From positions 1 through 63,412 of the forward strand of contig CAZXXW010000002.1 of assembly GCA_964644835.1 (NCBI GenBank): a DNA stretch of 63,412 bases, in the 5' to 3' direction. This document shows positions 1-63,412 of the stretch, piece by piece. The position numbers were made by a program, and so were the translations under genes. This stretch comes from an uncultured Anaerolineales bacterium (lineage in GTDB: Bacteria > Chloroflexota > Anaerolineae > Anaerolineales > UBA11858). The notes beneath the pieces are model-generated. The model was given only the letters and a program-made list of their open reading frames with translations. It did no database searches and was not told the origin of the DNA. Positions within the stretch are counted from its first letter, which is position 1; the number at the start of each line of letters is the position of its first letter.

Positions 1-275
1 CACAGTTCGACGCGGGTGATCTTGTTCTCATCTCGGGCGGTAGCATGGATGGTGGCGAACTGACCGATTTCAAGTTGGTCGCCATGCTGGGGCGCGTGGA
101 TCAACACCAACGGCCTGGAAGCCGCCTCCGCCGGGCTCAAGAAAACGTATCCGACCAGAGCCAGGACGGCGAGAACGGCGCAGAGAACGCCGATGATCCC
201 TAAGAGCGGTAAGATTCTTTTATGCCAGGGTTTTTTCGCTGCTGATTGGTAGGTGGGTGAAACATTCCTGTTCAT
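1..275 (-). CDS. membrane-anchored Ig-like domain protein, 5' part only (runs off window start); paralog of next gene
   Basis: ATG at 275 is preceded by AAGGAAGG. It translates MNRNVSPTYQSAAKKPWHKRILPLLGIIGVLCAVLAVLALVGYVF (TM anchor), then RPLVLIHAPQHGDQLEIGQFATIHATARDENKITRVEL. This is the same layout as the N-terminus of the 380..1825 product. It is absent from the ORF track because there is no stop in the window. Confidence 0.5.
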   Translation of the reverse strand, partial: MNRNVSPTYQSAAKKPWHKRILPLLGIIGVLCAVLAVLALVGYVFLSPAEAASRPLVLIHAPQHGDQLEIGQFATIHATARDENKITRVEL

Positions 276-379
276 GATATGCCTTCCTTGATCTAGAAGT
301 TGAACGCTTCGGCAATCCAGATGAAGCAAGAGGACATGGGAAACGTTCAACTTCTCCTCGAGTTTCTAAGCAGGTCGCT

Positions 380-1825
380 TTACTCCAAGTTGATTCCAAA
401 TTGAGAGAACCAGGACCACTCGCTGACATTGCCGGCGCCATCTTCGGCGCGAACCGCCCAGCGATAAGTGATACCGCAATCTACCGAGACATCTACCTGA
501 TTCGTGCTGGCGGTGTATCCGCCCGCTGATTGCCAGTTTCCAGCCGTAAGCTGCTTCTCCAGCTTGATGTAGTAGGTGGCGATGCCACTCTCGTCTTCAA
601 CCGCCGTCCATGTCAGGGTTGCCGAGCCAGCGCAGGGCAGAACGGATTCATTGGCCGGGCTCTGAGGCGTCGGCGCGGAGGGTGGCGTGGTGTCGGGGGC
701 GGGCGTCGTGGGCGTGACGGTTGGCGTGGGGGTCTCGGTCGGGGGTAGTGGTGGGGCGTCGACGACCGAAACATCACAGGTATCTGTGCTCAATGAGACG
801 ATCTCGCCCCAGACCCAACAAGTAGCGGCAGCGCTGGGATATTCCAGCACCCACCAGGAGCTATCGGCGTTGCGGCCCACGACGGTTGCATCTTGCCCTG
901 CGGCCAGCGAGGCGATCACGGGGTAATCCGGGCTGGGGCCGCTGCGGCAATTGGCACCACTCAGGGCGGTAGCGACAGGCGGACAGGTGGGCGCGGCATC
1001 TTCTTCCTCGATGGCTGTGGGCGTGAAAGTGGGTGTAATCGTCAGGGGTGTCTCCTCGACACAGAAACTCCTGACGCCAGATTCCGGCCCATGTGTGTCC
1101 GGGACGTAGGCCTTGGCGCGCCAGTAATAGCAAGTGCCCGCTGGCAGCGGCCAACTCCGGCTGGTCTCGGTGTGGTCGAGCGTGCCAAAGCCCCAACTGA
1201 TGTCAGCAAAGGAAGGGTCTTCGGAGATGTCGATCGTGTAGCTATAAGGGTGGCAGCCGTCATCCGGGTAAGACCACTCCAGCACGGGATCGGGTGCCAC
1301 GGTAGCGCCATCGGCGGGGGCAACGAGCACGGGCGCGACGAGTTCATCCGCAGCGCACTCTCCGGTGACAGGCGTAACCGTCATCGCCGAGGAGACTCGC
1401 ACGGCAACCGTCGCCGGGCTGCTCACTTCTCCGGTGGAGTCGTAAGCACGCACTTGCAACGTGTAAGTGCCCGGCTCGGTGGGAGTCCACTCCTGGGAGA
1501 ATTCGGTGAAGGTGACGCCGGCCTCAGCCGGGGCATCGCGCCGATAGGCTTCGCCGTTGATCGAGAGCACGATCTCAGCGATCCCCTCCCGGGCAGCGGC
1601 ATGAGAGAGGATTGTGACGGATTCCCCCAGGTCAAGCGTCGCTCCCTTGCTGGGAAAATCGATCCACGCCCTTGGGCCTGCTACCATTTCCCGTGTGCAG
1701 GATACCGTTCCCGCCGCGACGAGAAGTAGGATCACGATCAAATATAATTTACTCTTCAGGGTTCGCTTTTTCATCGCTTCGCTCCTTTTGGTTCTTCGAT
1801 TAAGGTCCTCAATCCGAAAATTCAT
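380..1825 (-). CDS. signal-anchored surface protein with Ig-like, SH3b-like and FN3-like modules
   Basis: Track ORF 380..1837. The ATG at 1825 gives an ATGA overlap with the stop of the upstream receiver gene. Anchor KLYLIVILLLVAAGTVSC, P/T-rich linker PPLPPTETPTPTVTPTTPAPDTTPPSAPTP, SH3b-like CRSGPSPDYPVIASLAAGQDATVVGRN..WWVLEY. Confidence 0.75.
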   Translation of the reverse strand: MNFRIEDLNRRTKRSEAMKKRTLKSKLYLIVILLLVAAGTVSCTREMVAGPRAWIDFPSKGATLDLGESVTILSHAAAREGIAEIVLSINGEAYRRDAPAEAGVTFTEFSQEWTPTEPGTYTLQVRAYDSTGEVSSPATVAVRVSSAMTVTPVTGECAADELVAPVLVAPADGATVAPDPVLEWSYPDDGCHPYSYTIDISEDPSFADISWGFGTLDHTETSRSWPLPAGTCYYWRAKAYVPDTHGPESGVRSFCVEETPLTITPTFTPTAIEEEDAAPTCPPVATALSGANCRSGPSPDYPVIASLAAGQDATVVGRNADSSWWVLEYPSAAATCWVWGEIVSLSTDTCDVSVVDAPPLPPTETPTPTVTPTTPAPDTTPPSAPTPQSPANESVLPCAGSATLTWTAVEDESGIATYYIKLEKQLTAGNWQSAGGYTASTNQVDVSVDCGITYRWAVRAEDGAGNVSEWSWFSQFGINLE

Positions 1826-2193
1826 CTCGCCATCCATGTTTTTACAAGGTCCAAATCAAGACGATCTTTAGGGATGAACGCTTCGGCCCCGACTTCTTGT
1901 GCCGAGGTCTGAAAGACATTGGCGCTGTCATGGTAGGCGCTGACGAGATAGATGCGCATATTCCCGGCCAATGCTTTCAGCCTTGGGGCGCCTTCCACAC
2001 CGCTGACATCGGGCAGCATCACGTCGACAACGGCAATATCGGGCTGCAAATCGGCAACCAGCTTCTCGGCGGAAGGGATGTCCTCCGCTTCGCCCACCAC
2101 AGTCATGCCTGCATGCGTGAGCAGTTTCTGTAGTTGGCGGCGGAAGGAGGGTTGATCGTCTATGATTAGAACACGGGGCATGGTCGTTACCAT
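1822..2193 (-). CDS. stand-alone response regulator receiver domain protein
   Basis: MPRVLIIDDQ..PDIAVVDVMLPDVSG..YLVSAY is a CheY-like receiver with no output domain. An alternative start lies at 2181. Confidence 0.85.
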   Translation of the reverse strand: MVTTMPRVLIIDDQPSFRRQLQKLLTHAGMTVVGEAEDIPSAEKLVADLQPDIAVVDVMLPDVSGVEGAPRLKALAGNMRIYLVSAYHDSANVFQTSAQEVGAEAFIPKDRLDLDLVKTWMAR

Positions 2194-2354
2194 TCTTTCT
2201 AAACGGAATCTTTTCTTGATCCTATGGTAACAAAAAGCGAATTCAAGTCATCGGGCTGAAGTACCGATTTGGTACTATTTTTTGCCGGAAAACTCGGTAC
2301 AAGGGTACCAGGAGGGTGTCAGGTAATGAGGTTTGAGGTGTCAGGTGTCAAGTA

Positions 2355-4565
2355 TCAGGGACGGGTGCTGTTCCAGATCACTCGAACGGTGGTGCCTTGC
2401 CCCGGCGCGGATTCCAGGCTCCATGTCCCCCCGATCAATTCGATCCGCTCGCGCATACCGACAAGGCCGTAATGATCTTGGGTGGGCAAGTTGTGCAGCG
2501 TCTCCGGGACTTCGAATCCGCGGCCATCATCGCGGATGATCATGCAGAGTTGGTCACCCTCCCAGGTCAGAGAGATGTCGACGCGCTGCGCTCTGGCATG
2601 CCGGGCGACATTGCCCAAGGCTTCTTGGGTCACCCGATAGAGATTGAGAGCGACTTCGTCGGGCAACTGCCGCAAAATCTCATCGGCGGGCAAATCGAGA
2701 CTTGTCTCCACCCTATGATGTTGCCCCCATTCTTCGGTGTGCGAGCGCAGCGCGGCACCCAAACCGAGCGAATCCAGCATCGGAGGGCGCAACTCGGCAC
2801 AGACCTGGCGCAACTCGGAGAGAAGTTCACGAACCTCGGCGCGCATCTCCGACAGGGGCTGGCGCAACGGAGAATCTCGATCCCCCTCGGCCAGCAACAA
2901 GCCCAACTGAATGTTCAGACCGACCAGGGTCTGTACGGGGCTGTCGTGCAACTCACGGGATAGGCGCGCCCGTTCCTCCTCACGGGAACGGAGCAATTGG
3001 CGTTGTGTCTGAGTCAACGTCTCACGGCTGGCCTGTAACGCATCGAGTTGTCGCCGCAGGGTCTCCACAAGGAGGACATTATTCAAAGCGATTTCGGCCT
3101 GGCGGGCGAGCGTGTTGAGAATACGAAGATCGACCTCGGACAAATCACTGCCATCTTGGTGAGGGCCAACCGACCACTGCGCGGGGACGTCACTCTGAAA
3201 TTTGAACCGAAAGCGTTCATGAGGCGGTGGCACGGAGGGGAACGTAGCGTTCGATTCGCCAATCCACAAGTGGCCGGATCGTAATTGCATCATCTCCGGG
3301 ACTTGTTGGGTGAGCACAGCGCGGACCTCTTCGCGGGCCAGACTTCGGGCAAGAGCATCACTGACGGTTTCGACCACGCCGGGATAGTCGTACCAGCCAC
3401 CATAGAAAAGTCGATCGACGAAACGCTGCACCCGCGTCCGGGCCCAATCGAACGACCAGCCGACCAACAAGGTCAGGCCGGAAATCACGACCATCTGCAA
3501 GAAAATGTTGCCCGGCAAGCGCCAATAGAGCAACAGGAACGGCCCCAGGTAGAGACCAAAAATCCCCAATGACAGAATTGTGTAGACCAAGGTACGGTTG
3601 AGCAGGTGATCAATATCGAACAAGTGATGGCGGGCAGTGGCGTAGAGATAGCTAAACACGGCGATAACCAAAAACAAGCTGGTTGCCCATTCTGGCAAGA
3701 TCGGTGTGAAACCGAAAACAGCAGGTAATATGTACAAGAGGATGGGGGGGATTCCGGCCAACAAGGTGCCAAAGACAACCACGCGCAAGCGACGCCGGCT
3801 ATCCAACTCGGTGCGGTATCGATACGAATAGAGCATCACCGAGATAGCGACGACCGCGATGATAAAATGGTAGCCGGCCCCAATCTGCCATCCCAAGCGA
3901 CCGACGAACATCCAGCCGATCAAGGCTAGAGGAATGCCAGCATAAAGAAAGAAAAGGCCCCAGCGATAAGAAGACAAAATTCGGCCCATGGGACGAGGAA
4001 AGAGCAGGAGGTAATGGAGCAAGAGTGGGGCGATAGCAAAATAGCTGGTGAATTTGAGAACAAGTAGCCCAAATGGCGGCATAGACGGGGAGGGATGAGC
4101 TAATGGAAAAATCATCGCTACTGCGATGGCCTGAGAAAGAGAGAAAAGAACGCGCACTTCCGGCTGTCGATAACGCTGTCGCAATACCAAGACGCTGCTC
4201 AACCAGAAAACAAGTACGACGAAATTGGTGCTGTTGACAGCCAGATGGCTGGCCTGTTCCAGGGTGATCTTCGGCGTCAACAGCGTGATTTGTGTTTGGG
4301 AGGCTCCCAAGTCGATCGTATAGGGGACAGGTTGAGTTAGGTCATAGTAATACCAGTAGAGCGATTCGCCCCCTGGCTCAACGCCGTCACGCTGCTCCGA
4401 AATCACCCGATAGGTGAATAGCCCCTTCCCTCTTTCTAACGAGAGCGCTGCTCTCGGTTTTTGCCATTGACTGAACAGATTATAGCCGAGCAACAAAGGG
4501 GCGATGATCCCCAATAGCCAGATGGCCCTGCCCCAAACATTTGGGCGCTTTGATTTGGCGTTCAT
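2355..4565 (-). CDS. sensor histidine kinase (HisKA_3/NarX-DegS type) with large polytopic N-terminal domain
   Basis: Roughly 400 aa of hydrophobic helices, then H-box ELHDSPVQTL and HATPase_c motifs (NVARHA, DDGRGF, GLVGMRER). The ATG at 4565 gives an ATGA overlap with the RR stop. Confidence 0.9.
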   Translation of the reverse strand: MNAKSKRPNVWGRAIWLLGIIAPLLLGYNLFSQWQKPRAALSLERGKGLFTYRVISEQRDGVEPGGESLYWYYYDLTQPVPYTIDLGASQTQITLLTPKITLEQASHLAVNSTNFVVLVFWLSSVLVLRQRYRQPEVRVLFSLSQAIAVAMIFPLAHPSPSMPPFGLLVLKFTSYFAIAPLLLHYLLLFPRPMGRILSSYRWGLFFLYAGIPLALIGWMFVGRLGWQIGAGYHFIIAVVAISVMLYSYRYRTELDSRRRLRVVVFGTLLAGIPPILLYILPAVFGFTPILPEWATSLFLVIAVFSYLYATARHHLFDIDHLLNRTLVYTILSLGIFGLYLGPFLLLYWRLPGNIFLQMVVISGLTLLVGWSFDWARTRVQRFVDRLFYGGWYDYPGVVETVSDALARSLAREEVRAVLTQQVPEMMQLRSGHLWIGESNATFPSVPPPHERFRFKFQSDVPAQWSVGPHQDGSDLSEVDLRILNTLARQAEIALNNVLLVETLRRQLDALQASRETLTQTQRQLLRSREEERARLSRELHDSPVQTLVGLNIQLGLLLAEGDRDSPLRQPLSEMRAEVRELLSELRQVCAELRPPMLDSLGLGAALRSHTEEWGQHHRVETSLDLPADEILRQLPDEVALNLYRVTQEALGNVARHARAQRVDISLTWEGDQLCMIIRDDGRGFEVPETLHNLPTQDHYGLVGMRERIELIGGTWSLESAPGQGTTVRVIWNSTRP

Positions 4566-5230
4566 GACGACGGACTCACCCATCCCCGGTTGATGGCGTA
4601 CAGCATCGCTTCGGTGCGGCTGGAAACCATCAACTTGCCGTAGATGTTGCTGACATGATTCTGGACGGTGCGTTTGGTGATCGAAAGCTGGTCGGCGATG
4701 GCGGTGTTATCCAAGCCTTGGGCGAGCAGACAGAGCACCTCCATTTCGCGGGGCGTCAGGCTCTCGCCTTCCGCAGTTGGGGCTTCAGGCTGAGGCGATT
4801 TTTTTGCCACGGCCCGGCGCACCACCTGGCTGGCCACAGAGGGACTGAGCCAACTCTCCCCCCCCGCGGTGGCAGACACCGCGTTGGCCAATGTCTCCAG
4901 GGCTTCATCTTTGAGCACATAGCCGGTCGCCCCACTTTCGAGCAGACCAAAGATCATCTCAGGATCATCGTGCGCCGTCAGAGCAAGAATGGCCGTGCTC
5001 GTCACCTGGACTTGTAATTGCCGGACGACCTCCAATCCGCTTTGATCGGGCAGATTGATGTCTAACACAAGCACATCGGGCTGGTGCTCCGCGACAAGCG
5101 CTAGGGCTTCAACGGCGCTGCCCCCTTCGGCCAAAACGTGGATGCCCTCATCCAAATCAAGAACAGAGCGCATACCTGCGCGGACGATAGGATGATCGTC
5201 GATCATGATGACAGTGATGAGCGAATTCAT
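4562..5230 (-). CDS. NarL/LuxR-family response regulator
   Basis: ATG at 5230 (MNSLITVIMIDDHPIVRAG). Receiver plus GerE/LuxR HTH (LTPREMEVLCLLAQGLDNTAIADQLSITKRTVQNHVSNIYGKL). The longer track ORF (to 5449) adds a non-homologous N-terminus. Confidence 0.9.
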   Translation of the reverse strand: MNSLITVIMIDDHPIVRAGMRSVLDLDEGIHVLAEGGSAVEALALVAEHQPDVLVLDINLPDQSGLEVVRQLQVQVTSTAILALTAHDDPEMIFGLLESGATGYVLKDEALETLANAVSATAGGESWLSPSVASQVVRRAVAKKSPQPEAPTAEGESLTPREMEVLCLLAQGLDNTAIADQLSITKRTVQNHVSNIYGKLMVSSRTEAMLYAINRGWVSPSS

Positions 5231-5286
5231 GGCTGTACCTGTGACGGAAAGGGATTGATCAGCTATGAGCACATTATACCGTCTCT

Positions 5287-5316
5287 TTGCCTCAAAATCA
5301 CTTTTACCAGTATAAT
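5287..5316 (+). promoter_or_regulatory. sigma-70-like promoter, probably giving a leaderless ppiC-type mRNA
   Basis: TTGCCT (5287-5292), 18 nt spacer, TATAAT (5311-5316). The ATG of the next CDS is at 5324, only 7 nt after the -10 box. Confidence 0.45.
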
Positions 5317-5323
5317 TAGGGCG

Positions 5324-6217
5324 ATGAAAAAAGAAACCCCACTGCTCTTCTGGCTGCTGTGCTGCCTGCTGATCTTGACCGCTTGCCAGGGAGAGCCAGA
5401 ACAACAACCAACCGATCTCGCCACCCAGGCGATCACCGAGGAGCAACAAGCGACGGCCACCCGGCCAACGCCCTCGGAGACGCCGGTTCCGCTTGCTGCC
5501 CAGGCGAATGATTCCAGCATCACCATGAGCGAGTTCGAAGCGGAGCTAGAACGCTATCGCAGCGCCACAGGTACGGAACCAACCGACGAGGACGTAGAGA
5601 AGGTCATCCAAGAGATGATCGATCAACTGCTCCTCGCTCAGGCAGCCGCAGAGGCAGGTTTTCAAGTCGATCAGGCCATCTTGGAAGCGAGAATCGAGCA
5701 ACTTGGCCTCAGTCCCGAGGCCTTGCAAGCCTGGCAAGATACGTATGGTTACACGCAAGAGCAATTCGAAGCATCTCTCTCGCGTGCCATCGCCGCAGCC
5801 TGGATGCGCGATGAAATCATTGCAAAAACGTCAGAAACAGCCGAACAGGTGCACGCCCGTCAGATTTTGCTATATAATTCAGATGAAGCTGAGACCGCTC
5901 TAAACCAACTTAACGCCGGCGCCGATTTCGAGACCCTGGCGGAACAATACGATCCCATCACCCGGGGTGATTTAGGCTGGTTTCCGCGCGGTTATCTCAC
6001 CGTCCCAGAACTCGACGAGGTCGTCTTCGCGCTTGAACCGGGCGAACACAGTGACGTGATCGAAACGGCGTTAGGCTTTCATATTGTCCAGGTGGTTGAA
6101 CAAGAAGACGACCGCCCGCTCGGCCCAGATGCCTACCGGATGATGCAGGCGGAGACATTGGCAAAATGGCTTCAGGAACGGCGCCAACAAAGCGAGAGCA
6201 CGCTTTACGTACCCTAA
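5324..6217 (+). CDS. lipoprotein peptidyl-prolyl cis-trans isomerase (parvulin/PpiC type, SurA/PrsA-like)
   Basis: MKKETPLLFWLLCCLLILTAC lipobox. Parvulin core HARQILL..GDLGWFPRGYLTVPELDEVVFALEPGEHSDVIETALGFHIVQV. Confidence 0.85.
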   Translation: MKKETPLLFWLLCCLLILTACQGEPEQQPTDLATQAITEEQQATATRPTPSETPVPLAAQANDSSITMSEFEAELERYRSATGTEPTDEDVEKVIQEMIDQLLLAQAAAEAGFQVDQAILEARIEQLGLSPEALQAWQDTYGYTQEQFEASLSRAIAAAWMRDEIIAKTSETAEQVHARQILLYNSDEAETALNQLNAGADFETLAEQYDPITRGDLGWFPRGYLTVPELDEVVFALEPGEHSDVIETALGFHIVQVVEQEDDRPLGPDAYRMMQAETLAKWLQERRQQSESTLYVP

Positions 6218-6242
6218 CCATCCCTCGGAAAGGGAGCATAGT

Positions 6243-7028
6243 ATGGAAAAAGACATCTTTGATTACGTGGAAGAAGAAGAGGAGCAGCAGGAGCCTGCCA
6301 ACACCGACATGGTCTGGAACATTTTGACCATCGTTGTCCTGGTGATGACGCTGTGTGTGGGCGTCGGCTTTCTAACCGTCTTTATCAACCCGAACGTTGG
6401 CTTGAACCCCTTCCCCCCGCCCACGATGCCGCAAGCCCTGGCATTCGATACGCCCACACCGACGCCCAAGCAGGTTCTGCCGCCTACCTGGACGGCTATC
6501 GCTACCGAGATTCCTCCTACCGAAACGCCCAGCCCTACCCCAGCACCAACCGACACAACCATTGCCGAGGTGACCGCCACGACCGCTCCGGAGGGAGGCG
6601 GCGACCAACCGGAGCAGGGTGGTGGCCAACCGGCGGGAGATATGTCCTATGTTTTGATGGACGGGAATCCCCAATACCTGCCCAATCTCTTCCATGCCGA
6701 GCTGGGATGCAACTGGTTTGGTGTCGGCGGACAAACGATCAGCTTGAATAGTGCTCCCGTTACCGGTGTGGTCATTAACCTTGGCGGGGAACTCGCCGGT
6801 GAAACCCTCGATCTTGTCACCATCACCGGGATTGCGACTCAGTACGGCCCGGCAGGCTACGAGTTTGACCTGACCGAATACGTCGACGGACCCGTGGCAA
6901 CGAGCCAATCCCTGTGGATACGAGTTCTCGATCAGGCAGGCAATCCCCTCTCCGACAAAATCTATTTCGACACGTTCGAGGATTGCGAAAAAAGCACCAT
7001 CGTGATCTACATGAAACAGACGAAATAG
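6243..7028 (+). CDS. hypothetical membrane-anchored protein with P/T-rich linker
   Basis: Acidic N-terminus, one TM helix (WNILTIVVLVMTLCVGVGFLTVF), a PTPTPK..PTETPSPTPAPTDT linker and a globular C-terminal domain. AGGGAG lies upstream of the ATG. Confidence 0.6.
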   Translation: MEKDIFDYVEEEEEQQEPANTDMVWNILTIVVLVMTLCVGVGFLTVFINPNVGLNPFPPPTMPQALAFDTPTPTPKQVLPPTWTAIATEIPPTETPSPTPAPTDTTIAEVTATTAPEGGGDQPEQGGGQPAGDMSYVLMDGNPQYLPNLFHAELGCNWFGVGGQTISLNSAPVTGVVINLGGELAGETLDLVTITGIATQYGPAGYEFDLTEYVDGPVATSQSLWIRVLDQAGNPLSDKIYFDTFEDCEKSTIVIYMKQTK

Positions 7029-7046
7029 CAACCCCCATTTGATCTC

Positions 7047-7077
7047 AAAAGCCCAGGCCAAACGCCTGGGCTTTTTT
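7047..7077. terminator. bidirectional intrinsic terminator between convergent genes
   Basis: AAAAGCCCAGGC-caaac-GCCTGGGCTTTTTT. Confidence 0.6.
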
Positions 7078-7693
7078 AGTTCCCCAATGCAGGGAAACGC
7101 CGTTGGGCATGCTCGCCGAGGAGCCCAACAGCCCGATCGATCAACGCCCGATTGGACTCCTTCTGATGCCAGCGGCTGGCCCCGGAGGAATGCGGCAAGG
7201 GCACAATCCAGCGGCCATCGACTTGTTTCTGCCTGCCGATGATCTCGGTGAGATTCAAGCTGCGGGGAAAGTATAGATTCACGGCCAGACGCCCGATCGG
7301 AATAATTACCTCGGGGTTGACCAACTCGATCTCCCGATCGAGGTAAGGGCGGCACAACGTTTGCTCACTGCGGGTGGGCACCCGGTCGCCGCTGCCCGAT
7401 TTGGCCCGCCCCGGATAGCACTTGGTCACCGAGGTCATGTACTGGGTGGCCCGGAACCAATCTTCCTCGATACCGGCGCCGGAGAGCCACTCGAATAAGC
7501 GCGTCCCACTCCCTGCGTTGAACGGCCTCCCCGCTTCCACCTCGGTGATCCCCGGAGCCTGGCCGATGGTCATCAAGCGAGCACCTTCTCCACCGGAAAA
7601 AATCGCCGGGGGCGTGATCTCATAGCCCTGCTCCAGGCACAGGCGGCACTCGCGCATTTGTCGATGCAATTTCTCTAAACTTTGCGAAGGCAC
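7076..7693 (-). CDS. uracil-DNA glycosylase superfamily protein (family 4/5-like)
   Basis: GQAPGITEVEAGRPFNAGSG and C-terminal HSSGASRW motifs; CRLC near the N-terminus. Confidence 0.8.
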   Translation of the reverse strand: MPSQSLEKLHRQMRECRLCLEQGYEITPPAIFSGGEGARLMTIGQAPGITEVEAGRPFNAGSGTRLFEWLSGAGIEEDWFRATQYMTSVTKCYPGRAKSGSGDRVPTRSEQTLCRPYLDREIELVNPEVIIPIGRLAVNLYFPRSLNLTEIIGRQKQVDGRWIVPLPHSSGASRWHQKESNRALIDRAVGLLGEHAQRRFPALGN

Positions 7694-7694
7694 G

Positions 7695-8543
7695 TCAGTT
7701 CTCCTCGCTCAACGTTTGCCAAGTTTCTTTGACCAGCAGAGCATCTTTTTCCAGAATAGGACTTTCGCAAAGGATGCGCCCGCCGCAATTCAGATCGATC
7801 AGCGCTTGCAAGATCGCTTCCAGCTTTAAATCGGATTCCTGGATGGGGAGATGCTCCTGCTCACCCCTGTCGGTGTACTCGATGCCGGAGAGGTGGATAT
7901 GTAACCGCTGCAGGGATTCGTTTCCCAGCGCGTTGGCATAGACTTGTAACACCGCGACCCATTCGTCATACGTGTTCATGCTGCCGTCGCCGGGGCGGGC
8001 GTGCAGATGGGGGAAATCGAGACATGGCTCCACGCCGTCGATGGCCGCGCTCATCTTCAAGGTGTCATCCAGCGAGCCGATCACCGCGCCCTTACCCATC
8101 GTTTCAGGTCGTAGGGTAACCGGGTTGCTCTCGGCGCGCAATTCCCGGACACAACCGTCCAGGCGTTCAATCACGCCGGGAAGCACCTCCTCCGCGGGCC
8201 GCTCGAAGTACGAGCCGGGATGAAAAACGATATCCGTCGCCCCGGCCAGGAAGCCGGACCGAGCCGCATCCATCAACCGCTTGCGGGATTTGGGCCATTC
8301 CTGCGCATCGGCGTTGAGGTTGATGTAATAGGGCGCGTGCACGCTCAGGGCGATATCGTTCTCCGCTGCGGCGGCTTTGATTTTGGCGCAGGTCTTGGCA
8401 CTCACCCGCACGGAGCGGACCCAGCCGATTTCGAAGGCGCTTAGCCCCAGAGTGCGCAAGTGAATCGTCGCGCCCTCGCTGCCGCCGGGACTTTTGGGTG
8501 TGGTTTTAGGGGAACCGACGGTTCCAAAACGAAATGAAAGCAT
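7695..8543 (-). CDS. nfo: endonuclease IV-type TIM-barrel AP endonuclease
   Basis: ATG at 8543 (MLSFRFGTVG). SVHAPYYINLNA, FHPG and HLHLSGIEY metal-site-like motifs. The stop is 1 nt from the UDG start. Confidence 0.75.
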   Translation of the reverse strand: MLSFRFGTVGSPKTTPKSPGGSEGATIHLRTLGLSAFEIGWVRSVRVSAKTCAKIKAAAAENDIALSVHAPYYINLNADAQEWPKSRKRLMDAARSGFLAGATDIVFHPGSYFERPAEEVLPGVIERLDGCVRELRAESNPVTLRPETMGKGAVIGSLDDTLKMSAAIDGVEPCLDFPHLHARPGDGSMNTYDEWVAVLQVYANALGNESLQRLHIHLSGIEYTDRGEQEHLPIQESDLKLEAILQALIDLNCGGRILCESPILEKDALLVKETWQTLSEEN

Positions 8544-8584
8544 GGACGAACTCCCTTGCTTATTTTTACAAGAAGAACTATGTA

Positions 8585-8977
8585 TCAAGGATTGACGAAT
8601 AAAAGCGCGATTCTTCTCCACAACGGCGGCCCGATGACCAGAAAGCCGACAAGCACCGAAGCGGCCGCGACGATCAACACCCCGGCAGCGCTGATGTCTT
8701 TGGCGATTTTAGCCAGCTCATGCTGCTCCGGGCTGACCAGATCGGTAAGAACTTCCAGGGCGGTGTTGAACGCCTCCGCAGCCCAGACCAAGGCGATAGT
8801 CAAGACAATCACCGCCCAGTCTCGCAGGGATAGTCTCAACCAGGCGCAGATGACAATCACAGCGAGGGTAAAGGCGGCGTGGACACGGGCGTTCCGCTCG
8901 GTGTGCAGTAAGCGCCAGCAGCCTTCCAGGGCGTGGCGAAGCGCTTCGGAAAACGGGCGTTGGGGTTGTTGTTGCAT
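8585..8977 (-). CDS. dgkA: diacylglycerol/undecaprenol kinase
   Basis: NARVHAAFTLAVIV..AAEAFNTALEVLTDLVSPEQHELAKIAKDISAAGVL: three-TM DgkA pattern. Confidence 0.85.
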   Translation of the reverse strand: MQQQPQRPFSEALRHALEGCWRLLHTERNARVHAAFTLAVIVICAWLRLSLRDWAVIVLTIALVWAAEAFNTALEVLTDLVSPEQHELAKIAKDISAAGVLIVAAASVLVGFLVIGPPLWRRIALLFVNP

Positions 8978-9015
8978 AAGGGAATTCGCTCCGCTAGATC
9001 ACCTGATCACAGCCA

Positions 9016-9474
9016 TCACTCTGAAGGGGCGACATTGCCAAGGCCCAATTGATCCAAAATATCGGCCTGGGTCGCCCACATGCGCATTTTTTGCCCCGGG
9101 TCAGCGTGATCGTAACCGAGCAAGTGCAGGATGCCATGAACGACGAGAAGCTGCAATTCGGCCTTAACAGCGTGTTCGCGTTCCGAGGCCTGCGCCTGCG
9201 CCCGGGGATAGGAAATGATCACATCGCCAAGGTAGGAAGCGCCACTTTCGGGATCGGAAAACTCGGTGGGGAAGGCGAGCACATCGGTAGGCGCGTCGAC
9301 GTGGCGAAATTGGCGGTTGAGCGCCCGAATGTCATCATTGTCGCTGATGACGATGCTGACGCCGGCGCGCTCGGAAACGGATTCGTGCCGCAGGGTCGCC
9401 TCAGCCGCCTCACGCAAGCCCTGAATCTCGGCAGGCGAACAAAATTCCGAAGAAACATTGAGGTTAATAGCCAT
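9016..9474 (-). CDS. ybeY: rRNA maturation endoribonuclease YbeY
   Basis: HGILHLLGYDH zinc motif; about 150 aa. Confidence 0.9.
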   Translation of the reverse strand: MAINLNVSSEFCSPAEIQGLREAAEATLRHESVSERAGVSIVISDNDDIRALNRQFRHVDAPTDVLAFPTEFSDPESGASYLGDVIISYPRAQAQASEREHAVKAELQLLVVHGILHLLGYDHADPGQKMRMWATQADILDQLGLGNVAPSE

Positions 9475-9482
9475 CTGGAGGG

Positions 9483-11597
9483 TCAGGAATCCGCCGCAGC
9501 TTCAGCCGTTTTTTTAGTTGGCTGCGTGGGAATGTCAAGAGAAGGATAATCGACGCGAGGATGGTAGATCCCCCGTAAACTCGCCGCGTAAGAATCGGCT
9601 ACAAGTTGCAATTCTCGCAGGGTCAGGGAGGTGTCATCAAGCTGGCCCTGCTCGAGACGCATTTTGATGGTATCTTCGATCATCTCGCGCAAGGCTTTCT
9701 CGCTCTCGGGGTTTTGCGCCCGGACGCGGGCCTCGCAGTTATCGGCCAACATCACCAGGGCTGTCTCGGCAGATTGAGGCCGGGGGCCGGGATATTGAAA
9801 CGTCTTTTCATCGACAAGGCTTTCATCACCACCGGCGTCGTTGACCGCCTGGGTCCATTGATAACGGGTCACCAGGGTGCCGTGATGCTCGATGATGAAA
9901 TCGCGGATCCGCTGAGGCAAGCCATATTGGCGGGCGAGCTCGAGCCCATCGGTGACGTGCTTGCGGATGATCGCGGCGCTCTCGGCGGGGTCTAAATGGT
10001 CGTGGGTGTCGATTTGGCCGGATACCTGATTCTCGATGAAATAGTAGGGATTCTGGGCTTTGCCAATGTCATGATACAGGGCCCCTACGCGGGTGAGGAA
10101 GCTGTCGGCGTCGATCCGCTCAGCGGCCTGCTCGGCCAAATTGGCAACCTGGAGGGTGTGCTGGTACGTGCCCGGTGCATGATGCAAGAGATATTCCAAC
10201 AGGGGGCTGTCAGGGCGAGAAAGTTCCAGCAGTTGCAGGGGGGTGATCTGGCCCAACATGGGAGCAATCAGGTATTGGAGCAAGACGGTGAGTCCAACGG
10301 CAATCAAGCCGTTGATCAAGCTGATCGCGGCCAGTGTGCCCACCTCGATCCAATCAGGATCAGGTTGAACCAAACGTAAAGCGACGATGACCGCCGCACC
10401 GGAAGCTGCAATAGTCAAACCAACCCAGAGATAGGTACTGATGCGCTGCTCGCGTTTAGGAATCAAAACGGCGAACAAGCTGCTGACCCCATAGAAGAGG
10501 ATCAACTCGGCATAGTTGTTATGCTCAAAGGTCGCCAAAAGGATCAGGGGGAAAACCGTGATCAGGGCTAATTCGTCCCCAAAAAGTCCCGAAATGATCA
10601 AAGCGTAAGCTGTCAGCGGAAACAAGTAAGGAACGAGGCGATGGATGGGAAAAGACAAGCGCGCCAACGCCAAAAAGGCGAGAAAAAGAAGGATCACGAC
10701 CAGCGGTTTGCGCAAATCTTTGCTACGGCTGGCATGACGTCGCAGATAAATAATCGCCAGCAGCAAGGATAACAAGACCAGCACGCCGGCGCTGCCCCAT
10801 TCCTGCCACTGATTTTCCGGTTGAGCCAGGCCCATCTGGCGCAAGGCTTCCATATCCGCCGGGGAGATGATCTCACCCCGCTGGACGATTGTTTCTCCGG
10901 CTTCGTAGACAACCTTGACCGGCTCGACATCCTGCGCGGCTTCCTCTTTGGCAGCCTCGGTCAAACTTTCACTATAAAAACTGTTCGGGGCAACGAACGC
11001 CTTGACAAGGTCGGCGACGATATCGGCTTCTTCTTCCGAGAGGGCCAGGCTGATCATGTTAGGAACGCTGGCGGTCGCATCCGAAACTCGATTCTCCCGG
11101 ATTGTGTTGCGCATCACTCGTTCGAGCACGACGATCGCTTCCTGCTGGACGGTCTTCCAACTGGATTCGTCCAAGGCAAGGATGCTGCTGGCCGTTTCTT
11201 GAGTGAACTGCACATCGTTGAGCGCGGCTAAATCGGCCAGTTTCTGCTCCCGGAAAGCGTAGGGGTCTGCTCGCACGCTGGAAATATAAGCGAAGGTGTC
11301 GCGCATTTTATCCAATTGGGCGCGGGCAATGCTGGTATCTGCCGACGTGTAGCGAGGCGAGACAGCGGTGATTGCCGCTTCGATCTGTTGCTCGGTGAGC
11401 ACATCGCTGGTGTAACTGGTGGCATACGGCGCCAAGATGTCTTGCTGAGCGACATTTCCGACCTCAAGCTCATCGCTCGCCTGGGCTATCAGCGGCGTGA
11501 AGACGACAATCCCAAACGCTGCTCCGCTGGTGAGAATCAGCAGCAGAGCAACGAGAATATTGTGGCGCCAGCTACGCTCGGAAGAGGACATTTTCAA
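9483..11597 (-). CDS. pgpH: 7TM-HD membrane phosphohydrolase (PgpH/YqfF-like)
   Basis: Extracellular N-terminal domain, 7TM block and C-terminal HD domain (HTLQVANLAE..ALYHDIGK). Confidence 0.85.
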   Translation of the reverse strand: MKMSSSERSWRHNILVALLLILTSGAAFGIVVFTPLIAQASDELEVGNVAQQDILAPYATSYTSDVLTEQQIEAAITAVSPRYTSADTSIARAQLDKMRDTFAYISSVRADPYAFREQKLADLAALNDVQFTQETASSILALDESSWKTVQQEAIVVLERVMRNTIRENRVSDATASVPNMISLALSEEEADIVADLVKAFVAPNSFYSESLTEAAKEEAAQDVEPVKVVYEAGETIVQRGEIISPADMEALRQMGLAQPENQWQEWGSAGVLVLLSLLLAIIYLRRHASRSKDLRKPLVVILLFLAFLALARLSFPIHRLVPYLFPLTAYALIISGLFGDELALITVFPLILLATFEHNNYAELILFYGVSSLFAVLIPKREQRISTYLWVGLTIAASGAAVIVALRLVQPDPDWIEVGTLAAISLINGLIAVGLTVLLQYLIAPMLGQITPLQLLELSRPDSPLLEYLLHHAPGTYQHTLQVANLAEQAAERIDADSFLTRVGALYHDIGKAQNPYYFIENQVSGQIDTHDHLDPAESAAIIRKHVTDGLELARQYGLPQRIRDFIIEHHGTLVTRYQWTQAVNDAGGDESLVDEKTFQYPGPRPQSAETALVMLADNCEARVRAQNPESEKALREMIEDTIKMRLEQGQLDDTSLTLRELQLVADSYAASLRGIYHPRVDYPSLDIPTQPTKKTAEAAADS

Positions 11598-11632
11598 GGT
11601 ATTTTTTCAGGATACCGTAAACTGTATCCTGT

Positions 11633-12079
11633 TCACTGCGAGAGTATCTCGCGGACGAGCTTGCTGGCTTCGCCGCCGTCGGCGCGGCCGCGGATTTTGG
11701 GCATCAGTGCGCCCATCACCTTGCCCATATCGCGCGGCGACGTGGCGTCAACCTCATCGATGACCTCACGAACGATCGCTTCCAACTCTTCAGAGGTGAG
11801 TTGCTGGGGCAGAAACTGCTGCAAATAGTCGATCTCAGCTTCAGCTTCGGCGATCATATCATCGCGGCCGGCTTTTTCAGCCCCCTCGATGGTCTCGCGG
11901 CGTGCTTTGACCTCCTTTTGCAGGATCGCCAGCACCTCCGATTCATCCAAAGGCTCGCCCTTTGCGATCTCGGCGTTCTTGATCGAGGTTAAAGCCATGC
12001 GGACCACTCGCTTCTTCAGCGCGTCCTTAGACTTCATTGCATCCTTTAGAGCTTGTTTGAGTTTCTCTTTCGTATTCAT
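11633..12079 (-). CDS. yqeY: GatB/YqeY domain protein
   Basis: ATG at 12079 (MNTKEKLKQALKDAMKSKD..LTSIKNAEI..YLPQQLTSEEL). Confidence 0.85.
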   Translation of the reverse strand: MNTKEKLKQALKDAMKSKDALKKRVVRMALTSIKNAEIAKGEPLDESEVLAILQKEVKARRETIEGAEKAGRDDMIAEAEAEIDYLQQFLPQQLTSEELEAIVREVIDEVDATSPRDMGKVMGALMPKIRGRADGGEASKLVREILSQ

Positions 12080-12103
12080 AGCTAAAATTATACCGCGTTC
12101 AGA

Positions 12104-12148
12104 CAACCAAAAGCAAAAAAGGTGTCCGGCAAACTCAGGCCGGACACC
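12104..12148 (-). terminator. intrinsic terminator (minus strand)
   Basis: Minus strand reads GGTGTCCGGC-ctgagttt-GCCGGACACC followed by TTTTTTGCTTTTGG. Confidence 0.65.
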
Positions 12149-12167
12149 TCGCACAAAGAATCCTTAA

Positions 12168-12328
12168 CAGGACTTACGCACATGAAACTAAATTTACCGC
12201 CGAGACACAGACGCCTTGCGTACCTTCGGTAACCGCTGAGAAAAACGCTGTTTTTGTCTCTTTTTTAATCAAATCTCTGCGCACTCCGCGTCCCAGCGGT
12301 GGATTTTGATGTGAACTGCGTAATCCTA
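12168..12328. mobile_element. MITE-like element, family 1, copy A
   Basis: Imperfect TIRs AGGACTTACGCA / TGCGTAATCCT, flanked by direct CTTAA (12163-12167 and 12329-12333). Aligns over most of its length with 47951..48092. Confidence 0.6.
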
Positions 12329-12363
12329 CTTAAGTCGGATTACGGCGACCAACCGGCTAGGCA

Positions 12364-12711
12364 TCACCCCATCGGATGGCGCATTTTGTGACCGCCGATC
12401 AGATGCAGATGGAGGTGATAGACTTCTTGCCCGCCATCGGGGCCGGTGTTGATGATTAAGCGGTAGCCCGATTCAGCGATGCCTTCCTGCTGGGCCAATT
12501 CCTTGGCCGTGGTGAACAGGTGGCCAACCAGGGCTTCATCATCGGCGGTGAGTTCATTGACCGAGGCGATATGCTTGTTCGGCACGATCAAAATGTGCGT
12601 CGGCGCCACGGGATTGATGTCCCGGAACGCGGTGACGCGCTGATCCTCGTAAACTTTCTCGCCGGGAATCTCCCCGGCTACAATTTTGCAAAAAAGACAA
12701 TCGTCATTCAT
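12364..12711 (-). CDS. HIT-family (histidine triad) nucleotide hydrolase
   Basis: CLFCKI..HLHLHLIGG. Confidence 0.9.
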   Translation of the reverse strand: MNDDCLFCKIVAGEIPGEKVYEDQRVTAFRDINPVAPTHILIVPNKHIASVNELTADDEALVGHLFTTAKELAQQEGIAESGYRLIINTGPDGGQEVYHLHLHLIGGHKMRHPMG

Positions 12712-12771
12712 CGTATCCTCCTCGAATAAGGTGATTAGATTGACAGATTCAGGAGCCTCCTGCTGTACGTT

Positions 12772-14082
12772 TTAGCCTGGTTCCGTTATTGGAGCCTTGT
12801 TCTCGTTCCCCGGCTCGATCGCGCCAACCAGGCCGCGCCCGTTCAAGCCGGTCAGCCTCACCGTCGAAATCTGGTTATGCAAGCAGGTCTCGGCGCGAGC
12901 ATGGACGCGCAAATAATTGCCCGACAGCCCCTCCATGCGCCAGCCATCCCCACGCCGGTCGGCGCGCTCCCAGAGCACCTCGACGCGCTGGCCGACAAAT
13001 TGCTCCGCATAAGTTTTCTCGCTCGTTTCCAGAACGGCCCGCATCGCCGCGTTGCGCTCCTTGCGCACTGGATGGGGCACAGGATCGGGCAGACGCGCCG
13101 CGGCCGTGCCAGGACGCTTCGAGTAGGTGAAGACATGCCCCCCGGCGAAGTTCATCTGGCGGACGAAAGCGAGGCTCTCGTCGAATTCGGCCTCGCTCTC
13201 GCCGGGGAAGCCGACGATGATGTCGGTGGTGATCGCCACGCCAGGAATGGCTTGGCGGGCTGTCTCTACCAGGACGGCATATTCTTCCGGGGTGGTCTCT
13301 CGAACCATCCGGCGGAGAGTCGCCGCGCAGCCCGATTGCAGGGGCAAGTGCAGGTGACGGGCCAAGCGTTCGTCATGCCACAGGTTGAAAAAACCTACCT
13401 CCAGATCCCAAGGCTCCAGCGAGGAGATACGCAGGCGGGGAGCGTTCGTTCGCTCCAGAACGGCAGTGATCAGAGCAGACAAGCCGGGCCGAGAGGGTAA
13501 ATCTCGGCCCCAGGCCCCCAGGTTGACGCCGGTGAGAATCACTTCCCGGCTGCCCCCGGCCAGGGCAGCGTCCACGTCGGCGAGAACGGCCTCGATCGTG
13601 CGGCTGCGGGACGGGCCGCGGGCCAGTCTGGTGATGCAAAAGCTGCAATGGTTGTCGCAGCCATCCTGGGCTTTGATGAAGGCGCGCGTCCGCATCCGCG
13701 GGCCGGGGATGGGCACACGCGGCTCGGAATTGTCCATAATCTCCTCAGCGGGCAGGCCCAATATTTTGGCGACAAGGGTGTCTTTCTCAGCGTTGGGAAT
13801 CACCCGCCCGACTCCCGGCAAGGAGGCCGCCCGCTGGGGCAACAGCGTGGACCAGCAGCCGGTCACGACCACTTCACCACAACCGGCGCGGGCAGCCCGG
13901 CGGATTTTCTTGCGCGAATCCGCTGCCGCGGCCACGGTGACCGTGCAGGTGTTGACTACGGTGACATCGGCCTGCTCCGGGGCCGGAACAAGGTCATGGC
14001 CGGTGGCGCGCAACTGTCGGGCGTAGGTCTCTATTTCGCTCTGGTTGAGGCGGCAGCCCACGGAATCGAGAAAAACTTTCAT
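12772..14082 (-). CDS. mtaB: radical-SAM methylthiotransferase, MtaB-like
   Basis: MTTase N-terminal domain (LDSVGCRLNQSE), CDNHCSFCITRLARG radical-SAM cluster and a C-terminal TRAM-like region. Confidence 0.8.
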   Translation of the reverse strand: MKVFLDSVGCRLNQSEIETYARQLRATGHDLVPAPEQADVTVVNTCTVTVAAAADSRKKIRRAARAGCGEVVVTGCWSTLLPQRAASLPGVGRVIPNAEKDTLVAKILGLPAEEIMDNSEPRVPIPGPRMRTRAFIKAQDGCDNHCSFCITRLARGPSRSRTIEAVLADVDAALAGGSREVILTGVNLGAWGRDLPSRPGLSALITAVLERTNAPRLRISSLEPWDLEVGFFNLWHDERLARHLHLPLQSGCAATLRRMVRETTPEEYAVLVETARQAIPGVAITTDIIVGFPGESEAEFDESLAFVRQMNFAGGHVFTYSKRPGTAAARLPDPVPHPVRKERNAAMRAVLETSEKTYAEQFVGQRVEVLWERADRRGDGWRMEGLSGNYLRVHARAETCLHNQISTVRLTGLNGRGLVGAIEPGNENKAPITEPG

Positions 14083-14096
14083 AGTTAAAACGTGTA

Positions 14097-14151
14097 TTCA
14101 CCAAGTTCACCAAGGGCACGAAGAGGATCCAAATTTGGTGAACGCTGTGCC
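14097..14151. repeat. short REP-like element, family 2 (short copy)
   Basis: TTCACCAA..TTGGTGAA and GGCAC..GTGCC inverted pairs. The core TCACCAAGGGCACGAAGAGGATCC resembles TCGCCAAGGACACAAAGGATACC at 57073. Confidence 0.35.
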
Positions 14152-14161
14152 TATCGCGGAC

Positions 14162-14821
14162 TCAGGGTTTCATCACTAAAAAATCATCAAAAAGAATATC
14201 CGTGCCGGGCTGATCGAACGTCCCGGCCAGGAGACCAACATCGCCGGATGTAAGCGTATCATCCTGCACCTCGGCCAGTTCCACGCCGTTGACGTGGAGG
14301 GTCAAGCTCGAGCCAATGCAATCCGCCCGGATGTGATTGGTGGCCTCACCCTGGCGGATGGCCTCGTCGGGATAGAGTTGATCATCCCCGATCAGGGTTT
14401 GTTCTCCGGCCACAACCCTGCCGATGCCGTAATAGCCGTCGCTGCTGAGCAGGAAGAAATAGAAATTCTCGATATCTTGGTAGCGGCAGATCACGCCGAA
14501 ATCGTTGTCGTCGGGCCCGCCCGCTTTGGTGGCATCGACCTCAACAGTCACATCGCCGAACGCCAGGCCGGGGTTAGCCCACACATCGGTATTCGGGGTG
14601 TTGACCAGGATGCGGTAACGGCCATCCTGATAATCGGTGACCCCATCCGCCGTATCGACGCGATCCCACCCGCTGGAGGGATCGGAGAAATCATCCCGAA
14701 AGAGGACATCTTCGGTAAGTGGCGTTTCGTCTCCGAGAAGAGTGTCGGTGACCAGGCTGCAAGCCATCGCGGCGAGCAGCAGGATGCAAGCAGTGATAAG
14801 GAGATAGGATTTCGGTTTCAT
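14162..14821 (-). CDS. lipoprotein with concanavalin/DUF1080-like jelly-roll domain
   Basis: ATG at 14821 (MKPKSYLLITACILLLAAMAC lipobox). Ends ..GLLAGTFDQPGTDILFDDFLV, resembling the ectodomain of the 60067..61419 product. Confidence 0.7.
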   Translation of the reverse strand: MKPKSYLLITACILLLAAMACSLVTDTLLGDETPLTEDVLFRDDFSDPSSGWDRVDTADGVTDYQDGRYRILVNTPNTDVWANPGLAFGDVTVEVDATKAGGPDDNDFGVICRYQDIENFYFFLLSSDGYYGIGRVVAGEQTLIGDDQLYPDEAIRQGEATNHIRADCIGSSLTLHVNGVELAEVQDDTLTSGDVGLLAGTFDQPGTDILFDDFLVMKP

Positions 14822-14893
14822 GACCAGACCTCCGGACGGCGCGGCTTGGTTGCATACGTCCATTTTAGCATAAGCTTGGTATAGCATAGGCAA

Positions 14894-16357
14894 TCAAGGC
14901 AGTTCTCCCAACAGACGCCGGGCCTGCGACCCGGTGGGAGAAGCGGGCGCCAGCGAGTTAGCCCGAGAAAGATGGTAGCGGGCCAAGTCGGTTTCGCCGC
15001 GATACCAAGACAGCACCCCCAGATGGAGATGGGCCGGGGCGTGGTCTTCGTCTTGCGCCAGGGCGCGGCGCCAGAAGCGCTCGGCGTTGAGGCGGTCTCC
15101 CAGGCGGAAGAGCACCAAACCGAGGGTGTCCAACGACGCCGGGTCGTCGGGGGCCAACAGCACAGCCCGGCGGGCAGCGGGCAGGGCCTGGGTGTGCAAA
15201 TCGAGGCTGTAGCGCAGGCAAAAATCGGCGTAGGCGCGCCAAACAGCGGGATCGCGCCGGGCCAGGTCGATGGCGTTCTGGTAATACAGTTGGGCGGTGT
15301 CCAACTCGCCCTCCTGGGCCCATAATTCCCCCAGATAAATTTGCATAGCCGGGTTGCGCGATTCCAATCGAGCAGCCCGCTTCAGATAGCGGCGGGCCTG
15401 TTCCAAATCTCCCTGGCGCTGCCAGTAGATCGCTGTGAAAGCGTTGGCGGCCAGCGAATCGGGATCGAGGCTCAAGGCTTGCTCCAGGGTTGACAACGCA
15501 TCAGCTTGACGATCGATATGCTGGTAAGCTTCGCCGAGATAGGCCCAGGTTTCAGCGTAGTCGGGACGCAGCCGTGTGGCCCGCCGGAAGGCGTGGGCGG
15601 CCAAATCCCAGCAGCCCTGAGCAGCGAGAGTCTGCCCGGCGACCAGGACGGTGTACCCGGGGGTTTCCTGCGCCGATGCCGCCCGGATGGACTTGGCCAG
15701 GTCCGCAGCCTGGTCGGCCAACCCGGGATCGACCTCCGCGGCCCGGAGCAGATGTGTGGGCGCTTCTGCGGGCGCATGGATGGCCAGAATCAAGCCGAGG
15801 TGGTAGGCCAGGGGATAGGGTTCGCCATCCGGACTGGTCAGGGGGAAAGTGTGGCGGGCCTCGGCGCCGCGGGAGGTAATTAGATCTTCCAACGCCGAAC
15901 GGGCCTGGGCAAATTTCTCTGCGCCCAGATAGGCCGAGACCAGGCGGGGGAGCGCTTCGTCCCGGACGGCGCCGGAGGCGGCCCGCTCCCAGGTGGCGAC
16001 CGCGGCCGGGGTGTCGCCGACCTGATCGTAGGCGTCGCCGAGGGCCAGCTCGTCTTCCGGGGCGAGTTCGCCACGCGCCGCGGCACGGTGGAAATAGACG
16101 ATCGCCTCATCGGGCGCGCTCCCGGCGAGGGCAGCATGCCCGGCCTGACGCCACAAGCCAGGCCACCAGTGCAACGCTTCAGCCACGGGGGCCAGTTCGG
16201 CGGCGGCGCGGCGGGACGAATCGGAGGTTTGGGCGCGGCGAGCCTCTTCCAACCCCGTCCGAACCGCGTGTGGTTGAGGCGCGATTCCCAAAAGAACGAC
16301 GAGAATGAAGATAGCGATACCTTTCGCAATCAGGTCGTTAAGCCGATCAGTTTCCAT
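14894..16357 (-). CDS. TPR-repeat protein with N-terminal anchor
   Basis: Repeated 34-aa A/L/Y-rich units (..AWAYLGEAYQHIDRQADALSTLEQALSLDPD..). Confidence 0.8.
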   Translation of the reverse strand: METDRLNDLIAKGIAIFILVVLLGIAPQPHAVRTGLEEARRAQTSDSSRRAAAELAPVAEALHWWPGLWRQAGHAALAGSAPDEAIVYFHRAAARGELAPEDELALGDAYDQVGDTPAAVATWERAASGAVRDEALPRLVSAYLGAEKFAQARSALEDLITSRGAEARHTFPLTSPDGEPYPLAYHLGLILAIHAPAEAPTHLLRAAEVDPGLADQAADLAKSIRAASAQETPGYTVLVAGQTLAAQGCWDLAAHAFRRATRLRPDYAETWAYLGEAYQHIDRQADALSTLEQALSLDPDSLAANAFTAIYWQRQGDLEQARRYLKRAARLESRNPAMQIYLGELWAQEGELDTAQLYYQNAIDLARRDPAVWRAYADFCLRYSLDLHTQALPAARRAVLLAPDDPASLDTLGLVLFRLGDRLNAERFWRRALAQDEDHAPAHLHLGVLSWYRGETDLARYHLSRANSLAPASPTGSQARRLLGELP

Positions 16358-16483
16358 GCCCCAAGTATAGTCGAAATCGCCCGATTGGCCGGGCCATATT
16401 TACTTCTCTCAGCCTTCCTGATCCAGGCCGTCAACGTTCTCGATAACCTTACAAACCTTTAGGCTTTTTTTATTTGCCCCTGC

Positions 16484-16512
16484 TTGACTTTCAAGACGAC
16501 TCCACGTATACT
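16484..16512 (+). promoter_or_regulatory. sigma-70-like promoter
   Basis: TTGACT (16484-16489), 17 nt spacer, TATACT (16507-16512). Confidence 0.5.
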
Positions 16513-16582
16513 GAAATTAGACTTGGAGGTAGACGCTTATGCGAGTATCAGGTTCAAAACGAGTCAACGTTTGTCGGTTCTA

Positions 16583-16612
16583 AAGCACGCGCGCAAAGAG
16601 GCGTGCTTTTTT
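16583..16612 (+). terminator. terminator-like hairpin inside the 5' leader of the SWIM gene
   Basis: AAGCACGC-gcgcaaagag-GCGTGCTT followed by TTTT, about 20 nt before the AGGAGG RBS. Confidence 0.5.
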
Positions 16613-16630
16613 CATTTTAGGAGGCTAAGT

Positions 16631-16870
16631 ATGGATTATGGCATGATCGGCAAGATCAAAAAAGCAAACCAATACGCGGATGAACGTGAGCGCATTCAAA
16701 TTGATACCCTCAAAGTTACTTTTGACGGCAAAAATAACCCCCATCAGGTTCAATTTGAGAACGGAGAGTGGCACTGCGATTGTGACTTCTTCCAGACCCG
16801 TGGCCGTTGCAGCCATACCATTGCTCTAGAGAAAATTCTCGACAAGGTTCATTGGGGTGAAGAAGGCTAA
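16631..16870 (+). CDS. small SWIM zinc-finger protein
   Basis: AGGAGG then ATG at 16631. CDCDFFQTRGRCSHTIA fits CxCxnCxH. Confidence 0.7.
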   Translation: MDYGMIGKIKKANQYADERERIQIDTLKVTFDGKNNPHQVQFENGEWHCDCDFFQTRGRCSHTIALEKILDKVHWGEEG

Positions 16871-16896
16871 GCTTTCCCCATAACGGCACGCGTAGA

Positions 16897-16930
16897 GCCC
16901 CACAGGGAATTCCCCGTGGGGCTTTTTTGT
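16897..16930 (+). terminator. intrinsic terminator
   Basis: GCCCCACAGGGAATTCCCCGTGGGGC followed by TTTTTTG. Confidence 0.7.
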
Positions 16931-16941
16931 TTCTTTGACAG

Positions 16942-16988
16942 GATGGACGGGATCAACCGGATGCTATTTCTTTTATCCCGTCCATCCG
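16942..16988. repeat. 13-bp perfect inverted repeat hairpin
   Basis: GGATGGACGGGAT, 21 nt loop, ATCCCGTCCATCC. Confidence 0.8.
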
Positions 16989-17014
16989 ATTGATCTTGTC
17001 AGGAATTATTCCAG

Positions 17015-17224
17015 TCAATCATCGTCCTTCTTCCTCTGCCACCAGCTTTGAAACTCGATCACGCGGCGGTAGAGCCGGAACAGCGGCGGCCCGATCAGAA
17101 GGAGAATGACCGCCCCAACGATGGCGATCTCCTGCCATCCCACGGTGATCACCGGGCGGCAGGCCAGGGTGGTGAGGAGGAGGGTTGTGAGGGGGAGTGA
17201 GGATTTCTTCATAGTTTCGATCAC
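17015..17224 (-). CDS. hypothetical small membrane protein
   Basis: Two hydrophobic segments and a basic/acidic tail. No recognised family. Confidence 0.4.
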   Translation of the reverse strand: MIETMKKSSLPLTTLLLTTLACRPVITVGWQEIAIVGAVILLLIGPPLFRLYRRVIEFQSWWQRKKDDD

Positions 17225-17315
17225 GTCGGTTGGCTTGACACAGCGAAATCAAGGTCTATCTAAAGGTGAAGGGATTATATCAGCGAATCAAATTAACGCG
17301 TCAGGGCGCCCGGTT

Positions 17316-17546
17316 TCAAAACTTCACATCTTGCAGGGGATGTACTGCTTGCATGGTTGCCCGATGAGCAATTCTCATTATGGATGTCATCGCTTCGCTC
17401 TGCGAGCCCTGGATGCTTTTTTCAGGGCGAAGCAATCTTTTCCAAGCATCCGGGAGACTGCTTCGTTGCAGAAAACGCTCCTCGCAGTAACATAATGAGA
17501 ACTGCCGGCTCAACTCGATGACGGCGTTCTTTTTCGCTTTTGCCAT
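17316..17546 (-). CDS. hypothetical small protein
   Basis: GGAGGG RBS 6 nt upstream of the ATG at 17546. No recognised family. Confidence 0.4.
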   Translation of the reverse strand: MAKAKKNAVIELSRQFSLCYCEERFLQRSSLPDAWKRLLRPEKSIQGSQSEAMTSIMRIAHRATMQAVHPLQDVKF

Positions 17547-17585
17547 AGAGTTCCCTCCGTTATGCTTGCGCTGTTCCTCCGCTTA

Positions 17586-17618
17586 TACCCTATTGATACC
17601 CTATTGACACCTTATTGA
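17586..17618. repeat. three tandem 11-bp repeats (iteron-like)
   Basis: TACCCTATTGA TACCCTATTGA CACCTTATTGA. Confidence 0.8.
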
Positions 17619-17635
17619 AATCACTTACCGCACAA

Positions 17636-17724
17636 GTCGGAACCGGCGCATCCGGCACTGCCCAAAGGGCCGCACAGCGAACCGGCGTTTTACTCGCGTT
17701 TCACATTCAAAATCAGAATTTCTG
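17636..17724. repeat. REP-like element, family 4, copy 1 (inverted relative to copy 2)
   Basis: Its reverse complement (..ATTCTGATTTTGAATGTGAAACGCGAGTAAAACGCCGGTT..TGCCGGATGCGCCGGTTCCG) aligns with 37644..37710. Confidence 0.6.
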
Positions 17725-17763
17725 TTGTCCGATCAGCTGGAGGAGATATCCGTACCCGCGGCG

Positions 17764-18354
17764 TTATTCCTGGCGAGGGCGCGGGTTTTCGTTGTCCGCG
17801 TCCCAATTGGCCGGGTTGGCTTCGATGTAGCGCCAGATGGCGTCGAGTTCGCGCCGGTTGCGGATGATGCGGTCGTGGTAATTGCGTTGCCAAATTCCGG
17901 CGATGTCGTATTCCTGACCAATGCGGCGGGAGACGGCGGATTTGTAGGAGCCTATGATAGCGCCCAGTGAACCGGGAATTGGCCCGCGGGGAAGTTGGGG
18001 CGGGTCTGGTTGGGGCGACTCATGAGTCGCCCCAACGTCAGCGTTGGTTTCGTTGATGATGATAATCCCGTGAACGTGATTCGGCATAACCACATAGGCC
18101 CCCAATTCGACGTGGTCAAAATGATCAGGAATGGCGCGCCAACATTCGTCAGCGATCTTGCCCAATTCGTTCAAGCGCATCTCCCCCTCCACGATGTCGC
18201 CGAATAAACAGGCGCGCTGATACGTCACCATGGTGACAAAATACGCACCCGCCTGGGTGTAGTCATACCCGCGCAGGCGGGTTGACTGGCGGTTGCGTTT
18301 TTGTGGATCGAACTTTGATTGTTTACCCCGTGACATGCTTTGCTGTAATTTCAT
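17764..18354 (-). CDS. REP-associated tyrosine transposase (RAYT; IS200/IS605 Y1 HUH family)
   Basis: YDYTQAGAYFVTMVT, HUH motif MPNHVHGIIII, catalytic Tyr region IWQRNYHDRIIRN. Start is uncertain (ATG at 18354 inside the palindrome, or 18336). The longer track ORF N-terminus is palindrome-derived. Confidence 0.8.
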   Translation of the reverse strand: MKLQQSMSRGKQSKFDPQKRNRQSTRLRGYDYTQAGAYFVTMVTYQRACLFGDIVEGEMRLNELGKIADECWRAIPDHFDHVELGAYVVMPNHVHGIIIINETNADVGATHESPQPDPPQLPRGPIPGSLGAIIGSYKSAVSRRIGQEYDIAGIWQRNYHDRIIRNRRELDAIWRYIEANPANWDADNENPRPRQE

Positions 18355-18389
18355 GGTCAGGGGCGAGGCATGCCTCGCCCCTGACCATG
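18352..18389. repeat. 38-bp perfect palindrome (REP-like)
   Basis: CATGGTCAGGGGCGAGGCATGCCTCGCCCCTGACCATG, between the ileS stop (18396) and the RAYT start. Confidence 0.9.
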
Positions 18390-18395
18390 TCTTCA

Positions 18396-21300
18396 TTAAT
18401 TCTGCTTAATCCCCAACGCAAATTCCATCCCGTCGACCTCGTGCGCCTCCACGAAGGCCCCCTCCGGCGGGTCACCGGCGATCAACTCGGTGGTCAGGGT
18501 TTCATCTTTGATATAGTCGCTCCACTGTTCGAAGATCTCGACGAGTTCGGCCTCAGCTTGGTACCACGTGGTGATGCGATCTTCGATGTTGAAGTTGGCC
18601 TCTTTGCGCTGGGCCTGCACCCGACGGACGATCTCGCGGGCCAGCCCCTCGGCGCGCAGCTCGGGGGTGATGGTGGTGTCGATCGCCACGGTGAGCAGGT
18701 TATCCTCGGCGGTGGAAAGCCCCTCACTGGCCTCGGTCTTGACCATAATCTCATCGGGAAGGAGGCTGACGCTTTCGCCGTTCACGTCCAGCTTGACCGG
18801 TTCCTCGGCTGCTACTCTGGCGGCGACCTCATCGGGATCGAGTTCGTTCAAGACGGCGCGCACCTTGGGGAAGTCGGCGCCGTACTTGGGGCCGAGCAGC
18901 TTGTTGACCGGGAAGACCTTGTAGCTGAGCAGGACATCGGCATCTTCGACGAACTCGAATTCCTTGACGTTCAACTCGTCGGCGAGAATGTCGATATACT
19001 CGCGTTCCAACTCGGCCCAGCCTTCCTTGACGTGGACCAGCACTTTGGACAGCGGCTGGCGCACCTTGATTCCAGCGCTGCTGCGGGCACTGAGGCCCAG
19101 GCTGGCCACCCGGCGGGCGAGACTCATCTGCTCGATGCGGGTTTCGTCGATCACGCCGGTGTCGGCCTGGGGCCAGTCGGTATGATGGATGCTTTCGTAG
19201 GCATCGTCAAAGACATTGCGGACCAGGTTCTGGTACATCTCCTCGGTGATGAAGGGTATGAGCGGCGCCAGGGCGCGGCTCAGTTTGACCAGCACGTGCC
19301 AGAGTGTGGCGTAGGCGGTGTCTTTGTCGGCATCACGCTCGGATTTCCAGTAGCGGCGGCGGGAACGGCGCACGTACCAATTGCTCAGATCGTCCAGGAA
19401 GGATTCAAAATCCTGGGTAGCGGTATAGGCATCGGAGTTCTCCAAGGCCTCGGTCACCTGCCCCACGACCTGATTCAAACGGGCCAGGATCCAGCGATCA
19501 AGCGGGTTGTCGCTCTCAGGGGTGGAACCCTCCGGCGAGCCGGGGTCGAAGCTCCTGCCCTCACCCCCATCCCCTCTCCCAGCGGGCGAGGGGGGAGTCC
19601 AACCATCCAAACTGGCATAGGTCGAGAAGAAGGAATAGACATTCCACAGCGGGATGATGAAGCGGCGGCGGGTTTCCTCGGCCCGGTGGTAGCCAAACAG
19701 CAGGTTGTGTTCGGGCTTGTGGGCGCAGTAGAGCCAGCGCATCACATCGACGCCCATTTTGTCGGCGGCCTCGTTGAATTCGATCGCATTGCCCCAGGAC
19801 TTGTGCATCTCGCGGCCGTCTTCGGCGTACAGGCTGGCATAGCTGAAATTCTCCAGGAAAGGCGGGGAGTTATCCAGCACGGTAGCCATGGCCAGCAAGC
19901 TGTAGAACCAATTGCGGAATTGGCCGGGGAACGATTCGCTGATCCAATCGGCGGGATACCATTTCTCCCAGTAGTCGCGATTGGTGCGGTATTGCAGCGT
20001 GGAGAAGGGGACGATCCCAGCATCGAGCCAGGGGTTGCCCACATCGGGGATGCGGCTCATCGTGCCGCCGCACTGATCGCACGCCAGCTTGACCGCGTCG
20101 ATGAAAGGGCGGTGCGGCGTGTGGCCCTCAAGCACATCGTAGCCTTCCACAGAGCGTTCTTTCAATTCTTCGTCATCGCCAACGACATGATAATGACCGC
20201 AGTCATCGCAAACCCAGATCGGCAGGGCCAAGCCCCAATAACGCTTCTTGGAGATCATCCAATCGTCCATGTTGCGCAACCAGTCCAACTCGCGGGCATG
20301 ACCGAAATCGGGGATCCAGCGGATTTGATCGACCACGTCCATGATCTGGTAGCGCAAGGAGGCGTCTTTCTCTTCCTGGGTGAGCTGCTCGCGCGGCTTG
20401 TCGTATTTCTCGCCCATGCTGATGAACCACTCATCCACCAGCCGGAAGACCAACTCGGTCTTGCAGCGCCAGCAGGTGGGGTAGCGGTGGCTGTACGGCT
20501 CGACGTTGTAGAGGATGCCTTTCTTTTCCAGATTTTCGAAAATGGGATCGGCAACCTCAGAGACATGCATGCCTGTGAGCCAGCCAAAGCCGTCGATGAT
20601 GTGGCCTTCATCTTCAAGAGGAGCAATCAAGGGGAAACTGTGTTCTTGACCCAGTTCAAAGTCCTCGGCACCACATCCGGGCGCAATGTGTACGATGCCG
20701 GTACCCTCTTCTTCGCCGACTTCGTCCCACAGGATGACTTGGTGGACGTCGGCCGCGCTCTGGTCGATCCCTTCGATCAACTCGTTCAAGTGAGTAACGC
20801 CGCCAACTTGCTGGGCTGCGGGCAGATCGTCGAAGGGGCCATCGTAGGTCCAGCCTTCCATTTCGGCGCCTTTGAGCTCGTCAAGCACCTCAATCTCACC
20901 CTGAAGCATGTGCAGCGTTCCTTTGGAGAGATACAGAATCTGGCCGTTATTCTTGACCTTGACGTAATCCAGCTCCGGGCCGACCGCCGCAGCCACATTG
21001 GACGTCAGCGTCCAGGGCGTGGTGGTCCAAACCAGGAGGGATTCATTCTCCCGGCCACGCAGGGGGAAGCGCACCGCCACCGAGCGGTGGGTCAGCTCCA
21101 TGTAGCCGTCGGTGACGATCTCATGCTGGCTGATGCCAGTGGCACAGCGCGGGCACCAGGGCATCACATCGGCACCGCGGTAGAGCCAATCCCGCTCCCA
21201 ACAGGTCTTCAGCATCGTCCAGATCATGTAGTTGTTCTCGTTGGAGAAGGTGAAATAGCTGCCGCCCAGCTCGGGGAGTCCCAAGCGCCCAACGATCTGT

Positions 21301-21839
21301 TCCACCGTATCGGTCACGGGACCTTCGGGACCCTCCACGGTGATCTCTTGGGCCGGGTCTTCTAGCAATTTCTCCGCCAACCAGCGCAGGCGGTCGGATT
21401 CGTTCCAGTCCATCCAGTAACCCAGGCGAATAGATTGTCCGGTCTGCACGGCTGCATAGCGCAGAACACGCGCTTTGCACTCGCGCACAAATTTATCCAG
21501 ACCGTAGGTTTCAATATCTTTCTTGGATTCGAAGCCCTTCTCTTTTTCGACCTCCACCTCGACCCAGAGCCCCTGGCAGTCGAAGCCATTCTGATAACGC
21601 AGTTCGTGGCCCCGCATGGTCCAGAAGCGGTTGTAGAGATCTTTGTAGGTGCGCCCCCAGCCGTGGTGGACACCCATCGGGTTGTTGGCCGTAATTGGCC
21701 CGTCGATAAACGACCAGGGAGGCTGCCCTTTATGCAGGGCGCGTTGTTTCTCGAAAGCGTCCGTTTCCTCCCAAAACTTTAAGATTTTATGCTCTTGGTC
21801 GATAAAGTCGATTTCGTTGGGTACTTGTTTGAATGCCAT
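18396..21839 (-). CDS. ileS: isoleucine--tRNA ligase (long, type-2-like form)
   Basis: PITANNPMGVHHGWGRTYKD (HIGH region), KMHKSWGN (KMSKS), editing domain, C-terminal extension. Confidence 0.97.
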   Translation of the reverse strand: MAFKQVPNEIDFIDQEHKILKFWEETDAFEKQRALHKGQPPWSFIDGPITANNPMGVHHGWGRTYKDLYNRFWTMRGHELRYQNGFDCQGLWVEVEVEKEKGFESKKDIETYGLDKFVRECKARVLRYAAVQTGQSIRLGYWMDWNESDRLRWLAEKLLEDPAQEITVEGPEGPVTDTVEQIVGRLGLPELGGSYFTFSNENNYMIWTMLKTCWERDWLYRGADVMPWCPRCATGISQHEIVTDGYMELTHRSVAVRFPLRGRENESLLVWTTTPWTLTSNVAAAVGPELDYVKVKNNGQILYLSKGTLHMLQGEIEVLDELKGAEMEGWTYDGPFDDLPAAQQVGGVTHLNELIEGIDQSAADVHQVILWDEVGEEEGTGIVHIAPGCGAEDFELGQEHSFPLIAPLEDEGHIIDGFGWLTGMHVSEVADPIFENLEKKGILYNVEPYSHRYPTCWRCKTELVFRLVDEWFISMGEKYDKPREQLTQEEKDASLRYQIMDVVDQIRWIPDFGHARELDWLRNMDDWMISKKRYWGLALPIWVCDDCGHYHVVGDDEELKERSVEGYDVLEGHTPHRPFIDAVKLACDQCGGTMSRIPDVGNPWLDAGIVPFSTLQYRTNRDYWEKWYPADWISESFPGQFRNWFYSLLAMATVLDNSPPFLENFSYASLYAEDGREMHKSWGNAIEFNEAADKMGVDVMRWLYCAHKPEHNLLFGYHRAEETRRRFIIPLWNVYSFFSTYASLDGWTPPSPAGRGDGGEGRSFDPGSPEGSTPESDNPLDRWILARLNQVVGQVTEALENSDAYTATQDFESFLDDLSNWYVRRSRRRYWKSERDADKDTAYATLWHVLVKLSRALAPLIPFITEEMYQNLVRNVFDDAYESIHHTDWPQADTGVIDETRIEQMSLARRVASLGLSARSSAGIKVRQPLSKVLVHVKEGWAELEREYIDILADELNVKEFEFVEDADVLLSYKVFPVNKLLGPKYGADFPKVRAVLNELDPDEVAARVAAEEPVKLDVNGESVSLLPDEIMVKTEASEGLSTAEDNLLTVAIDTTITPELRAEGLAREIVRRVQAQRKEANFNIEDRITTWYQAEAELVEIFEQWSDYIKDETLTTELIAGDPPEGAFVEAHEVDGMEFALGIKQN

Positions 21840-21877
21840 CGTTCTCTCCTAATAAAGCGTGTAAAAAGATTCCTAGA

Positions 21878-22200
21878 AACAAAAACTCCCGTCCACTCGG
21901 GACGAGAGTGTCGCATTTGCAAGCAAAAGCGTTTTACCTCACGCGGTACCACCCGGATTCCTGCCCCTCGGCAGGCGCTCCATTCGAGCACTTCCACATC
22001 TATATACTGTACAGTTTACAGGTTTGGTTCATACTCGTGCTTTTGATAACGGCCAGCAACCCCGGCTTCCCTACTTGCAAACATGCGTTCAGGTCACAGC
22101 TCCGGAAGGATTTTCAGCTTGCTCGCCTGCCCCGGCTCACACCGTTCCCGGGTTCGCTTTCAGGCAGCCGCAAACTTACTCGTTTCCATCACAGCTTTTC
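21878..22200 (-). promoter_or_regulatory. T-box riboswitch leader of ileS
   Basis: Minus strand has the Stem I start GUGAUGGAAACGAGUAAG, distal GGUGUGAGCC, and AUC in GAAAAUCC (22109-22111). The T-box sequence is AAUCCGGGUGGUACCGCG (plus 21941-21958). The terminator CUCGUCCCGAGUGGACGGGAG plus UUUUUG lies about 40 nt before the ATG. Confidence 0.85.
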
Positions 22201-22220
22201 AAATGGACTTTAAAGATTTA

Positions 22221-22367
22221 ATTCGGTAATCCTGTCCCGCCTGAGGCTCAAGCCTCAGGCTCATGGCTGAAGGACGGTAAACCGCCCTAGCCCCACAGGG
22301 GGGGGTGAGCTATGAGCCTGGAGGTTTAGCTCCAAGCGGACAGCGAGAACAGCTATTACCGGATTAT
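22221..22367. repeat. about 145-nt nested-hairpin element (MITE/REP-like or structured RNA)
   Basis: CGGTAAT..ATTACCG outer pair, CTGTCCCG..CGGACAG, CCTGAGGCT-ca-AGCCTCAGG, GGCTCATGGC..GCTATGAGCC. Confidence 0.5.
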
Positions 22368-22453
22368 TTTCTTAAACTTCATAAGTTCCAGTTATAATCG
22401 GGCTCGATTATGCCACAAAAAAGAGAGCGGGTCAAATCTAAAATTGGAGGTAG

Positions 22454-23374
22454 ATGATGAAAACGGACTTAATCTGGATGGACGGTGACCTGATCCCCAC
22501 CGAGGAGGCCACGATCCCCTTCCTGACGCCCAGCCTGCATTACGGTGTGAGCGTTTTTGAGGGATTGCGCTGCTACCAGACCGCCCAGGGCCCAGCCGTG
22601 TTTCGCTTGGACGCGCACATGCAGCGATTTCTGGATTCAGCTCACATCATCGGGATTCGAGCATTCCCCTACACGCTGGAAGAGCTTCGCCAGGCTATCT
22701 TTGAGACGATCCGGGCTAACGACTTGCAAGAATGCTACATCCGCCCGTTGATGTATCTGGACGGTCCCCTGGGGTTGAAGCTGGATCAGGCCCAGCCGAG
22801 GGTGGGAATCGCCGTGTGGCAGTGGGACACCTATCACGGCGCCGAGGCCCTGGAGCAAGGTCTTCGGATGACGGTGTCTTCCTTCACCCGCCTGCATCCC
22901 AACATTAATATGACCAAGGCCAAAGTGTCGGGCAACTACGTCAACTCGATGTTAGCCAAAACCGACGCCCTGCGGATGGGTTTCGATGAAGTGATCATGC
23001 TCGACCCAGACGGTTACGTGGCCGAGAGCAGCGGGATGAATCTCTTCATGGTGCGTGACGAACAGATCTACACCCCGGCGCGTGCTACCATCTTGGAGGG
23101 GATCACCCGTGATGCCGTGGTCACCCTGATCGACGATTTGGGCTACCCCCTGATCGAAGAGCCGATCTCTCGCGACCAACTCTACATCGCCGATGAAATT
23201 TTCTTGTGCGGCACCGCCGCTGAAGTAGTAGCCGTGCGGGAAATCGATTTTCGTCAAATTGGGGCCGGGCGCATGGGCCCGGTGACAAAATCGGTGCAAG
23301 ATACTTTCTTCCAGACCGTGCGCGACGAAGGGACGCGCTCGGCGGAGTGGCTTGAATACTTACCCTCACCCTAG
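22454..23374 (+). CDS. ilvE: branched-chain amino acid aminotransferase (class IV)
   Basis: GGAGG RBS. SLHYGVSVFEGLRCY, KVSGNYVNSMLA, EGITRD. Confidence 0.9.
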   Translation: MMKTDLIWMDGDLIPTEEATIPFLTPSLHYGVSVFEGLRCYQTAQGPAVFRLDAHMQRFLDSAHIIGIRAFPYTLEELRQAIFETIRANDLQECYIRPLMYLDGPLGLKLDQAQPRVGIAVWQWDTYHGAEALEQGLRMTVSSFTRLHPNINMTKAKVSGNYVNSMLAKTDALRMGFDEVIMLDPDGYVAESSGMNLFMVRDEQIYTPARATILEGITRDAVVTLIDDLGYPLIEEPISRDQLYIADEIFLCGTAAEVVAVREIDFRQIGAGRMGPVTKSVQDTFFQTVRDEGTRSAEWLEYLPSP

Positions 23375-23395
23375 CCCTCTCCCAGTGGGAGAGGG
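23363..23395. repeat. PSPxGEG-type hairpin repeat, family 5
   Basis: CCCTCACCCTAGCCCTCTCCCAGTGGGAGAGGG overlaps the last codons and stop of ilvE. A related copy lies inside ileS at 19558-19595. Confidence 0.6.
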
Positions 23396-23463
23396 AACTC
23401 AAACATCGGCTCTTGCTAACGCTCCCCTCTGCCCCCTTGGCTCTTCTGCCACCTCTGGTTCCT

Positions 23464-24339
23464 CTAAAAAGCCTTATTGCGATCGAGCAAAACCTTGCGG
23501 TGATGCTGCACCTGCCTCAGGGCATGCTGAAGCGCAGCGGGATCGCCGCGGTTGAGCGCGCCTTCCAGGCGGTTGAGCTGCTGCTCGAAGCGGGCCAAAG
23601 CGCCCAAGACGGCCTCACGGTTGGAGAGCAGAATCTCGGTCATCATCCGAGGGCCGCTGCCCGCTAGCCGCGCCGTGCTGCGGAATCCCGGTCCGATCAG
23701 CGAGGCCACTTCCGGGGGGGTGCCCAAAGCCAGGGCGGCTGAAATCAAGTAAGGCATGTGACTGGTCGCAGCGACGTAGGCATCATGTGTGTCGGGATTA
23801 AGCCACAACGGCGCTGCGCCGATCACTTCGATGATCTCTAAGGCAATGGAGCGAGCCCGGGGCGTCGTATTCGGCAGCGGGGTGAGCGCAAAAATGGCCT
23901 CTTGATATAAATTTGCTTCCGCGTGGGCAAGACCGGATGTCTCTTTCCCGGTCATGGGATGGCCACCCAGGGCGTCAAAGCGCGGCGGCAGGGATTCCAA
24001 GGCCTGGCAAACGGACACTTTGGCAGAGCCGAGGTCAAGCACCACGGCGGAATCGGGTTTCAAGGCGGGCAAACGCGCAATCCAATCCAAGATGGCGTTG
24101 ATCGGCGCGGCCAGGACGATCACGTTGGCCTCGGGCAGGATTTCCACAGGTTTCGGGCCGGCGCGATCGACCACCTGGCGCTCAAGAGCCAAATCAATCG
24201 TTTCAGGGTCAGGATCAAGCCCCAAACACGTCTGGCATTTCCCCCGCAGCGCCAGCGCCAAAGATCCTCCCATCAACCCCAATCCAATAATGGCAACGCG
24301 GGCTTCAGACAATCCAAAGGGAGGGTTTTCGCTATGCAT
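23464..24339 (-). CDS. tyrA: prephenate dehydrogenase
   Basis: ATG at 24339 (MHSENPP..VAIIGLGLMGGSLALAL Rossmann motif), 8-nt overlap with the aroF stop. Confidence 0.85.
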   Translation of the reverse strand: MHSENPPFGLSEARVAIIGLGLMGGSLALALRGKCQTCLGLDPDPETIDLALERQVVDRAGPKPVEILPEANVIVLAAPINAILDWIARLPALKPDSAVVLDLGSAKVSVCQALESLPPRFDALGGHPMTGKETSGLAHAEANLYQEAIFALTPLPNTTPRARSIALEIIEVIGAAPLWLNPDTHDAYVAATSHMPYLISAALALGTPPEVASLIGPGFRSTARLAGSGPRMMTEILLSNREAVLGALARFEQQLNRLEGALNRGDPAALQHALRQVQHHRKVLLDRNKAF

Positions 24340-25366
24340 GGAGCAATTTTGTGCACACAGAACGACCCACAGCCTCGGCAATCGCCCGCACTTGACTGAC
24401 CATCTCGGCGAAGCGTTCTGGCTTGAGCGATTGGCCGCCATCAGAGAGCGCTTCTTCGGGCCGGTTATGAACCTCCACGATCAAGCCGTCTGCGCCCGCG
24501 GCAATGGCGGCCCGAGCAATAGCATTGACATACTCCCAATGGCCGGTGCTGTGGCTGGGGTCGAGGATCACGGGCAGGTGCGTCTTTTGTTTGAGAGCGG
24601 GGATGGCGTTGATGTCGGTAGTGTTGCGGGTGGCCTGGGTGAAAGTGCGGATGCCCCGCTCGCACAAGACCACTTTTTGGTTGTTGTGCGAGAGAATGTA
24701 CTCCGCAGCGAGCAGGAATTCGTCCAGGGTGGCGTTCATCCCCCGTTTCAACAAGGCGGGCGCCTGACTCTCGCCGACAGCGTGGAGCAGGGAGGTGTTC
24801 TTCATGTTACGGGAGCCAATCTGGAGCATGTCGGCATACTGCAGGATCAGGGGAATCTGATCGGGCGATAACACCTCGGTGACGATGGCCAATCCTGTGG
24901 CTTCGCGGGCCTCGGCCAAAATCTCCAGGCCATCCTCGCCCAAGCCTTGGAAGGAGTACGGCGAGGTGCGCGGTTTGAAAGCGCCGCCGCGCAACACCGT
25001 CGCTCCCGCTTCTCGCACGGCATGAGCGATCTCAAGCATCTGGGTGCGGCTCTCCACCGAGCACGGCCCGGCGATGATCACAATCGGTGTCTCGCCAAAG
25101 CGGACGCCATTGAGGGGCACGACCGTATCTTGCACCGAAAACTCGCGCGAGGCCAGCTTGTAAGGTCGCGAGACGCGCACCACCCGATCGACGAAGGGCA
25201 TTAACTTGAAGGCGTCCTGGTTGATCTGGTGCACATCTCCGATGATGCCGACAATGGTGCGCTCCTGACCCTGGGAAACATGGGCGGTGGCACCATAGGC
25301 TTCGACTTGTTTTGTGACCGTATCGATCTCCTCTTGACTTGCATGGGCTCGCAAAATGATGATCAT
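24332..25366 (-). CDS. aroF: 3-deoxy-7-phosphoheptulonate (DAHP) synthase, type I-beta with N-terminal regulatory domain
   Basis: N-terminal roughly 70-aa ferredoxin-like domain, then IIAGPCSVES..GAFKPRTSPYSFQGLG..DPSHSTG. Confidence 0.9.
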   Translation of the reverse strand: MIIILRAHASQEEIDTVTKQVEAYGATAHVSQGQERTIVGIIGDVHQINQDAFKLMPFVDRVVRVSRPYKLASREFSVQDTVVPLNGVRFGETPIVIIAGPCSVESRTQMLEIAHAVREAGATVLRGGAFKPRTSPYSFQGLGEDGLEILAEAREATGLAIVTEVLSPDQIPLILQYADMLQIGSRNMKNTSLLHAVGESQAPALLKRGMNATLDEFLLAAEYILSHNNQKVVLCERGIRTFTQATRNTTDINAIPALKQKTHLPVILDPSHSTGHWEYVNAIARAAIAAGADGLIVEVHNRPEEALSDGGQSLKPERFAEMVSQVRAIAEAVGRSVCTKLLHA

Positions 25367-25387
25367 AAGATAAACTCCTCTTTTTTG

Positions 25388-25750
25388 TCAGGATAATTCC
25401 GGGCGGAGACAATGGGCAGCTTTCAAATAAATATGTTGAACTTGGTCTGGAGAGAGATCCGTGTTCCAATGGATTAAAACACGAATACACCTGCGCAGGC
25501 TGCCGGGCACGGGAATCTCACACGCGCACATCAACGGGACGTGGTGCCATCCTAACTGCCGGGCGGCCTGAGCGGGATAAGCACCGGTCAAATCTTCGGT
25601 GACGGTAAAGAAAACACTGGCAATGTTGTCGGGTTCCAAATTGGAATTTTCTTCTTGCAATTTTAACAGTAACTCGCGAGTCGCCGCGAGAATCGCTTCG
25701 GGAGTATTTGCCTCGGCGACGGTGGCGCCGCGAATACCAACCATTTTCAT
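25388..25750 (-). CDS. aroH: chorismate mutase, AroH class
   Basis: MKMVGIRGATVAEANTPEAILAATRELL; about 120 aa. GGAGG lies 6 nt upstream. Confidence 0.85.
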   Translation of the reverse strand: MKMVGIRGATVAEANTPEAILAATRELLLKLQEENSNLEPDNIASVFFTVTEDLTGAYPAQAARQLGWHHVPLMCACEIPVPGSLRRCIRVLIHWNTDLSPDQVQHIYLKAAHCLRPELS

Positions 25751-25761
25751 AATCCACCTCC

Positions 25762-25797
25762 AAAAATAAAAAACGCCAGGCCGTCGGCCTAGCGTTT
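25762..25797 (-). terminator. attenuator terminator of the aro operon leader
   Basis: Minus strand AAACGCUAGGCC-GAC-GGCCUGGCGUUU followed by UUUUAUUUUU, abutting the aroH RBS. Confidence 0.7.
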
Positions 25798-25825
25798 CGT
25801 TTCAATTCTCGTGTGATTTTTTTCG

Positions 25826-25912
25826 TCACATGCGCTTAAACACCGCCAACGGCACCCTGGGGAGGCTGCCAAAATAAAAAAAGAAGGAAAAAAAGCGGGT
25901 GTTAGGTATCAT
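25826..25912 (-). CDS. Phe/Tyr-rich leader peptide (28 aa)
   Basis: Hand translation gives MIPNTRFFSFFFYFGSLPRVPLAVFKRM*. Too short for the ORF track. No obvious SD sequence. Confidence 0.6.
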   Translation of the reverse strand: MIPNTRFFSFFFYFGSLPRVPLAVFKRM

Positions 25913-25941
25913 GTTTGTGACTTGGTTTACAAGCTGGCGAG

Positions 25942-25970
25942 ATTATAGTGTAATCCAAGGGTTGGGTCAA
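25942..25970 (-). promoter_or_regulatory. sigma-70-like promoter of the aro leader
   Basis: Minus strand TTGACC (25970-25965), 17 nt spacer, TATAAT (25947-25942). Confidence 0.6.
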
Positions 25971-26090
25971 GCAACTTTCGAGCATTTTTTTCTCTTTTTT
26001 TATGCACTGCCTCAAACGATGACAAAACTCGCCTTTGAAACCAAGCGGCTTGGAGTATACTTTGGAAAAGATGAACACACGAGGTAATCT

Positions 26091-27746
26091 ATGACATTAG
26101 ATGATCAAAAAAAACGTTGGGAAGAAGAAACCCTGAACCCAGCTTTAAACCGTTTTTCCGAGCGGAAAAGCGAATTTCGAACACCATCGGGGCTTCCGTT
26201 ACCGCGGCTGATGATTCCGCCCGAGGAGAGCCGCGACTACGAACAAGACCTGGGCTTCCCGGGTGAGTATCCCTTCACCCGCGGCGTGTACCCGAGCATG
26301 TACCGCGGCCGCCTTTGGACGATGCGCCAATACGCCGGATACGCCAGCGCCGAAGAATCCAACGCCCGTTACCGTTACCTGCTCGAGCAGGGCCAGACCG
26401 GGCTCTCGGTCGCCTTCGATTTGCCCACCCAAATCGGCTACGATGCCGACGATCCGATCGCAACCGGGGAAGTCGGCAAAGTGGGCGTGTCGATCTCGTC
26501 GCTGGATGACATGGAAACGTTGTTTGACGGAATCCCCCTCGAGCGAGTCTCGACCAGCATGACCATCAATGCCCCGGCGGCGATCTTGTTGGCCATGTAC
26601 GTCGCCGTGGCCAAGCGTCAAGGTGCCGAGATCAGCAAGCTGCGCGGCACGATCCAGAACGACGTGCTTAAAGAGTACATCGCCCGCGGGACGTACATCT
26701 TCCCGCCCAAGCCGTCCATGCGTCTGATCACCGATGTGTTCCAATACTGCCAGACCGAAATCCCCTCCTGGAACACGATCAGCATCTCCGGCTACCACAT
26801 CCGCGAAGCGGGTTCCACTGCCGTGCAGGAAGTCGCGTTTACGCTGGCAAACGGGATTGCCTACGTGCAGGCCGCGATCGACGCCGGGCTGGATGTGGAC
26901 AAATTCGCCCGCCAGCTTTCCTTCTTTTTCAACGCCCACAATAATTTCCTCGAAGAGATCGCCAAATTCCGCGCTGCCCGGCGGCTGTGGGCCAAGATCA
27001 TGCGCCAGCGGTTTGGCGCCGAGAATCCCCGCTCGTGGATGCTCCGCTTCCACACCCAGACGGCTGGGTCTACGCTGACGGCCCAGCAACCCCAGAACAA
27101 CATCGTCCGGGTGGCGCTGCAAGCCCTGGCTGCCGTCTTGGGAGGGACGCAATCGTTGCACACCAACAGCATGGACGAGGCCCTGTGGCTGCCTACTGAG
27201 CAATCGGTCCAGGTGGCGCTGCGCACCCAGCAGATCATCGCCCATGAATCCGGCGTCGCCGACAGCGTTGATCCCCTCGCCGGGTCTTACCTGATCGAGG
27301 AGCTCACCGATGAGATCGAAGAACGAGCAAGCGAGTATATCGAGCAGATCGACGAGATGGGCGGGGCCCTCGCCGCAATCGAACACGGTTTCATCCAGAG
27401 CGAAATCCAAGACGCGGCCTACCGCTACCAGCAAGCGATCGAAGGAGGGGAACAGATCGTCGTCGGGGTGAACAAATACGCCTCCGACGAGGAGCTTGAC
27501 CTCGAGCATCTCAGCGTCGATCCCGCTATTGAAGCAGCGCAACGCGCCCGTCTGAAACAACTACGGGGCGAACGCGACGGCGACCGGGTCAATGCCATCC
27601 TGACCGAACTCGAATCCGCCGCCCGCGGCAGCGATAACTTGATGCCATTGTTGATCGAAGCCGTTGAAAACGAGATCACCCTGGGCGAAATTTGCGCCAT
27701 CCTGCGTGATGTCTGGGGAGAATACGAGTCCAAAGCATGGCTATGA
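26091..27746 (+). CDS. methylmalonyl-CoA mutase-family large (catalytic) subunit, no B12-binding domain
   Basis: [57 protein letters not shown]. Ends after the TIM-barrel part. Confidence 0.9.
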
Positions 27747-28018
27747 TCATAAGACACATCTCCTACTTGGTAACCACTCTGACCGTGTTTTTCGTCCTGG
27801 CACTGTTGCCCGTCATCCCGGTGATCAGTGTTCCGGTTGTGCCCAATCCGGTCGAGCGCTTGACCTGGGTCTCTTTGTGGCAAATTCTGTTCAACCCCAA
27901 AGTCGGCATCCGGCTTCAACTGCAATGGTACTCACTGCTCGTCATCCTGCTGCTGATAGCAGCCGAATTTTTCATCCGCCGTTTTATCATTCAAAAATTT
28001 TTCTCGAAGCGTGAGTAA
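27737..28018 (+). CDS. hypothetical small hydrophobic protein
   Basis: 10-nt overlap with the mutase gene; two or three hydrophobic helices. No family recognised. Confidence 0.35.
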
Positions 28019-28124
28019 ATTAATCAGGATTGTCAAGGGTCTCCTGACCCCGACATCTCGTGTGTGCGGTCAGGAGACTCGCACACAGCATATCATCTAA
28101 AATTTTTCGTGGAGCGTGATCAAA

Positions 28125-28535
28125 ATGCCCAACGTTAAGAAAATCAATCATGTCGCCTTAGTCGTCGAAGACATCAACGAGGCCCTAACCTTCTGGCAAG
28201 ATGCCCTTGGCATCGCTCTTACCCACCGAGAAGACGTTCCCAAGGAAGAGTCCACCATCGGCTTTCTCCCCGTGGGAGACAGCAAAATCGAGCTGGTTCA
28301 ACCAACAACGTCTGACTCAGGGATAGCAAAATTCCTGGCTACCCGCGGCCCGGGAATGCACCACATCTGCCTGCAAGTCGATGACATCGACACCATGCTG
28401 GCCCAATTGCGGCAGAAAAACATCCGTCTAATTCACGAACAAGCCGTCACCGGCGACGACGGTAGAAAATACGCCTTCATCCACCCCAAGGCGGCCCATG
28501 GCGTGCTGGTCGAATTGTACGAACTTGATAAATGA
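28125..28535 (+). CDS. mce: methylmalonyl-CoA epimerase (VOC/glyoxalase fold)
   Basis: INHVALVVEDINEAL..GPGMHHICLQVDDI..HPKAAHGVLVEL. The ATG at 28125 has GGAG 10 nt upstream (track ORF starts at GTG 28116). Confidence 0.85.
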   Translation: MPNVKKINHVALVVEDINEALTFWQDALGIALTHREDVPKEESTIGFLPVGDSKIELVQPTTSDSGIAKFLATRGPGMHHICLQVDDIDTMLAQLRQKNIRLIHEQAVTGDDGRKYAFIHPKAAHGVLVELYELDK

Positions 28536-29398
28536 AGTGGTTTAGCAAACTACCCCTCCATGGGTGGATCGGGCTACTGCTCATCGCCGTTTTCTGGCCG
28601 CTGAATTGGACTTTGCCAGGTGCGCGCACGCAATGGGCCTTCTTTCCCCTCTGGCTGGGATACTGCTTGTTTGTGGACGGCCTGGTCTACTGGCGCCGGG
28701 GAAGCTCGTTAGCCACTCGCAGCTGGCCCAAATACCTGGGGCTTTTTCTCGTCTCGGCACCGGCGTGGTGGCTCTTCGAATTGCTCAACATGCGCGTCCA
28801 AAATTGGGTCTACGATGGCCGCCAGCTCTTCACCAACGTCGAATACGGCATCCTGGCGACGTTTTCTTTCTCCACGGTGTTACCGGCGGTGTTTGGAACC
28901 GCCGAACTGATCGCCAGCTTCGACTGGCTGCCCGCGGGGGAAAACGGCCCGGTCATCCGCCCTACCCGCAAAACCACGCTGGGATTTTTCATCGCCGGGT
29001 GGGCCATGCTGGCCTGCCTGCTGATCTGGCCGCACTATTGCTTCCCCCTGCTCTGGCTCAGTCTCTACTGCATCATGGAACCGGTCAACGTCTGGTTGGG
29101 CAACCGCAATCTGGCCCAAGCGACCTGGTGCGGCAACTGGCGACCGATTCTTGCCCTCTGGCTGGGGGTGCTGGTGACCGCTTTCTTCTGGGAGATGTGG
29201 AATTTCTATTCCTACCCAAAGTGGATTTACACCGTCCCCTTCGTCGACTTTTGGCACGTCTTCGAGATGCCCTTGCTTGGGTATGGCGGCTATCTCCCCT
29301 TTGCCCTGGAGTTGCACGCTCTGTATCACTTCATCGTCGGGCTTCTGGGCGAGAAGGACAGCGCTTACCTGCGCCTGAATCGAGTCGAAAAAGATTAA
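28532..29398 (+). CDS. hypothetical polytopic membrane protein
   Basis: ATGA overlap with mce; about 8 Trp-rich hydrophobic helices. The alternative frame 28564..29403 is Arg-rich and was rejected. Confidence 0.7.
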   Translation: MKWFSKLPLHGWIGLLLIAVFWPLNWTLPGARTQWAFFPLWLGYCLFVDGLVYWRRGSSLATRSWPKYLGLFLVSAPAWWLFELLNMRVQNWVYDGRQLFTNVEYGILATFSFSTVLPAVFGTAELIASFDWLPAGENGPVIRPTRKTTLGFFIAGWAMLACLLIWPHYCFPLLWLSLYCIMEPVNVWLGNRNLAQATWCGNWRPILALWLGVLVTAFFWEMWNFYSYPKWIYTVPFVDFWHVFEMPLLGYGGYLPFALELHALYHFIVGLLGEKDSAYLRLNRVEKD

Positions 29399-29596
29399 TT
29401 TAGCTGGACGAATCATTTTTCCTATGATATACTCCAGCCGCTCTGAGCTTCGCCTATCCGAATAATATGACGAGCAAGAGCAAATCTATCACACACGCTT
29501 CTCGACCCATTGGGGCGTGCCGTCAGGTGGCAAAGTCGCCGCGGTTCCCACAGGGATTGACAGAAGCGGAGGTCAAAACGCAAAGGAGATTAAATT

Positions 29597-30580
29597 ATGC
29601 GCGTTGTTTCAATGAAAAAAATGTTAGAAAGTGGTGTTCACTTTGGGCATCGAACCCATCGCTGGCACCCGAAGATGGAAGATTACATCTTTACCGAGCG
29701 CAATAACATCCATATCATCGATCTTGAACAAACACTCGAAGCGCTCACCGAAGCTTATGTATTAGTTCGTGACACGGTCGCAGAGGGAGGGAAGGTACTG
29801 TTTGTCGGTACCAAGCGACAAGCCCAAGAGACGATCCAACTAGAAGCAGAACGCTGCAACATGCCCTGGGTCACCCGGCGGTGGTTGGGCGGCACGCTGA
29901 CCAACTGGAACACCATCCAACAGCGGATCAACGAGTTGAACCGCCTGGAGCGCCTGCGCGACCGCGGCGATTTCGATATCCTGACCAAAAAAGAAGCCCT
30001 GGGCAAAACCCGCCAGATCGAACGGCTGGAAATGCTCTTTGGCGGCATCCGCGACATGAACGGAAATCCCGAGATTCTCTTCGTCGTCGATGCCGGTCGA
30101 GAAGCGACCGCCGTTCACGAGGCAAACCTACTCGAAATTCCGGTTGTGGCCATGGTCGACACCAACTGCGATCCATCCAACATCGACTACCCGATCCCCT
30201 CCAACGATGACGCCATCCGGGCCATCAAACTGATGGTCGGCAAAATTGCCGATGCCGTTCTCGAGGGACAGGCGATGCGCAAAGACGTGGAAGAAGAGCG
30301 CCCCCCCGAAGCAGACGTCGACTACCAAAAGACGGCCGAATTGAGCGACGAAGAGTTGCTCGGCGAATCCACGCTGGCCAAGCTTGAAGCCCAAAAAGAA
30401 GAAGAGGCCGAAGAAGTCAGCAAAGAGGAAGAAGCCGTTGAAGAGACAGCAGAAGAGGTCGAAGAGATCGCTGAAGAGGAAGAAGCTTCTGAAGAGGCCG
30501 AGGAAGAGCAACAAGAGGCCCCCGAGGAAGAAGCCGAAGAAGAAACAGATGAAGAAGAAAGCGAAGAAGACGAGGCATAA
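29597..30580 (+). CDS. rpsB: 30S ribosomal protein S2 with long acidic C-terminal tail
   Basis: [24 protein letters not shown]..; roughly the last 90 aa are E/A-rich. Confidence 0.97.
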
Positions 30581-30586
30581 CCGATA

Positions 30587-31192
<606 letters not shown>

Positions 31193-31200
31193 AGCCATCA

Positions 31201-31228
31201 AAGGCCAACCTAACGGTTGGCCTTTTTG
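31201..31228 (+). terminator. intrinsic terminator
   Basis: AAGGCCAACC-taac-GGTTGGCCTT followed by TTTG. Confidence 0.7.
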
Positions 31229-31281
31229 TTTATCCAAAAGGCGCCCCAAAGCTTTCATCGGGCGCCGAAAGGACAGCGTAA

Positions 31282-32004
<723 letters not shown>

Positions 32005-32266
32005 CCGCTTTCCACGATCCCCAACCAGAAACACCAACACAGCCTCTTTGAGAATATTGCAATAGGGTTGTGTTACACTTCTTGATGAAGGTTCCCCTCC
32101 ATTAGTGGTAAAATCAGGACATACCCAGCAGGGAAACGGTATCCGGCTTCAACAACGCGGACCAACATCAACCTCGGAAGAGGATCCCGCCGATGAAGCC
32201 AAGTCCCGCCCCCTTGCTCCGAAGCAGCACACTTTATCAAATCAGATCACATTTGAGGAGATAACC

Positions 32267-32824
32267 ATGCTTGAAGACATCTATAAAGACACGCTATCTC
32301 GAATGAAAGGTGCCGTTCAGGCCTTACGAGAAGATTTGGTCGCCATTCGCACAGGACGGGCTAACCCTGCCCTGGTCGAAAAGCTATCGGTGCAGTATTA
32401 CGGTGCTCCAACGCCACTGCAACAACTCGCCAGCGTCGGGGTGCCGGAACCGCGCACCCTGCTGATCCGCCCTTACGATCCCGAAACGCTTAGCGACATC
32501 GAGCGCGCGATCATGGCATCTGACCTGGGGCTGACCCCCAACAACGACGGCAAAAATATCCGCCTGCACCTGCCCACCCTGACCGAGGAACGACGCAAGG
32601 AATTGGTCCGGATCGTCGGAAGCCGGGCGGAAGAAGCGCGCGTCGCCATCCGTAACATCCGCCGCGATGCAATTAGGGAGTTGCGTGAGTTCGAAGAAGA
32701 AGACCTGATCTCCGAAGACGATCGGATGCGCGGTGAGAAGAAAATCCAGGAATTCACCGACAGCCACATCGAAGAAATTGACGAGATCAGTAAAAATAAA
32801 GAAACCGAAATTTTAGAGGTCTAG
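32267..32824 (+). CDS. frr: ribosome recycling factor
   Basis: GAGGAG RBS then ATG at 32267 ([37 protein letters not shown]). Confidence 0.95.
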
Positions 32825-32883
32825 ATCAAAGCGTTTCTCACCGCTTTCTTGACCTCTCGAAACCGAAAAATCAAAATCCGATC

Positions 32884-33606
32884 ATGAGTCCAGAAGAAAA
32901 ATTCACTTTGCCCGAAAACATCCCCCAGCATGTCGCCATTATCATGGATGGGAATGGACGCTGGGCGCTGTCGCGCAACTTGCCCCGCTTGGCCGGCCAC
33001 CGGGCGGGGACCGAAAATCTACGTAGAATTCTGACCGCCTCCGTGGAGTTCGGCATTCAATATCTGACTTTGTACGCTTTTTCCACCGAAAACTGGGGCC
33101 GACCGGTTGAGGAAGTGCGGGGCTTGATGCGCATTCTCGAAAATGTGATCGACCGCGAATTGAACGAACTGAACGAACAAGGCGTCCAGCTTCGCCACAT
33201 TGGCCGTCTCGATAGGCTGAAACCATCCCTGAAACAAAAGGTGCTCGATGCCATTGAACTGACCAAAGACAACAGACGACTGGTTCTCAATGTCGCTTTC
33301 AACTATGGCGGGCGAGATGAAATCGTCTGGGCTATCCGCCACATGATCGAAGACGGTGTCGCTCCCGAAGATGTCACCGTCGATCTGGTCAACCAGTACC
33401 TGTTCACCGCCGGTGTCCCCGACCCCGACTTAATCATCCGCACCTCGGGAGAATTGCGGGGCAGCAATTTCTTGATCTGGCAGGGAGCCTACGCCGAGTG
33501 GTATTTCACGCCCATCTACTGGCCCGATTTCGACAAAGAAGCCCTGCACAAAGCGATTCTGGAGTATAGTCAGCGAGACAGAAGATTTGGCGGTCTAGAC
33601 AAATAG
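32884..33606 (+). CDS. uppS: isoprenyl transferase (undecaprenyl-diphosphate synthase)
   Basis: HVAIIMDGNGRWA..LTLYAFSTENWGRP..IRTSGELRGSNFLIWQ. Confidence 0.95.
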   Translation: MSPEEKFTLPENIPQHVAIIMDGNGRWALSRNLPRLAGHRAGTENLRRILTASVEFGIQYLTLYAFSTENWGRPVEEVRGLMRILENVIDRELNELNEQGVQLRHIGRLDRLKPSLKQKVLDAIELTKDNRRLVLNVAFNYGGRDEIVWAIRHMIEDGVAPEDVTVDLVNQYLFTAGVPDPDLIIRTSGELRGSNFLIWQGAYAEWYFTPIYWPDFDKEALHKAILEYSQRDRRFGGLDK

Positions 33607-33704
33607 AGCGAGCGTTCAACGGGGTGCTATTCTTGCCACAGACATATCACCGGCAAGGGCAAAATGCCTGAACGCTTCGAAAACTCACATCGATCCCTAG
33701 ATTT

Positions 33705-34520
33705 ATGCTTCAACGAATTCTCACTGCAGTCATTCTTTTACCGATTGGGCTGGCTCTGATGTATTTTGGAGGGCCAGCCTATACGATTGTGATTGCCCTT
33801 TTACTGGGCATCGCGGTATGGGAGTATAGTCGCCTCTTTCAAGAAGCCTCATTTCGGCCCCGTGGCGTTATCATGTTTGTCGCCGTCGTCGCTCTTGCGC
33901 TGGGACGCGGCTTTTTTGGGTTTGAGCATGCGGGCTTGATCTTCGGGCTCACCCTGCTCATCAGCCTGGCCTTTCACGCTGCTGATTACGAACGTGGAAG
34001 AAACAAAGCGGCGACAGACTTTGCCATCACCGTTTCCGGGATTGGCTACATCGGTTGGATCGGTGCCTACTTGATCTCTCTGCGCCACCTGCCCAATGGC
34101 CGCTGGTGGCTGATGATCGCGCTTCCGGCCATCTGGCTGGCCGACTCCGGGGCCTATTTTCTGGGCGGAAAGTTTGGTCGCACCTCCCTTTGCAAACGCC
34201 TAAGCCCGAACAAGACCTGGGAGGGCTATCTCCTCGGTATCCTCAGCGGGGCGCTGGGCAGCTTCTTGGTGGTCAAACTGTGGGAACTGGTTTTTGCCAC
34301 TTCGCTTGACATCGCGCCGGGGAGAGCGATTCTCCTGGGAACGGTTCTGGCGATTGTCACTCCTCTAGGGGATTTGGGCGAGAGCATGATCAAACGCCAG
34401 GCCGGGGCCAAGGACTCCAGCAATTTGATTCCGGGACATGGAGGTGCTTTTGACCGCATCGATTCTTGGTTATGGGGAGGGGTGATCAGTTATTATATGA
34501 TTAACTGGTTTTTGGGATGA
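33705..34520 (+). CDS. cdsA: phosphatidate cytidylyltransferase
   Basis: Polytopic; SPNKTWEGYLLG..GDLGESMIKRQAGAKDSSNLIPGHGGAFDRID. Confidence 0.9.
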   Translation: MLQRILTAVILLPIGLALMYFGGPAYTIVIALLLGIAVWEYSRLFQEASFRPRGVIMFVAVVALALGRGFFGFEHAGLIFGLTLLISLAFHAADYERGRNKAATDFAITVSGIGYIGWIGAYLISLRHLPNGRWWLMIALPAIWLADSGAYFLGGKFGRTSLCKRLSPNKTWEGYLLGILSGALGSFLVVKLWELVFATSLDIAPGRAILLGTVLAIVTPLGDLGESMIKRQAGAKDSSNLIPGHGGAFDRIDSWLWGGVISYYMINWFLG

Positions 34521-34608
34521 GACTAGACGATTAGCAACGAGCAGACCAAACAGGATTAACGAACATGTTCTTTCAAGTAACAAGATAGCAGGAAGGAGTA
34601 AGAAGACC

Positions 34609-35592
34609 ATGGACAGCAAACCAACCCGCAACTTGGCACTCGAACTGGTTCGGGTAACAGAGGCCGCGGCCCTATCCGCGGGACGCTTCATGGGGCGAGG
34701 CAACAAAGAAGCCGCCGACAAAGCAGCGGTCGACGCGATGAGATTGGTGTTGAATTCGATTGAGATGGACGCCGTCGTCGTTATCGGCGAGGGTGAGAAA
34801 GATGAAGCTCCGATGCTTTTTAACGGGGAAAGATTGGGCACAGGGGAGGCCCCCAAGGTGGACATCGCAGTTGATCCCATTGATGGAACCCGCCCTCTTG
34901 CTCACGGCTTTATCAACTCGATTGCCACCGTCGCTATCGCCCCCGAGGGAACCATGTACGATCCCGGCCCATACATGTACATGCACAAAATCGCTGTCGG
35001 TCCTGAAGCGGCGGGCATGATCGACATCAGCGCACCGGTGAGCGTCAATCTGAAGCGGGTTGCCCGCATCAAGGATATGGAGGTCAGCGATCTCACCGTG
35101 GTGATACTCGATCGGCCGCGCCACGAAGACTTAATCCGAGAAGTGATCGAAAGCGGCGCCCGAATCCGCCTAATCCCCGATGGGGATGTCGCCGGGGCGA
35201 TGATGACCTGCTGGCCCGATGCTGGCGTTGATGTGCTCCTGGGTATCGGCGGCACACCGGAGGGTGTCCTGGCGGCTTGCGCCCTGCGGGGAATGGGCGG
35301 CGAGATTCAGGGCAAACTCTTCGCCCGCAGCGACGAAGAACTCCAGCGAGGCAAAGAGATGGGTTATGACTTCGAGAAAACTCTGTTGATGGAAGATCTG
35401 GTCTCCTCCGATGATGTTTTCTTCGCCGCCACAGGCATCACCGACGGAGCCCTCTTGGACGGAATCAAGTATTTCAGCCATGGGGCCCGCACCGAAAGCC
35501 TGGTCATCCGCGGCCGCACCGGCACCGTGCGCGAGATCGTCGCTCGTCACAACTTCGATGTCTTGAATCCGATCAGCCAGATCGAATATTAG
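34609..35592 (+). CDS. glpX: class II fructose-1,6-bisphosphatase
   Basis: LALELVRVTEAAALSAGRFMGRGNKEAADKAAVDAMR..DIAVDPIDGT. Confidence 0.9.
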   Translation: MDSKPTRNLALELVRVTEAAALSAGRFMGRGNKEAADKAAVDAMRLVLNSIEMDAVVVIGEGEKDEAPMLFNGERLGTGEAPKVDIAVDPIDGTRPLAHGFINSIATVAIAPEGTMYDPGPYMYMHKIAVGPEAAGMIDISAPVSVNLKRVARIKDMEVSDLTVVILDRPRHEDLIREVIESGARIRLIPDGDVAGAMMTCWPDAGVDVLLGIGGTPEGVLAACALRGMGGEIQGKLFARSDEELQRGKEMGYDFEKTLLMEDLVSSDDVFFAATGITDGALLDGIKYFSHGARTESLVIRGRTGTVREIVARHNFDVLNPISQIEY

Positions 35593-35667
35593 AGCGCCGA
35601 AACCCGAAATTTGACAGTCTAAAACGAGCATGGTACGATTCGGCTCAACAATTTAATCAACCCCAAG

Positions 35668-35836
<169 letters not shown>

Positions 35837-35853
35837 AGATGATGGAGGTTCAA

Positions 35854-37065
35854 ATGACCCTAACGTTTATGACATCACCAAAACTCGTCTTTACGTCCGA
35901 ATCGGTTACCGAGGGACATCCCGACAAGCTTTGCGACCAGATCAGCGATGCTGTTTTGGACGCCTGCCTGGAGCAAGACCCCTGTTCTCGCGTAGCCTGT
36001 GAGGTGGCCACCAAAACAGGCTACGTCATGCTGATGGGAGAGATCACCACGAAAGCACAGATCAACTATGATCAACTCGCCCGCAAAGTGATCACAGATA
36101 TCGGCTACACACGGGCCAAATACGGCTTCGACGGGGAGACTTGCGGCGTGCTGGTGGCCCTGGCCAAGCAATCCGGCGATATCGCCATGGGGGTGGATGA
36201 GGCTCTGGAAGCCAAAAAGGGCGAGATGACCGAGGAGGAAATCGACGCCATCGGCGCGGGCGACCAGGGGATGATGTTTGGCTACGCCTGCAATGAGACA
36301 CCCGTCCTGATGCCGATGCCCATCTACCTGGCCCACAAGCTGACCCGACGGCTGGCGAAAGTGCGCAAAGATGGCCTCCTGCCCTGGCTGCGCCCCGATG
36401 GCAAGGGACAGGTCACCGTGGAATACAGCCATGGCAAACCCGTGCGCATCGATACCGTGCTGGTCAGCACCCAGCACGCCCCTGAACTCTCGCAGGAAAA
36501 AATTCGCTCAGCGATCATCGAGAACGTGATCATGCCCACCTTACCACAAGACATGGTCGACGATGAGATGAAGATTTTCGTCAACCCGACGGGGCGCTTC
36601 GTGATTGGCGGGCCGCAAGGCGATGCCGGTGTGACCGGACGCAAGATCATCGTCGATACCTACGGCGGCATGGGCCGACACGGCGGCGGCGCTTTCTCTG
36701 GAAAAGATGCCACCAAGGTTGACCGCTCCGGCGCCTATGCCAGCCGCTGGGCGGCTAAGAACGTGGTCGCCGCCGGCCTGGCCGACCGCTGCGAAATTCA
36801 GGTCGCCTACGCTATCGGCGTGGCGCGCCCTCTGAGCATCAACGTAGAGACCTTTGGGACCGGCAAAATCGATGATGAAAAGATCGCCGACTTGATCGAT
36901 GAACACTTCGATCTGCGTCCCGGCGCGATCATCCGCGACTTGGATCTGCGCCGCCCCATCTTCCGACAGGTTGCCGTTTACGGCCACTTCGGCCGCGACG
37001 ATTTGGATTTGACCTGGGAACGCACTGACAAGGCCGATTTGCTCCAAGACGCAGCCGGTCTATAG
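35854..37065 (+). CDS. metK: S-adenosylmethionine synthase
   Basis: GGAGG 5 nt before the ATG at 35854. [45 protein letters not shown]. Confidence 0.97.
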
Positions 37066-37092
37066 AAAAACAGTCTTTCTCAAAGAAGAAAA

Positions 37093-37123
37093 AGACCCTG
37101 TCGGAATACCGACAGGGTCTTTT
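37093..37123. terminator. bidirectional intrinsic terminator (metK / trxA)
   Basis: AGACCCTGTCGG-aata-CCGACAGGGTCT flanked by an A-run and a T-run. Confidence 0.7.
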
Positions 37124-37208
37124 GATGACAACAGAATCGATTTGATCACCCGGATTGGACTACGTTTTCCAACTTAAGGGTGCAATAACCTGCTCAAGCT
37201 GATTTTCG

Positions 37209-37535
37209 TTATTCGAGGAAAGGCTCCACCGTTTTGACGATCTTCTTCTTTGGACGAAAACCAACCATCCGCTCTTTTTCTTCTCCATCGACAAAAAGCA
37301 TCACGGTGGGCACGCTCATGACCTGATATTTCATCGCCAGATCTTGGCTGTGATCGACATCGATTTTATAGACTTGAACCTTGCCATCCCATTCTTCGGC
37401 CAATTCTTCTATCACGGGAGCGAGCATTTTGCACGGTCCACACCAGGTGGCCGTAAAATCTAACAAGACGGGCAGGGATTCATCCAGGACATCAGCCTGG
37501 AAGGTGTCTGAAGTGACATATTTTAATTCTGACAT
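37209..37535 (-). CDS. trxA: thioredoxin
   Basis: WCGPCK active site; 108 aa. Confidence 0.95.
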   Translation of the reverse strand: MSELKYVTSDTFQADVLDESLPVLLDFTATWCGPCKMLAPVIEELAEEWDGKVQVYKIDVDHSQDLAMKYQVMSVPTVMLFVDGEEKERMVGFRPKKKIVKTVEPFLE

Positions 37536-37643
37536 ACATTCTTATCCTTCCATGGATAGGCTACATGTAAACTGCTCAGATCGTACATAATCTTCCCAAA
37601 AGAGTCAAGGTGTAACTTTTTTTCAGGAAATCAAAGGGGGAAA

Positions 37644-37710
37644 CAGCGATTCTAAATTTGAGTGTGAAACGCAAGCAAAACGCCGGTTGCGTGCCGGATG
37701 CGCTGGTCTC
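37644..37710. repeat. REP-like element, family 4, copy 2
   Basis: CAGCGATTCTAAATTTGAGTGTGAAACGCAAGCAAAACGCCGGTTGCGTGCCGGATGCGCTGGTCTCG aligns with the reverse complement of 17636..17724. Confidence 0.6.
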
Positions 37711-37800
37711 GATACGCAAAAACTGCTTTAGACCTTCGTATCATTTGATACTATAGTAGTTTTGCGCCATATTGAGAATTCCTGAGGGGGAAATTCGATT

Positions 37801-37829
37801 TTGACAAACACAGCCCGGCATGCTATAAT
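37801..37829 (+). promoter_or_regulatory. consensus sigma-70 promoter
   Basis: TTGACA (37801-37806), 17 nt spacer, TATAAT (37824-37829). Confidence 0.6.
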
Positions 37830-37835
37830 CCGCTG

Positions 37836-38015
37836 AGTTGTAGAGTGGGCTTGATGTCAAGCTCGATTACTACAACGCTGATTTTACAAGATGATGACGG
37901 AATTTCGATGCGTTTGGTTTGTACGTCGGTAACATTGTGGTGCCTAGAATCTCAAAAAACAATAATTTGATGTGATTTCAAGCCCCGGCCGGATTAACCC
38001 GACGGGGTATTTTTC
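37836..38015 (+). ncRNA. candidate about 180-nt sRNA or first module of a long rnj leader
   Basis: Bounded by the consensus promoter and the hairpin CCCCGGCCGG-attaa-CCCGACGGGG plus UAUUUUUC. Contains GTTGTAG..CTACAAC stem-loop. Class not recognised. Confidence 0.3.
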
Positions 38016-38131
38016 TATTATTTACCTGGGGAGCAATTCAATCGTGTCAAGTTGCACAGCAAACATTTGATCGTTGCGATCTCTGTGCTTCGTTTGTGTA
38101 GAAGCAAACACTGAATTTATTTTGCAATCAT

Positions 38132-38154
38132 ACCCTCAGTATCTGAGGGTTTTT
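38132..38154 (+). terminator. second intrinsic terminator in the trxA-rnj spacer
   Basis: ACCCTCAG-tat-CTGAGGGT followed by TTTT. Confidence 0.6.
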
Positions 38155-38271
38155 GAAGAAAACTTAATCAACTCTGCCACGCTGCAATCACAGCCATTGG
38201 AGCAATAGCTTAGCGCGTTGTCACCAAGGACCGGGATTCAGTGGGGCGGAAAAATAAAGAGGTAAATACCA

Positions 38272-39912
38272 ATGAGTAAAAAATTACGAATTCTTCCCCT
38301 GGGGGGATTAGGGGAAGTCGGGAAAAACATGATGGTCTATGAGTATGGCGAGAATATCCTTGTCGTCGATACAGGCATCATGTTTCCTGAAAACGACATG
38401 TTAGGAATTGATTACATTATTCCCGACTTTGAATACCTATTATCCAACCGCGACAAAATTCGCGGCATTGTCATCACTCATGGACACGAAGATCACACTG
38501 GCGCGATCACCCATGTGATGGAGGAGATCGAGGCGCCGATTTATGCCACTCGCTTGACTCGCGGGTTGTTGGAGGTCAAGTTAGAGCGGGCCGGTTTGTT
38601 GAATCGCACCGAGTTGAACACGGTTCACGCCGGTGACACGATTCACGTTGGCCCCTTCCAGGTGGAGTTCTTTCATGTATGCCACTCCATCCCCGATACA
38701 GTCGGCCTGGGAATTACATCTCCGGCCGGCCTGGTTGTGCACACAACGGACTACAAATTTGATCCCACCCCCGTTGATGGCTGGCCAACCGATTTTGCCA
38801 AGCTGGCAGAATTTTCCAGCCGGGGCGTTCTGGCACTGTTGTCCGATTCAACCAACGCCGATAAGCCCGGCTGGACTCCTTCGGAGAAGGAGATCGTACC
38901 AGCCTTTGAAGATGTCTTCACCAATGCCCCAGGACGTATCCTCGTGGCTTCCTTCGCATCGCTGATCTCGCGAATGCAGCAAGTGGTCGATGCCACAGAT
39001 CGCCACGGGCGTAAGGTGGCCTTTGTCGGCTACAGCATGCGCAAAAATTCCAAGATGGCCAAAAAGTTGGGCTATCTGGATATCCCTGACGATGTCGAAG
39101 TCAGCCTGGATGAAGCCTTGAAGCTTCCCAGCGACGAGGTCGTTCTGATGTGCACCGGATCACAGGGGGAGCCCATGTCCATTATGGGACGGCTTGCCAC
39201 CGGAACCAACCGTCGCTTCGGACTAGAAGAGGATGATACCATTGTGCTCTCGGCTCATCCGATCCCCGGAAACGAAGAGGGTATCTACCGGACGATCAAC
39301 AGCCTGTTCCGCCGCGGCGCCAATGTGCTTTATGAGCCGCTCAAGTCGGTTCACGTCTCCGGCCACGCCAAACAGGATGAAATGACCCTCATGCTTCATC
39401 TGGTCAAACCCAAATATCTGATCCCCACCCACGGCGAATTGCGCCATCTCAAGCAACACGCCGTTATCGCTCGCGAAGCTGGCATGCCCCACGAGAACAT
39501 CAAGGTGATCGAAAACGGCCAAATTGTCGAGTTTGAGAACGGCCACGCAGAACTTGGCGACCGCATCCCCGGCAGCTACGTCTTCGTTGACGGCTCCCGC
39601 GTCGGAGAAGTGGGTCCCAGCGTGATGCGAGAGCGTGAGGCCTTGGCCAAAGACGGGGTCGTGCTGATCAGCCTGGTTCTGAATAAAAAGGGCAAACTGG
39701 TCGAGGATCCCGAAGTGATCACCCGCGGCTTTGTTTACAAATACGACGAATCCGCCGATGAACTGATGGACGACGTTCGCAAACACGCCATCAACGCTGT
39801 CAAACGCAGCAAAGGCGACATCTACGACCAGGTCGTCCAGACGGTGCGCTCATATCTTTATAGCAAGACCAAGAGCCGCCCGATGGTGCTGGTCACCCTG
39901 AATTGGGTCTAA
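38272..39912 (+). CDS. rnj: ribonuclease J
   Basis: LRILPLGGLGEVGKNM..ITHGHEDHTGA; beta-CASP and C-terminal domain. Confidence 0.95.
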   Translation: MSKKLRILPLGGLGEVGKNMMVYEYGENILVVDTGIMFPENDMLGIDYIIPDFEYLLSNRDKIRGIVITHGHEDHTGAITHVMEEIEAPIYATRLTRGLLEVKLERAGLLNRTELNTVHAGDTIHVGPFQVEFFHVCHSIPDTVGLGITSPAGLVVHTTDYKFDPTPVDGWPTDFAKLAEFSSRGVLALLSDSTNADKPGWTPSEKEIVPAFEDVFTNAPGRILVASFASLISRMQQVVDATDRHGRKVAFVGYSMRKNSKMAKKLGYLDIPDDVEVSLDEALKLPSDEVVLMCTGSQGEPMSIMGRLATGTNRRFGLEEDDTIVLSAHPIPGNEEGIYRTINSLFRRGANVLYEPLKSVHVSGHAKQDEMTLMLHLVKPKYLIPTHGELRHLKQHAVIAREAGMPHENIKVIENGQIVEFENGHAELGDRIPGSYVFVDGSRVGEVGPSVMREREALAKDGVVLISLVLNKKGKLVEDPEVITRGFVYKYDESADELMDDVRKHAINAVKRSKGDIYDQVVQTVRSYLYSKTKSRPMVLVTLNWV

Positions 39913-39937
39913 ACCAAAAATTCCACCGATAGAATCA

Positions 39938-39975
39938 AAAACTCCTGAGCGGTTAGGTGCTCAGGAGTTTTTTTA
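39938..39975. terminator. intrinsic terminator (rnj; usable from both strands)
   Basis: AAAACTCCTGAGC-ggttaggt-GCTCAGGAGTTTTTTT. Confidence 0.7.
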
Positions 39976-40042
39976 TTGTAAGCGTTCAGAATGTCACCGA
40001 ACTGAACGCTTAATTTTTATTTCAATCCTAACGCAATCGGCT

Positions 40043-40702
40043 TCATTCCGGCTCGCTCCAGCCTTCTTCTCCCAGCAGAGGAACAAAGGCGACTGCGGTG
40101 ACGGTCTCGTGATCGAATTCACCACCGTGGCGCTCCCACACTTGGAGCACCTGGCTGTAGCGCTTGCCAACCGGTAGCACCAACCGCCCGCCATCGACAA
40201 GCTGATCAAGTAAATTCTGAGGGACGCTGGGTGCCGCTGCGGTGACGATGATCGCATCGAAGGGGGCGTACTCAGGCAAGCCCAGGGTGCCATCCCCAAG
40301 GTGGAAGTGGATATTGTCGATTTCCAGGCCCTCGATTGTCGCTTGCGCCTGTGCGGAGAGTTCGGGATGCCGCTCGATGGTATGGACTTCCCGGGCCAGC
40401 TTCGCCAGGATGGCTGCCTGATACCCCGAGCCGGTACCAACTTCCAGGACGACCTCATCACCTTGCAACTTGAGCAAGTTGGTCATCAGGGCGACAATGT
40501 AGGGCTGCGAAATGGTTTGCCCCTTGTCGATGCGCATGGCCCCATCGGAATAGGCCCAGCGGCGGTTCTTCTCCGGCATGAAGAGATGGCGGGGAATCTC
40601 GCCCATCGCCTGGAGCAAATCGGGATCGGTGATCCCGCGTTGTTCAATCTGCTCCCGGACCATTTTCTGGCGTTCTTCTCGATAAGTTTTCTCTTGATTC
40701 AT
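40043..40702 (-). CDS. pcm: protein-L-isoaspartate O-methyltransferase
   Basis: GQTISQPYIVALM..VLEVGTGSGYQAA..PLLGEEG. Confidence 0.9.
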   Translation of the reverse strand: MNQEKTYREERQKMVREQIEQRGITDPDLLQAMGEIPRHLFMPEKNRRWAYSDGAMRIDKGQTISQPYIVALMTNLLKLQGDEVVLEVGTGSGYQAAILAKLAREVHTIERHPELSAQAQATIEGLEIDNIHFHLGDGTLGLPEYAPFDAIIVTAAAPSVPQNLLDQLVDGGRLVLPVGKRYSQVLQVWERHGGEFDHETVTAVAFVPLLGEEGWSEPE

Positions 40703-40735
40703 GGGCTGTCTTTCTGGTAGCGAATCAGTTACATA

Positions 40736-41788
40736 TCAATCAGCGAGCAAGTAAGCTAAAATCCAATTCGTGGTCGCCCGGAGGGCTTCTGTGTGGGTAC
40801 GCTCGTAATTGTGAGAGGCGTCCACGCCAGGGCCGATTAGGGCGACAGCGACATCGCCTCCGGCGCGCCAGTAGGCTTCTCCGTCGGAGCCGTAGTGCGG
40901 ATAAATGTCAACTTTGTGGGGGATGTCATGCTCTTCGGCCAGTTGGCGCAATCGCCGGTTGAGGCCGTGATGATAGGGCCCGCCGGAATCTTTGACGCAC
41001 AAGGTAGCGTGAAACTCGTCCGATGTTTGGCCATCGCCAATGGCGGCCATATCGACGGCGACGAGTTCGGCCAAGTCATCGGGGAATCCGGTCGCGGCGC
41101 CGTGCCCCACCTCTTCGTAATTGCTGATCAAGATCGTCGTTCGCTGGGCCGGTATCAGCCCGGCGTCGTGCATCGCCTTGACCGCGGCGACGATGTTGGC
41201 GACGCAGGCTTTATCATCGAGGTGGCGGGAACGCACGAAGCCCGCGATCACTTCGACGCGCGGGTCAAAGGCGACAAAATCGCCTACACCGATTCCCAGG
41301 TCACGGGTTTCGTCGGCCGAGGTGGTCCGGGCGTCGAGACGAACTTCCATATTGTCGTCATCACGGGCGGTCTCGCCGACATCCTTGCCGTAGACGTGTA
41401 CCGAGGCTTTGGCCAGCAAGAGGGAGCCGCGTACCGTAGAATCGTCACGAAGAAACACGGTGCAGCCTTCTCCCTCGACCGTGTTCCAGGGGAAGCCGCC
41501 GATTTTGGTCAGCTTGAGCCGCCCGTTGGACTTGATTTCTTTGACCATCGCGCCCAACGTGTCGGCGTGAGCGGTTAACGCTCGCGGCGAGTCGTGCCGT
41601 TCTCCGGGCCAGGTAGCGACCAGGGCGCCCTTACGGGTGCGGGACAGCTCCAAAAACGGGAACCTACTCAAAGCCTGTTCGGTGTATCCGATGGCATCAT
41701 CGGTAAATCCCGTTGGGCTGGGGGTGTTCAACAAGCCGGTCAAAAATTCGAGCATAAAGGAAGGATCAATAGCAGGGAGTTGTTTCAT
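40736..41788 (-). CDS. M42-family metallopeptidase
   Basis: LLNTPSPTGF..HADTLG..SRHLDDKA..NYEEVGHGA..; about 350 aa. Confidence 0.8.
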   Translation of the reverse strand: MKQLPAIDPSFMLEFLTGLLNTPSPTGFTDDAIGYTEQALSRFPFLELSRTRKGALVATWPGERHDSPRALTAHADTLGAMVKEIKSNGRLKLTKIGGFPWNTVEGEGCTVFLRDDSTVRGSLLLAKASVHVYGKDVGETARDDDNMEVRLDARTTSADETRDLGIGVGDFVAFDPRVEVIAGFVRSRHLDDKACVANIVAAVKAMHDAGLIPAQRTTILISNYEEVGHGAATGFPDDLAELVAVDMAAIGDGQTSDEFHATLCVKDSGGPYHHGLNRRLRQLAEEHDIPHKVDIYPHYGSDGEAYWRAGGDVAVALIGPGVDASHNYERTHTEALRATTNWILAYLLAD

Positions 41789-41955
41789 GTCGTTGGTTCC
41801 TCTTCAAAGGATGAAGAAAAGTTTGCGGTTTTATCTTCCAAATAAGCAAAAGCGAAAAGTGTAGATAAGCTGATTATACCCCGCAAAAGAGGGAAAATTG
41901 GAGAGAATAATCCCTTCTTTACGTTTTCACCCTTCCGCATTAGAATTGTGCCACT

Positions 41956-42999
41956 ATGAATGATGAACTGAAAGAAACCCAACCGACAAAAATAACCCCT
42001 CCTCAGGGAGAGACAAGTCCGGTTCACGTCGCCTCAACCGTCGAAAAGCCGGTTGCTAAAAAGCGCAAACGCCGCGGCTGGCTCTGGATCGGCGGCGCGC
42101 TGCTGGCCGCCTTTCTCGTGCTTGGTATCAGCGCGCTGCTGGGGTATCAACAAGGGATCAAACAGCGCACAGCCTTAGAACAAGATCAAGTCCAGCTCGC
42201 CGTCGCAGAGCAATTTGAACTGGGCATCCAGGACATGGAAGCCGGTCGCTACGAGGTAGCCCGCCAGCGTTTCGAATATGTGATCAACTTGGCTCCTGAT
42301 TATCCCGGCATCACCGATAAACTCGCCCAGGTTTTGATTATTTTGAACGCAACGGCCACGCCGACTCCCGCGCCGCTTCCAACCGCCGTCGAAGCCACGC
42401 CCACCCCCGATTTGCGCGCCGACGAAGAACTCTTCACCCAGGCCGAAGCCTATCTTGCCAATGAAGAATGGGGCCTGACCATTCAAACCCTGGAGCAACT
42501 GCGTAAGAACAATCCCGATTATCGTTCTGTGGACATCGACGGGATGCTCTACATCGCCCTGCGGCAGCGCGGCATCAAAAAGATCGGGCTGGGCAACCTG
42601 GAGGGCGGCATCTATGATCTCACGCTAGCCGAGCGCTTTGGCGTTCTGGACACCGAGGCCGACAGCTGGCGAGTGTGGGCGCGCCAATACATCACCGGAG
42701 CGAGCTACTGGGACGTCAACTGGCCTAAAGCGATCGAATATTTCGAGCAAATTGCTGCTACGACCCCCAACCTCCACGACGGCACCGGCTGGTCCGCTTC
42801 CCAGCGGTATGTCGACGCGCTGGTCGGCTACGCCGAATCTCTGGAACTAAACGCCCAATGGTGCGAAGCGGATGAAGTCTATCAAAAAGCCTACGAATAT
42901 ACCGGCGACCCTAAATTTCAGGAACAAATCGAACAAGCTCAAGAAAATTGTAGTGGAGAGGATAGCGGCGAGGAAGAAAACGAAGACGGGGAAGAATGA
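41956..42999 (+). CDS. hypothetical membrane-anchored protein with TPR-like helical repeats and acidic tail
   Basis: One TM helix (WLWIGGALLAAFLVLGISALLGY), a TPTPAPLPTAVEATPTP linker, and an ..EDSGEEENEDGEE end. Confidence 0.7.
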   Translation: MNDELKETQPTKITPPQGETSPVHVASTVEKPVAKKRKRRGWLWIGGALLAAFLVLGISALLGYQQGIKQRTALEQDQVQLAVAEQFELGIQDMEAGRYEVARQRFEYVINLAPDYPGITDKLAQVLIILNATATPTPAPLPTAVEATPTPDLRADEELFTQAEAYLANEEWGLTIQTLEQLRKNNPDYRSVDIDGMLYIALRQRGIKKIGLGNLEGGIYDLTLAERFGVLDTEADSWRVWARQYITGASYWDVNWPKAIEYFEQIAATTPNLHDGTGWSASQRYVDALVGYAESLELNAQWCEADEVYQKAYEYTGDPKFQEQIEQAQENCSGEDSGEEENEDGEE

Positions 43000-43037
43000 T
43001 CTCCCATGCGACAGGGAGAATCCAACCCACTCATAGA

Positions 43038-43068
43038 GGGCACCGTTGATGAGACGGTGCCTTTTTTG
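43038..43068 (+). terminator. intrinsic terminator
   Basis: GGGCACCG-ttgatgaga-CGGTGCC followed by TTTTTTG. Confidence 0.7.
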
Positions 43069-43235
43069 TTGGCGCGTCCCTTGTTGGTCGCAAACTGTGG
43101 GGTGTGGGGTATAATTTTTCTGCTGATCATCGGGATTCCCTTTTTCTTGTGCTATCTCATCCTGATGTTCACGGTGTTGAGCGAAAACATCGGCACAACA
43201 TTCTAATCGAACCCTTTGCTGGCATTATCTGAACG

Positions 43236-44816
43236 ATGAGTTTCTGGAGCCACATCAAAACGCTCTGGCGTGAGCATATCCTGAAGTCAGTATCACGCTC
43301 CGGCCAAAACCGCTGGAGCATTTTCCTGGTTTTGAGTGGGTTGATCTATCTGGGGTGGACGCTCTTTTTTCCCCTGCACACCTATTACCGGGTGATTCCC
43401 CCGATCGACTATACCAAGCGGACGAACTATTCGGGCTTCGGTTTTGTCGCCTATATCGTCGCCGTCCTGGTTTTGTTTGCCCTCTACATTGGCGCTCTGC
43501 GTCCAATCAGTGGGGCGAAACAGGGGCAGATAAGCTTCGAGACGATCTTCTGGGGCGGCGTTTCCATGGCCGTGATCCTGGTGTTTTCCTACCCCCAAAC
43601 CGCAATTGATCTTCTCGTCTACGCCCTGCGGACGCGCGGCTGGGCGCGTTATGGCCTTTCCCCCTTTTCCGCCGCTCCGGAGGTGATGCCCGCCTCTGAC
43701 CCCTGGCTGGGGCTGGCCGGGGAGTGGGCCGACGCGGCCTCACCCTACGGCCCGGTCTGGGAATGGCTCTCTCTTGGGGCGTATCATCTCAGCGGCGGAA
43801 GCTATCTCGCTCATTTGTTCAGCCTCAAAATCCTGGCCCTGTTGGCCTACGCCGGGAGTGTCTGGCTGGTTTACCGGATTCTGGATTTGATCCGTCCAAG
43901 ATGGGCTATCCTGGGCAGCGCCTTCTTCGCCTGGAATCCGCTGGTGCTGCTCGAAAGCGTCCAGAACGGCCATAACGACATCGTTATGGTCTTCTTCCTG
44001 TTGGTTGCTGTCTGGTCGTTTGTAACGTTGATCAAGAGAACAAAAAAACATCCCAAAATGCTTTTCGAGTTCATCTTCGTACTCGGCTTTGCCGCCGCGA
44101 TCCTGGTCAAGTTCATCCCCGTGGTGGTGTTGCCGTTTTTCTTGTTCGCTCTGGCCTGGCGACGACACAGTTGGCCCCGGCGGATTGGGATATTCGTGAC
44201 TCGCGGGATGGCAATCGCCCTGATCGTGATTCTGGCGATGCTGCCCTATTGGCTGCAAATGGATAAATGGGCTCTGCTGCACGCGAGCAAATCAGCCGGG
44301 CGCTCCCTGATTGCCCTGCTGGTCTTGGCCCTGCGGTCTCACCTGGGCACAAATCCGGCTTTTGATGTGGCCAACACACTAGTGTACTTGATCATGGGAG
44401 GAATCTACTTGACATCGTTTCTATACCTGTGGAAGCAACTCATCACCAGCCGCGACAGCCAATCGAGGCCGGCCGCCAGTTTTGAGGCGACCATCTCGGC
44501 TGCGGTGAGCGTGTTTTTCTGGTATGTCTTGCTGGGAGCGTCCACCTTCCACGCCTGGTATTTGCTCTGGTTCTTGCCCCTGGCAGCGCTGCTCGTCCCT
44601 CGTCTGCGCACCACCAGCGCGGCGGTGGTGGTTTCACTGGCGGCTTTGCTCGTGATTCCCTATTACGAGACCGTCCGGGTCTGGTTCCCGATCCTGCTTC
44701 AGAAACAAGTCCTCGGCCACATCTTCGGTGTATCGCTTTTGCTCATCCCCTCTATGCTGGCCTGGTTTCGACCGTTCAACATCTTAGAAGTCGATCAAAT
44801 CCCACTTCAAGATTGA
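43236..44816 (+). CDS. polytopic membrane protein, GT-C-like glycosyltransferase (DUF2029/GT87-like, tentative)
   Basis: More than 12 hydrophobic helices; loop motifs typical of GT-C enzymes judged only by eye. Confidence 0.65.
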   Translation: MSFWSHIKTLWREHILKSVSRSGQNRWSIFLVLSGLIYLGWTLFFPLHTYYRVIPPIDYTKRTNYSGFGFVAYIVAVLVLFALYIGALRPISGAKQGQISFETIFWGGVSMAVILVFSYPQTAIDLLVYALRTRGWARYGLSPFSAAPEVMPASDPWLGLAGEWADAASPYGPVWEWLSLGAYHLSGGSYLAHLFSLKILALLAYAGSVWLVYRILDLIRPRWAILGSAFFAWNPLVLLESVQNGHNDIVMVFFLLVAVWSFVTLIKRTKKHPKMLFEFIFVLGFAAAILVKFIPVVVLPFFLFALAWRRHSWPRRIGIFVTRGMAIALIVILAMLPYWLQMDKWALLHASKSAGRSLIALLVLALRSHLGTNPAFDVANTLVYLIMGGIYLTSFLYLWKQLITSRDSQSRPAASFEATISAAVSVFFWYVLLGASTFHAWYLLWFLPLAALLVPRLRTTSAAVVVSLAALLVIPYYETVRVWFPILLQKQVLGHIFGVSLLLIPSMLAWFRPFNILEVDQIPLQD

Positions 44817-44925
44817 ACTCGGTTCAAGTTGCTCTGTGAATTCTCTCCATAAGCATATCGATTAGGACACCAATCCGCTGTGCTTCGCGGCCAACTACGA
44901 GCCACCACGGTGTGATCTTTACAAC

Positions 44926-45312
44926 CTAATCAAACGATTTTCGACCCTCTTCGACAAACGCCAGGATCTCTTGTTTCGATTTCTCTACCGTACATCCATG
45001 AAAATGGAACGCGAATTACGCGGATTCAACCGATGTTCGCAGATAAAACAAGAAAAAAATCTGTGAAAATCTGCTTGATTCGCGTCATCTGCGGTCTATT
45101 TGTGAGCTACAGGATATAAATGTACGGTAGCAAAGTTTCGATAAGTTTAGGTCTATCCCTTCAACATCTCAGGGGGATTTTGTGCTTGGCAAAGGACTAA
45201 TCACAAAAACTTGACCAGCTCTACGTTTCACTCTCACTTCGCCATCTTTTGCAACCTGATCGAGCAAGGAAGCTAAATTCTGGCGAGCTTCTTTTTCCGT
45301 GTAAACCCTCAT
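44926..45312 (-). pseudogene. decayed Phd/YefM-type antitoxin gene (in-frame TGA plus MITE insertion)
   Basis: AAGGAG RBS then ATG at 45312: MRVYTEKEARQNLASLLDQVAKDGEVRVKRRAGQVFVISPLPSTKSP*(TGA 45171-45169). The frame continues DVEGIDLNLSK, then [element 44981-45134], then QEILAFVEEGRKSFD* (TAG 44928-44926). Confidence 0.55.
44981..45134. mobile_element. MITE-like element, family 3, with 8-bp target-site duplication
   Basis: Perfect 11-bp TIR CTACCGTACAT (44985-44995) / ATGTACGGTAG (45120-45130). Direct GTTTCGAT at 44973-44980 and 45135-45142. Removing it restores one reading frame. Confidence 0.65.
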
Positions 45313-45403
45313 GGTCACTCCTTTTAATCCGTGTTCATCCTATTCATCTGTGGTTAGCATTTCTCCGTCGCTTCCCGTCAGTCAAATTCATTCAACTTTA
45401 ACG

Positions 45404-46894
45404 TCAAGGCCGGCTTATCAACAGTTGCGTAGGGTTGTTGGGATTGAAGTGATAGATGCTCCGCCCAGGGAAATGATCGGCAAGATCAGAATGGGCGTCG
45501 TCATCCCCTGAAGCCCAGTAGAAGAGGAAGGGCGTCGTCAGTTGGGGGTCTTGCAAATGGAGCAACGCGCCATACTCTTTCCATTCTTCGGTATCAACAA
45601 GAATCAAGGCGGGCGTTTTCGCTCCGGACGCGGCCGCCTGGAACGCTTCCAGGTCGGCTCGGTGGAAGCCGTAGCGCTCCTGAATGGCGTTCAACCGGGC
45701 GGGCGTGTAGAACACGGCGCTGATGATCAAACCCAGGCCAAACAACCCGAGGACAAGCATCTGCCGGAGCCGCGGCTTGAGCAAGCCAATTTCGTTGGAG
45801 GGGGTGAACCAGCCCGCCAACCAGGCAATTCCCGCTGCGCTCAAGAGGGTCAAACTGTAAAGCCCTTCGTAGAAATAGCGCGGACCCGAGACCCAATAGG
45901 CGATATAAACCAACACAAGCGCAGGAAAGACACTGGCCAGCAGCCACACTTTGCGGCGACGGCGCAGCTTCCAGAGGCCCAGCAAGGGTAACAACCAGCC
46001 GAGCTGGCCCCAGCCGAACAGATCTCGCCCAGCGAGAATCAAGCTGTGGCGCGTGTTGAGCCAGCCTTGTCTCAGCGTGTGGCCCATCTCGCGGGGGCCG
46101 TGTCGGAGGCCAAAGCCCACCCGGTCATAGCGCCACCAGAGTGTGTAGGGATTGGTCAGCGCGTCGCCAGTTAGGACATATTGCCACAAAAAGTGCAGAC
46201 TGGCGATCGCGGCGGCAATCAGCCCGATGGAAATAATTCGCTTACGGACAGATAGAGAGCTGCGCCAAAGCCGGATGAGGCCATCGACGCCAAAGGGTAG
46301 CGCCACGCCGAAGGCCGTCCAGGGGCGGGTCAGAGCCAGCAGCCCTAGGCTGAATCCCGCGCCGAGGGTCGGCAGCCAACGTCGAGTGAGCTTCTGTTCG
46401 TCCACGGCATCCAGCCAGGCGAGGGCGAAGAACAGACTGAGCACCAGTCCCAAGGTGTGGGAGAGCAGCGATCCGGTGTAGGTCAAGAACAACGGGGAAG
46501 CAACGCTCAGAGCAGCGGCCAGCAGGCCGATTCTATCTCTCAAAAGTTTTTGTCCCAATCGGAAGGTCAGCCAGACGGCCAGCCCGGCCAGCAGCGGATT
46601 GACCAGCCACCGAGCGCCCACGATCACGCCGAGCGAGAGCACCACCGGCCAGCCGAGGGGATATTTGCCAAAGCGGTGCCCCTGGTAATCGATCACGAAG
46701 GGAATGAATAATCCCTCCGCTTCGGGCGGGGAGGGCGTACTAATTTGGCCGTCGGCGATCAGGCGGGCTTGCCACAAGTAGGCGTATTCATCTTCGAGTT
46801 GGGCCAGCCCCTCGTTGACCCCCAGGGCAACCCAGGTTGAGAACAGAACGGCTAAGGTGGATAAAATCAGGGCGATTTTTTCGGACCGGGCCAT
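45404..46894 (-). CDS. GT39/ArnT-PMT-like membrane glycosyltransferase
   Basis: ATG at 46894 (MARSEKIALILSTLAVLF..DEYAYLWQA..). Polytopic with a soluble C-terminal domain. Confidence 0.8.
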   Translation of the reverse strand: MARSEKIALILSTLAVLFSTWVALGVNEGLAQLEDEYAYLWQARLIADGQISTPSPPEAEGLFIPFVIDYQGHRFGKYPLGWPVVLSLGVIVGARWLVNPLLAGLAVWLTFRLGQKLLRDRIGLLAAALSVASPLFLTYTGSLLSHTLGLVLSLFFALAWLDAVDEQKLTRRWLPTLGAGFSLGLLALTRPWTAFGVALPFGVDGLIRLWRSSLSVRKRIISIGLIAAAIASLHFLWQYVLTGDALTNPYTLWWRYDRVGFGLRHGPREMGHTLRQGWLNTRHSLILAGRDLFGWGQLGWLLPLLGLWKLRRRRKVWLLASVFPALVLVYIAYWVSGPRYFYEGLYSLTLLSAAGIAWLAGWFTPSNEIGLLKPRLRQMLVLGLFGLGLIISAVFYTPARLNAIQERYGFHRADLEAFQAAASGAKTPALILVDTEEWKEYGALLHLQDPQLTTPFLFYWASGDDDAHSDLADHFPGRSIYHFNPNNPTQLLISRP

Positions 46895-46913
46895 GAAAAT
46901 CCCCCCTTGTGAC

Positions 46914-47906
46914 TCAGGCTTCGATGGCCTGGAGCGCTTCCAACGTTGCGGCGTGGAGATGGTCGTTGGTGGCACAAACGCCGCGGTTGTTCGCCAGGGT
47001 GCGCCCGGCGGTGAAATCGAGCGGTTTGCCATCCAGATCGGTGACGCGCCCGCCCGATTCGATGGTGATCAAGGCGCCTGCGGCCTGATCCCAGATTTTT
47101 TCGCGGTAGTTGGGGCGGCTGGGCGAGAGCAGGCGCAGGTACACTTCGGCTTCTCCAGCGGCCAGGACAGCGTATTTGGCCTGGCTGTCCATGCGAACGG
47201 GATTGGCTTCGATGCCCATTTCGTCGGCGAGCAAATCGATTTGGTTGACGTTGGTATGGCCGGATTCGAAAGAGCGCAGCAGCCGGGCCTGGGTGGAATC
47301 GCTCTGTTCCGAGACGTGGAGGCGTTGAAAATGGGATTCAGCTTCCAGCGGGGTGAACCAGGCTCCCTCTCCCCGGCTGGCGACCAGGATGGAGCCGTGA
47401 CCGCCGACTTCGGGGCGGTAGCCATCGCTGAGGTTGGGGCATCCCAAGACGCCAACTTGGAGCTGGCCGTCGATGATCAGAGCCAGGGCGATGGCGTACT
47501 GATCGCCGCGCAAAAACCCTTTGGTGCCGTCGACCGGGTCGAGGGTCCAGAAGCGGTTGGCCGCTTGGCCTGCGCCGCGGTCGATCCAGCGGGATACGGT
47601 TTCGGGCGCGGCACCGTCGGTGAAGCGTCCGACGAATTGAGTCACCCGGCTGAGGGTTTCTTCTTCCTCGGGGGTTTGCAGCACAGCGGAGTCTTCTTCT
47701 CCGATGAGGGGATCGTTGGGAAAGGTTTCGGTGATCAAGTAGCCGATCAGAGCCTGGGCAGCGAAATCGGCCACGGTGACCGGGTAGCGGTCGTCTTTAG
47801 TCAGTGCTGGCGAGACCATCTCCGCCTGGACTTGCTTGGTCAGGAGCGAGGCCTGGCGAACGGCGTCCAGGGCGAATTGGATCTCAGGATTGTTGAGGTT
47901 GAGCAT
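46914..47906 (-). CDS. cysQ: 3'(2'),5'-bisphosphate nucleotidase (inositol monophosphatase superfamily)
   Basis: IGEED..WTLDPVDGTKGFLRGDQYA..WDQAAG. Confidence 0.8.
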   Translation of the reverse strand: MLNLNNPEIQFALDAVRQASLLTKQVQAEMVSPALTKDDRYPVTVADFAAQALIGYLITETFPNDPLIGEEDSAVLQTPEEEETLSRVTQFVGRFTDGAAPETVSRWIDRGAGQAANRFWTLDPVDGTKGFLRGDQYAIALALIIDGQLQVGVLGCPNLSDGYRPEVGGHGSILVASRGEGAWFTPLEAESHFQRLHVSEQSDSTQARLLRSFESGHTNVNQIDLLADEMGIEANPVRMDSQAKYAVLAAGEAEVYLRLLSPSRPNYREKIWDQAAGALITIESGGRVTDLDGKPLDFTAGRTLANNRGVCATNDHLHAATLEALQAIEA

Positions 47907-47950
47907 GGATTCTCCGAAGATTTAGATTTGATTCTTTATGTTTCTCAATA

Positions 47951-48092
47951 ACAGTACTTACGCACATGAAGCCTAATTTACCGCCGAAACACAGAGAACG
48001 CTGAGAAAAACATTGTTTTGTCTCTTTTTTCCCAAAATCTCTGCGCACTCCGCGCCCCAGCGGTGATTTTTATATGAACTGCGTAACTCCTA
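47951..48092. mobile_element. MITE-like element, family 1, copy B
   Basis: TIRs AGTACTTACGCA / TGCGTAACTCC, flanked by direct TCAATA (47945-47950 and 48093-48098). Aligns with 12168..12328 apart from a roughly 19-nt internal deletion. Confidence 0.6.
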
Positions 48093-48167
48093 TCAATAGC
48101 GAAGGATAGCCACAGACAAATCAGATCAACACAGATTCTGTTTGTTTTTATCAATCGCGGTTTTGGA

Positions 48168-49523
48168 CTACAAGTCGATGTACATGCTGCCGTCGAAGAC
48201 ACCGGTCAGGTCGTAAGGCATGGCGCCGTTGATCCGGATCGGTACCATCTCGCCGGGGGGAATATCGTCTTCGACGATGACCATGCCGTCGATCTCGGGG
48301 GCGTCGCGGTAGCTGCGGCCCAGGGAGAGTCCTTCGCCCTGGCCTTCGATGAGCACATCGAGAGTTTTGCCGATGAAGCGTTGATTTTGCTTCAGCGAAA
48401 TATCTTGTTGCAACGCCATCAGCCGTTCCCAGCGTTCTTGCTTCACTTCCGCAGGGACGGGGTCGCCGAGCGGCTCGCTGGGCGTTCCCTCCTCGAAGGA
48501 AAACTCGAAGGCGCCGACGTGATCGAATTGAATTTTCTCGACGAAATCCAACAGAGTCTCGAAAGCCGCTTCGGTCTCGCCGGGATAGCCAACGATGAAA
48601 GTCGACCGTAGGGCGATGTCGGGGATGGTGGCGCGCAGCTTTTCGATCGTGCGGTAGACCCAATCGATGTTGGCGGGGCGGCGCATCGCTTTCAGGATAT
48701 CGGGGTCGGCGTGCTGCAAGGGAATATCCAGGTAAGGGAGCACCTGCTGCTCGCCAGCGATGACGTCGATGAGTTCATCGGTGACATAGCCAGGATAAGC
48801 GTACATCACCCGAATCCAATCGACGTCGGGCACGGCTTTGGTCATCTTCTTGAGCAATGTAGCCAGCCCGTTCTTGATCCCCAAATCATGGCCGTAATCG
48901 GTGGTGTCTTGGGCGATGAGGATGATCTCGCGGGTTTCCAACTCTTGGAGGGCGCGGGCATCCGCGAGGATGGCATCCATGGGACGGCTGACGGCGGGCC
49001 CTTTGATCAGGGGGATAGCGCAAAAGGCGCAGGGGCGGCGGCATCCGTCGGCGATTTTGAGATACGCGCTGGCACCGATGATGCTGGCGCGCAGCGCCCC
49101 GGCTTCGTTGCGCCCTACGGTGGGGACGTCAGGGAGGTGATAAACCAGCCTGGGATACTCTTCTTCTCGCAGGCGTTCGATCACCTCGAGAATGTCCATC
49201 CAGCGGCGGGTGCCGAGGATGGCATCAACGCCCGGGACCTGCTCCAAGACTTGCTCTCCGTAGCGTTGGGACAAGCACCCTGCTGCAATTAAGATCTGCC
49301 CCTCCCGTTTTTGGTCAGCGAGATCTTCCAAGACTTGATAGGCTTCTTCTTTGGCTGCTTCGATGAATCCACAGGTGTTGACGATGACGATGTCGGCCCG
49401 GTCGGGTGTGTCGACGGGTTCGTAATCGGCACTGATCAACAGTTGTGCCATCGAGTCCGAATCGACGGTGTTTTTGGCACATCCCAAAGAGACGAGCGAA
49501 AAGGTGCCTTGTTTCCGGTTCAT
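48168..49523 (-). CDS. rimO: ribosomal protein S12 methylthiotransferase
   Basis: FSLVSLGCAKNTVDSD.., CRRPCAFCAIPLIKG radical-SAM cluster, TRAM end. Confidence 0.93.
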   Translation of the reverse strand: MNRKQGTFSLVSLGCAKNTVDSDSMAQLLISADYEPVDTPDRADIVIVNTCGFIEAAKEEAYQVLEDLADQKREGQILIAAGCLSQRYGEQVLEQVPGVDAILGTRRWMDILEVIERLREEEYPRLVYHLPDVPTVGRNEAGALRASIIGASAYLKIADGCRRPCAFCAIPLIKGPAVSRPMDAILADARALQELETREIILIAQDTTDYGHDLGIKNGLATLLKKMTKAVPDVDWIRVMYAYPGYVTDELIDVIAGEQQVLPYLDIPLQHADPDILKAMRRPANIDWVYRTIEKLRATIPDIALRSTFIVGYPGETEAAFETLLDFVEKIQFDHVGAFEFSFEEGTPSEPLGDPVPAEVKQERWERLMALQQDISLKQNQRFIGKTLDVLIEGQGEGLSLGRSYRDAPEIDGMVIVEDDIPPGEMVPIRINGAMPYDLTGVFDGSMYIDL

Positions 49524-49984
49524 GATTCGGGCTCAAGTTGGAGAGGTTGGGAGGGAGTTATCTTCGACGGGATCATCAGCAAGAAACCAACCGCAATGAC
49601 CGCTTCTCCAAAAACGACACCGGTGGCCTGGATAGGGCCGAAGTAGGGAATCCGGGGGAACGTTTGGGTGCCGAAACCGAAGACGTCGGCCATGCCGGAG
49701 ACAACGGCGATAACATAGCCTGTGGCGACCAAGCGGAGGCCAATATCGGCGCTGATCGTCCGTTCTCGCTCTGCCCACTGAATTGAGAAACCAATATAAC
49801 CGCCGATGCAAATGATTGCCAGGCCGAGCAGAAAAACGGAGATTTGGACAAAGCCAACCACCGGGCTGCGATCAAGGCGAAACCATTCCGGTTCCGCTCC
49901 AAGCAGAAAGATGAATAAACCAAGCAGGACAATGCCAATACTAAGGCGAGAACGCTTGCGTCCATTAATCGGTTGTTTGAGCAT
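49520..49984 (-). CDS. hypothetical membrane protein
   Basis: The ATG at 49984 overlaps the dipeptidase stop (TAATG), and its stop overlaps the rimO ATG (ATGA). Four hydrophobic helices. Confidence 0.6.
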   Translation of the reverse strand: MLKQPINGRKRSRLSIGIVLLGLFIFLLGAEPEWFRLDRSPVVGFVQISVFLLGLAIICIGGYIGFSIQWAERERTISADIGLRLVATGYVIAVVSGMADVFGFGTQTFPRIPYFGPIQATGVVFGEAVIAVGFLLMIPSKITPSQPLQLEPES

Positions 49985-51075
49985 TAAAGGGTTGATCCTT
50001 TCGGTAATCTGTTTTCTAAAAATCGAATCCAATTGCGTCCCAAAATGGCGGCGATGTTTTCCTCCGAATAGCCTTTTGGAGCCAACAAGGGCGCTATTTT
50101 ACCTAAATCGGCGACGGTGTCGATGCCAGCGGGCGTTTTTTGCAAGCCAAAGCCGCCGTCGAAATCGCTGCCGATGCCAACATGGTTGGCGTCTCCGGCT
50201 ATTTGGCAAATATAATCAATTTGAGCGGCGACGTAGTCCAGGGGGACTCGTTCGCGCCCGTGGCTTTCTCGCCAGCCGGGAAGTAGAAAGCGATTATAAG
50301 GGATGATACCGATGATGCCATCTCGCTCCAAGAGTCCTTCGATGACCCGGTCAGAGAGGAAACGATTGCTGTCCATGTCTTTGAGCAAGGCGGCCGCGTT
50401 GGCATGGGAGGCGATGATCGCGCCGGGGTACATGTCCAGGGCGGGCAGAACGGCCTGCTCATCCATGTGGCTGATGTCCAGGGTCAGGCCAATGTTGGCC
50501 ATCGCTTCGAGCAACTCATATCCTTCCGAGGTCAGCGGCCCCGGTTCGCCCGTCCCGCCGCAAAAGCGGGTCCCGGCCCAGGCCGGGCCGATGATGCGGA
50601 CGCCGCGCTGCCACCATTCCTCCAATGCTGCCGGGGAGCGGACGCCTTCGGCCCCCTCCATGAGCACAACCAACCCCACCGGGGGTGTGGCCGTCTCTTC
50701 TTGCCAGGCGGACAAATGTTCCTCCAGGTCGGTCTGGGTGCGGAGCAAGCGGAATTTGTCCGGGTTCTCGTCGACGAGGCGATGGTAAGCATCCAACTGA
50801 GCTCGGTAGAGCGATTCCGCTTCGGACGCGTCGGCGTAGGCTTGTGTATCCCAATCTCCCTGTTTAGTACGCAGGGGGGCGGAAAATAATGTTGAGAAAA
50901 TGATCGCCACCCGGCCGCGCTGGTAATCGGGCCAACCGAGGAGCGTATCGCCGTTTTTACGAACAGCGATACTGCCCCGTTCCCGGCGGCGGGTTTCGGC
51001 CGCGGCAAGAGTATAATCGCGGCCAAAGGTGAGCATATTCCAGGCTAAATCTTGGTGTGCGTCTACGATGATCAT
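49984..51075 (-). CDS. M19-family (renal-type) dipeptidase
   Basis: MIIVDAHQDLAWNM..LDISHMDE..ASHANA..GSDFDG. Confidence 0.85.
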   Translation of the reverse strand: MIIVDAHQDLAWNMLTFGRDYTLAAAETRRRERGSIAVRKNGDTLLGWPDYQRGRVAIIFSTLFSAPLRTKQGDWDTQAYADASEAESLYRAQLDAYHRLVDENPDKFRLLRTQTDLEEHLSAWQEETATPPVGLVVLMEGAEGVRSPAALEEWWQRGVRIIGPAWAGTRFCGGTGEPGPLTSEGYELLEAMANIGLTLDISHMDEQAVLPALDMYPGAIIASHANAAALLKDMDSNRFLSDRVIEGLLERDGIIGIIPYNRFLLPGWRESHGRERVPLDYVAAQIDYICQIAGDANHVGIGSDFDGGFGLQKTPAGIDTVADLGKIAPLLAPKGYSEENIAAILGRNWIRFLENRLPKGSTL

Positions 51076-51231
51076 TGTCTAGCGCATCCTTGTCTTGTTG
51101 GGTACATCGTTAACGAAGAGAGTCGCAGAGAAAAAATAAATAACTCCGCGTCTCTGCATCTTTCCGACTCTGCGTTGAAAAATTTTGAGCTACGATGAAA
51201 GAATCTTGTCTCAGCTGAAAAATGTTTTGCA

Positions 51232-52302
51232 TTAAGAAGTTTTATTGGTCAGGGCGTTGGCAATTTGGCGATCGAGCTTGCCCATCGGAAAAACATCAAA
51301 CTCTCCGGGCGAGACCCAGCGCAAATCGGCGTGTTCGAGCTGCCGGAGCTCTCCCTGGATCTGGTTGCAATGAAAGGCGTGGAGCGTCACCCGAAAATGG
51401 GTATAAGTGTGCCGATAAACACCGAGGGAATCACCAACCTCGACATCGACGCCGAGCTCTTCACAGATTTCACGTTGCAGACAGGCGTGCAGGTCTTCAT
51501 CCGGCTCGACCTTCCCGCCGGGAAATTCCCACATGCCGCCGAGCAGGCCGTCTTGAGGTCGTTGGGCGATCAGGACGTGGCCATTACGATGGATCACAGC
51601 GGCGGTGACGGTGTGGTGAGGGATTGGCGGCTTCGCTTTCTTGACCGGAAGCTGGTTCTGAATCCCCAGCGCCCGCGCCCGGCAGATGTCAGCCAAGGGA
51701 CAACATTGGCAAGCGGGATCGTTGGGCGTGCAAACTGTGGCACCCAAATCCATCATCGCCTGGTTGTAGTCCCCGGCGCGGCCCGTGGGGAGATACTCCT
51801 CCGCCAGAGCCCAAAGAATCCGCTTGCCCTGGCCGGATGAGACCACATCGCTAACATGAAAGACCCGCGCCAACACCCGGCGGATGTTCCCATCCAGGGC
51901 AGCTTCGTCCAGGTTGAAGGCAATCGAGGCGACGGCCGCGGCAGTATAGCGGCCAATGCCAGGCAGGTCGCGCAGCTTGTCCACATCGGCGGGAAGCTCG
52001 CCCCCATACTCTGTAACCACAATTTGAGCGGCGTGGTGAAGCCTGCGGGCGCGGCTGTAATAGCCCAACCCCTCCCAGAGATTCAAGACTTCTTGCTGGG
52101 TCGCAGCAGCCAACGCATCCACACTGGGGAAGCGATCCATCCATCGTTCGAAGTAGGGGATCACGGTCTCGACGCGGGTCTGCTGAAGCATCACCTCAGA
52201 AACCCATACCGCGTAGGGATCCGCATGACCACGCCAGGGTAACTCGCGGCCATTTTGGGCGTACCAAGAGAGCAATTTATCTGCAAATGAAGTTGTCATC
52301 AA
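51232..52302 (-). CDS. mutY: A/G-specific adenine DNA glycosylase
   Basis: LPWRGHADPYAVWVSEVMLQQTRV, the 4Fe-4S loop CTPNDPACQCCPLADIC, and a C-terminal NUDIX-like domain. Confidence 0.9.
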   Translation of the reverse strand: MMTTSFADKLLSWYAQNGRELPWRGHADPYAVWVSEVMLQQTRVETVIPYFERWMDRFPSVDALAAATQQEVLNLWEGLGYYSRARRLHHAAQIVVTEYGGELPADVDKLRDLPGIGRYTAAAVASIAFNLDEAALDGNIRRVLARVFHVSDVVSSGQGKRILWALAEEYLPTGRAGDYNQAMMDLGATVCTPNDPACQCCPLADICRARALGIQNQLPVKKAKPPIPHHTVTAAVIHRNGHVLIAQRPQDGLLGGMWEFPGGKVEPDEDLHACLQREICEELGVDVEVGDSLGVYRHTYTHFRVTLHAFHCNQIQGELRQLEHADLRWVSPGEFDVFPMGKLDRQIANALTNKTS

Positions 52303-52348
52303 GAGGGGAAAAGAAAGAGAGCCGGGAAACCCAGCCCTCCTGCCGAGA

Positions 52349-52651
52349 TTAGAGCTGGAATCCGGGCCGCGCCCTGACAGCCTTGAATTCTAGGTCTTCT
52401 ACGTAATCCATCAATTCATCGATCAAGGTGTCCCATTCGTGAGAACGCAGGATAGCGCGCAAATCTTCTATCGATTTCGTCTGGGCCACGGTTTGGATAC
52501 GGGGTTGGTCGCCATACACGGTCACCCAAGCTCCGGTTGGTTCCAACCCGAGCTGCTGTATAGCGGGGACGAATTCCCGCACCATGAACTCAAAATAATC
52601 TTGTTCACGTCCGGGAATGATGTCCCATGTCATCAACAGCTTAATCGCCAC
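52349..52651 (-). CDS. hypothetical small cytosolic protein
   Basis: 100 aa with even composition. No recognised motif. Confidence 0.55.
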   Translation of the reverse strand: MAIKLLMTWDIIPGREQDYFEFMVREFVPAIQQLGLEPTGAWVTVYGDQPRIQTVAQTKSIEDLRAILRSHEWDTLIDELMDYVEDLEFKAVRARPGFQL

Positions 52652-52670
52652 AACAAATCATCTCCACAGG

Positions 52671-53339
52671 TTAAGATTGGTAATCCAAGACAACGACTTC
52701 CGTCTCCGTGGGGATTGAAGAGGCGGAGGAATCTAATTCCTCCACGGCTTCAACTTGGCCCAGCCCCATTTCTTTCAAAAACTTGCTCAGCGGGTCGAGT
52801 TTCAACTTTGAGTCCGAGGTACGATAATGCATCGGAATGACGATGCCCGGCTCGAGCATGCTGATCACCTCGGATGCTTTCGCCGCGCTCAACCCCTCGC
52901 CGCCACCGACCGGGACGAGGGCGACATCTACCGCTCCCAAAGCCTCGATCTGAGATTGGCTGGGAACGCGGTGAATGTTTCCTAGGTGGGCGATGGTAAT
53001 CCCATCGTAGTCGAAGACGTACAGTGTGTTGTAAGGCTCGTCTTTTTTGCGCTTCGTTTCGCCATTTGTGCGAATCGCGGTGATGAAAACGCCGCCAATT
53101 TCGTATTCTCCGGGGCCCTTGACGATGCGTTTTTTCCGCTTCACGGCGGAGACATGATTATAAGCAGGTACATCTTGGCTGATGGACACAATGTCGGCGC
53201 GCAGGTCCAACGGCTCGTATCCGACGACTTCGTGATTGTAGGGATCTGTAACTACGGTTGCACAACCTCGCGACGTAAGCCGAAAACAAGCGTGTCCGTA
53301 CCACTGAATTTTCATCGGTTTGTTCTTTTCCTTTTTCAA
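52671..53339 (-). CDS. MBL-fold metal-dependent hydrolase (UPF0173-like)
   Basis: MKIQWYGHACFRL..; start may be at the internal MKIQ. Confidence 0.8.
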   Translation of the reverse strand: MKKEKNKPMKIQWYGHACFRLTSRGCATVVTDPYNHEVVGYEPLDLRADIVSISQDVPAYNHVSAVKRKKRIVKGPGEYEIGGVFITAIRTNGETKRKKDEPYNTLYVFDYDGITIAHLGNIHRVPSQSQIEALGAVDVALVPVGGGEGLSAAKASEVISMLEPGIVIPMHYRTSDSKLKLDPLSKFLKEMGLGQVEAVEELDSSASSIPTETEVVVLDYQS

Positions 53340-53439
53340 TATCGAAGAGCATATTAATGATAACGCTCTTGATTATACTGCATGGAGGATAGATACGTCA
53401 AAAACAATTGGCTACATTTTTTACTCCCTTCGTGATAAG

Positions 53440-54948
53440 ATGCCCTCCATGAAAAACATTCTTCTCGCCATCATCGTGATCAGCCTGGTTTTGCCTGTTG
53501 CCGCATGCAGCGGGGCGCCACAAGCCGAGTCAACGGCTACACCAACGGTATCAACCGACACGCCCGTCCCGAGCGTCCCTGCGTCAGTCACCCCGTCACC
53601 GACACCGCAGCCATCCCCCACCGTGACTCCGACGTCCACGGTCCCGCCGCCATCCAAACCGAGCTACGTCATCTCGGCGCAACTCGATTATGCCTATCGC
53701 CATCTCAGCGTGGAAGAGGCGCTGACGATCCCCAACCCCTCCGACGAGCCGATCCCGGAGCTGGTCCTGGTGGTGCAGCCGAACAATTATCCCGGCGTTT
53801 TCACCTTGAGAGAGATTGTCTGGGGAGATGGCAACTCGGTGGAGGCTTACACCCTCCAGGGGATTCGCTTGCGCATCCCCCTGGATGAACCCCTAGCGCC
53901 GAGGGACGAGCGCACGCTTTCTTTACGCTACGAACTTCAGATGCCCCCTCTGGTTCAATCGGAAGAAGTCGGTCCGACGCCTTTCGGTTACACCACCCGC
54001 CAGATCAATCTAGTTGATTGGTATCCCTTCGTGCCGCCCTACCAGCCAGGCGAGGGCTGGGTGGTCCATAATCCCTGGTATTACGGCGAGCATCTCGTCT
54101 TCCCCGTGGCCGACTTCGACATCGCGTTGACCTTGAAAAACGCACCCAATGGCACCATGGTTGCTGCCAGTTCACTGGATCAAGGTGACGGAGAAACACA
54201 CCGCTATCACCTTGAAAACGGGCGCAATTTCGTCTTCTCGGTCAGCCCATCCTACCACCGCTATGAGCAGCAAGTCGGCGACACGACCGTGCTGGGCTAT
54301 GTCTTCGGGCAGTATCAATCGCCGGGGGTGGCCGCGTTCGACGCCACCGTAGAATCTTTCGAACTCTATTCCGAGCTTTTCGGCCCTTATGAGCAACCCA
54401 GCCTGACGATGGTGCAGGGCGATTTCCTCCACGACATGGAGTACCAGGGCCTTCATTTTCTCAGCCGCGGCTTTTTCAACACCTATGACGACAAGATGGG
54501 CAGCTTCTTGATCACCATCGCCGCTCACGAGACCGCCCATCAATGGTGGTACGGCATCGTCGGAAACAACCAGGCCCTGGAGCCCTGGTTGGATGAAGCC
54601 CTGGCGACCTACAGCGAACGCTTATTCTACGAACATCTCTACCCCGACGCGCTGACCTGGTGGACCGAGCAGCGGGTGCACTTCTACCAACCCAGCGGCT
54701 GGGTGGACAGCGCGCTGCATTACACCGACGGCTATCGGCCCTACCGCGATGCCGTCTACCTGCGCGGGGCACTATTCCTCCACGATTTGCGCGCCGTCAT
54801 TGGCGATGAGGCCTTTTTCGCCTTTCTCAAGGATTATACTGCCACCTACCGCTATCAGCTCGTCGACCGGGAAGATTTTTTCAATACCCTGTCCAAGCAT
54901 TCCCAGGCAGATCTGAACGATCTCTTGGCAATCTATTTTCAGGAATGA
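53440..54948 (+). CDS. lipoprotein M1-family zinc metallopeptidase
   Basis: MKNILLAIIVISLVLPVAAC lipobox, HETAHQWWYG (HEXXH) plus WLDEALATY. The start is ATG 53440 or 53449. Confidence 0.85.
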   Translation: MPSMKNILLAIIVISLVLPVAACSGAPQAESTATPTVSTDTPVPSVPASVTPSPTPQPSPTVTPTSTVPPPSKPSYVISAQLDYAYRHLSVEEALTIPNPSDEPIPELVLVVQPNNYPGVFTLREIVWGDGNSVEAYTLQGIRLRIPLDEPLAPRDERTLSLRYELQMPPLVQSEEVGPTPFGYTTRQINLVDWYPFVPPYQPGEGWVVHNPWYYGEHLVFPVADFDIALTLKNAPNGTMVAASSLDQGDGETHRYHLENGRNFVFSVSPSYHRYEQQVGDTTVLGYVFGQYQSPGVAAFDATVESFELYSELFGPYEQPSLTMVQGDFLHDMEYQGLHFLSRGFFNTYDDKMGSFLITIAAHETAHQWWYGIVGNNQALEPWLDEALATYSERLFYEHLYPDALTWWTEQRVHFYQPSGWVDSALHYTDGYRPYRDAVYLRGALFLHDLRAVIGDEAFFAFLKDYTATYRYQLVDREDFFNTLSKHSQADLNDLLAIYFQE

Positions 54949-55011
54949 GCCCAACAGGTGGTTTAACATTTCGGCGCGGCAACCTGATGTATAATACCGG
55001 CGGAGGTTCAA

Positions 55012-55362
55012 ATGACAAACAACCGATCGAATAAACCGATAAAAACTGATCGCGGTTTCTTCCGCAACTTGGGCAACGAGATCAGATTGGTCTTCAAGCT
55101 GATGGGCGATCCCCGGATCAGCATCTGGTTGAAGGCGCTGCCCTTTGGCTCGTTGGTCTATTTCATCTTCCCCGACTTGCTGCCCGCCAATCCTGTCGAC
55201 GACGCGGTGGTCATCGGCGTTGGCATCTATCTCTTCATCGAGCTTTGCCCGCCGCACATCGTCCAAGAGCACCGCGAAGCCTTGAATGAAACCATTCCAG
55301 GCGAGTGGAAAGATGTAGAGTCCGAGGGGGATATTATTGAGAGCGACTTCAGGGACGAATAA
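55012..55362 (+). CDS. DUF1232 (YkvA-like) membrane protein
   Basis: ALPFGSLVYFIFPDLLPANPVDDAVVIGVGIYLF. Confidence 0.7.
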   Translation: MTNNRSNKPIKTDRGFFRNLGNEIRLVFKLMGDPRISIWLKALPFGSLVYFIFPDLLPANPVDDAVVIGVGIYLFIELCPPHIVQEHREALNETIPGEWKDVESEGDIIESDFRDE

Positions 55363-55376
55363 ATCTGCAAGCAAAG

Positions 55377-56414
55377 ATGATCTCGTTGTTTATGCCTGCC
55401 CGGCGACGAGCAGCCTTGTGGCCGGTCTTGCTGCTGGCGATTCTCGGGGCAGCTTGCCGCTTGGCAGCAGACCCGGATCAGCTATCTCCCACCGCGACCG
55501 CTCCCGTCCTTGCGACCACGCCCACAGCGGAGCCCCCTTTCCCAACGGTGGAGGCGTCATCAACGCCGACCCTCATCGAGGTTGTCCCATCATCCACGCC
55601 CACACCAACGCCATCGCCGCAACCCACCGCCCTGCGGTTCGCCGTCATCGGCGATTACGGCCTGGCCGGAGAACCGGCCGAAGATGTCGCCAATTTGGTC
55701 AAACGTTGGCAACCAGACTTGATCATCACCACCGGAGACAATAATTATCCCGACGGCGCGGCCGAGACGATCGATCTCAACGTCGGTCAGTACTATCACG
55801 AGTACATCGCTCCCTACCACGGCGATTACGGCGCAGGGGCCGAGATCAACCGCTTCTTCCCCACCCTGGGCAACCACGATTGGAACACCAACCAGGCCCA
55901 ACCCTATCTCGATTATTTCGAACTGCCCGGCAACGAACGTTATTACGATTTCACCTGGGGGCCGGTGCATTTTTTCGCCCTGAGCAGCGACTCCCGCGAA
56001 CCGGATGGCGTGGGTAAATCATCCGCCCAGGCAGATTGGCTCCAAACGGCTTTGGGCGAATCGACAAGTCCGTGGCAGATTGTTTACGGCCATCATCCGC
56101 CCTACTCATCCGGGCCACACGGCTCGATCGATTGGATGCAGTGGCCGTTTCAAGCCTGGGGCGCGGACGTTCTCTTCTGCGGCCATAACCACATCTACGA
56201 ACGATTGATCGTCGACGGTTTTCCAATTTTCATCAACGGGGTAGGCGGCGGGCCGATTTATGCCCTTGACGAAATTCACCAGGCGAGCGAGGTTCGATAT
56301 AATCAAAATCACGGCGCTATGCTGGTCGAAGCAAGCGAAACGAAGATCGAATTCCAATTCATCACCCGCACCGGAGACGTTATCGATTCGTACATACTTA
56401 CAAACACAGAATGA
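55377..56414 (+). CDS. secreted calcineurin-like metallophosphoesterase
   Basis: Signal peptide; VIGDYG, TTGDNNY, LGNHDW, GHHPPYSSGPHG, CGHNHIYER. Confidence 0.85.
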   Translation: MISLFMPARRRAALWPVLLLAILGAACRLAADPDQLSPTATAPVLATTPTAEPPFPTVEASSTPTLIEVVPSSTPTPTPSPQPTALRFAVIGDYGLAGEPAEDVANLVKRWQPDLIITTGDNNYPDGAAETIDLNVGQYYHEYIAPYHGDYGAGAEINRFFPTLGNHDWNTNQAQPYLDYFELPGNERYYDFTWGPVHFFALSSDSREPDGVGKSSAQADWLQTALGESTSPWQIVYGHHPPYSSGPHGSIDWMQWPFQAWGADVLFCGHNHIYERLIVDGFPIFINGVGGGPIYALDEIHQASEVRYNQNHGAMLVEASETKIEFQFITRTGDVIDSYILTNTE

Positions 56415-56421
56415 GGTTTCA

Positions 56422-56856
56422 ATGAAAAAAGAATATATTCAAAAACGACGCGCCGAGAAGCGACGCAAACAACGCCTGACCTGGATCGGCATCGCCGCAG
56501 TGATCTTGCTCATCGTCGGCGGAATTCTTCTGGGGACGAGATCATCAGGCTTACCCGCGGTGATCTCGATTTCACAGGCTTATCAGGCCTATCAGGATGG
56601 CGCCTTGGTTCTGGATGTACGCACGCAAGAAGAATGGGATGTGCTCCGCATCCCCGAGACAACGCTGATTCCTCTGGAGCAACTTCCCGATCGCGTGGAA
56701 GAACTCCCCAAGAACCAAGAGATCGTCGTGATCTGTCGATCGGGAAATCGAAGCCAGGTGGGGCGCGATATTCTATTGGAAGCCGGCTTCAAAAAGGTCA
56801 CCAGCGTGAATGGCGGGGTCAACGCTTGGGCCACGGCAGGGTATCCGGTTGAGTGA
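56422..56856 (+). CDS. membrane-anchored rhodanese-domain sulfurtransferase
   Basis: ATG at 56422 after GAGG; TM anchor; LDVRTQEEW..IVVICRSGNRS active-site loop. Confidence 0.85.
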   Translation: MKKEYIQKRRAEKRRKQRLTWIGIAAVILLIVGGILLGTRSSGLPAVISISQAYQAYQDGALVLDVRTQEEWDVLRIPETTLIPLEQLPDRVEELPKNQEIVVICRSGNRSQVGRDILLEAGFKKVTSVNGGVNAWATAGYPVE

Positions 56857-57016
56857 AAATCGGTTCCGCCCGGAAACAGAGCAGGTCTTGTTCACCTGCT
56901 ATGCGCCCGCGGGCATCCCCGCCGATAAGGTTTGGGATCACCTGCACAACCTTGAAGCCAAGGTGAAACTGATTTCCCCCGAAGCCAAAGTTGAACACAT
57001 AGAAGTCACAGTTTAG
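56810..57016 (+). CDS. hypothetical small protein (start uncertain, possibly TTG 56849)
   Basis: The open frame overlaps the rhodanese 3' end; third-position composition looks coding. No family recognised. Confidence 0.3.
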   Translation: MAGSTLGPRQGIRLSENRFRPETEQVLFTCYAPAGIPADKVWDHLHNLEAKVKLISPEAKVEHIEVTV

Positions 57017-57052
57017 CATCTCGCCTGATAGGTCTTTTCAACGCTTTTATTT

Positions 57053-57146
57053 CATCTAGCTCACCACAAAGTCGCCAAGGACACAAAGGATACCCTTTGT
57101 GTTCACAAAAAAGTTCTTTGTGAGCTTTGTGACCGTGTGGTGAATA
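57053..57146. repeat. REP/MITE-like element, family 2 (long copy)
   Basis: TCACCACAAAGTC / GACCGTGTGGTGA termini. Internal hairpins ACACAAAGG-atac-CCTTTGTGT and TCACAAA-aaagttc-TTTGTGA. Flanked by TTTTATTT on both sides. Confidence 0.5.
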
Positions 57147-57179
57147 TTTTATTTGGCGCTATCAATAGGAGTATTCCCC

Positions 57180-58058
57180 ATGACCGAAACCGTTGATTCC
57201 TATCGCTTTGTCAGCCGGGCGACCAAACGCGTGCTCAAATCCTGGATCAAGCTGGAAGTGCCGCGCCCGATCCCCTGGAAGCCATTGTCCAAGCCGCTTT
57301 CAGAATGCACCGTAGCGCTAATTAGCTCCGGGGGAATCGCTCTCAAGAATAAGCCCTTCGATCAGGCGTTTGAACGCCAAGACCCCTGGCGCGGCGATCC
57401 CTCCTATCGGGTCATCCCCCGCACGGCCAAAACCGAAGTCATCGGCGTGTACCACCTGCACATCAACCCTGCCTTTGGCGAAGAGGACATCAACTGCCTC
57501 CTGCCCATCGAACATCTCAACACCCTGGAAGCGGAGGGGGAAATCGGGCGTTCCGCGCCGTCGCATTACAGCTACATGGGCTACACCGTCGATCCCGGGC
57601 AACTGCTGGCCGAGAGCGTGCCCGCCATGATCAAGAAAATGCAAGACGAGCACGTCGATGTGGTCGTCCTGGTGCCCGCTTGACCGATCTGCAACTGGTC
57701 CGTTGGACTGGTTCAACGAACGATCGAAGCGGCCGGGATCACGACGATCACGCTGTCCAATATGCCTGAGGTGACCGCCTCGGTCAGCGTGCCTCGAATC
57801 GTCGCAGTGGAACATCCTTTTGGCATGCTGATGGGCCAGCCGGGTGATGACCAAAATCAGATCGCGCTGTTGCGAGCCGTGTTCGCCAGCCTGGAGACAA
57901 TGGAAACGCCGGGAAGCATCGATCACCTTCCGGCCACAGTCCCCGACTCCTTCGATCTTGATCAAGCCCATCCACCGGAGCCGCCGCCCCTGACCAAGCA
58001 TCTCACCCGTCATCCTTTGCAATTCCGCAATTTGCTCAACCGTGACGTCCCCAACTAG
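57180..58058 (+). CDS. GrdB/PrdB-family-like reductase component with in-frame UGA (probable selenocysteine at 57681-57683)
   Basis: AGGAG 8 nt before the ATG at 57180. Track ORFs 57153..57683 and 57762..58058 share a frame, separated by one TGA plus 26 sense codons. The junction reads VVLVPA-U-PICNWSVGLVQRTIEAAGITTITL. Confidence 0.65.
57693..57713 (+). promoter_or_regulatory. candidate bacterial SECIS hairpin
   Basis: AACUGGUCC-GUU-GGACUGGUU (9 bp including 2 G-U) starts 9 nt after the UGA. Confidence 0.4.
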
Positions 58059-58153
58059 GATGACAACTTCCAATTGTCGTATATAATCAGAACAAGCAAA
58101 CTTCTGTAATGGTCAGAAAAAATCTTGACAACAAGGGGTCAATATTTTCCATA

Positions 58154-58201
58154 AGGAATCCAGGAATGGAAGAAGGAAAATTCAAGGTTTCCTGAATTCC
58201 T
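58154..58201. repeat. long hairpin H1 upstream of cotH
   Basis: AGGAATCCAGGAA, 22 nt loop, TTCCTGAATTCCT (12 of 13 bp). Homologous to H2. Confidence 0.6.
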
Positions 58202-58267
58202 AAGAAAACACAGTCATTTGTTGATGATTACAGAAGAGGCTAATTACTTTCGTTGGAGCCGAGAGTC

Positions 58268-59926
58268 ATGAAACAAGCCTGGCAGGATCGAGACTGGCTG
58301 CGTATCGTCGAAATCGCCATCATCGCACTCTTCGTGGTCAGTGCGCTGGTTTGGATTGTTCTCAGCGTATCGTCGGCTCCTGCGGCAACCCCATCCCAAA
58401 ATGCTTCCCATCTCCAAGTTTATGCTTATGCCCTGCCCCACCGCGGCTGGGCGCCCTTGACGGTTTATTTCAGCGCCTACGGCAGTCACGCCACCACGGG
58501 GGAGATCGTGCGCTACCAATGGGACTTGGACGGCAACGGCTCTTTCGAGACGGATGCCACCGCCGAGGGGGGCTACGCCTCCTATGTTTACACCAAGCCG
58601 CGCCAGTACACCATCACGGTCAAAGTCACGGGTGAACAGGGGGAGACCGCCACGGCCAGCGTGCTGGTGGATGTGATGCATCCAGCCTCCAGCAATGTCG
58701 ATTACTGGACGGTCTTCGACCAGAACAAAGTCCGCAAAATCGAAGTGCGGCTGACCCAGGCCAACTGGGACGCGATGATGGCCGAACCGGAGGCCAAACG
58801 GATGGTTCCGGCCAACGCGGTCGTTTTCGGCGAAACGGTCTCCCAAATTGGGATCAGTCCCAAGGGCAACAGCACCTTGTGGTTTCCGGGCGACAAGAAA
58901 CCTTTCAAGCTTGATTTCAACGCCTATATTCCGGAGCAGGAATACAGCAACCTGAAGATGCTGCTCTTGCATAACAACTTTGGCGATGCCTCCATGCTGC
59001 GCGAAAAAATGGCCTATGACATGATGCAGTTCGCCGGAGTCCCCGGCGGATTCACCTCCTACGTCGAGCTGTGGGTCGATATCACCGACGATGAGAATCC
59101 ATCCGATTTTGTCGGCGTCTACACGATGGTCGAGCGGCCAGACCGCAAATACCTGGGTAATCGATTCGGACGCGAGAACGACAACGGTAATCTGTACAAA
59201 GCCGATGCCTGGTTCGAGGAGGGCGCCGCCGATCTGGCCTATTACGGCGAAAACATCGAAAATTATCCCAAGCCGCGCGGCGAGTTAGCCTACGCCTTGA
59301 TGTATAAAGACCCCAGCGAAGCCGATTACAGCGACATCATCAATTTGTGTTACGTCATCGACGGCGTCGAATATGCGACGCCCGAAGACTTCGCCCAAGC
59401 CCTGGAAGAAGTCTTCAACGTGGATACTTTCTTGCGCTATCTGGCTGTGATTTTCCTCAACATCAACTTCGATCAATACCCCGACACGGGCAATAACTAC
59501 TATCTTTACAACAACCCTGGCAGCGGAAATTTCGAATGGATCGCCTGGGACATGGGCAACTCCTGGGGCATGTTCGGTGGTGATGCCACCCACCCCATCT
59601 TCGGCACGGAGCAAAGCCTGGGACCGCTGCAATACCGCCCCCTGTTCACCAATGTTTTCCAGGTCGAATCATACCGACAGACCTATCAAGCTTATTTAGA
59701 CTTGCTCATCCGCAACTATTACAACGAAGAGAATATCGCCGCGTTGGCTCGACGCTGGCACAGCATGGTCAAGCCGCGCCTGTATGAAGGCAACGGCGAC
59801 AAGATGTATTTTGGTCCCTCGTCACAGGCCACCCTTGAAGAATTTGATCAGGGTCTAGAAGCAATCGTTGATCTGACCAAACGACGCGCCGAGTATGTCC
59901 AGGGCGTTTTGCAGCAGAATCCGTGA
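58268..59926 (+). CDS. cotH: CotH-family atypical kinase with N-terminal anchor and PKD-like domain
   Basis: ATG at 58268. TM helix, PKD-like WDLDGNGSFETD..YTITVKVTGEQGETATASV, and CotH core KLDFNAY..LLLHNNFGDASMLREKMAYDMM..YTMVERPD..GNLYKA. Confidence 0.85.
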   Translation: MKQAWQDRDWLRIVEIAIIALFVVSALVWIVLSVSSAPAATPSQNASHLQVYAYALPHRGWAPLTVYFSAYGSHATTGEIVRYQWDLDGNGSFETDATAEGGYASYVYTKPRQYTITVKVTGEQGETATASVLVDVMHPASSNVDYWTVFDQNKVRKIEVRLTQANWDAMMAEPEAKRMVPANAVVFGETVSQIGISPKGNSTLWFPGDKKPFKLDFNAYIPEQEYSNLKMLLLHNNFGDASMLREKMAYDMMQFAGVPGGFTSYVELWVDITDDENPSDFVGVYTMVERPDRKYLGNRFGRENDNGNLYKADAWFEEGAADLAYYGENIENYPKPRGELAYALMYKDPSEADYSDIINLCYVIDGVEYATPEDFAQALEEVFNVDTFLRYLAVIFLNINFDQYPDTGNNYYLYNNPGSGNFEWIAWDMGNSWGMFGGDATHPIFGTEQSLGPLQYRPLFTNVFQVESYRQTYQAYLDLLIRNYYNEENIAALARRWHSMVKPRLYEGNGDKMYFGPSSQATLEEFDQGLEAIVDLTKRRAEYVQGVLQQNP

Positions 59927-59995
59927 CACCAAGAGACATCTACCGCCGAGAAAAACCATTTCTAGGAATTTTGCGGTTTTCAAACTTCACCTTTT

Positions 59996-60050
59996 TGATC
60001 AGGAAGGCAGGAATACAAGAAAAAATCAAGGATTCCTGGCTTCCTGATCA
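59996..60050. repeat. long hairpin H2 between cotH and the DUF4956 gene
   Basis: TGATCAGGAAGGCAGGAAT, 17 nt loop, ATTCCTGGCTTCCTGATCA (18 of 19 bp). Confidence 0.6.
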
Positions 60051-60066
60051 GTACATGGAGACACCG

Positions 60067-61419
60067 ATGAAAAAACAATCCATCTTACAAATCATTGCGC
60101 TCATCCTCGTTATCGCCGTGCTTTTCCTCCCGGCGGTTGGCGTTCTCGCCCAGGAGGGATTCTTCACCGAAACCTTCGATGAAGAATCCCTGCCCGGCTG
60201 GGAGCGTTCCGAAAAGGCCGTCGTCCAGGATGGCGTTTTGAAGATCAGCCCCGGAAACTTCGCCGTCAAATTCGGCGACTACGGCGACGCCACCATCAGC
60301 GTCAAGGTCAAGCGCGGCGGGCCGGGCATTGTATTTGTCCGCTACGCCATGAGCGATGAAGCCAGTTACGCCGTCATCATGGTCGAAGATGCAATCATCC
60401 TGGAAAAAACGCTTGGCGAGCAGCCCCAAGAACTGGGCAGCTATGATGGCATCAACTCCACCCAAGAGTGGATGGAACTAAAAATAACCCACAGCGGCGG
60501 CAGCCATGAGATCTTTCTCGACGGCGAGTCGCTCATCACCGCTACCGATGAAGAACCTTTACAGGGAGGTGGGATCGGTTTCTGGGTAGATGGCGAGTCC
60601 GCGGCCGAATTCGACGATCTGAGCGTCTCCCCCGTTGTGACCGAGGAAGAACCTTCCGGAGGGGAAGAGGCTGCCGCCTCCGTGGAGCAGCCTACCGCGC
60701 CCGCAACCCCCGCAGCGGATGCGGTCTCCACGCCGCTCAGCGTCAGCGATCTGATCGACGAGTTAGCCAGCAGCCAGGCCAACCCCACCGAATTGACTAC
60801 TTTCATCGTCAATCTGCTGCTCTCGGTGATCCTGTCCTACATTTTGAGCCGAGTGTACGTCCATTGGGGCTCATCGCTCTCCAACCGGCGACGCTTTGCA
60901 GCCAACTTCATCCTTATCACCGTGACGACCACGTTCATCATCCTGGTGGTGCGTTCCTCCGTAGCGCTGTCCCTCGGTTTGGTTGGTGCTCTCTCGATCG
61001 TCCGTTTTCGCGCCGCCATCAAAGAGCCGGAAGAACTGGCCTATCTCTTCTTTGCCATCGCCATTGGGATCGGATTGGGCGATAACCAACGCCTGATCAC
61101 GGTCATCGCCCTGGCCGTGGCCATCCTAATCCTGGGTGTGATGCGCCTGTTCCGCGGCCGCCAGGCGGATTTCAACTTGCACGTCACCGTCGCCAGCCAC
61201 AACCCTGCCAAGGTCGAGCTGGAAGAGATCCTTGCCGCCCTGAAACCGCACTGCGCTCAGGTCAAACTCGTTCGTTTTGATGACTCTGGCGACGCGCTGG
61301 AAAGCTCGTTCCTGGTCGAGTTCAGAAATATAGCCAAGCTCAAAGAAGCCAAAGCCGCCCTGCGCGGCTTGTCAAACTCGCTGGAAATTACCTTTTTAGA
61401 CAACAAGGGCATCTGGTAA
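60067..61419 (+). CDS. DUF4956-type membrane protein with N-terminal jelly-roll (DUF1080-like) ectodomain
   Basis: GGAG 6 nt before the ATG at 60067. Signal/anchor, ectodomain FTETFDEESLPGWERSEKAVVQDGVLKI..FDDLSV, and C-terminal LLLSVILSYILSRVY..GALSIVRFRAAIKEPEELAYLFFAIAIGIGLG. Confidence 0.8.
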   Translation: MKKQSILQIIALILVIAVLFLPAVGVLAQEGFFTETFDEESLPGWERSEKAVVQDGVLKISPGNFAVKFGDYGDATISVKVKRGGPGIVFVRYAMSDEASYAVIMVEDAIILEKTLGEQPQELGSYDGINSTQEWMELKITHSGGSHEIFLDGESLITATDEEPLQGGGIGFWVDGESAAEFDDLSVSPVVTEEEPSGGEEAAASVEQPTAPATPAADAVSTPLSVSDLIDELASSQANPTELTTFIVNLLLSVILSYILSRVYVHWGSSLSNRRRFAANFILITVTTTFIILVVRSSVALSLGLVGALSIVRFRAAIKEPEELAYLFFAIAIGIGLGDNQRLITVIALAVAILILGVMRLFRGRQADFNLHVTVASHNPAKVELEEILAALKPHCAQVKLVRFDDSGDALESSFLVEFRNIAKLKEAKAALRGLSNSLEITFLDNKGIW

Positions 61420-61424
61420 ATTCG

Positions 61425-62117
61425 ATGAATGCTGATTTGCCCAGCCGTGAATACCGCTACGAGCGCAAGTTTTTCGTCGATCAACTGGATGCTCCTCAGG
61501 TAATTGCCCTGTTGAAGCACCATCCGGCCATGTTCGCCGAGATTTATCCGCCCCGTTACATCAACAACATCTATATGGACACACCCTGGATGGAAAACTA
61601 CTTCGACAACGTCGCCGGGCTGACCGAACGGAGAAAGGCGCGCCTGCGCTGGTATCATGATTTGTTTCGGCAGGTTGATGCTCCCCAGTTGGAGTTCAAG
61701 ATCAAGCGCGGGTTAGTCGGAACCAAGCTGCAATACCCGTTCCCGGCTTTTTCCTTTGGAGCAGGTTTCAATCAAGAAAGATTCGCCCAGATCATTCGGG
61801 AGGCAGACCTCCCCCAGGATGTAGTCAATCATCTCTTATCTTTGGAGCCGGTTTTGGTCAATCGGTACAAACGCTGGTACTTCGCCACACCCGACCGCGC
61901 TTTTCGCGTCACGATCGATATGGACCTGACCTTTTATCATCTCAACAAGTTCAGCAATCGTTTTCTGTATAAACAGATTAATCACCACAGCATCGTCGTC
62001 GAGTTGAAGTATCAAGTTGAGCATGATCCCCAAGCCAGCCGCATCACCGCCGGATTTCCTTTCCGGATGACGCGCAGCTCCAAGTATGTGCAAGGTATTG
62101 AGCGTGTCTATCTTTAA
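61425..62117 (+). CDS. VTC-domain (polyphosphate-polymerase-like, CYTH/TTM fold) protein
   Basis: YRYERKFFV..YINNIYMDT..RKARLRWY..EFKIKRG..FRVTIDMDL..VVELKY. Lies 5 nt after the DUF4956 gene. Confidence 0.8.
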   Translation: MNADLPSREYRYERKFFVDQLDAPQVIALLKHHPAMFAEIYPPRYINNIYMDTPWMENYFDNVAGLTERRKARLRWYHDLFRQVDAPQLEFKIKRGLVGTKLQYPFPAFSFGAGFNQERFAQIIREADLPQDVVNHLLSLEPVLVNRYKRWYFATPDRAFRVTIDMDLTFYHLNKFSNRFLYKQINHHSIVVELKYQVEHDPQASRITAGFPFRMTRSSKYVQGIERVYL

Positions 62118-62223
62118 AAGTCCGATTTTGCGACAAGACGAGACGCTCATGCTCTTTCGACGAGCGTCTTCTTGGTATACAATCAAGATCACTTATCGGT
62201 ACCTATTGGACTTGGAGTGCGTG

Positions 62224-62844
62224 ATGACCTTTCTCTTATTCCTTCTCGAAGTTGTCTTCATCTCCCTCTCTGGCGTGATGGCTCCGGGGCCGATTACGGC
62301 GGTGGCGGTGGGCAAAGGCAGCGAAAAACCGGCCGCCGGGGCCTGGGTCGCCGTGGGACACGGCATCGTCGAGATTCCCTTAATGATCGCGGTTTACTTC
62401 GGCGTGGGACATCTCTTCAAAGCTGACAGCGTCAAAGCCGCCATCGGCATCTTGGGCGGTGCGTTCGTCGTCTGGATGGGCGTGGGCATGCTCCGCAGCA
62501 TCCGCCAGGATGCCGTCCAGCCCGGTGATGAGTTCCGTTCCCCTCTGCTCGCCGGAATTGTGTTGAGCGCGGGGAATCCCTACTTTCTGATCTGGTGGGT
62601 GACCGTTGGCGCCGCCTTGATTCTCCGGTCGGTCGAGTTTGGGCTTCTCGGTTTTGTCGCTTTTGCCGCTGGCCACTGGCTCTGTGACCTGCTGTGGGAT
62701 TCCTTTTTATCGGTGCTTTCTTTCAAAGGGGGACAATTCTTCGGCAAGCGCTTCCAGCAAGCCATTTTTATGCTCAGCGGGGCCATGCTTCTCTTCTTCG
62801 GGGGGCAGTTGGTCTGGAACAGCGTAGCGGGATTGTTCGTCTAA
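62224..62844 (+). CDS. LysE/RhtB-family amino-acid exporter
   Basis: ATG at 62224 (MTFLLFLLEVVFISLSGVMAPGPITAV..NPYFLIWW). Confidence 0.85.
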   Translation: MTFLLFLLEVVFISLSGVMAPGPITAVAVGKGSEKPAAGAWVAVGHGIVEIPLMIAVYFGVGHLFKADSVKAAIGILGGAFVVWMGVGMLRSIRQDAVQPGDEFRSPLLAGIVLSAGNPYFLIWWVTVGAALILRSVEFGLLGFVAFAAGHWLCDLLWDSFLSVLSFKGGQFFGKRFQQAIFMLSGAMLLFFGGQLVWNSVAGLFV

Positions 62845-62853
62845 GGAGGGTTC

Positions 62854-63264
62854 ATGAATATCTGGTTCTTGCTCAAACTATATACAGCGACCTTGGTCGC
62901 CTTCTTGATCATCGACCTAACCTGGTTAGGGCTGATTGCGCGCGATTTTTACGCCAAGCATCTTGGCCATTTGATGGCAGCCCAGACGAATTGGCCTGCG
63001 GCAATCGTGTTCTATCTGCTGTTTGTGCTTGGGTTGATCATTTTCGCGGTTCTGCCAGGATTGGAAGCTGATTCCTTACCCAACGCATTACGTTGGGGCA
63101 TGCTGTTCGGCTTTTTCACCTATGCCACCTACGATCTGACCAATTTAGCCACCCTGCGAGATTGGCCCGTACTGCTGACCATCGTTGATATTGCCTGGGG
63201 CGTGATTCTGGCGACCAGCGTGAGCGCCATCGGTTTTTGGATCGGTAGTTGGATGGCGCCATAA
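62854..63264 (+). CDS. DUF2177 membrane protein
   Basis: LVAFLIIDLTWLGLIARDFYAKHLG..YATYDLTNLATLRDWP. Confidence 0.7.
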   Translation: MNIWFLLKLYTATLVAFLIIDLTWLGLIARDFYAKHLGHLMAAQTNWPAAIVFYLLFVLGLIIFAVLPGLEADSLPNALRWGMLFGFFTYATYDLTNLATLRDWPVLLTIVDIAWGVILATSVSAIGFWIGSWMAP

Positions 63265-63304
63265 GCGGAATTGTAAAAGAATCCTTAATCTCGGCATGAT
63301 GCGC

Positions 63305-63332
63305 TTGACATTTGCCTGCCGAGTTTTATAAT
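63305..63332 (+). promoter_or_regulatory. consensus sigma-70 promoter
   Basis: TTGACA (63305-63310), 16 nt spacer, TATAAT (63327-63332). Confidence 0.6.
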
Positions 63333-63337
63333 AGCTA

Positions 63338-63412
63338 CAAGTGTAAAAAATCGCGATGACCGGGACGAGTATCCGGCACGGCGCCGACAGAAAAAGGAGA
63401 TCACTGGCTGAG
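63338..63412 (+). promoter_or_regulatory. probable 5' part of a T-box leader (truncated by window end)
   Basis: GCGAUGACCGGGACGAGUAUCC..GACAGAAAAAGGAG..GGCUGAG parallels the Stem I start of the ileS leader (GUGAUGGAAACGAGUAAG..CUGAAAGCG..GGUGUGAG). Confidence 0.4.

Follow-up and report, generated by a model that had tools for sequence, protein, structure and literature searches.

A probable Phe/Tyr leader-peptide attenuator of the aroH-aroF-tyrA operon and its family in Chloroflexota

The described system closest to the locus treated here is aroR-aroF of Corynebacterium glutamicum, in which a leader with the residues Phe-Tyr-Phe lies upstream of aroF (Neshat et al. 2014, J Biotechnol 190:55; PMC11802643, PMC4046766, PMC7356990). 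In the section of PMC11802643 that deals with it, limitation of phenylalanine leads to ribosome stalling and more transcription, while tyrosine is without effect. Corynebacterium leader peptides can be made without a ribosome-binding site, according to a passage in PMC4046766 that refers to Morbach 2000. For pheL-pheA, PMC3082878 gives a short leader ORF in which Phe codons form a run, and an intrinsic terminator before the structural gene. A list of 2005, based on the Merino database, has entries for unspecified putative attenuators that, in Thermus, Bacteroides and other genera, stand in front of aroA(I-beta)>tyrA operons (PMC1173090), and a survey of leader genes in 2016 states in its scope that Chloroflexi were set aside for lack of genomes (PMC4833913). 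In the literature we found nothing relevant that describes attenuators in Chloroflexi or Anaerolineae. To our knowledge, the Anaerolineae within the Chloroflexota are abundant and poorly cultivated, and almost none of their gene regulation has been characterized.

The locus lies in a window of 63,412 nt, that is, the whole stretch of DNA that was analysed, from an uncultured Anaerolineales bacterium. We consider it highly probable that the element upstream of aroH is a ribosome-mediated Phe/Tyr leader-peptide transcription attenuator controlling aroH-aroF-tyrA; as such it would sense charged tRNA-Phe and tRNA-Tyr. Its parts and the operon are as follows.

25965-25970, minus strand: -35 hexamer TTGACC, 11/12 match, 17-nt spacer to the -10 hexamer
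25942-25947, minus strand: -10 hexamer TATAAT, 11/12 promoter match
25912 (ATG) to 25826 (TGA), minus strand: leader ORF, 28 codons plus TGA, translation MIPNTRFFSFFFYFGSLPRVPLAVFKRM*
25871-25894, minus strand: putative regulatory codon run F F S F F F Y F, codons 7-14 of the leader ORF
25850-25871, minus strand: hairpin B, UGGCAGCCU-CCCC-AGGGUGCCG, from the MFE fold, covariation and the outer stem in RNAalifold
25838-25853, minus strand: antiterminator 5' strand (segment C), with core GCCGUUGGC at 25853-25845 and extension GGUGUUU at 25844-25838
25812-25830, minus strand: tentative spacer hairpin UGUGA-CGAAAAAAA-UCACA, from predicted folds, overlapping the leader stop codon
25771-25797, minus strand: intrinsic terminator hairpin AAACGCUAGGCC-GAC-GGCCUGGCGUUU, 12-bp arms, GAC loop
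25780-25797, minus strand: antiterminator 3' strand, formed by terminator positions 25797-25780, with core GCCGACGGC at 25788-25780
25762-25773, minus strand: U-tract UUUUUUAUUUUU, expected premature 3' end
25388-25761, minus strand: aroH, AroH-type chorismate mutase (25750-25388, PF07736), with its RBS GGAGGUG (25761-25755)
24332-25366, minus strand: aroF, type I-beta DAHP synthase with an N-terminal ferredoxin-like regulatory domain (PF00793, PF18152)
23464-24339, minus strand: tyrA, prephenate dehydrogenase (PDH_N and PDH_C)

The three downstream genes had been named chorismate mutase, DAHP synthase and prephenate dehydrogenase in a preliminary description of this DNA, and domain matches confirm these names: the aroH product matches CM_1 (PF07736; E 1e-43) and the aroF product matches DAHP_synth_1 (E 1e-79) together with the FXD domain (E 9e-24). 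The genes make chorismate-derived precursors of Phe and Tyr. The probable start of tyrA, ATG 24339, overlaps the stop codon of aroF (ATGCATAG), which fits a single aroH-aroF-tyrA operon. A strong Shine-Dalgarno sequence precedes aroH, and in the 5 kb scanned no separate promoter-like site was found between the terminator and the aroH start. The upstream neighbour is a divergent methylmalonyl-CoA mutase gene and the gene after tyrA is convergent; pheA is absent from the window.

The sigma-70 promoter at 25970-25942, with a score of 11/12, is the top promoter match in the 5 kb scanned. Judged from promoter spacing alone, transcription would start at about 25935, and the 5' untranslated region of the leader ORF would measure some 22 nt. 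The -10 box ends 29 nt before the ATG, and the ORF, which is presumably translated, has no Shine-Dalgarno sequence. Its codons 7-14 read TTT TTT TCC TTC TTT TTT TAT TTT (25894-25871), so that seven of the eight specify Phe or Tyr. Among the 525 ATG mini-ORFs of 10-60 amino acids in the window, it is the only one with at least six aromatic residues in eight (here seven), and dinucleotide shuffling of the region reproduces that density in only 9 of 5000 cases. The window contains 31 strong terminator-like hairpins, and just one, the terminator of the aroH leader, is preceded by a mini-ORF with such a codon run. A chance origin of the arrangement in the window is excluded.

The terminator scan gives the hairpin 13 pairs, seven of them G-C, with a 3-nt loop, and places its beginning 28 nt past the leader stop codon. 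Segment C lies in the 3' part of the leader ORF, and its helix with the terminator is mutually exclusive with the terminator hairpin itself. The predicted antiterminator (25853-25838 : 25797-25780) has 16 bp, 9 + 7 with a 2-nt bulge, and an energy of -20.9 kcal/mol, which was matched by 5 of 300 shuffles of the 5' strand. Segment C would pair with the apex of the terminator, namely the top of the 5' arm, the loop and the top of the 3' arm. Hairpin B, a conserved element of the 1:2 type and the predicted anti-antiterminator, begins at the last aromatic codon; the antiterminator strand shares its first 4 nt with the 3' strand of this hairpin. The predicted fold of the leader as a whole has -55.5 kcal/mol (z = -2.5). 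The preliminary description had placed the promoter, the 28-codon ORF, codons 7-14, the terminator, the U-tract and the adjacency to the RBS exactly where we find them on the minus strand, and the complementarity that it had put at 15 bp is borne out, with 16 bp computed. It had overlooked hairpin B (25871-25850) and the missing Shine-Dalgarno sequence of the leader.

In the window, the U-tract adjoins the aroH RBS GGAGGUG (25761-25755) directly, and this position could also suit a hairpin that modulates ribosome access to aroH or the stability of the mRNA, by translational or Rho-mediated control. The relatives argue against such a role: there the terminator lies 16-195 nt from the aroH start, so that the adjacency seen in the window is not conserved, and a canonical GC-rich stem with a U-tract behind it occurs in nearly every copy. 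Moreover, the terminator hairpin is not paired with the aroH Shine-Dalgarno sequence in the predicted fold. Control of this type is quite unlikely.

The attenuator-like leader is far from unique to the window. A genome scan with AroF returned 80 loci, among which the closest AroF match, 96% identical, comes from an uncultured Anaerolineales MAG. About 25 Chloroflexota loci have the gene order aroH-aroF(-aroF)-tyrA in common, and in 18 of them a leader lies upstream of aroH: an ORF of 23-33 codons with an F/Y-rich core, for example MSSKAIRFFFFSFYYFYGSPTEAVGGA, and a terminator of -14 to -23 kcal/mol at 23-37 nt past the ORF stop. A metagenome scan with an AroH alignment yielded 80 further loci; 73 had enough upstream DNA and 65 of these carry leader and terminator. 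The covariance model R1, for which 74 distinct leaders were used, hits the 63-kb window exactly once (104 bits) and each of the leader-bearing Chloroflexota genome loci once as well, and it has no match in the genome-scan loci labelled as other phyla. It adds a locus without aroH, in which the leader directly precedes aroF (L011), as well as six metagenome copies, namely L112, with a leader before aroF-aroH-tyrA, and five that are cut by contig ends.

In total, about 90 Chloroflexota loci, with labels that are mostly Anaerolineae, have a mini-ORF rich in F/Y(/W), a small hairpin, an antiterminator strand and a terminator. In one locus (L015), pheA too is preceded by an F/Y leader, the second of that locus, which is divergent and comes with a promoter and a terminator of its own. 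No leader was found before pheA in L022, L158 and L091, because there pheA directly follows another gene. In a third leader subtype (...YFAYYYAYAKASGKLLHARR...), the strand GCUGCUUCACGC within the ORF is complementary to the 5' arm of its own terminator; to judge from the sequences, which are others, this subtype appears to be an independent solution with the same logic.

The aromatic codons are what these leaders share. In the 74 leaders, Tyr makes up 14%, Phe 12.6% and Trp 1.2% of the residues; the mean number of codons per leader is 3.3 for Phe and 3.65 for Tyr, no leader lacks either of them, and one Trp codon occurs in 23 of the 74. UUY and UAY codons interchange in the aromatic run from one leader to the next. 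At the peptide level the run is the only conserved feature, with N-termini that vary. The conserved 3' sequence GCCGUUGGYGGYGCUUAAG is an RNA motif and not a peptide motif: most leaders read it as AVGGA*, others, in a second frame, as LPLVALK*. In the window and in L001 it is read as PLAVFKRM*, after a difference of 1 nt in the loop of the preceding hairpin.

These features also bear on the possibility that the strong promoter, the ORF and the terminator form a stand-alone small gene for a functional hydrophobic micropeptide, whose place beside the aro operon has no regulatory meaning. Such a resemblance exists, and trans-acting attenuator peptides are known (peTrpL, as touched upon in PMC7298713). 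Yet outside the aromatic run the peptide is not conserved, the N-termini vary and the C-termini come in two frames, and the element is always followed directly by aroH, aroF or pheA in the same orientation. A micropeptide gene would moreover assign no role to the conserved complementarity between the 3' end of the ORF and the terminator, and would leave aroH with no promoter-like site behind that terminator. This explanation is extremely improbable.

The alternative helices would be present regardless of translation, and a riboswitch, a T-box or an RNA-binding protein might accordingly choose between terminator and antiterminator independently of the ribosome, the mini-ORF being incidental. 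The absence of a Shine-Dalgarno sequence from the leader ORF would agree with such a switch, and so would the T-boxes that control homologous operons in Firmicutes: T-boxes (RF00230) precede aroH-aroF in L036 and pheA-aroH-aroF-tyrA in L061. At the locus itself, however, no T-box or other known Rfam family is recognized even with E up to 10; the best matches, Phe_leader and ar9, are below threshold and driven by the terminator, and over the whole window, at gathering scores, Rfam gives only a SAM riboswitch, which lies elsewhere. An identity as a T-box was rejected specifically: RF00230, the model that does detect the T-boxes of L036 and L061, gives nothing between 25000 and 26800 even when E may reach 10, and nothing in the window at its gathering score. 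The leader ATG and the U-tract are only about 150 nt apart. All 74 aligned relatives keep the aromatic frame open, while stop codons interrupt the two remaining frames in 42 and 51 of them, and the F/Y(/W) run is the sole conserved coding feature. Finally, 63 of the 74 leaders have their stop codon exactly 15 nt past the first base of the C core, a spacing that is sensible only with a ribosome that reads the ORF and, on terminating, covers C. A ribosome-independent switch is very unlikely.

For leader-peptide attenuation, the manner of initiation deserves attention. A near-consensus TTGACN-17-TAnAAT promoter is present upstream of nearly all of the 72 leaders for which upstream sequence is available. 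In 41 of these 72, the distance from the end of the -10 box to the leader ATG is 8-12 nt, in 30 it is exactly 10 nt, and an SD-like tetramer occurs in only six. Given this short spacing and the scarcity of Shine-Dalgarno sequences, translation of most leaders probably begins on 5' ends that are very short or leaderless. The window copy belongs to a minority with a longer spacing (29 nt) and likewise has no Shine-Dalgarno sequence.

Conservation of the structures was assessed by covariation on a MAFFT alignment of the 74 sequences, with slid and shuffled controls; the relatedness of the sequences inflates the shuffle tests. For hairpin B and the terminator together, 89% of the cells are paired (slid, 36-53%), 15 of 20 pairs change on both sides, in 142 cells, and on every measure none of 500 shuffles does as well. 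Taken by itself, the terminator helix has 94% of its cells paired and 8 of 12 pairs changed on both sides. An independent prediction by RNAalifold likewise contains the terminator and the outer stem of hairpin B. The whole antiterminator has 79% of its cells paired (slid, 31-50%), its core 89% in the 74 sequences; its score is 0.171 against 0.147 (0/500 shuffles) and its cells with double changes number 37 against 20 (1/500), while two of the five measures, both count-based, are not significant (162/500 and 56/500). This covariation is modest because segment C is highly conserved. Compensatory changes are clear in L013 (CUGCUGGU with GCCAGCAG) and in L002, and cognate duplexes of C with the terminator have a mean of -19.8 kcal/mol against -18.0 for non-cognate ones, with none of 5000 permutations as good.

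Taken together, the alignment points to strong covariation support for the terminator and hairpin B and moderate support for the antiterminator. An outer helix A:A', between CCGCUU before the aromatic run and AAGCGG across the stop codon, is tentative: 59% of the cells are paired (slid, 31-51%) and the score is reached by 2 of 500 shuffles, a weak support that is partly due to the poor alignment of the variable N-terminal region by MAFFT. The spacer hairpin has at least 4 bp in 67 of the 74 relatives, with a mean z of -1.8. Both the F/Y run and the two helices of the preliminary description are thus kept in the upstream regions of relatives.

The geometry of the switch was followed in nascent leaders (n = 74) that were cut after the 3' strand of the antiterminator and folded with a 30-nt ribosome mask, the antiterminator being scored as formed at six or more pairs. 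Without a ribosome it is formed in 25 of the 74. With the A-site on the first, middle or last aromatic codon, this number rises to 70, 71 and 60, respectively, and with the A-site on the stop codon it falls to three, the window copy being among these three. In this model the three-state logic of an attenuator is reproduced across the family, which speaks for geometric consistency and not for function.

The window copy is less clear-cut. A stall on codons 11-16 leaves 8-9 of the 9 core pairs and abolishes hairpin B, and a ribosome on codons 17-28 blocks the antiterminator. With the ribosome on the stop codon, 8 of the 9 core pairs still form. In the window copy and L001 the stop codon lies 25 nt instead of 15 nt from the start of the C core, a shift of 10 nt in the 3' direction, and in the window copy the terminating ribosome therefore covers only the 7-bp extension, an extension that is specific to these two. 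In equilibrium folding, the antiterminator of the truncated free RNA forms even without a stall, whereas the terminator prevails in every state of the full-length RNA (P = 0.99); discrimination must therefore be kinetic. Equilibrium folding as proof of a switch in the window copy was rejected, and the informative pattern is that at the family level. Masking of the antiterminator by a ribosome at the stop codon, as the preliminary description had it, is seen in 71 of the 74 relatives and applies only in part to the very copy for which it was proposed; the comparison of folds with and without a mask that it had suggested is likewise informative for the family only.

On the basis of these elements, it is possible to sketch how the attenuator would work. 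Transcription would start near 25935 from the near-consensus sigma-70 promoter, and a ribosome would translate the 28-codon leader. With scarce Phe- or Tyr-tRNA, it would stall in codons 7-14, and its footprint, best from codon 11 on, would cover the 5' strand of hairpin B and leave segment C (25853-25838) single-stranded. As soon as 25797-25780, namely the 5' arm, the loop and the upper 3' arm of the terminator, came out of the polymerase, the free segment would pair with it; the terminator could not form and the polymerase would continue into aroH. With plentiful Phe and Tyr, the ribosome would cross C and reach the stop codon during synthesis of the terminator, hairpin B would re-form behind it, the terminator would fold and transcription would end in the U-tract at about 25770-25762. 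In replete cells, termination in the window copy would rest more on ribosome transit and the re-formation of hairpin B than on masking at the stop codon. While anatomy and conservation are matters of observation, the start site, the translation of the ORF and the kinetic competition are what we infer. The earlier reading as Phe/Tyr attenuation is supported in that the mini-ORF, the terminator and the antiterminator are conserved with covariation, and mask folding fits it.

It could further be imagined that the family is a multivalent sensor of Phe and Tyr, and in a third of its members also of Trp, with an essentially leaderless translation that enforces coupling without an RBS, in a Chloroflexota-wide aromatic regulon comprising aroH-aroF-tyrA and pheA. 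The ribosome would then load at the extreme 5' end as soon as this has emerged. This wider reading is tentative and rather doubtful as it stands; we know of no characterization of transcription-translation coupling in Chloroflexota. The rnTrpL RNA of Sinorhizobium acts in trans, and by analogy the terminated leader RNA, which would be abundant and about 170 nt long, could additionally act in this way.

In comparison with the described systems, the leaders share with C. glutamicum aroR-aroF the use of Phe and Tyr codons in a leader peptide, which in C. glutamicum precedes an operon that opens with a DAHP synthase gene, and RBS-less corynebacterial leader peptides resemble the SD-less leaders of Chloroflexota. 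The aroR leader differs in that it belongs to the Actinomycetota and has three regulatory codons, against five to eight in Chloroflexota leaders, and the operon described here begins with aroH and includes tyrA; the two are likened by function, from descriptions only. The absence of a precedent for an aro operon in a genome of the Chloroflexota kind, which the preliminary description had suspected, holds as far as our search goes, but outside the phylum the corynebacterial case is known.

With enterobacterial pheL-pheA and pheM-pheST, the leaders have the logic of pause or anti-antiterminator, antiterminator and terminator in common. Membership of the Rfam family Phe_leader (RF01859) was rejected, with 23.2 bits against a gathering score of 55 (E = 0.53), and the partial match involves no more than the U-rich run and the terminator. 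Unlike in pheL-pheA, Tyr is as frequent as Phe and Trp occurs in a third of the leaders, the genes regulated are those of the common pathway and the Tyr branch, and the partner of the antiterminator strand is the apex of the terminator and not the 5' arm alone; most members are moreover SD-less, with a -10 box about 10 nt before the ATG. As in E. coli trpL, absent or complete translation favours the terminator and a stall at the regulatory codons the antiterminator, in silico and for the family. The differences from trpL are that another amino acid is sensed, that sequence similarity is lacking, that the last aromatic codon marks the start of the equivalent of region 1 (the 5' strand of hairpin B), and that the stop codon falls within region 2 or directly behind it. 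The likeness to enterobacterial pheA/pheST that had been claimed at the outset is thus upheld, in that the element would work like pheL-pheA, pheM-pheST and trpL. The T-boxes of Firmicutes serve the same purpose in the same gene context, with a choice between terminator and antiterminator that depends on tRNA charging, but they sense uncharged tRNA through RNA-tRNA contacts and have no leader peptide.

The Chloroflexota leaders constitute a well-supported, new and well-populated family of a known kind of regulator that is absent from Rfam, and, as far as our search shows, the first well-supported family of leader-peptide attenuators for the Chloroflexota (Anaerolineae). A candidate Rfam family is ready, comprising about 90 members and supplied with a defined structure and a covariance model; it would allow better annotation of aro and pheA operons in metagenomes. 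An operon that has a T-box in Firmicutes, but a leader peptide in both Chloroflexota and Corynebacterium, lends itself to a natural comparison. Leader ORFs that are SD-less and possibly leaderless, and an RNA motif read in two frames, are test cases for the evolution of attenuators. Although no new mechanism is revealed, classical attenuation, which needs translation to match the pace of transcription, probably operates in Chloroflexota, and the family provides an entry point to gene regulation and to transcription-translation coupling in the Anaerolineae.

Among the 72 related loci with upstream sequence (for instance L018, 2350-2380), 41 have 8-12 nt between the end of the -10 box and the leader ATG, and an SD-like motif is present in only six of these 72 leaders. 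Taken together, the short spacing and the rarity of SD-like motifs suggest that translation of the leader peptide is leaderless or near-leaderless in the related loci. In the window leader, the corresponding spacing is 29 nt (25942-25912). Two further elements accompany this leader:

25812-25830, minus strand: small hairpin UGUGA-CGAAAAAAA-UCACA, overlapping the leader stop codon
25975-26003, minus strand: A-rich tract cataaaaaaagagaaaaaaatg, just upstream of the -35 hexamer

A spacer hairpin between stop codon and terminator is found in 67 of the 74 aligned relatives, with a mean z of -1.8, and the A-rich tract may be an UP element.

Within the operon, the longest tyrA ORF shares 110 nt with aroF (window 24332-24441). 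The true start of tyrA is likely the ATG at 24339, which overlaps the aroF stop (ATGCATAG) and thereby implies translational coupling. The window harbors a single aroF copy, encoding an N-terminal FXD regulatory domain. Two tandem aroF paralogues, both DAHP synthase genes, behind one leader occur in L007, L018, L019, L025, L030, L037 and many metagenome loci; these may be isoenzymes differing in feedback sensitivity.

Elsewhere in the window, a SAM riboswitch is the sole Rfam family of the whole window exceeding its gathering score, and the last of the following hairpins looks like a bidirectional terminator:

35671-35779, plus strand: SAM riboswitch (RF00162), 88.4 bits
35800-35823: terminator-like hairpin, 3' of the SAM riboswitch
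39942-39967, both strands: perfect hairpin, each strand carrying a U-tract, between convergent genes

Other leader types exist at aro and pheA loci. In L015, a second, divergent Phe/Tyr leader, situated a short way upstream of that locus's aroH leader, has its own promoter (TTGACA-17-TATAAT) and its own terminator:

L015, 1362-1445: second Phe/Tyr leader, MKNVQAYSFYFYFAAYGFISMLRAGRD, before pheA
L015, 1581-2432: pheA (prephenate dehydratase), behind the divergent leader

A third subtype (...YFAYYYAYAKASGKLLHARR...) lies upstream of aroH in L096, L108, L113, L129, L119, L155 and L157. Here, the antiterminator strand is located within the ORF, about 20 nt ahead of the stop. The terminator is a different one, GCGUGGAGC..., and its 5' arm is the partner of this strand. 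Several loci of this subtype have pheA between aroH and aroF.

Finally, T-box leaders precede homologous aro/pheA operons in two loci from Clostridia and Bacillota:

L036, 2354-2584: T-box leader, 118 bits
L061, 1523-1747: T-box leader, 118 bits

In these two loci, the homologous aro/pheA operon is governed by a different tRNA-sensing mechanism.

Follow-up and report, generated by a model that had tools for sequence, protein, structure and literature searches.

A conserved CotH-DUF4956-VTC gene module in an uncultured Anaerolineales bacterium and its possible role in phosphate chemistry at the cell surface

Organization of the locus

The window analyzed here is the whole stretch of 63,412 nucleotides from an uncultured Anaerolineales bacterium (contig CAZXXW010000002.1). 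Its region 58268-62117 contains three ORFs on the same (+) strand, encoding a CotH-family protein, a DUF4956 protein and a VTC-domain protein, in that order (Table 1). Only 5 nt separate the stop codon of the DUF4956 gene (TAA, 61417-61419) from the ATG of the VTC gene (61425), and the ORF coordinates agree with the tight same-strand linkage claimed in a preliminary description of this DNA. The ATG codons of the CotH and DUF4956 genes are preceded by GGAG (10 and 7 nt upstream, respectively), and a TTG at 58253 is another possible start of the CotH gene. Other genes flanking the three in the window are those for a GrdB-like selenoprotein, LysE and DUF2177 (Pfam).

Several candidate regulatory elements were found around these genes. 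The position of a sigma-70-like promoter candidate is at most suggestive, since the region has no more such sites than expected by chance. The two copies of a hairpin element have the 16-mer AAWTCAAGGWTTCCTG in common, which occurs twice in the window against 0.12 expected occurrences. An Rfam search with copy 2 returned no family, and this copy was absent from the related loci searched. The terminator-like stem-loop behind the VTC gene is not above chance level.

Table 1. Features of the CotH-DUF4956-VTC locus
Feature	Position	Strand	Description and evidence
Sigma-70-like promoter candidate	58060..58087	+	ATGACA-16-TATAAT, 11/12; ~180 nt upstream of CotH start
Hairpin element copy 1	58154..58201	+	CotH leader/upstream region; -16.4 kcal/mol, z -2.7
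CotH gene	58268-59926	+	552 aa; ORF call
CotH-family atypical kinase-like protein			N-terminal signal anchor aa ~10-36, PKD aa ~60-135, CotH domain aa 196-544
Hairpin element copy 2	59995..60051	+	16 nt upstream of DUF4956 start codon; -30.6 kcal/mol, z -7.2
DUF4956 gene	60067-61419	+	450-aa product, record P0121
Signal peptide of DUF4956 fusion protein	60067..60150	+	MKKQSILQIIALILVIAVLFLPAVGVLA; sequence; helix 2-24 in AF2 model
Extracytoplasmic concanavalin-like jelly roll (DUF1080/3-keto-disaccharide hydrolase family)	60154..60636	+	Pfam; AF2 pLDDT >90
DUF4956 membrane core	60784..61152	+	5 TM helices, N-out/C-in; Pfam; AF2 domain model, mean pLDDT 80
Ferredoxin/ACT-like beta-alpha-beta-beta-alpha-beta domain of DUF4956 protein, cytoplasmic	61171..61401	+	AF2 pLDDT ~85-90
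VTC gene	61425-62117	+	230 aa; ORF call
Terminator-like stem-loop	62149..62167	+	32 nt past VTC stop; weak: 6-bp stem, T-rich tail

Domain architecture of the three proteins

The domain assignments of the preliminary description (CotH plus PKD, DUF4956 plus jelly roll, and VTC) are all backed by Pfam scores above the gathering thresholds, and the membrane topology was likewise as claimed, with an anchored CotH protein, a polytopic DUF4956 protein and a VTC protein devoid of hydrophobic segments. The CotH gene product matches the Pfam families CotH (6.7e-57) and PKD (3.8e-8). At the N-terminus a hydrophobic anchor comes after a K/R-rich segment, and the protein is predicted to be extracytoplasmic. 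Such an anchor is found in 30 of 31 CotH1 and 40 of 42 CotH2 proteins, the latter carrying a pectate-lyase-like beta-helix; taken together, 70 of 73 family members are extracytoplasmic. A phmmer comparison with PDB 5JD9 gave 5e-11. Asp402 and Asp428, which are invariant in all 31 CotH1 homologues, align with D224 and D247 of Bacillus cereus CotH, equivalent to D228 and D251 of B. subtilis CotH, whose mutation renders the kinase inactive (PMC7821199).

The Bacillus spore-coat kinase (PDB 5JD9/5JDA) thus belongs to the same fold family, and both of its catalytic Asp residues are kept in the window protein. Whereas the Bacillus enzyme resides in the mother-cell cytoplasm and has the coat proteins CotB and CotG as substrates, the window protein is signal-anchored, faces outside, is fused to PKD and lies within a polyP/membrane module. 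This extracytoplasmic, non-spore context argues for a substrate other than spore-coat proteins. Sporulation is not known in the Anaerolineae lineage, and no CotH family member is known to use polyP or to phosphorylate sugars.

The DUF4956 protein matches its Pfam family (PF16316) with 1.2e-15 (58 bits against a cut-off of 30.6) and contains in addition a 3keto-disac_hyd/DUF1080 jelly roll (4.9e-8), ahead of which the signal peptide ends with …GVLA/QE. The top Foldseek match of the jelly roll is CBM66 (E 1.3e-9), and the domain is also glucanase- and galectin-like. This fusion of signal peptide, CBM-like jelly roll and DUF4956 is kept across Anaerolineae. A first AF2 model of the TM region was poor (pLDDT ~50), and the better model is that of a monomer. 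The invariant motif SSxALSLGLVGALSIVRFRAAIKEPEEL covers TM3, a cytoplasmic loop and TM4 (alignments A4-A6), and the signature motif SLGLVGALSIVRFRAAIKEPEEL is specific to DUF4956. For the C-terminal domain, which is modelled on the VTC side of the membrane, Foldseek matched nothing but ACT and PII-like folds, and these weakly.

The VTC protein matches the Pfam VTC family with 5.5e-25 (88.7 bits against a cut-off of 23) over profile positions 2-234 of 235, and profile searches match Vtc2/Vtc4/Vtc3 structures. It has no hydrophobic segment, and only one of 81 VTC proteins does. Mutation has shown that polyP synthesis needs K200, R264, R266, K281, Y359, R361, E426, S457 and K458 of Vtc4, of which K458 is the catalytic Lys and is replaced by Ile/Leu in the inactive Vtc2/Vtc3 (10.1101/2023.01.27.525886). 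In profile alignments, these nine residues correspond to K15, R73, R75, K92, Y148, R150, E193, S219 and K220, the mapping of the last three falling in a low-scoring C-terminal segment in which the motifs LExK and SKY/FxxG match. All nine positions, including the Lys equivalent to K458, are invariant in 42 homologues of 36-63% identity (alignment A3); the other eight correspond to the triphosphate- and Mn-binding residues of Vtc4. A loss of tunnel residues, named beforehand as an observation that would count against a VTC function, was therefore not found, and judging from these residues the protein is likely to make polyP.

Distribution and genomic context of the module

Frequent co-occurrence of the three families had been proposed, and a sample of 81 VTC loci, drawn from many phyla and including three archaeal lineages, confirmed it far beyond chance. 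A DUF4956 gene lies upstream of the VTC gene on the same strand in 74 of these loci, a CotH-family gene is present in 67, and all three families occur together in 64; in 12 of the 17 loci short of the full triad, the contig ends less than 2.6 kb upstream. Of 81 CotH-family genes at these loci, 77 are on the VTC strand, and the estimated DUF4956-VTC gap is ≤20 nt in 31 of 54 adjacent pairs. DUF4956-VTC pairs were detected in Chloroflexota, Bacteroidota, KSB1, Planctomycetota, Gemmatimonadota, Acidobacteriota and Omnitrophota among bacteria, and in Methanosarcina, Methanogenium and Woesearchaeota among archaea. In one related locus (L001), the module is intact and its flanks are wholly different. 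In two genomes, DUF4956-CotH pairs have no VTC gene next to them (L083 and L084), the VTC gene being 94 kb away in the case of L084. CotH-DUF4956-VTC is thus a real, widespread module across bacterial and archaeal phyla, and its linkage is not due to chance. A calcineurin-like phosphoesterase recurs within the module in 20 loci and is a possible fourth component; the yeast vacuolar endopolyphosphatase Ppn2 belongs to the same superfamily.

Outside Chloroflexota, the module is located in surface-polysaccharide clusters, with neighbours such as GT4 glycosyltransferases, Wzy_C, DegT, epimerases, PMT_2, a flippase, polysaccharide deacetylase and sulfation genes. This context and the extracytoplasmic location of CotH proteins support the envelope-directed role suggested in the preliminary description; its generic envelope target for CotH holds less well, a surface glycan being likelier.

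The literature already lists the same triad among the pel accessory genes of Streptococci, Clostridia and Bifidobacteria, with no function given (10.1101/768473; PMC12345266), and pel operons of Firmicutes have the module attached to them (10.1101/768473). In Streptococcus intermedius, deletion of the CotH or DUF4956 gene alters the amount of Pel and halves aggregation, and deletion of the VTC gene has no clear phenotype and none in aggregation (PMC12345266). The earlier statement that no function is assigned stands, although the triad itself was already on record, with deletion phenotypes for two of its genes. The published work on the pel set reports synteny of the triad to be absent outside pel loci, and such a confinement is contradicted by the window and more than 60 other loci. 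No pel-type genes were found in the 7 kb upstream of the three genes or between them and the window end 1.3 kb downstream, nor within ±10 kb of the module in L001, which is 61% identical.

When compared with the Gram-positive pel accessory genes (S. intermedius SIR_1594/1593/1592; Whitfield et al. 2020; mBio 2025), the window has the same three families in synteny, with a secreted CotH, a cytoplasmic VTC and a TM DUF4956 protein with a C-terminal ACT-like domain. In contrast to that set, it has no pel operon, its genes are arranged as CotH-DUF4956-VTC, PKD takes the place of FN3 on CotH, and DUF4956 has an N-terminal signal peptide and a CBM-like jelly roll. The window locus is thus a variant of the known triad outside the pel context.

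Relationship to the eukaryotic VTC complex

The yeast VTC complex (Vtc4/Vtc1/Vtc2 or Vtc3; 7YTJ, 8I6V) has a homologous tunnel domain. Both systems place the catalytic domain at the cytoplasmic face, with a membrane protein as its apparently obligate partner, and both may have a luminal or external metallophosphoesterase partner. Unlike the yeast proteins, the window VTC protein has no SPX domain, its tunnel domain is a separate soluble protein of 230 aa rather than membrane-fused, and Glu13 occupies the position of Vtc4 Thr198; the extracytoplasmic CotH partner has no VTC counterpart. Pfam and Foldseek searches did not find the eukaryotic architecture (SPX, DUF202-type channel subunits) in the window proteins. 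DUF4956 (5 TM plus ACT-like) had been proposed as a VTC-like membrane part, and here the preliminary description was not supported: DUF4956 shows no relation to the 3-TM DUF202 of Vtc1-4, no Pfam match to this Vtc1-type domain appeared even at E≤10, and Foldseek with the 5-TM model returned no VTC complex structure or chain among its matches. Because DUF4956 lacks detectable similarity to the Vtc1/Vtc4 membrane domain, a split VTC machine is a functional analogy, not a homology.

Proposed mechanism and alternative explanations

The module probably serves to bring (poly)phosphate chemistry to the cell surface. The reading that we tentatively prefer is that the three genes form one trans-membrane module leading from cytoplasmic phosphate chemistry to the surface. 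First, as the conserved catalytic residues suggest, the soluble VTC protein would build polyphosphate from the gamma-phosphate of ATP within the basic beta-tunnel, like yeast Vtc4. Second, it would dock at the cytoplasmic face of the DUF4956 protein, with the ACT-like domain and the invariant R-F-R-x-x-I-K-E-P-E-E loop as candidate docking site, and a DUF4956 oligomer would pass or present the product across the membrane; this step is drawn from the strict gene coupling and the topology. Third, in view of topology, fused domains and gene neighbourhoods, the anchored, outward-facing CotH phosphotransferase and the carbohydrate-binding-type ectodomains (PKD on CotH, CBM-like jelly roll on DUF4956) would target a surface glycan or a polymer of the matrix. 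CotH might phosphorylate this polymer, with exported polyP as energy-rich donor in a compartment devoid of ATP, or might fix polyphosphate to it. The parts of this scheme differ in strength: DUF4956 is likely to be an obligate membrane partner of the VTC protein, action of CotH on a glycan comes close to an even chance, translocation of the VTC product by DUF4956 as a candidate channel falls somewhat below that, and use of exported polyP by CotH is doubtful. Several observations speak against the scheme: the missing similarity of DUF4956 to the VTC membrane domain, the invariant Glu13, the DUF4956-CotH pairs of L083 and L084, and the VTC deletion in S. intermedius, which gave no clear phenotype although deletions of the two partner genes did (PMC12345266).

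A first alternative, which we consider unlikely, is that polyP made by VTC stays in the cytoplasm. DUF4956 would then be an MgtC-like regulator or anchor whose ACT-like domain responds to a metabolite and adjusts the activity of VTC or the homeostasis of phosphate, and CotH would be a separate, co-regulated, ATP-dependent surface protein kinase. MgtC has been tied to phosphate and ATP homeostasis, and ACT-like folds are usually ligand sensors. Like DUF4956, members of the MgtC/SapB/YhiD family have a helical membrane domain at the N-terminus and a cytoplasmic ACT-like one at the C-terminus; the TM part of DUF4956 is annotated as MgtC/YhiD-like in CDD, at JGI and in the literature, and Pfam MgtC is a weak second match in five of six DUF4956 proteins (E 0.05-0.8, below cut-off). 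However, a profile comparison with Escherichia coli YhiD failed (hhalign probability 1.9%), so that homology of the two families is not demonstrated, and the extreme conservation of the TM3-loop-TM4 motif suggests more than a mere anchor. Cytoplasmic polyP is favoured by the authors of the S. intermedius study in view of the absence of other VTC subunits (10.1101/2024.04.20.589940), yet it accounts neither for the retention of an extracytoplasmic CotH alongside the pair across phyla and in archaea nor for the source of ATP for an external kinase.

Somewhat less probable still is that the VTC protein is not a polymerase but a hydrolase or transferase of the TTM type whose substrate is a triphosphate (tri- or polyphosphate, an NTP, or a pyrophosphate linked to a lipid or sugar). 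Its task would be to make or regenerate a phosphate donor bound to the membrane, for example a polyprenyl (pyro)phosphate-linked intermediate, which DUF4956 would flip and from which CotH would transfer to a glycan. Frequent neighbours of the module include GT-C/PMT_2 and Wzy-type enzymes, whose donors are polyprenyl-linked. An acidic patch of four Glu residues (second metal site; EXEXK motif) is a mark of TTM hydrolases (PMC4641920), and hydrolase or other transferase chemistry may apply here because the invariant Glu13 stands at one of its positions, the second Glu of EXEXK. Moreover, AtTTM3 has a Vtc4-like tunnel centre and is a tripolyphosphatase, not a polymerase (PMC4641920). Against this, the other two of the three mapped patch positions are basic as in Vtc4 (R11, K195), and the Pfam match is VTC, not CYTH. 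The polymerase-specific Lys458 equivalent is invariant, and since the corresponding Lys of AtTTM3 is dispensable for hydrolysis (PMC4641920), strict K220 conservation points to polymerase chemistry.

Exported polyP could finally be the product itself, an anionic constituent of matrix or capsule that forms cross-links between cationic polysaccharides, such as those made by pel and polysaccharide deacetylase genes, or chelates metals, with CotH (possibly irrelevant as a catalyst) and the ectodomains only organising or anchoring it. Association of the module with these genes (10.1101/768473), co-located sulfation genes as another way of giving exopolymers anionic charge, and the PPK-independent extracellular polyP reported for the B. 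cereus group, even though that group has no VTC homologue (PMC13484657), speak for this reading, which is nevertheless improbable given the invariant catalytic Asp residues of the CotH1 branch, which argue for catalysis, and the normal aggregation after VTC deletion in S. intermedius (PMC12345266).

Linkage of the three genes across genomes

The CotH, DUF4956 and VTC genes of the window lie on the same strand (see table), and the VTC ATG is located 5 nt past the stop codon of the DUF4956 gene; gene calls and Pfam matches agree in every particular with the preliminary description of these genes, their domains and this gap. From the N- to the C-terminus, the DUF4956 fusion protein contains a signal peptide, a jelly roll of the DUF1080/3-keto-disaccharide-hydrolase type, an acidic Pro-rich linker and the DUF4956 domain. 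A putative sigma-70-like site and a terminator-like hairpin agree with a three-gene operon, although they are not statistically compelling. An NCBIfam search returned no named family for the CotH, DUF4956 or VTC protein of the window. All three proteins have their best homologues in Anaerolineales/Anaerolineae MAGs, and the only records of this stretch are DNA metagenomes from marine sediment and soda or hypersaline lakes.

Co-occurrence was surveyed using an alignment of 42 diverse stand-alone VTC proteins (36-63% identity) as the query against one genome per GTDB species. The scan matched at least 575 loci; 80 of them with 10-kb flanks, plus one contig look-up, made up the surveyed set of 81 loci, which was analyzed with HMMs built iteratively from the window's proteins. 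DUF4956 was present in 74 loci, in all of these upstream of VTC on the same strand, and a CotH-family gene in 67; all three families occurred together in 64. Thus, the frequent co-occurrence that had been proposed earlier is well beyond chance, and these counts rule out a fortuitous adjacency of the three genes. The same strand as VTC was used by 77 of 81 CotH genes. Two kinds of CotH were distinguished by Pfam and HMM searches: CotH1, the window's kind (~560 aa), in 31 loci, and the divergent CotH2 (~870-1020 aa, with a right-handed beta-helix) in 44. Among the 17 incomplete loci, 12 have a contig end less than 2.6 kb upstream, and in one further locus the absent DUF4956-CotH pair sits 94 kb off on the same contig. 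In 31 of the 54 loci with VTC as the gene right after DUF4956, an estimated 20 nt or less separates the two.

The gene order is CotH1-DUF4956-VTC in Chloroflexota, DUF4956-VTC-CotH1 or CotH2-DUF4956-VTC in Bacteroidota, and DUF4956-CotH2-VTC in KSB1, Planctomycetota, Omnitrophota, Acidobacteriota and the archaea Methanosarcina, Methanogenium and Woesearchaeota. Such a shuffled order with membership kept is the signature of a functional module. The VTC family itself comprises 3348 clusters at 50% identity (E<=1e-3), 726 of them with E<=1e-30. Cultured carriers of the module include Pelolinea submarina, Methanosarcina, Methanogenium marinum, Agaribacillus aureus and Streptococcus intermedius. 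DUF4956-CotH2 pairs with no adjacent VTC were observed within EPS clusters of two genomes (L083 and L084), the latter being the pair mentioned above that lies ~94 kb from a VTC gene, on the same contig of a KSB1/Deferribacteres MAG; the DUF4956-CotH bond may therefore be tighter than the bond to VTC.

Part of this arrangement has been reported. According to Whitfield et al., the Pel polysaccharide (pel) operons of Streptococci and Clostridia adjoin an accessory group made up of cotH, a 'poly-phosphate polymerase', DUF4956 and DUF4832; in Bifidobacteria, a diguanylate cyclase/phosphodiesterase gene takes the place of the DUF4832 gene (10.1101/768473). In S. intermedius, the three proteins are a secreted CotH with an FN3 domain (SIR_1594), a Vtc4-like tunnel protein with catalytic residues present (SIR_1593) and a 4-TM, MgtC-like protein with an ACT domain (SIR_1592); deletion of SIR_1592 or SIR_1594 altered Pel levels and reduced aggregation in artificial sputum medium by more than 50%, and deletion of SIR_1593 had no clear effect (10.1101/2024.04.20.589940; PMC12345266). 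The preprint suggested that polyP is cytoplasmic because other VTC subunits are absent (10.1101/2024.04.20.589940), and both versions state that synteny is absent outside pel loci (10.1101/2024.04.20.589940; PMC12345266). A VTC gene, a membrane protein annotated as 'tubulin/FtsZ' and CotH also lie beside a chitin-synthase-like gene in NELoc-2 of Clostridium perfringens (PMC2879425). Our literature search found no paper assigning a function to the module or proposing vectorial polyP synthesis for it. The earlier view that it has no assigned function is thus still in order, but the triad itself was already known as a set of pel accessory genes (10.1101/768473). From our survey, the module is real and far more widespread than published, extending to archaea and independent of pel. 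In Chloroflexota the triad stands alone: its neighbours in the window are a GrdB-like gene, LysE and DUF2177, and the flanks are wholly different in a 61%-identical relative (L001). The window instance is a previously undescribed, stand-alone variant from Chloroflexota with PKD and CBM-like ectodomain fusions.

Locations of features in the window and at other VTC or look-up loci (L numbers)
Feature	Location	Strand	Description
CotH gene	58268-59926	+	552 aa; K/R-rich start, hydrophobic anchor, PKD, full CotH domain (Pfam 6.7e-57)
DUF4956 fusion gene	60067-61419	+	450 aa; product P0121
VTC gene	61425-62117	+	230 aa; VTC domain alone (Pfam 5.5e-25)
DUF4956 motif	residues 72-99 of window 60742-61419		within DUF4956 domain
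Sigma-70-like site	58060-58087		11/12 match, good
Terminator-like hairpin	62149-62167		weak
Hairpin element 1	58154-58201	+	upstream of CotH gene
Hairpin element 2	59995-60051	+	16 nt before DUF4956 start
GRDB-like gene	57153-58058	+	in-frame TGA at 57681-57683
Rhodanese	56422-56856	+	predicted membrane-anchored
Metallophosphoesterase	55377-56414	+	signal peptide, Pro/Thr-rich linker; predicted exported
M1-family peptidase	53320-54948	+	Pro/Thr/Ser-rich linker; predicted exported or membrane
~360-aa phosphoesterase-like protein	L060:8880-9974, L061:8784-9974, L063:8949-10034, L016:9073-9966, L082:13384-14460, L086:11282-12352
CotH2 examples	L034:7248-9971, L037:7376-9970, L060:6189-8876, L084:10707-13340		~40 other loci
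DUF4956-CotH2 pairs, no adjacent VTC	L083:10001-13382, L084:10001-13340
VTC gene ~94 kb from L084 pair	L028:9974-10672
Complete sulfation sets	L086:1299-4684, L087:9913-13483

Active site of the VTC protein

Mutation and cryo-EM of yeast VTC have shown that K200, R264, R266, K281, Y359, R361, S457 and K458 bind triphosphate and E426 binds Mn2+, that all nine residues are required for polyP synthesis, and that K458 alone differs in the inactive Vtc2/Vtc3 (10.1101/2023.01.27.525886). When the window protein is aligned by profile with Vtc4 chains, these positions are taken by K15, R73, R75, K92, Y148, R150, S219, K220 and E193. Loss of the tunnel residues, which would have spoken against a polymerase, was not found: all nine are kept and invariant across alignment A3 (42 VTC homologues). 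TTM hydrolases, unlike Vtc4, carry an acidic patch of four Glu residues as the site for a second metal (PMC4641920). The bacterial proteins resemble Vtc4 at R11 and K195, but they have an invariant Glu13 at the position of Vtc4 Thr198. These residues are thus best read as those of a polymerase, although Glu13 makes this less than certain.

DUF4956 and CotH proteins

A first AF2 model of the whole fusion protein, built with 43 close relatives, had an unusable TM region (pLDDT ~50). A second model of the DUF4956 domain alone (130 sequences, monomer, mean pLDDT 80) comprises five TM helices and, C-terminal to them, a beta-alpha-beta-beta-alpha-beta ferredoxin/ACT-like domain. Since a signal peptide and ectodomain lie upstream of the TM core and positive charges occur in the loops after TM1, TM3 and TM5, DUF4956 is predicted to be oriented N-out/C-in, with the ACT-like domain facing the same side as VTC. 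The segment SSxALSLGLVGALSIVRFRAAIKEPEEL, running from TM3 through a cytoplasmic loop into TM4, varies hardly at all between Chloroflexota, Bacteroidota and methanogenic archaea. Such conservation is extreme for a membrane-spanning segment with its loop and suggests a site for catalysis, gating or docking. The ectodomain was modelled confidently (pLDDT >90); its nearest folds are the fructan-binding module CBM66, beta-glucanases and galectins, so it has a carbohydrate-recognition type of fold, and its fusion to DUF4956 is kept throughout the Anaerolineae homologues.

Homology of DUF4956 to the Vtc1/Vtc4 membrane domain was rejected: no DUF202 match was seen at E<=10, and a Foldseek search of the pLDDT-80 model against the PDB found nothing with E<1e-3 and no VTC complex chain. 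Its membership of the MgtC family was not confirmed, with only sub-threshold Pfam hits and an hhalign probability of 1.9% against E. coli YhiD.

The window CotH aligns with Bacillus cereus CotH (5JD9) along the entire domain (5e-11). In B. subtilis CotH, mutation of D228 or D251 abolishes activity (PMC7821199); the equivalent residues in the window protein, Asp402 and Asp428, are invariant in all 31 CotH1 proteins. An N-terminal hydrophobic anchor or signal is present in 30 of 31 CotH1 and 40 of 42 CotH2 proteins, the two exceptions among the latter being cut by contig ends, and just one of 81 VTC proteins has a hydrophobic stretch of any kind. CotH2 consists of an N-terminal anchor, a CotH domain with a weak Pfam match (1e-5 to 1e-10; none in some proteins) and a C-terminal pectate-lyase-like beta-helix, and it is found with DUF4956 and VTC across many bacterial phyla and in archaea. 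It shows a D...N...D/E pattern, the alignment of this branch being insecure.

Gene neighbourhoods outside Chloroflexota

GT4 glycosyltransferases were found near the module in 25 loci, NAD-dependent sugar epimerases/dehydratases in 12, Wzy_C polymerase/ligase-like proteins in 10 and DegT aminotransferases in eight; PMT_2 (GT-C) proteins, flippases and polysaccharide deacetylases also recurred. These neighbours are the gene vocabulary of surface-polysaccharide synthesis and charge modification. The observations on the module cover its linkage, intact active sites, topology and glycan context. Moreover, complete sulfation sets (ATP sulfurylase, APS kinase, sulfotransferase and sulfate symporter) lie directly beside the triad in polysaccharide clusters of two loci, which suggests that the module belongs to the machinery setting exopolymer anionic charge.

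A ~360-aa protein with a weak or absent Metallophos (calcineurin-like phosphoesterase) Pfam signal was detected inside or beside the module, often between CotH2 and VTC, in 20 of 81 loci and in look-up loci L082 and L086. It is a candidate for a fourth component and may be a polyphosphatase. The yeast vacuolar endopolyphosphatase Ppn2 is a member of the calcineurin-like phosphoesterase superfamily. The window's own secreted metallophosphoesterase has no similarity to this recurring family and was rejected as the fourth component.

A possible mechanism and its implications

In the most economical reading, for which we infer every biochemical step, the VTC protein would produce polyP, or at minimum handle triphosphate, at the inner face; DUF4956 would be its obligate membrane partner; and the outward-facing CotH and lectin-like ectodomains would work on surface glycan. 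By extension, DUF4956 would move polyP outward and CotH would take it as phosphoryl donor where ATP is unavailable. Such export and use would account for the joint inheritance of three so unlike proteins and for a phosphoesterase of Ppn2's superfamily as a frequent fourth member. The mechanism is plausible, with a channel as the candidate role of DUF4956. Against the channel, neither sequence nor fold search relates DUF4956 to the VTC membrane domain, the suggested MgtC relationship of DUF4956 is itself unproven, and a monomer model cannot reveal a pore. Room for rival explanations also comes from S. intermedius, where deletion of the VTC gene gave no clear phenotype, and from the two genomes with DUF4956-CotH apart from VTC. 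The earlier proposal of a split VTC-like machine, in which VTC would make polyP or act on a triphosphate, DUF4956 would provide a channel and CotH would phosphorylate or modify an envelope target, is a reasonable working hypothesis on grounds of analogy and not of homology in the membrane part.

Prokaryotic polyP synthesis is credited to PPK1/PPK2, and VTC is regarded as a eukaryotic invention (e.g. PMC10657179, PMC13484657). Here, a large stand-alone VTC family with an intact polymerase site is tied to a membrane protein and an outward kinase-like enzyme in many phyla and archaea. A third, vectorial polyP route in bacteria and archaea, in which a soluble Vtc4-like polymerase would feed polyP through DUF4956 to the outside and CotH would use it, independently of ATP, to phosphorylate or polyphosphorylate surface polysaccharides, is in our judgment rather unlikely. 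If true, it would be a general answer to powering phosphorylation in an ATP-free compartment and a prokaryotic analogue of the eukaryotic VTC complex, possibly the evolutionary source of its catalytic domain. Either polyP export or phosphorylation of surface glycans by the module would bear on the origin of extracellular polyP, the charge of biofilm exopolymers (Pel, sulfated EPS), the power source for phosphorylation beyond the membrane and the origin of the eukaryotic VTC catalytic subunit.

Hairpin elements and upstream genes in the window

A hairpin element of ~50 nt is present in two copies that have the 16-mer AAWTCAAGGWTTCCTG in common; the rest of the 63-kb window lacks this 16-mer (0.12 expected). 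The fold energies of the copies are -16.4 kcal/mol (z -2.7) for the first and -30.6 kcal/mol (z -7.2) for the second, and the copies differ at one or more stem positions by a compensatory change (T:A vs G:C). An Rfam search of the cluster returned no family, with a single spurious miRNA-model match to hairpin 2 (E 0.62). A motif search of 83 loci found no such pair, so it was rejected as a conserved family feature; the CotH-DUF4956 spacer is missing in most relatives. The two copies may serve the operon as a common cis-regulatory operator or RNA element.

Further upstream, the window encodes the metallophosphoesterase, a rhodanese and an M1-family peptidase, and no link between them and the triad was seen. 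Directly before the cluster lies a gene whose product matches selenoprotein B of glycine/sarcosine/betaine reductase over the C-terminal part of that protein (GRDB, 1.1e-9). The gene reads through an in-frame TGA, after which Pro-Ile-Cys completes a UxxC motif, and a short stem-loop, ACUGGUCC-GUU-GGACUGGU, begins 14 nt past the TGA; the product is probably a selenocysteine-containing protein that has been split in two by ORF callers.
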